A DNA stretch of 7,538 bases from Candidatus Helarchaeota ASGARD archaeon Hel_GB_B (GTDB taxonomy: Archaea; Asgardarchaeota; Lokiarchaeia; Helarchaeales; HEL-GB-B). The DNA lies in contig SUPR01000134.1 in assembly GCA_005191425.1 (NCBI GenBank), positions 1-7,538 on the forward strand, read 5' to 3'. The notes beneath the pieces are model-generated. The model did no database searches. It worked only from the letters and a program-made list of their open reading frames with translations, and was not told where the DNA came from. The translations under genes were made by a program, and so were the position numbers. Shown here in pieces: positions 1-7,538 of this stretch. The stretch's first letter is position 1. Every line of letters begins with the position of its first letter.

Positions 1-2
1 AA

Positions 3-467
3 GAAAGTCTATTACTAAATTATACGATTATAATTAAATATTTATATGAGAAATATGGAAAAGATGAAGTTTTAGAATTCGGTAAAAAAATGGCTGAGTG
101 GAGTTCTAACTATAGAGTAGGATTCTTAAAAAAATCTCTTGTAAAATCTATAAATGTAATATCTCAAAAACAATTAGCAAATATGCTTATGAAAAATGTA
201 ATTGAAAATTTGCAGTATTTATTACCATTATCGCATGTAGATATGGAAGAATTACCAGAAGGACTAAAGGTTACAATTAAAGAATGTCCTTTAAAGAAAG
301 AATTAACAAAATTATTTAAAAAATTTAAAAGCGAAGCAGAACCAGAATTATATTGTATAACATATTGTAGATCTCTTTTTAAAGTATATCTTAAAGATTT
401 AGCTAACTTAAACTTCGAACACAATCTTAATAAAAATGGATGCGTTGTATCGGGTATGAAACGATAA
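3..467 (+). CDS. 5'-truncated hypothetical protein, probably V4R / ATC-hydrolase-like small ligand- or metal-binding domain
   Basis: The frame of the 90..467 ORF stays open to the window edge (ESLLLNYTIIIKYLYEKYGKDEVLEFGKK-MAEW...), so the true start is upstream. The Cys pattern TIKECP...YCITYC...NGC and the helix 'YEKYGKDEVLEFGKKM' resemble V4R/ATC-hydrolase-type domains; family call from recall only. Ends in TAA. Confidence 0.6.
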   Translation, partial: ESLLLNYTIIIKYLYEKYGKDEVLEFGKKMAEWSSNYRVGFLKKSLVKSINVISQKQLANMLMKNVIENLQYLLPLSHVDMEELPEGLKVTIKECPLKKELTKLFKKFKSEAEPELYCITYCRSLFKVYLKDLANLNFEHNLNKNGCVVSGMKR

Positions 468-501
468 ACATAATAATTATTTTTTAAATATCATTTTACT
501 T
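468..501. terminator. Short AT/T-rich gap between convergent genes, possible archaeal-type termination region
   Basis: Convergent stops at 467 and 502 with T-runs (tattttttaaa, tcattttactt) between them and no hairpin. Confidence 0.25.
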
Positions 502-1050
502 TTATATTTTAAATACTTCACGTATTCCTAATTTAAAAGCTAATAAATTGTCTTCTAAATATTTACTTTTACTCTCAGATTTTATTATTTTTATAATAGC
601 GTCCTCATTTATAGAATTAACAATTCTAGATAATGCACCCAGATAGCTCATATTTAAAGATGTGGGATATTTTATTGATTTTAAAATCTTTTTTTCGGGA
701 ATTAAATAAATTTTATTTTCATTAAATTGTTGCATTAATTTCTCATCGAAAAATGATTCACCCATTATAATCGTACATTTTTCATTAATTTGATTTTTAT
801 ATTTATTCAGCGCATCTCTTGCCATAATTATATAATAATCAAATTTATTAATATTTAATTCATAAATTTGTTCATTTTTATTCTCAGAAAAAATTATATC
901 AGCTGAAACTATTCCTTTACGTACTTCTGCTCCATATGTTTGTGTTTGAACCACATTTAAGCCCAATTCAAATATACTTTTTGCTAAAATAATTCCACTT
1001 TTTATCGCTCCTTGACCACCTATTCCAGTTATTCTAATTGTTTTAATCAT
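502..1050 (-). CDS. korC: 2-oxoacid:ferredoxin oxidoreductase gamma subunit
   Basis: N-terminal GIGGQG and QTQTYGAEVRKG (cf. QTQSYGPEARGG), late NMSYLGAL and NLLAFKLG motifs, 182 aa. A GAGGT RBS lies upstream (complement of acctc, 1060-1064). Substrate specificity cannot be assigned from sequence. Confidence 0.9.
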   Translation of the reverse strand: MIKTIRITGIGGQGAIKSGIILAKSIFELGLNVVQTQTYGAEVRKGIVSADIIFSENKNEQIYELNINKFDYYIIMARDALNKYKNQINEKCTIIMGESFFDEKLMQQFNENKIYLIPEKKILKSIKYPTSLNMSYLGALSRIVNSINEDAIIKIIKSESKSKYLEDNLLAFKLGIREVFKI

Positions 1051-1109
1051 TGATAAAATACCTCATAATACCTTAACTTATTTATAATAAAATATTTTTT
1101 AATTTAAAT

Positions 1110-1901
1110 TTATGAATGCATATTTTTATTATTTAAAATGTTATTCCTTAATTTATTTAATTGCTCACAAAATTCCGGTAAGTTCTTTTTTACAAAAATA
1201 CCAAATTTTAATTTATCATCTTTATTTTGGACCAATTTTTTGAAATAACGATAATAATCAATTATAGAAAGATTATTTTTACGTCCATATTCTGTAGGGC
1301 ATGGTGATAAAATTTCTACAAAAGAAAAACCTTTATGTATTATTGCATCTTTCATTATTTTTATTAATTTTCTTGGCTGAAATACAGTCCACCTTGCAAT
1401 GAAAGTACCACCAGCTGCCTCAACTAATTTACATAAATCAAATGGCTTTTCTGGATTTCCAAATGGTGTTGTGTCAGTTATGGCATTTTTAGGAGTGGTA
1501 GGAGCAACTTGACCGCCTGTCATCCCATAAATCATGTTATTAACTAGGAAAACCGTAATATCGATATTTCTTCTTGCTGCATGTATTAAATGGTTTCCAC
1601 CAATTCCTGCACCATCTCCATCACCTGTAAAAACTATTACAGTTAAGTTGTTATTAAAAACTTTCGCACCTGTAGCGTAAGCAATAGCTCTTCCATGAAC
1701 TGTATGAAATGTATCCAAATTTAAATATGGGCTTGGGATCCATGATGAACAGCCTATTCCTGAAACACATAAATAGGAATCTAAATCGATATCTAATTGA
1801 TCTATTGCTCTAATAAAACAATTTAATATGATCCCATTCCCACATCCTGAACAAAATTTATGTGGTAAATATCTTAAATATTTATTCATTATTTTTGACA
1901 T
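1110..1901 (-). CDS. korB: 2-oxoacid:ferredoxin oxidoreductase beta subunit (TPP, [4Fe-4S])
   Basis: FCSGCG, SGIGCS, HGRA, the TPP motif GDGD...NN, YGMTGGQVAPTT and ILSPCPT. The start overlaps the alpha stop; the alternative ATG at 1889-1887 gives a TAATG overlap. Confidence 0.93.
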   Translation of the reverse strand: MSKIMNKYLRYLPHKFCSGCGNGIILNCFIRAIDQLDIDLDSYLCVSGIGCSSWIPSPYLNLDTFHTVHGRAIAYATGAKVFNNNLTVIVFTGDGDGAGIGGNHLIHAARRNIDITVFLVNNMIYGMTGGQVAPTTPKNAITDTTPFGNPEKPFDLCKLVEAAGGTFIARWTVFQPRKLIKIMKDAIIHKGFSFVEILSPCPTEYGRKNNLSIIDYYRYFKKLVQNKDDKLKFGIFVKKNLPEFCEQLNKLRNNILNNKNMHS

Positions 1902-3022
1902 TTTAAATACCTTAAAATATTTTCTTTTATAAAATTTATACTAGGTATAACTCCACCTAATTTTTTTATACTAAATATCCTCCTTGGTCTTAAAACTCTT
2001 TGTACTTCCCGTACAGCCATTCCGTTGTTCATTTCTACAACAAAAATATCTGAAATATCTTCATGTACTAAATTATTCAAAATTTCATCTGGAAATGGCC
2101 AAATTGTTTTTAATTTAATAAAACCAATCTTTATTCCCTCCTGCCTTAAACTTAAAACTGCACCTAATGAGGGCCTTGCAGAAACACCCCACGAAATTAT
2201 TAATGATGTAGAATCTTCAATATGATGATATTCTAAATCTATTATATCTTTAGCTTGAGAAATTTTTGAACATATACGATTAATTGTTGATTCATGAACT
2301 TTTGGGTCATAATTTCTTTTACCTGAAATTTCATGAGCAGAACCGGTTATTAATAACTTTTTACCTTCCCCAAAATGAGCCATTGGTAATATATTATCAA
2401 TTAAATCGCTTGAGTTTATTCTATTATTTTTTAAACATTTTCGATTTATTATTTCAATTGCGCCCTTCTCTGGAATTATTAACTGCTCTCTAAAATGTCC
2501 AATAGCACCATCTAATAGGAGAATTACAGGTACTCTATATTTTTCTGATAAATTGAATGATCGAACAGTTAATTCAAATGTTTCTTGAACTGAACTAGGA
2601 CTCAAAACTATTGATTCATAATCACCATGAGCACCATATCTTGATTGATAAAATTCTTGTTGTGCAGGATAAGTAGCTTGTCCTGTTGATGGTCCAGATC
2701 TTTGTACGACAACAATGACAATAGGTGTTTCTGTATGATAAGCATAGGAAATGTTCTCTTGCATTAAACTGAAACCTGGGCCCGATGTTGCTGTCATTGC
2801 TTTTGCCCCTGCCCATGATGCTCCAATAATAGCTGCTGACGAAGCAATTTCATCCTCCATCTGTAAAAAATAACCACCATTCTCAGGTAAGTGTTTTGCC
2901 ATATATTCTGTAATTTCTGTTGCGGGTGTTATTGGATATCCCGCAAAAAAATTACATCCTGCATATAAAGCGCCTTCTGCGCATGCTATATCTCCTAATA
3001 CAAAATATCTTCCCGGCTTCAA
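1889..3022 (-). CDS. korA: 2-oxoacid:ferredoxin oxidoreductase alpha subunit (short, four-subunit type)
   Basis: FAGYPITP, QMEDEIAS, ATSGPGFSLMQE, QRSGPSTG, 377 aa with no fused gamma domain. TTG start with GAGG 7 nt upstream (complement 3030-3033). Confidence 0.93.
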   Translation of the reverse strand: MKPGRYFVLGDIACAEGALYAGCNFFAGYPITPATEITEYMAKHLPENGGYFLQMEDEIASSAAIIGASWAGAKAMTATSGPGFSLMQENISYAYHTETPIVIVVVQRSGPSTGQATYPAQQEFYQSRYGAHGDYESIVLSPSSVQETFELTVRSFNLSEKYRVPVILLLDGAIGHFREQLIIPEKGAIEIINRKCLKNNRINSSDLIDNILPMAHFGEGKKLLITGSAHEISGKRNYDPKVHESTINRICSKISQAKDIIDLEYHHIEDSTSLIISWGVSARPSLGAVLSLRQEGIKIGFIKLKTIWPFPDEILNNLVHEDISDIFVVEMNNGMAVREVQRVLRPRRIFSIKKLGGVIPSINFIKENILRYLKCQK

Positions 3023-3798
3023 CTAAATTCCTCTATTTTAAATATTTTTTATTAAATTTTTTTAAAAAATTATCAATTTTTTAAAATTTATGCTTAATTC
3101 ATTTTTAATTTTGTAATTTTATTATAAATTATATAATTAAACCTTTTTTAGAATTCTATTTTATAATATAAATTTTTAAATAAATGAAGGAAATAAATAT
3201 AGCAAATTTTTAAAATTTTATAATCTTTAATTTTTAAAATTAATTATCAGATTTATTAATTGTTATTCATTAAATTTTACTAAAATTTTATTATATTGTG
3301 AATTGAAAAAATAATACAAAAAAAAGTATAATATTAAAAAACCATTTAATAGTATTTCGATTTTATTTATTATTACTTTAATTAAATATTATTCTAAAAC
3401 TGACCAAATAGATTTGGCAAATTTTTATTTATGTTCATTAAACTAAAAATAGATTGTAAAATGATAATATAGTTTGAAAATATTTTATTTTATAAAAAAA
3501 TAATTGTATTTTTCTAATTTATTATAATAGGTTATCTTATAAAATTAATCAAAAAATATTATTCTATTTTGTCTATTTATTTTAAAAAAATTTAAATACA
3601 TAATTTTGGTTGGTTAGATGAAAGATAATATAAAGAGATTCTTATATTTAATAATAGAGTAGCAAGTAAATTAAAATTTAAAGAACAAAATAAAAAGAAA
3701 TTTTATATTAAAATTAATAAATGTTAAAAAATACAACATTTATTATGAATTATAAATAAAAAAATATGTTGAGGTGACGAAATAGAAAGGTGCTGTAG
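3023..3798. promoter_or_regulatory. Divergent promoter region between korA and hdrA
   Basis: 776-bp non-coding spacer, roughly 10% GC by eye, with several TATA-like boxes (e.g. TTATAAATA at 3750-3758, well placed for hdrA). Individual boxes are not reliable in DNA this AT-rich. Confidence 0.55.
3788..3792 (+). promoter_or_regulatory. Ribosome-binding site for hdrA
   Basis: AGGTG 6 nt before ATG 3799. Confidence 0.6.
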
Positions 3799-5751
3799 AT
3801 GTCTGAAGAAATCCGCATAGGTGTTTATGTTTGTGCTTGAGGCGTTAATATCGGTGGCGTTGTCGATGTAGAAGCTGTTGCAGAGTTTGCCAAAACCTTA
3901 CCAGGTGTTGTATTAGCTAAGACAAGTGCATTTACATGCTCAGAGCCAGGACAGGAAATGATCGCTGAAGATATAGTAAATCATAACTTAAATAGAGTTG
4001 TTGTAGGTGCATGTACACCAAAAATTCATGAACCTACATATAGAGCACTTGTAGAATCAGCTGGTCTAAGTCCATACTATTTTCAAATGGTAAATTTAAG
4101 AGAACATGTATCTTTTGTTAATCCATCATCAAAAGAGGAAGCAACTGAAAAAGCAAAAGCTTTAATTGCAGCTGGTGTTGAAAGAGCTCTTATTTTAGAT
4201 GATGTGCCTCTTAAAGAAATAGACGTCGTGAATCAAGTTTTAGTAATAGGAGCTGGTATTGGCGGTATTAGTGCATCACTTGCCATAGCTAACGCAGGTA
4301 TTAAAACATATCTTGTAGATTCTTTACCTAGCATTGGCGGAAAAATGGCACAGTTAGATAGAGTATTCCCAACTGATGATTGCGCTATTTGAATATTGGC
4401 TCCAAAAATGGTCGAAGCTTCAAGACATCCAAACATAGAGCTTAGAACTTATTGTGAAATTAAAGATATCAAAGGCAGCGCAGGACAATATAAAGTTACT
4501 ATCGAACATAAACCTACATATGTTGATTGGGATAAATGTACTGGTTGCGGTCGATGTATGGAGAAATGTCCAGTATTGGTTCCTAATGAATTTAACTATG
4601 GTTTAGGAACAAGAAAAGCTATAAACATTATTCATCCAAATGCAGTTCCTAAGAAAGCTTACATTGATATGGACGCGTGTATTAAATGTAAACAATGTCA
4701 AAAGAATTGTCTTGCTGATGCTATCAATTATGATATGGAACCTTGGTATGAAGAAATTGAAGTTGGTGCAATTGTAATTGCAACAGGATATGAAACTTAC
4801 GATATTGAAAAACATGGCGATTTCGGATATGGAAAATACTATAATGTTCTTACTCAAATTGAATTAGAAAGATTAATAAGTCCGACTGGACCAACAGGTG
4901 GCCACTTAAAAAGAATATCAGATGGTAAACGTCCAAAACGAATAGCAATGATTCAATGCGTTGGATCAAGGGATGTAAAAACCAATGCTTATTGTTCAGG
5001 TGGAGTTTGCTGTCTTGTTGCTATGAAAAATGCACAATTATTAATACAAGAATACGATGATATTGAAGTATCAATTTTCTATATTGATATAAGAACAACT
5101 TCTAAGGAAGAAGAAGAGTATTATGCAAGAATTCGTGGAGAATTTCCACAAATACGCTTTATTAAAGGAAAGGTTGCAGAAGTTAGAGAGGATCCAGAAA
5201 CGCATAATCTTATTGTTAGAAGCGAAGATGTTATCAGTGGTAAAATAATCAGTCAAGAATTTGATATGGTAGTTCTATCAACAGCAATGGTACCTCATCC
5301 AAAATCTAAACAAATTATGGATTTATTAGGGCTAGACAAAGCGCCATCAGGATTCTTTAAAGAAATCCATACATGTTTAAATCCCGTAGAAACAAAAGCA
5401 AGTGGAATATATATCGGTGGTGCCTGTAGAAATCCAATGGCAGTACCATATACAGTTTCAACTGCAAGAGCTGCAGCTGCAATGGCAATCGATTTTGTAT
5501 CAGCTGGGAAATTCAGACTAGAACTTATAAATCCAGTAATCGATGAATCATTATGTATAGGCTGTGGTACCTGCGAAAGAAATTGCTCATTTAATGCTAT
5601 AAAAATCGGAGATGATGGTATAGCCCATTTAAATGAAATAGCTTGCAAGGGTTGTGGCGTCTGTGCTTCAAGTTGTCCAGTAAAAGCTATATCATTTAGA
5701 TATTATCGTGATGAACAATTATTAAACGAAATTGATGCTATTATATTATAA
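3799..5751 (+). CDS. hdrA: Heterodisulfide reductase subunit A, selenoprotein with two Sec (U14, U198), 650 aa
   Basis: One continuous frame interrupted only by TGA 3838-3840 (MSEEIRIGVYVCA-U-GVNIGG, cf. VCHCGxNI) and TGA 4390-4392 (FPTDDCAI-U-ILAPKM, the CxxU site of methanococcal HdrA). Also FAD motif GAGIGG, inserted ferredoxin (CTGCGRC, CIKCKQC), ELER, QCVGSR...YCSGGVCC...AMKN and a C-terminal ferredoxin (CIGCGTC, CKGCGVC). Ends in TAA. Joins track ORFs 3958..4392 and 4396..5751. Confidence 0.96.
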
Positions 5752-5833
5752 CACGCCTATTTGATGACTACAATGATTAAAAGTTTAAAATCATTGTAGA
5801 AAAAAGGGTTTATGCGACCCTTAAGGCGTGTTA
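5749..5833 (+). ncRNA. SECIS element of hdrA (eukaryote-like core, variant) within a three-way junction
   Basis: ATGA 5764-5767; helix CTACAATGATT 5768-5778 / AATCATTGTAG 5789-5799; loop starting AAAA; GA 5799-5800; hairpin AAGGGT/ACCCTT 5804-5822; outer helix TAACACGCCT 5749-5758 / AGGCGTGTTA 5824-5833. Confidence 0.8.
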
Positions 5834-5942
5834 ATATCGAATTATAAATTTTATTCCCCTCAATACTAAAATAATGTTTAAAATTAACAATACTGTTAAT
5901 AAAATATATGTAAATATTAAAAAGCCCTAAATGTGAATTAAA

Positions 5943-6353
5943 ATGGAAGAACATTTTAGGGTAGTTGCATTTGCCTGTAATAAATGAGGTTATGGGGCTG
6001 CAGACCTCACAGGAACTACCCGAAATAAATATCCTACAGATATTAGGATTATTAGAGTAAGATGCACAGGACGTATCGATGCTTATCATCTACTTCATGC
6101 ATTTAGAAGTGGCGCGGATGCAGTAATGGTAGTATCTTGACATATCGGTGAATGTGATTTCAATAATGGTAATATAAAAGCATTATCTAGAGTTAACTTC
6201 GTTAAAAGAGTATTAGACAAAATTGGACTTGACGGAAGTAGAGTAAATTTATACGAATGTGGTGCAGCAGAATTCAATATATTCTTAGAATCAGTAGCTC
6301 ATACAATGAAAATCTTGAAAAAAATTGGCCCCAATCCACTTAAAAAAATGTAA
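5943..6353 (+). CDS. mvhD: MvhD/VhuD [2Fe-2S] subunit, selenoprotein with two Sec (U15, U66), 136 aa
   Basis: MEEHFRVVAFACNK-U-GYGAADLTGTTRNKYPTDIRIIRVRCTGRID...GADAVMVVS-U-HIGECDFNNGN...KIGPNPLKKM*. The TGAs at 5985-5987 and 6138-6140 match the two Sec positions of methanococcal VhuD (CxxU-GYGAAD and xU-xxG-E/D-C). Absent from the ORF track. Confidence 0.95.
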
Positions 6354-6424
6354 ATTTGAATGAGTCTCGAATGTAAAGATTTAAATTCGAGATGACAGCC
6401 CTTGAAAGCGAAGGGCTAAATTTA
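6351..6424 (+). ncRNA. SECIS element of mvhD/vhuD (eukaryote-like AUGA-AAA-GA) within a three-way junction
   Basis: ATGA 6360-6363; helix GTCTCGAAT 6364-6372 / ATTCGAGAT 6385-6393; loop containing AAA 6375-6377; GA 6394-6395; hairpin AGCCCTT/AAGGGCT 6397-6417; outer helix TAAATTT 6351-6357 / AAATTTA 6418-6424. Confidence 0.88.
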
Positions 6425-6458
6425 ATATAATAAATATTTAAAAAACTCTCCAAATAAA

Positions 6459-6465
6459 AAGGAGA
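6459..6465 (+). promoter_or_regulatory. Ribosome-binding site for the FrhB-family gene
   Basis: AAGGAGA ending 6 nt before ATG 6472. Confidence 0.65.
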
Positions 6466-6471
6466 TATACT

Positions 6472-7538
6472 ATGATAGAACTAACAAAAGAGATTATGAA
6501 TGCTATAACAGAAGTAAGCGCTGGTAGTTTATTTGTAAGGTCTCTATTAGAAAATCATGATACAATAATAAATGCTGAAAAATTAAACGAAAATAAATTA
6601 GAAATAATTCTTGATAAATTAATGGATATAGAAGTAGAAAAATTCAGGATACTTTTATATATATTATCTACGGGTAGCGCAACTGTTTCTCAAATTGAAA
6701 ATGACTTGAAAATATCAAAATTCAATATTTTAAAAAATATATTTACATTACAGAATGAAGGATGGCTTGAAATCAGAGATATCAATGAATTAAATTATGG
6801 AATATCGTTGAAAGTTGATGTCTTAAATGATAAAATAAATGTTAATTTAATAGCACCATGGAATATAAGAACAGTATATGACCCAATAAAAATTATCGTT
6901 GAAAATGAATTTTGTTGTTTATGCGGTGCCTGTAAAACGGTATGTCCAGTTAATGCGATAGAGATTATTGATGATAAACCAGTTATTGACGAAGAAAAAT
7001 GTATTCATTGTGGACTTTGTAATTATCATTGTCCAAGAACTTTTCTACCACTGAATGTGTTAAAAGAATTTTCGACTGGAGATAATTATAATCCATATCA
7101 ACTCTTGAGTACCCAACCATTTGGTCCATGCAAAATAATTAAATCTGCACAAACTACGGATGATAAAATTAAACAAGTATGCCAAGATGGAGGAATGGTA
7201 ACTACTTTTATCAAATATCTTTTCGATAAAAAACTAATAGATGGTGCAGTTGTAACAAAAAGAAAACCAGATTCATGGGATACTCAGCCAGTTGTAGTTA
7301 CAAGATATGAAAGTCTATTAGAAACATCTGGTACTAAATATGCAGTCTCGCCAAATTTGATAGCATTAGAGCAAGCAGCTGAATTAGGATGTAAAAAATT
7401 AGCTTTTATTGGTACTCCATGTCAAGTTCAAGCAATTAGAAAATATCAAGTATATTCTAATATTTATCAGGAGATCTGGGGATCTATAGAATATGTAATT
7501 GGAATTTTTTGCATGGAATCATTCTCATATCCTAATGT
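6472..7538 (+). CDS. 3'-truncated FrhB/FdhB/FpoF-family (F420-binding flavoprotein) protein with N-terminal winged-HTH and 2x[4Fe-4S] ferredoxin domains
   Basis: The frame is open from ATG 6472 to the window end, so the track omits it. It contains RILLYILSTGSATVSQIENDLKISKFNILKNIFTLQNEGWLEI (wHTH-like), CCLCGACKTVCP (from 6913), CIHCGLCNYHCP (from 7000), and the FrhB motifs QDGGMVT, IDGAVV, SGTKY, FIGTPCQ and IGIFCMESF. Confidence 0.9.
   Translation, partial: MIELTKEIMNAITEVSAGSLFVRSLLENHDTIINAEKLNENKLEIILDKLMDIEVEKFRILLYILSTGSATVSQIENDLKISKFNILKNIFTLQNEGWLEIRDINELNYGISLKVDVLNDKINVNLIAPWNIRTVYDPIKIIVENEFCCLCGACKTVCPVNAIEIIDDKPVIDEEKCIHCGLCNYHCPRTFLPLNVLKEFSTGDNYNPYQLLSTQPFGPCKIIKSAQTTDDKIKQVCQDGGMVTTFIKYLFDKKLIDGAVVTKRKPDSWDTQPVVVTRYESLLETSGTKYAVSPNLIALEQAAELGCKKLAFIGTPCQVQAIRKYQVYSNIYQEIWGSIEYVIGIFCMESFSYPN

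Follow-up and report, generated by a model that had tools for sequence, protein, structure and literature searches.

The hdrA gene on the contig described here very probably encodes a genuine selenoprotein with two selenocysteine (Sec, U) residues, that is, a HdrA (the flavin electron-bifurcating subunit of the heterodisulfide-reductase family) of the Helarchaeales/Lokiarchaeia-type Asgard archaea, whose two in-frame TGA codons would be decoded with the help of a lokiSECIS element and whose parts are given their roles below by homology. The window (i.e., the whole stretch of DNA that was analysed) is an entire contig of 7538 bp (G000:C41), which belongs to a metagenome-assembled genome (MAG) of 3.54 Mb in 182 contigs with 28% G+C.

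The coding sequence of hdrA is located at 3799..5751 on the + strand and, with TGA read as U, forms an open frame of 650 codons followed by a TAA stop. Its product consists of an N-terminal MvhD-like domain, a FAD domain (thioredoxin-reductase-like), and inserted and C-terminal 2x[4Fe-4S] ferredoxin domains. The first TGA is codon 14 (3838..3840, + strand), which lies in V-C-A-U-G-V-N-I and corresponds to the second position of the N-terminal CxC motif (C12-A-U14-G); the second is codon 198 (4390..4392, + strand), which lies in D-D-C195-A-I-U198-I-L-A-P and corresponds to the canonical Sec site of HdrA. The cysteines C12, C47, C72 and C195 are all present in the translated frame, and codon 104 is GTA (4108..4110, + strand), encoding Val in L-R-E-H-V-S-F-V-N, a position at which other HdrA proteins have Cys, Asp or Asn. 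The preliminary description of this DNA had reported TGA at codons 14 (C-A-U-G) and 198 (DCAI-U), Val at 104 in REHVSFVN and the placements of C12, C47 and C72, and the translated frame agrees with each of them. It had also remarked that standard annotation would split or truncate the gene, and this holds, since table 11 divides hdrA into the ORFs 3958-4392 and 4396-5751, and in its nearest database relatives (81-88% identity) the annotated ORF has 447 residues and begins past the second TGA. These relatives come from Helarchaeota or Promethearchaeota MAGs and are named '4Fe-4S binding protein'.

In terms of family, the product of hdrA was matched by the Fer4, Pyr_redox_2 and FAD families of Pfam, and it aligns from end to end with the solved HdrA chains 9sfi_A (E 2e-213, residues 5-649) and 5odc_A (E 4e-208); 8rvu_a and 7bkb_A were also aligned. 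The AlphaFold model of residues 1-135 has a pLDDT of 91.8 and superposes on the N-domain of 5odc_A with a TM of 0.95 and an rmsd of 1.0 A, and in a structure search with this model the MvhD chains came next after HdrA, at E of about 1e-3. The Pfam matches, the structure alignments and the N-domain model together give the four-domain architecture of HdrA. The scores of the NCBIfam models for methanogen HdrA equivalogs all stayed below their cut-offs, namely 786 bits against 1100 for NF040770 (HdrA2), 574 against 1400 for NF041778 and 541 against 1300 for NF041891. Judged by these sequence comparisons, the protein belongs to the HdrA family without being an equivalog of the methanogen HdrA proteins.

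Two methanogen proteins of solved structure serve for comparison. The best solved match is HdrA(u) of Methanococcus maripaludis, known from cryo-EM (9SFI/9T1S, PMC13518236), which shares the Sec in D-D-C-A-x-U and likewise has a residue other than Cys at position 104 (Asp there, Val here). However, its N-terminal C-x-C motif is made up of Cys where the Asgard protein has Sec, its gene carries an archaeal-type SECIS, unlike the Asgard gene, and it is the partner of HdrBC, Vhu and Fwd in methanogenesis, a role that is not expected here. HdrA of Methanothermococcus thermolithotrophicus, from the crystal structure of HdrABC-MvhAGD (5ODC/5ODH), is a four-domain protein like the Asgard HdrA but contains only Cys: Cys 13, 103 and 197 stand where Sec, Val and Sec are found in the Asgard protein. 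It is also the reference for Cys197' reaching the N-terminal cluster of the partner (PMC9012536).

Since an in-frame TGA might be nothing more than a stop or an error, an alternative has to be weighed in which the two TGAs are true stops or mistakes, that is, in which the gene is split or broken, the assembly is wrong, or TGA is recoded to Trp or Gly throughout the genome. Such an explanation fits the splitting of hdrA by table 11 and the public gene calls of relatives, which read W at both sites; it is nevertheless very improbable in view of the following observations. First of all, DNA contigs from two runs of two studies, one of which may be the source of this MAG, cover positions 3789-5775 with 0 differences and 3784-5893 with 3; two of the three differences are listed, at 4668 and 5520, and no listed difference falls on either TGA. 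The preliminary description had raised the case of reads with TGY at the Sec codons, and the contigs of both runs keep TGA at the two sites. Secondly, when the first 230 codons were compared with the orthologues of two other genomes (G004 and G003) and with a paralogue (C26), 89-115 synonymous differences were counted against only 14-31 amino-acid differences, and TGA was kept at both sites in all three; these hdrA genes are thus assigned to strong purifying selection, with the TGAs maintained under it.

Thirdly, the TGAs of hdrA occur only at Cys columns. As the preliminary description had suggested, the protein was aligned with Cys-containing HdrA: site 14 corresponds to a Cys of CYCG/CHCG in 9sfi_A (M. 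maripaludis) and 5odc_A (M. thermolithotrophicus), and site 198 to X, i.e., Sec, in 9sfi_A and to Cys197 in 5odc_A. Finally, TGA serves as a normal stop here, terminating 216 of the 1368 frames in this genome that are 300 codons or longer, and, apart from vhuD (see below), the window has no other gene with an in-frame TGA. The SECIS element and the full Sec machinery described below also speak against stops, errors or recoding. Both TGAs of hdrA are accordingly annotated here as Sec codons. A pseudogene, an assembly error and genome-wide recoding of TGA were rejected for hdrA on the basis of these observations.

Directly 3′ of the hdrA stop lies the first of two SECIS elements, SECIS 1 (5749..5833, + strand), with a minimum free energy of -33.4 kcal/mol and a z of -7.07. 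It is composed of a lower stem (5749-5758/5824-5833, + strand), an AUGA core (5764-5767, + strand) with a 3′ AA (the AUGA_AA variant), a helix of 11 bp (5768-5778/5789-5799, + strand) closed by the A-rich loop AAAAGUUUAA, and a small, G+C-rich side hairpin (5804-5810/5816-5822, + strand). In a comparison of SECIS 1 with its counterparts in the two orthologues (G004, G003) and the paralogue (C26), 92% of the cells were paired, against 36-54% in slid controls, and 7 pairs carried compensatory changes, a number reached by 0 of 500 shuffles; this covariation refers to an alignment of four sequences for which the structure was given. RNAalifold predicted no structure from eight divergent SECIS sequences because MAFFT had misaligned them.

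SECIS 2 (6351..6424, + strand; z -4.79) is located 3′ of vhuD and contains, on the same strand, an AUGA at 6360-6363, a 9-bp helix (6364-6372/6385-6393), a 3′ GA at 6394-6395 and a side hairpin (6397-6403/6411-6417); the element is also found in the G004 orthologue. The lokiSECIS, or Asgard type I eSECIS-like element, is defined by a 5′ AUGA, a helix of about 9-11 bp, an A-rich loop of about 10-12 nt, a 3′ GA (or AA) and a location near the stop, and SECIS 2 corresponds to its canonical form while SECIS 1 has the 3′ AA. No SECIS family of Rfam was matched in the window. These eukaryote-like lokiSECIS hairpins, which lie in the 3′ untranslated regions, would recruit EFSec with Sec-tRNA, and the hairpin proximal to hdrA (SECIS 1) would serve codons 14 and 198.

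It has been reported that the hdrA-vhuD pairs of Lokiarchaeota have very short spacers and one SECIS only, after vhuD (Mariotti et al. 2016, PMC4989117), and that 'almost all' pairs share one SECIS, the AUGA_AA core being mentioned for Helarchaeales (PMC11227280). Compared with the pairs of the former study, the spacer between hdrA and vhuD here is 191 nt and hdrA has a SECIS of its own, and the AUGA_AA core of SECIS 1 differs from AUGA_GA in the manner mentioned in the latter. All four Sec hdrA genes of the genome have such an element past their own stop, and within the order no such element follows hdrA where the spacer measures 1-16 nt.

The Sec machinery was searched for in the genome, the preliminary description having named tRNA-Sec, PSTK, SepSecS, EFSec and SelD as the components to look for, and all of them were found. 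The contig C9 carries an EFSec/SelB gene (E 1e-101 to M. maripaludis SelB, 4ac9; 278 bits with TIGR00475, for which the cut-off is 242), SepSecS directly 3′ of it (380 bits) and a PSTK-like KTI12 protein, while SelD is encoded on C31 with an in-frame TGA, i.e., as a Sec-containing protein. The Pfam families PF21208 and PF21131 gave no match to EFSec, nor did they match the controls. For tRNA-Sec, neither Rfam RF01852 nor ARAGORN detected a gene in this genome as assembled, an assembly in which only about 16 tRNAs are detectable altogether; in three relatives of the same order it lies above the Rfam cut-off. With the tRNA-Sec of G003 as a probe, DNA similarity located the gene at C9:14937-15127. 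It holds three putative introns of 45, 24 and 27 nt, and only after their removal in silico is it called tRNA-SeC(tca) by ARAGORN; its outer segments, GGCGTTCTG and CAGAACGCC, form a perfect 9-bp acceptor stem. Since tRNA-Sec, PSTK, SepSecS, EFSec and SelD are all present, the concern that the genome might have no Sec machinery does not apply.

The two-Sec HdrA is already known, was catalogued in 2024 as this very sequence, and is ordinary for its group. In the Asgard selenoproteome of that year (PMC11227280), in whose supplement Sec is written X, four long peptides of this HdrA and of VhuD are found in files 77 and 75, and the entry Lokiarchaeia_GCA_005191425_U_3 has X at 14 in its printed start and X at 198 in the aligned passage; the finding counts as known because the catalogue already gives the identical sequence with Sec at both sites. 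In the sequence file, the supplement contains 148 'XGVNI' and 192 'XGINI' strings, i.e., about 340 HdrA proteins with an N-terminal Sec, and one entry has Sec at position 47. All four Sec HdrA paralogues of the present genome have the N-terminal C-x-U, the Cys paralogues having C-H-C-G, and both Sec sites occur in each of the 17 Sec-HdrA genes from seven genomes of the order, one of which has a third Sec at the position of C72. Thus the preliminary description was wrong to call the arrangement rare, as the N-terminal C-x-U is normal for Asgard Sec-HdrA. Its statements that multi-Sec HdrA had been reported in Lokiarchaeota and that methanococcal HdrA has Sec at the CxxU site were sound: the former is borne out by PMC4989117 and PMC11227280, and the second TGA is that canonical site (9sfi_A).

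Among the full-length database relatives (52-56% identical), 21 of 22 read W at both sites, which points to TGA having been called as Trp there, and two of these W-reading relatives also show W at position 72. Position 104 is V, V, V, C, D, D, D and C in the HdrA paralogues of the genome, and the Val104 variant RE[HQ]V[SA]F is found in at least 25 published Asgard Sec-HdrA proteins of the 2024 data set; as C, D, N and V alternate at this position, it is no essential ligand.

The surroundings of hdrA also correspond to those of the Asgard multi-Sec HdrA genes (PMC4989117, PMC11227280), which have the canonical Sec at about 200 together with further Cys-aligned sites, a TAA stop, a two-Sec VhuD downstream on the same strand and a eukaryote-like AUGA...GA SECIS, as is the case here; the Cys-aligned UGAs, the two-Sec vhuD 191 nt downstream, the machinery and the catalogue entry place the gene among them. 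The vhuD/mvhD-like gene (5943..6353, + strand) has 136 codons and a TAA stop, is matched by Pfam FlpD (E 4e-41) and NCBIfam VhuD (157 bits), and has Sec codons 15 (5985-5987) and 66 (6138-6140) on the + strand, for which the 2024 data set shows X in each case. Next comes a FrhB/FdhB-like gene (6472..7538, + strand), which is cut by the contig end and matched by Pfam FrhB_FdhB_N, FrhB_FdhB_C and Fer4 (2x[4Fe-4S]) while staying below the frhB-like cut-off of NCBIfam, and which is probably the third gene of the hdrA-vhuD unit. With vhuD and this frhB-like gene as the neighbours, hdrBC is absent within the 7.5-kb contig; upstream of hdrA, on the - strand, are the alpha, beta and gamma genes of a 2-oxoacid:ferredoxin oxidoreductase (502-3022). 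One metatranscriptome contig (5784-6012, 0 differences) bridges the spacer into vhuD, and this single spanning contig is a weak hint of co-transcription of hdrA and vhuD.

As for the roles of the two Sec residues, U198 would be the last residue of a C-x-x-C/U pair beside the bifurcating FAD, and in the solved methanogen complexes this pair touches the mobile arm of the partner. U14 would belong to the N-terminal MvhD-like domain, which carries a mobile 'shuttle' [4Fe-4S] cluster. In the literature this N-terminal cluster (HA3) is described as a 'shuttle' carried by a mobile arm, and its distance to the partner's FAD is put at about 20 A or more (PMC13580544, PMC12350162). The pair Cys202/Cys205, which corresponds to C195/U198 here, is described as an 'additional' conserved pair near FAD with an unidentified ligand, and Cys16 of MvhD as a further 'additional' cysteine between cluster and FAD (PMC13580544). 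For the M. maripaludis enzyme, density was described that connects Sec197 with a Cys in the region between cluster A3 and FAD, and a relay by way of a selenylsulfide was proposed (PMC13518236). By contrast, according to a secondary source on the crystal structure (PMC9012536), the N-terminal cluster has Cys197 of the partner among its ligands; the papers therefore differ on the Cys197/205 position, which is a cluster ligand in PMC9012536 and part of a separate redox pair in PMC13580544 and PMC13518236. A literature search found no paper in which the ligands of the N-terminal HdrA cluster are listed one by one.

The only invariant Cys-type positions of the N-domain are C12, U14, C47 and C72, and because U14 is one of these four, it would most likely ligate or flank the shuttle cluster. 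How far selenium takes part beyond this can be put in two ways. In the first, U14 and U198' of the partner would both ligate one N-terminal [4Fe-4S] cluster, which would then have two Se ligands. The naming of the partner's Cys197 in PMC9012536, the restriction of the invariant Cys-type residues to these four with position 104 dispensable, and the constant company of U14 and U198 in Asgard Sec-HdrA are in its favour; yet with the four N-domain residues and U198' there are five candidates to bind four irons, so that at least one of them is no ligand at any given time, and PMC13580544 and PMC12350162 have Cys202/Cys205 holding an unidentified ligand, the gap between the cluster and FAD' being about 20 A or more, while PMC13518236 describes the Sec197-Cys selenylsulfide. 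Such a doubly Se-ligated cluster is considered unlikely.

In the second, U14 would be no ligand but a redox-active residue, which forms a transient selenylsulfide or diselenide with C195'/U198' at docking and relays electrons between the shuttle cluster and the flavin. This would parallel the 'additional' MvhD Cys16, which equals VhuD Sec15, and it agrees with the MvhD chains ranking next in the structure search with the N-domain model, with the position of MvhD Cys16 and HdrA Cys202/205 between cluster and FAD in PMC13580544 and with the Cys-Sec electron shuttle proposed in PMC13518236. In the hhalign comparison of the HdrA N-domain with VhuD, C12 is paired with C12, U14 with U15, C47 with C41 and C72 with U66, which would mean that Sec occupies equivalent places in the two homologous domains; the match is weak, however (E 0.014, probability 3%). 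A fifth conserved Cys, as found in MvhD, is moreover missing from the HdrA N-domain, so that without U14 only three ligands of its own would be left for a [4Fe-4S] cluster. A relay through U14 is likewise considered rather unlikely. For a Cys-type relative (P0094), the complex of residues 1-137 with 138-571 was predicted together with four 4Fe-4S clusters; the score was 0.01 and there were no contacts, which speaks neither for nor against either arrangement.

Returning to the most likely placement of U14, at or beside the shuttle cluster, a more general and rather doubtful proposal is that the shuttle cluster of Asgard HdrA is Se-ligated (by U14, and in some paralogues by U72 or U47) and docks on the C-x-x-U of the partner, making up an Fe-Se/Se-Se electron gate; no mapping of the 'five Sec positions' of 2016 onto the post-2017 structures in such a way was found in the literature.

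As a gene finding, the present HdrA adds nothing, the type having been described in 2016 and the sequence catalogued in 2024. Its practical value lies in annotation, as standard procedures truncate such genes and Trp is assigned to the Sec codons in some public gene calls. With regard to electron transfer, two cryo-EM papers of 2026 (PMC13580544, PMC13518236) point to the C-x-x-C/U pair for the crossing of electrons between cluster and flavin over about 20 A or more. With U14 by the shuttle cluster and U198 by the flavin of the partner, each of the two surfaces brought together by docking of the shuttle cluster near that flavin would bear one of the Sec residues, i.e., selenium would be present on both faces of the docking contact, where it could speed or tune the transfer of electrons. 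With selenium on both sides of this contact, the Asgard HdrA would therefore be a natural probe of the cluster-flavin crossing, for example by Se spectroscopy.

Two SECIS elements are present in the window: one belongs to hdrA itself (5749–5833), lying within the spacer between hdrA and vhuD, and the other follows vhuD (6351–6424). Both are three-way junctions consisting of a lower stem, a K-turn arm and a small G+C-rich side hairpin. This arrangement differs from that described in the 2016 paper on Lokiarchaeota (PMC4989117), in which the hdrA/vhuD pair has a single SECIS in common and the spacers are very short, whereas here hdrA has its own SECIS and the spacer is 191 nt. The source genome also contains a two-Sec hdrA paralogue (G000:C122:6623–8611), whose next gene is a long fused HdrA-like gene rather than vhuD; despite this, a SECIS-like hairpin begins at the stop codon of the paralogue (UAG-AUGA).

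A metatranscriptome contig of 229 nt from marine sediment (run X6) corresponds to window positions 5784–6012 with zero differences, reaching from the first SECIS through the spacer into vhuD, beyond its first Sec codon. Further downstream, the FrhB/FdhB-like gene (6472–7538) is incomplete, being interrupted by the contig end; in its protein, about 135 N-terminal residues, for which Pfam gave no match, precede the 2x[4Fe-4S] and FrhB domains. Upstream, hdrA and the oxidoreductase operon are divergently oriented, and the intergenic region that separates them (3001–3500) is extremely A+T-rich, with 12% G+C over 500 nt.

The tRNA-Sec gene of the source genome (G000:C9:14937–15127, i.e., locus L086:1390–1580), located on the same contig as the EFSec, SepSecS and PSTK genes, is apparently split by three introns. 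The putative introns are 45, 24 and 27 nt in size; one lies past the acceptor/D region, the next on the 3′ side of the anticodon and the last within the T-loop. The unspliced gene was detected neither by Rfam RF01852 nor by ARAGORN; once the putative introns were removed in silico, tRNA-SeC(tca) was called by ARAGORN, and the outer segments of the gene pair to form a 9-bp acceptor stem. Introns are not mentioned in the 2024 study of the Asgard selenoproteome (PMC11227280). In the whole genome, which is 94% complete by marker genes, only 6 tRNAs were found with ARAGORN and about 16 with Rfam. Several of the tRNA matches are 90–120 nt in length, which suggests that many tRNA genes of this genome are intron-rich or unassembled.

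In some HdrA relatives (locus L071 on G005:C11, from a genome of the same order, and proteins P0047 and P0076), the C72 position is occupied by a third Sec, and one published HdrA sequence has an extra Sec at C47; all these extra sites coincide with Cys positions that are invariant in the N-terminal cluster domain. According to a weak profile alignment, Sec positions 14 and 72 of HdrA mirror Sec15 and Sec66 of VhuD. In 21 public full-length HdrA predictions (among P0035–P0078), both Sec positions are read as Trp, evidently by gene callers using a TGA=Trp code on short contigs, a reading that conceals these selenoproteins in databases.

Follow-up and report, generated by a model that had tools for sequence, protein, structure and literature searches.

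Two selenoprotein genes in the window, a stretch of 7,538 nucleotides, are each followed by a predicted selenocysteine insertion sequence (SECIS) in which a kink-turn core is mounted on a three-way junction formed with an outer helix (P1) and an accessory hairpin on the 3′ side (P3). On sequence grounds both elements are eukaryote-like Asgard SECIS, of the kind termed lokiSECIS or eSECIS-like type I with a kink-turn core, and their P1 and P3 are integral to them, being conserved and covarying, and are not described in the main text of the papers considered below. In the Asgard eSECIS-like class as a whole, including the type II elements of selD, this junction seems to be the usual complete form. 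We are strongly confident that it is a real, selected structure, and it is highly probable that it is the functional SECIS.

The features of the locus are listed in Table 1. The hdrA product contains Fer4, Pyr_redox_2 and FAD_oxidored domains, and its paralogues contain the identical two TGA codons; similarly, the homologues of the mvhD gene share its two TGA codons. Position 5943 is the likelier start of mvhD because the ATG at 5931 is followed immediately by a TGA. No in-frame TGA was found in the NiFe hydrogenase large subunits of the source genome.

Table 1. Genes and predicted SECIS features in the window, in window coordinates.
Feature	Position	Strand	Details
hdrA, 650 aa	3799–5751	+	Open frame only with TGA read through
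hdrA Sec codons and stop	TGA 3838–3840 (U14), TGA 4390–4392 (U198); TAA 5749–5751	+	
hdrA SECIS domain, entire three-way junction	5749–5833	+	MFE −33.4 kcal/mol, z −7.0
hdrA P1, 5′ strand	5749–5758	+	Includes stop codon; pairs with 5824–5833, 10 bp
hdrA kink-turn, bulged strand	5761–5767	+	AUGA = 5764–5767
hdrA bulged-strand parts			C-stem tt5761–62, paired with aa5802–03; loop g5763 a5764 t5765; G5766 (1b) and A5767 (2b), facing A5800/A5801
hdrA helix II	5768–5799	+	5768–5778 pairs with 5789–5799, 11 bp, 100% complementary
hdrA apical loop	5779–5788	+	10 nt, AAAAGUUUAA; begins AAAAG
hdrA non-bulged strand	5800–5803	+	A5800 (2n), A5801 (1n); AUGA_AA variant
hdrA P3 accessory hairpin	5804–5822	+	5804–5809 pairs with 5817–5822; loop UUAUGCG 5810–5816
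hdrA P1, 3′ strand	5824–5833	+	
mvhD/vhuD/frhD-type gene (FlpD domain)	5943–6353	+	PF02662, E 4.9e-41
mvhD Sec codons and stop	TGA 5985–5987, TGA 6138–6140; TAA 6351–6353	+	
mvhD SECIS domain, entire three-way junction	6351–6424	+	z −4.8; junction without unpaired base
mvhD P1, 5′ strand	6351–6357	+	Opens with stop codon; pairs with 6418–6424, 7 bp
mvhD kink-turn, bulged strand	6358–6363	+	AUGA = 6360–6363
mvhD bulged-strand parts			g6358 (−1b, pairs with c6396); loop a6359 a6360 t6361; G6362 (1b) and A6363 (2b), facing G6394/A6395
mvhD helix II	6364–6393	+	g6364.t6393 plus 6365–6372 paired with 6385–6392 (8 bp + G.U)
mvhD apical loop	6373–6384	+	12 nt, GUAAAG..., A run offset 2 nt
mvhD G6394 (2n), A6395 (1n), c6396 (−1n)	6394–6396	+	‘GAC’, conserved in alignment A4
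mvhD P3 accessory hairpin	6397–6417	+	6397–6403 pairs with 6411–6417; loop GAAAGCG 6404–6410
mvhD P1, 3′ strand	6418–6424	+	
FrhB/FdhB-like protein, 2x[4Fe-4S] domain	6472–7536	+	Next in cluster; runs off window

The initial annotation had described behind both genes an outer helix whose first bases are the TAA stop codon, a short helix with a 3-nt bulge and GA leading into the SECIS helix, and a second hairpin with a 7-nt loop ending in GCG. All of these parts are present in both elements, and the mvhD junction indeed contains no unpaired base. Two of the points are not general. First, the stop codon opens the outer helix in the hdrA and mvhD elements and roughly so in hdrA orthologues, but elsewhere its position varies. 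Secondly, the 7-nt loop ending in GCG is specific to this order, and is replaced in relatives by loops of 3–8 nt that keep GC(R). Both P3 hairpins are closed by a U-A pair, with the G/C polarity of the stem reversed between the two. Folded without constraint, each region gives the three-way junction as its minimum free energy structure, and none of 200 shuffled sequences was as stable in either case, in agreement with the folding predicted initially.

Comparative alignments show that the branch has been maintained by compensatory change. In alignment A4 95.4% are paired and 17 of 18 pairs are compensatory (a level reached by 0 of 500 shuffles, with pairing no higher than 58% in the slid controls), and in alignment A5 94.2% of cells are paired and all 20 modelled pairs are compensatory (slid controls at most 51%), although these pair counts overstate independence because the alignments were model-fitted and the sequences are kin. 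P1 of hdrA covaries across the hdrA orthologues. The pair under the bulge (−1b/−1n) is canonical in all 51 elements (GC in 23, CG in 17 and AU in 7) and switches between GC, CG and AU from one gene family to another; −2b/−2n is Watson-Crick in 40 of the 51, the C-stem being only 1–3 bp long, and position 3b.3n is U.U or A-U in many elements. P3 adjoins P1 closely, with no intervening nucleotide in 38/51 elements and at most one in 45/51.

The same architecture (P1, a 1–3 bp stem under a 3-nt bulge, and P3) occurs behind at least nine genes of the source genome, and in some 40 relatives, where it follows mvhD, hdrA, selD and a vhuU-like gene; the mvhD element is found in 29 relatives. The junction is shared by the type II selD elements; in the source genome the 3′ end of selD lies beyond its contig. 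It also extends to another class of the phylum (family f19), and a scan of the phylum gave 5/5 for this family, 25/25 for f4, 3/6 for f22, 2/5 for f11 and 1/3 for f16. All eight elements from hdrA and mvhD orthologues fold as the junction without constraint. Among 62 related elements 51 (82%) form the junction, compared to 14% with shuffled flanks, and under strict criteria 40 do so, compared to 3%. Two elements of one relative (G005) lack AUGA/GA, yet P1 and P3 are kept, with the loop AAUGCAA.

The element is present only behind UGA-containing genes. It is absent from 18 Cys-type mvhD homologues that have no internal in-frame TGA (L065–L082), and present in both homologues with a single TGA. 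Likewise, all 29 model matches examined lie behind open reading frames with an in-frame TGA (mvhD, selD-like and vhuU-like). Model R2 finds the mvhD element with an E value of 2.2e-10. At E ≤ 0.001 this model misses the hdrA element of the window, the remaining hdrA elements and the type II selD elements, and their membership rests on the descriptor and on folding, constrained in part. A search of the source genome with model R1 scored 150 of 12371 candidates and recovered three real elements, such that absence from its results means little. Loose descriptors combined with an upstream-UGA filter were also applied genome-wide, and were set aside as too noisy for a selenoprotein list; only the perfect-stem matches among them are credible. 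Since the branch recurs in other selenoprotein 3′ regions and is missing behind the Cys-type homologues, it passes these sequence tests, which the initial annotation had set for its own refutation; with every modelled pair compensated, the initial proposal of structural selection on the branch stands.

The core of both elements is that of published type I. The model of Huang, Xiao & Zhang (2024; PMC11227280) consists, in its main text, of a lower stem, internal loop, quartet, upper stem and loop, with limits of 7–15 bp for the upper stem and 8–20 nt for the apical loop. Both elements have AUGA before the upper stem, where the type allows [A/G]UGA, and AA (hdrA) or GA (mvhD) after it, where the type allows [G/A]A, adenines that open the apical loop, and a position just 3′ of a gene with an in-frame Sec UGA. 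Their stem and loop sizes lie inside these limits, although the 11 bp hdrA stem exceeds the 9 bp of the set of Mariotti et al. (2016; PMC4989117), in which the loop is 11 nt. Taken together, the likeness to lokiSECIS extends to AUGA, GA or AA (the latter hdrA/vhuU-type), a stem of 8–11 bp, a loop of 10–12 nt with an A-rich start, and a location directly behind hdrA/vhuD-type selenoprotein genes. P1 corresponds to the ‘lower stem’ of the Huang model, and the AUGA_AA variant is known for hdrA/frhD in Lokiarchaeia (PMC11227280). The suggestion that these are an undescribed SECIS class is therefore not upheld. They nonetheless differ from published type I, the main text on which is without the 3′-side hairpin, three-way junction or GC(R) loop found here; and whereas one SECIS is common to each HdrA-VhuD pair in Mariotti et al. 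(PMC4989117), hdrA has an element of its own in the window. A full-text search for SECIS with ‘three-way junction’ returned no description of a branched form, and none is described in the main texts of Mariotti et al. 2016, Huang et al. 2024 and a 2026 review (PMC4989117, PMC11227280, PMC13188914), although the supplementary figures of the first two might draw the branch; to this extent the literature bears out the initial annotation.

Comparisons with other SECIS types are also informative. Eukaryotic SECIS of types I and II, kink-turns bound by SBP2 and L30, share the AUGA...GA quartet, the unpaired apical adenines, the helix I/internal loop/helix II layout and the 3′ location, but the Asgard helix II is shorter, a hairpin is added on the 3′ side of the internal loop, and the element abuts the stop codon rather than lying far down the 3′ UTR. 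The SECIS of Methanococcales and Methanopyrus are likewise 3′ of archaeal selenoprotein genes, but their GAA_A bulge between GC clamps is absent from both elements, which have a standard kink-turn core instead. Scanning the window against Rfam at E ≤ 10 yielded only three chance snoRNA-like matches and no SECIS family, eukaryotic or methanogen-type. The methanococcal VhuD elements have AUGA...GAC/AAC and a short extra stem (Mariotti et al., PMC4989117), and this ‘GAC’ is also conserved here. A lokiarchaeal SECIS was reported to be non-functional in M. maripaludis (PMC11881835).

The mvhD core follows the kink-turn sequence pattern, and that of hdrA has A.A at 2b.2n. As in archaeal box C/D and other L7Ae-bound kink-turns there is a C-stem, a 3-nt bulge and tandem sheared G.A pairs, but here the motif is located in an mRNA and sits on a junction that includes a conserved accessory hairpin, and there is no guide or box D. 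Another possible parallel is the k-junction of the TPP riboswitch, a kink-turn with a third helix in the non-bulged strand (Wang, Daldrop, Huang & Lilley 2014, PMC4005666); P3 is inserted in the same strand, and adjoins the C helix with 0–1 nt between them. The third helix of the k-junction is directly opposite the loop, whereas here 1–3 canonical C-stem pairs intervene (one in mvhD), and the biological roles differ.

In these elements the 1–3 bp stem is followed by the 3-nt bulge, the tandem G.A/A.G (or A.A) pairs and helix II, the loop of which is A-rich, and the non-bulged strand continues into P3 and then pairs back as P1. From these features we propose as the full fold a kink-turn that sits on a compact three-way junction. 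The 0–1 nt spacing allows P3 to stack coaxially on P1, as the third helix of the k-junction does, and such a stack could provide a rigid base for the very short C-side of the kink-turn, so that helix II would be held at a constant angle. The kink-turn is probably bound by an L7Ae-family protein, and the (U)GC(R) loop of P3 could offer the Sec-decoding machinery (archaeal SelB or an adaptor) a second point of contact that is specific to SECIS and would set SECIS kink-turns apart from the many others in the cell. Because the stop codon lies at the start of the element or within it, a terminating ribosome would melt P1 and the core, with the consequence that a UGA inside the core would not be recoded, and P3, remaining folded, could seed the refolding of the element before the next ribosome arrives. 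We give this explanation as a whole, with recognition of P3 included, a little under an even chance. The source genome has only two L7Ae-family (PF01248) genes and no SBP2-like gene, in agreement with the SBP2 gene not being found previously (PMC4989117), and thus there is no candidate partner for P3 among them.

That P3 is a specific recognition site and not mere scaffold is itself a tentative view, and several observations bear on it. P1 and P3 could instead act only thermodynamically, insulating the core from AT-rich flanks and speeding its refolding with no specific factor contact, the GC(R) being retained as the closure of a stable small loop. Each round of translation melts an element that overlaps the stop codon, P3 exceeds all other local hairpins in G+C in a genome of 28% G+C, and its stems change freely, flipping polarity, with loops of 3–8 nt, all of which would suit such a role. 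However, an energetic clamp has no need of a GC(R) loop, yet GC is present in 44 of 51 P3 loops (13% in background, and missing in seven) and GCR in 37 (5% in background), and the motif recurs in three gene families, in two SECIS types and in two or more classes; in type I elements the first two pairs of P3 are almost always C-G (39 and 36 of 41); and the kink-turn-less elements retain P3 with its loop. Part of the apparent loop motif could reflect shared ancestry or loop stability. Reading the loop as a GNRA tetraloop (GCAA/GCGA) breaks closing pairs in many elements and was dropped, as a triloop or pentaloop keeps more pairs. On balance we regard the scaffold-only explanation as rather unlikely.

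A stronger form of the recognition model would make P3, with its (U)GC(R) loop on the P1/P3 stack, the primary Asgard-specific determinant for an archaeal SECIS reader, with the kink-turn secondary and the eukaryotic SECIS a derived form from which P3 was lost once SBP2 took over. It would explain the elements of the one relative that have P1 and P3 without AUGA/GA, but we consider it doubtful.

A regulatory switch, in which pairing of the stop region in P1 would make termination, or translation of the following gene in the operon, depend on how the SECIS is folded, is very unlikely. The gene arrangement is compatible with it, as the FrhB/FdhB-like gene starts 48 nt past the mvhD element and mvhD about 110 nt past that of hdrA, and the stop codon is in or adjoining the element in all cases. 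At one extreme the stop precedes P1 by 11 nt and at the other it is the UGA of AUGA, a variation of more than 25 nt among homologous elements that is a misfit with a precise switch, and no alternative conserved pairing is seen in minimum free energy or centroid structures. Still less probable is that P3 is a generic transcription terminator or mRNA 3′-end stability hairpin lying beside the SECIS. A run of 4–5 U does follow the P1 3′ strand in family f4, resembling an archaeal terminator, but P3 lies inside P1, the 3′ strand of which comes after it, no terminator-like site is present on the + strand at P3 or P1 of either element, and the restriction to UGA-containing genes within a gene family and among the model matches is not that of a general 3′-end signal. 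One metatranscriptome contig of 229 nt (5784–6012) also spans from inside the hdrA element into mvhD, a weak argument given that DNA carry-over is possible; such contigs show neither ends, strand nor level, and it is not counted as evidence of expression. Finally, a chance or folding-program artefact of AT-rich sequence is scarcely credible and is refuted computationally by the covariation and shuffle controls, as even loose descriptors give a ‘junction’ in only 1.7% of random core-like genomic matches (74 of 4250), compared to 82% of real elements, and every modelled pair has compensatory changes in a structure kept across classes.

These findings bear on the coupling of a 3′ SECIS to the ribosome in archaea. 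The Asgard elements are treated as an evolutionary bridge to the eukaryotic SECIS, yet have been modelled as stem, internal loop and stem only; a third arm refines the view of the form that was simplified into the eukaryotic SECIS. As a covarying arm with a conserved loop it offers a definite part to mutate in pull-downs and reporters, and it is relevant to how heterologous tests are designed, such as that in which the Loki construct failed in M. maripaludis. The third arm should also help selenoprotein gene finding in Asgard genomes; the junction-model matches examined are all at UGA-containing genes. The overlap with the stop codon suggests why a UGA inside its own SECIS can safely end a selenoprotein gene.

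Contig C41, which forms the window, belongs to a 3.5 Mb assembly of 28% G+C, and its genes are tabulated together with the parts of the two SECIS elements that follow hdrA and mvhD. A start of mvhD at ATG 5943 is likelier than one at ATG 5931, because TGA would be codon 2 after the latter, and the gene more likely has two Sec codons than three. The same two TGA codons are present in homologues of 40 relatives, whose selD genes contain one TGA; the lineage thus uses Sec, with SECIS features that match the published ones of Lokiarchaeia-type Asgard archaea.

Genes and SECIS features in the window (P1, outer closing helix; C-stem, short canonical stem under the bulge; helix II, SECIS upper stem; P3, accessory side hairpin)
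Feature	Position	Strand	Remarks
2-oxoacid:ferredoxin oxidoreductase subunits	502-3022	-	divergent cluster; POR gamma, TPP-binding beta, POR_N alpha
hdrA	3799-5751	+	frame open only with two TGA codons read through
mvhD/vhuD/frhD-type gene	likelier start ATG 5943	+	two in-frame TGA; PF02662, E 4.9e-41
FrhB/FdhB-like gene	starts 6472	+	
hdrA P1	5749-5758 / 5824-5833	+	opens with TAA stop
hdrA C-stem	tt5761-62 / aa5802-03	+	paired
hdrA bulge	5763-5765	+	3 nt
hdrA core	G5766, A5767 opposite A5800, A5801	+	
hdrA helix II	5768-5778 / 5789-5799	+	paired
hdrA apical loop	between helix II strands	+	AAAAGUUUAA
hdrA P3	5804-5809 / 5817-5822	+	loop UUAUGCG
mvhD P1	6351-6357 / 6418-6424	+	opens with TAA
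mvhD C-stem	g6358 / c6396	+	paired
mvhD bulge	6359-6361	+	
mvhD core	G6362, A6363 opposite G6394, A6395	+	
mvhD helix II	6364-6372 / 6385-6393	+	paired
mvhD P3	6397-6403 / 6411-6417	+	loop GAAAGCG

The three-way junction that the initial annotation had drawn after both genes is returned by unconstrained RNAfold, at -33.4 kcal/mol (z -7.0) for the hdrA element and -22.2 kcal/mol (z -4.8) for the mvhD element, with none of 200 shuffles as stable as the native fold, and every arm of both is recovered by an inverted-repeat scan. Two of its details also hold, namely that the TAA stop supplies the first three bases of P1 in both elements and that the mvhD junction has no unpaired bases. Folding under a constraint that fixes the SECIS stem gave P1 and a single hairpin in 51 of 62 elements compared to 14% with shuffled flanks, and under stricter junction criteria the figures are 40 of 62 and 3%. 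In two model-based alignments of related elements, 95.4% of cells are paired (A4, 35 elements; compensatory changes in 17 of 18 pairs; slid controls at most 58%) and 94.2% (A5, 42 elements; 20 of 20 pairs, including all six of P1 and all four of P3; slid controls at most 51%), with 0 of 500 shuffles as high in either, although fitting to the model and kinship among the sequences make the pair counts overstate independence. Both structure-blind MFE folds and plain counts by position are consistent with this pairing. Immediately below the bulge, 51/51 elements have a canonical pair, which is G-C in mvhD, C-G in selD and A-U in other genes. The compensatory changes and the shuffled-flank controls uphold the proposal that pairing is kept despite differing stem sequences.

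The junction follows genes with in-frame TGA codons. No core and no model match was found at 18 control mvhD homologues lacking an internal in-frame TGA (L065-L082), and the element is present at two mvhD homologues with one TGA. In other genomes, an ORF with an in-frame TGA ends at each of the 29 model matches examined; most of these genes are mvhD, with one selD-like and one vhuU-like gene of 49 residues. The reading frame of the last (locus L109, contig C674 of relative G023; ...CYDCULSCAAH...) closes at the UGA within a junction-type SECIS. No terminator-like site is present on the + strand at either window element. The junction was neither missing from other selenoprotein 3′ regions nor equally common after non-selenoprotein genes, two of the outcomes that would have counted against the initial annotation.

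In the genome of the window (G000), the 3′ regions examined of Sec-type hdrA and mvhD genes all contain the junction: two elements each on contigs C41, C26 and C167, one after hdrA on C122 and one after mvhD on C118. A further element at the end of C121 (L002:2255-2329, minus strand) is a complete junction-type SECIS 66 nt from the contig end, its gene being cut off. Three more low-energy junction-like descriptor matches with imperfect stems lie on C157 (minus strand, reverse-complement coordinate 13942), C98 (25656) and C139 (45064). Among relatives, almost all of 29 regions downstream of mvhD contain the junction, and in four same-order relatives the hdrA orthologue is followed by an element of its own in which P1 and P3 covary. 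According to the text of Mariotti et al. 2016 (PMC4989117), one SECIS behind vhuD is common to each HdrA-VhuD pair, whereas hdrA here carries its own (window 5749-5833; also C26, C167 and C122 [L034, L003], and same-order relatives). The hdrA elements of family f2 (L005, L007 and L008, from genomes G004, G002 and G006) have AUGC...AA instead of AUGA...AA, placing C at kink-turn position 2b; they retain P1 and helix II as well as P3, whose loop has GCG or GCA, and their core may be degenerate or a variant. The selD elements have a type II apical ministem and every stem sequence is different, yet P1, the short C-stem and P3 are retained; in some of those from family f4 (L048-L050, L056) UUGA replaces AUGA/GUGA at the 5′ core. 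In another class, the covariance model matched mvhD elements of family f19, whose G+C is higher; their layout is unchanged and their P3 loop is U-GCG-A. Across the phylum sample there were matches in f4 (25/25), f19 (5/5), f22 (3/6), f11 (2/5) and f16 (1/3). The remaining families searched gave none; given the stricter filters and incomplete genomes, the survey shows presence and not absence.

Anchoring of P1 on the stop codon applies to the window elements and roughly to hdrA orthologues, but is not general elsewhere. The general rule is zero spacing between stop and element, with stops ranging from 11 nt upstream of P1 to 15 nt inside the element. Many f4 and f19 mvhD genes, and that of C118 (L001:4813-4881, minus strand), terminate at the UGA of the core AUGA, and at these loci the 5′ strand of P1 belongs to the coding sequence. 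By the time it reaches the stop, a ribosome would already have opened P1 and a large part of the core, which would prevent recoding of the UGA there and require refolding in each round; P3 would be far enough downstream to remain folded.

The suggestion of an undescribed SECIS class did not survive. The core, in which AUGA is followed by a stem of 8-11 bp with an A-rich loop and then by GA or AA, is that of the lokiSECIS of Mariotti et al. 2016 and of the type I eSECIS-like model of Huang et al. 2024 (PMC11227280), where AUGA_AA is explicitly listed for hdrA/frhD of Lokiarchaeia; this places both elements in a known class. Neither is detected by Rfam SECIS models, and a like failure of existing tools is reported in the text of Mariotti et al. 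2016. A lower stem and an internal loop already belong to the Huang et al. model, and in outline P1 is therefore known. The texts of these two papers, Sun 2021, Peiter & Rother 2025 and a 2026 review (PMC13188914) make no mention of a branch, third helix or junction in Asgard SECIS, and full-text literature searches (SECIS with 'three-way junction'; SECIS with Asgard, from 2024 on) returned no report of a branch. Within a known element type, the branched architecture is apparently a structural variant that has gone undescribed, or else a more complete description of that type.

The element has the sequence of a textbook kink-turn, with a canonical stem, a 3-nt bulge (AAU, GAU or UAU), then a G.A pair and, after it, A.G or A.A. 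The canonical stem, just 1-3 bp in length, lies directly on the junction. P3 branches from the non-bulged strand, and the gap between it and the 3′ strand of P1 is 0 nt in 38/51 elements and at most 1 nt in 45/51. The k-junction of TPP riboswitches is close, its third helix being likewise inserted in the non-bulged strand and coaxial on the C helix (PMC4005666). It differs in that a few C-stem pairs precede the branch here, and a P1/P3 stack would supply the rigid C-side that a 1-3 bp stem cannot. A U.U or Watson-Crick pair at 3b.3n usually makes a kink-turn dependent on protein for folding, and since such pairs are common in this set, L7Ae or a relative would be expected to occupy the core. 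The organism's own genome has only two L7Ae-family genes, and no partner for P3 was identified in it. The P3 loop contains GC in 44/51 elements (background 13%) and GCR in 37/51 (background 5%), is mostly U-GCR-A across gene families, SECIS types and classes, and in type I elements both basal P3 pairs are almost always C-G. At the hdrA and mvhD 3′ ends of relative G005 (L009), with in-frame TGA upstream, AAAA/AAUU stands in place of AUGA/GA and there is no 3-nt bulge; P1, helix II and P3 (loop AAUGCAA) are kept, giving kink-turn-less SECIS-like junctions. These sequence features, the loop, the basal pairs and the retention of P3 in G005, argue that P3 is more than a clamp, and we favor a reading in which it would be a putative second recognition site for the Sec machinery.
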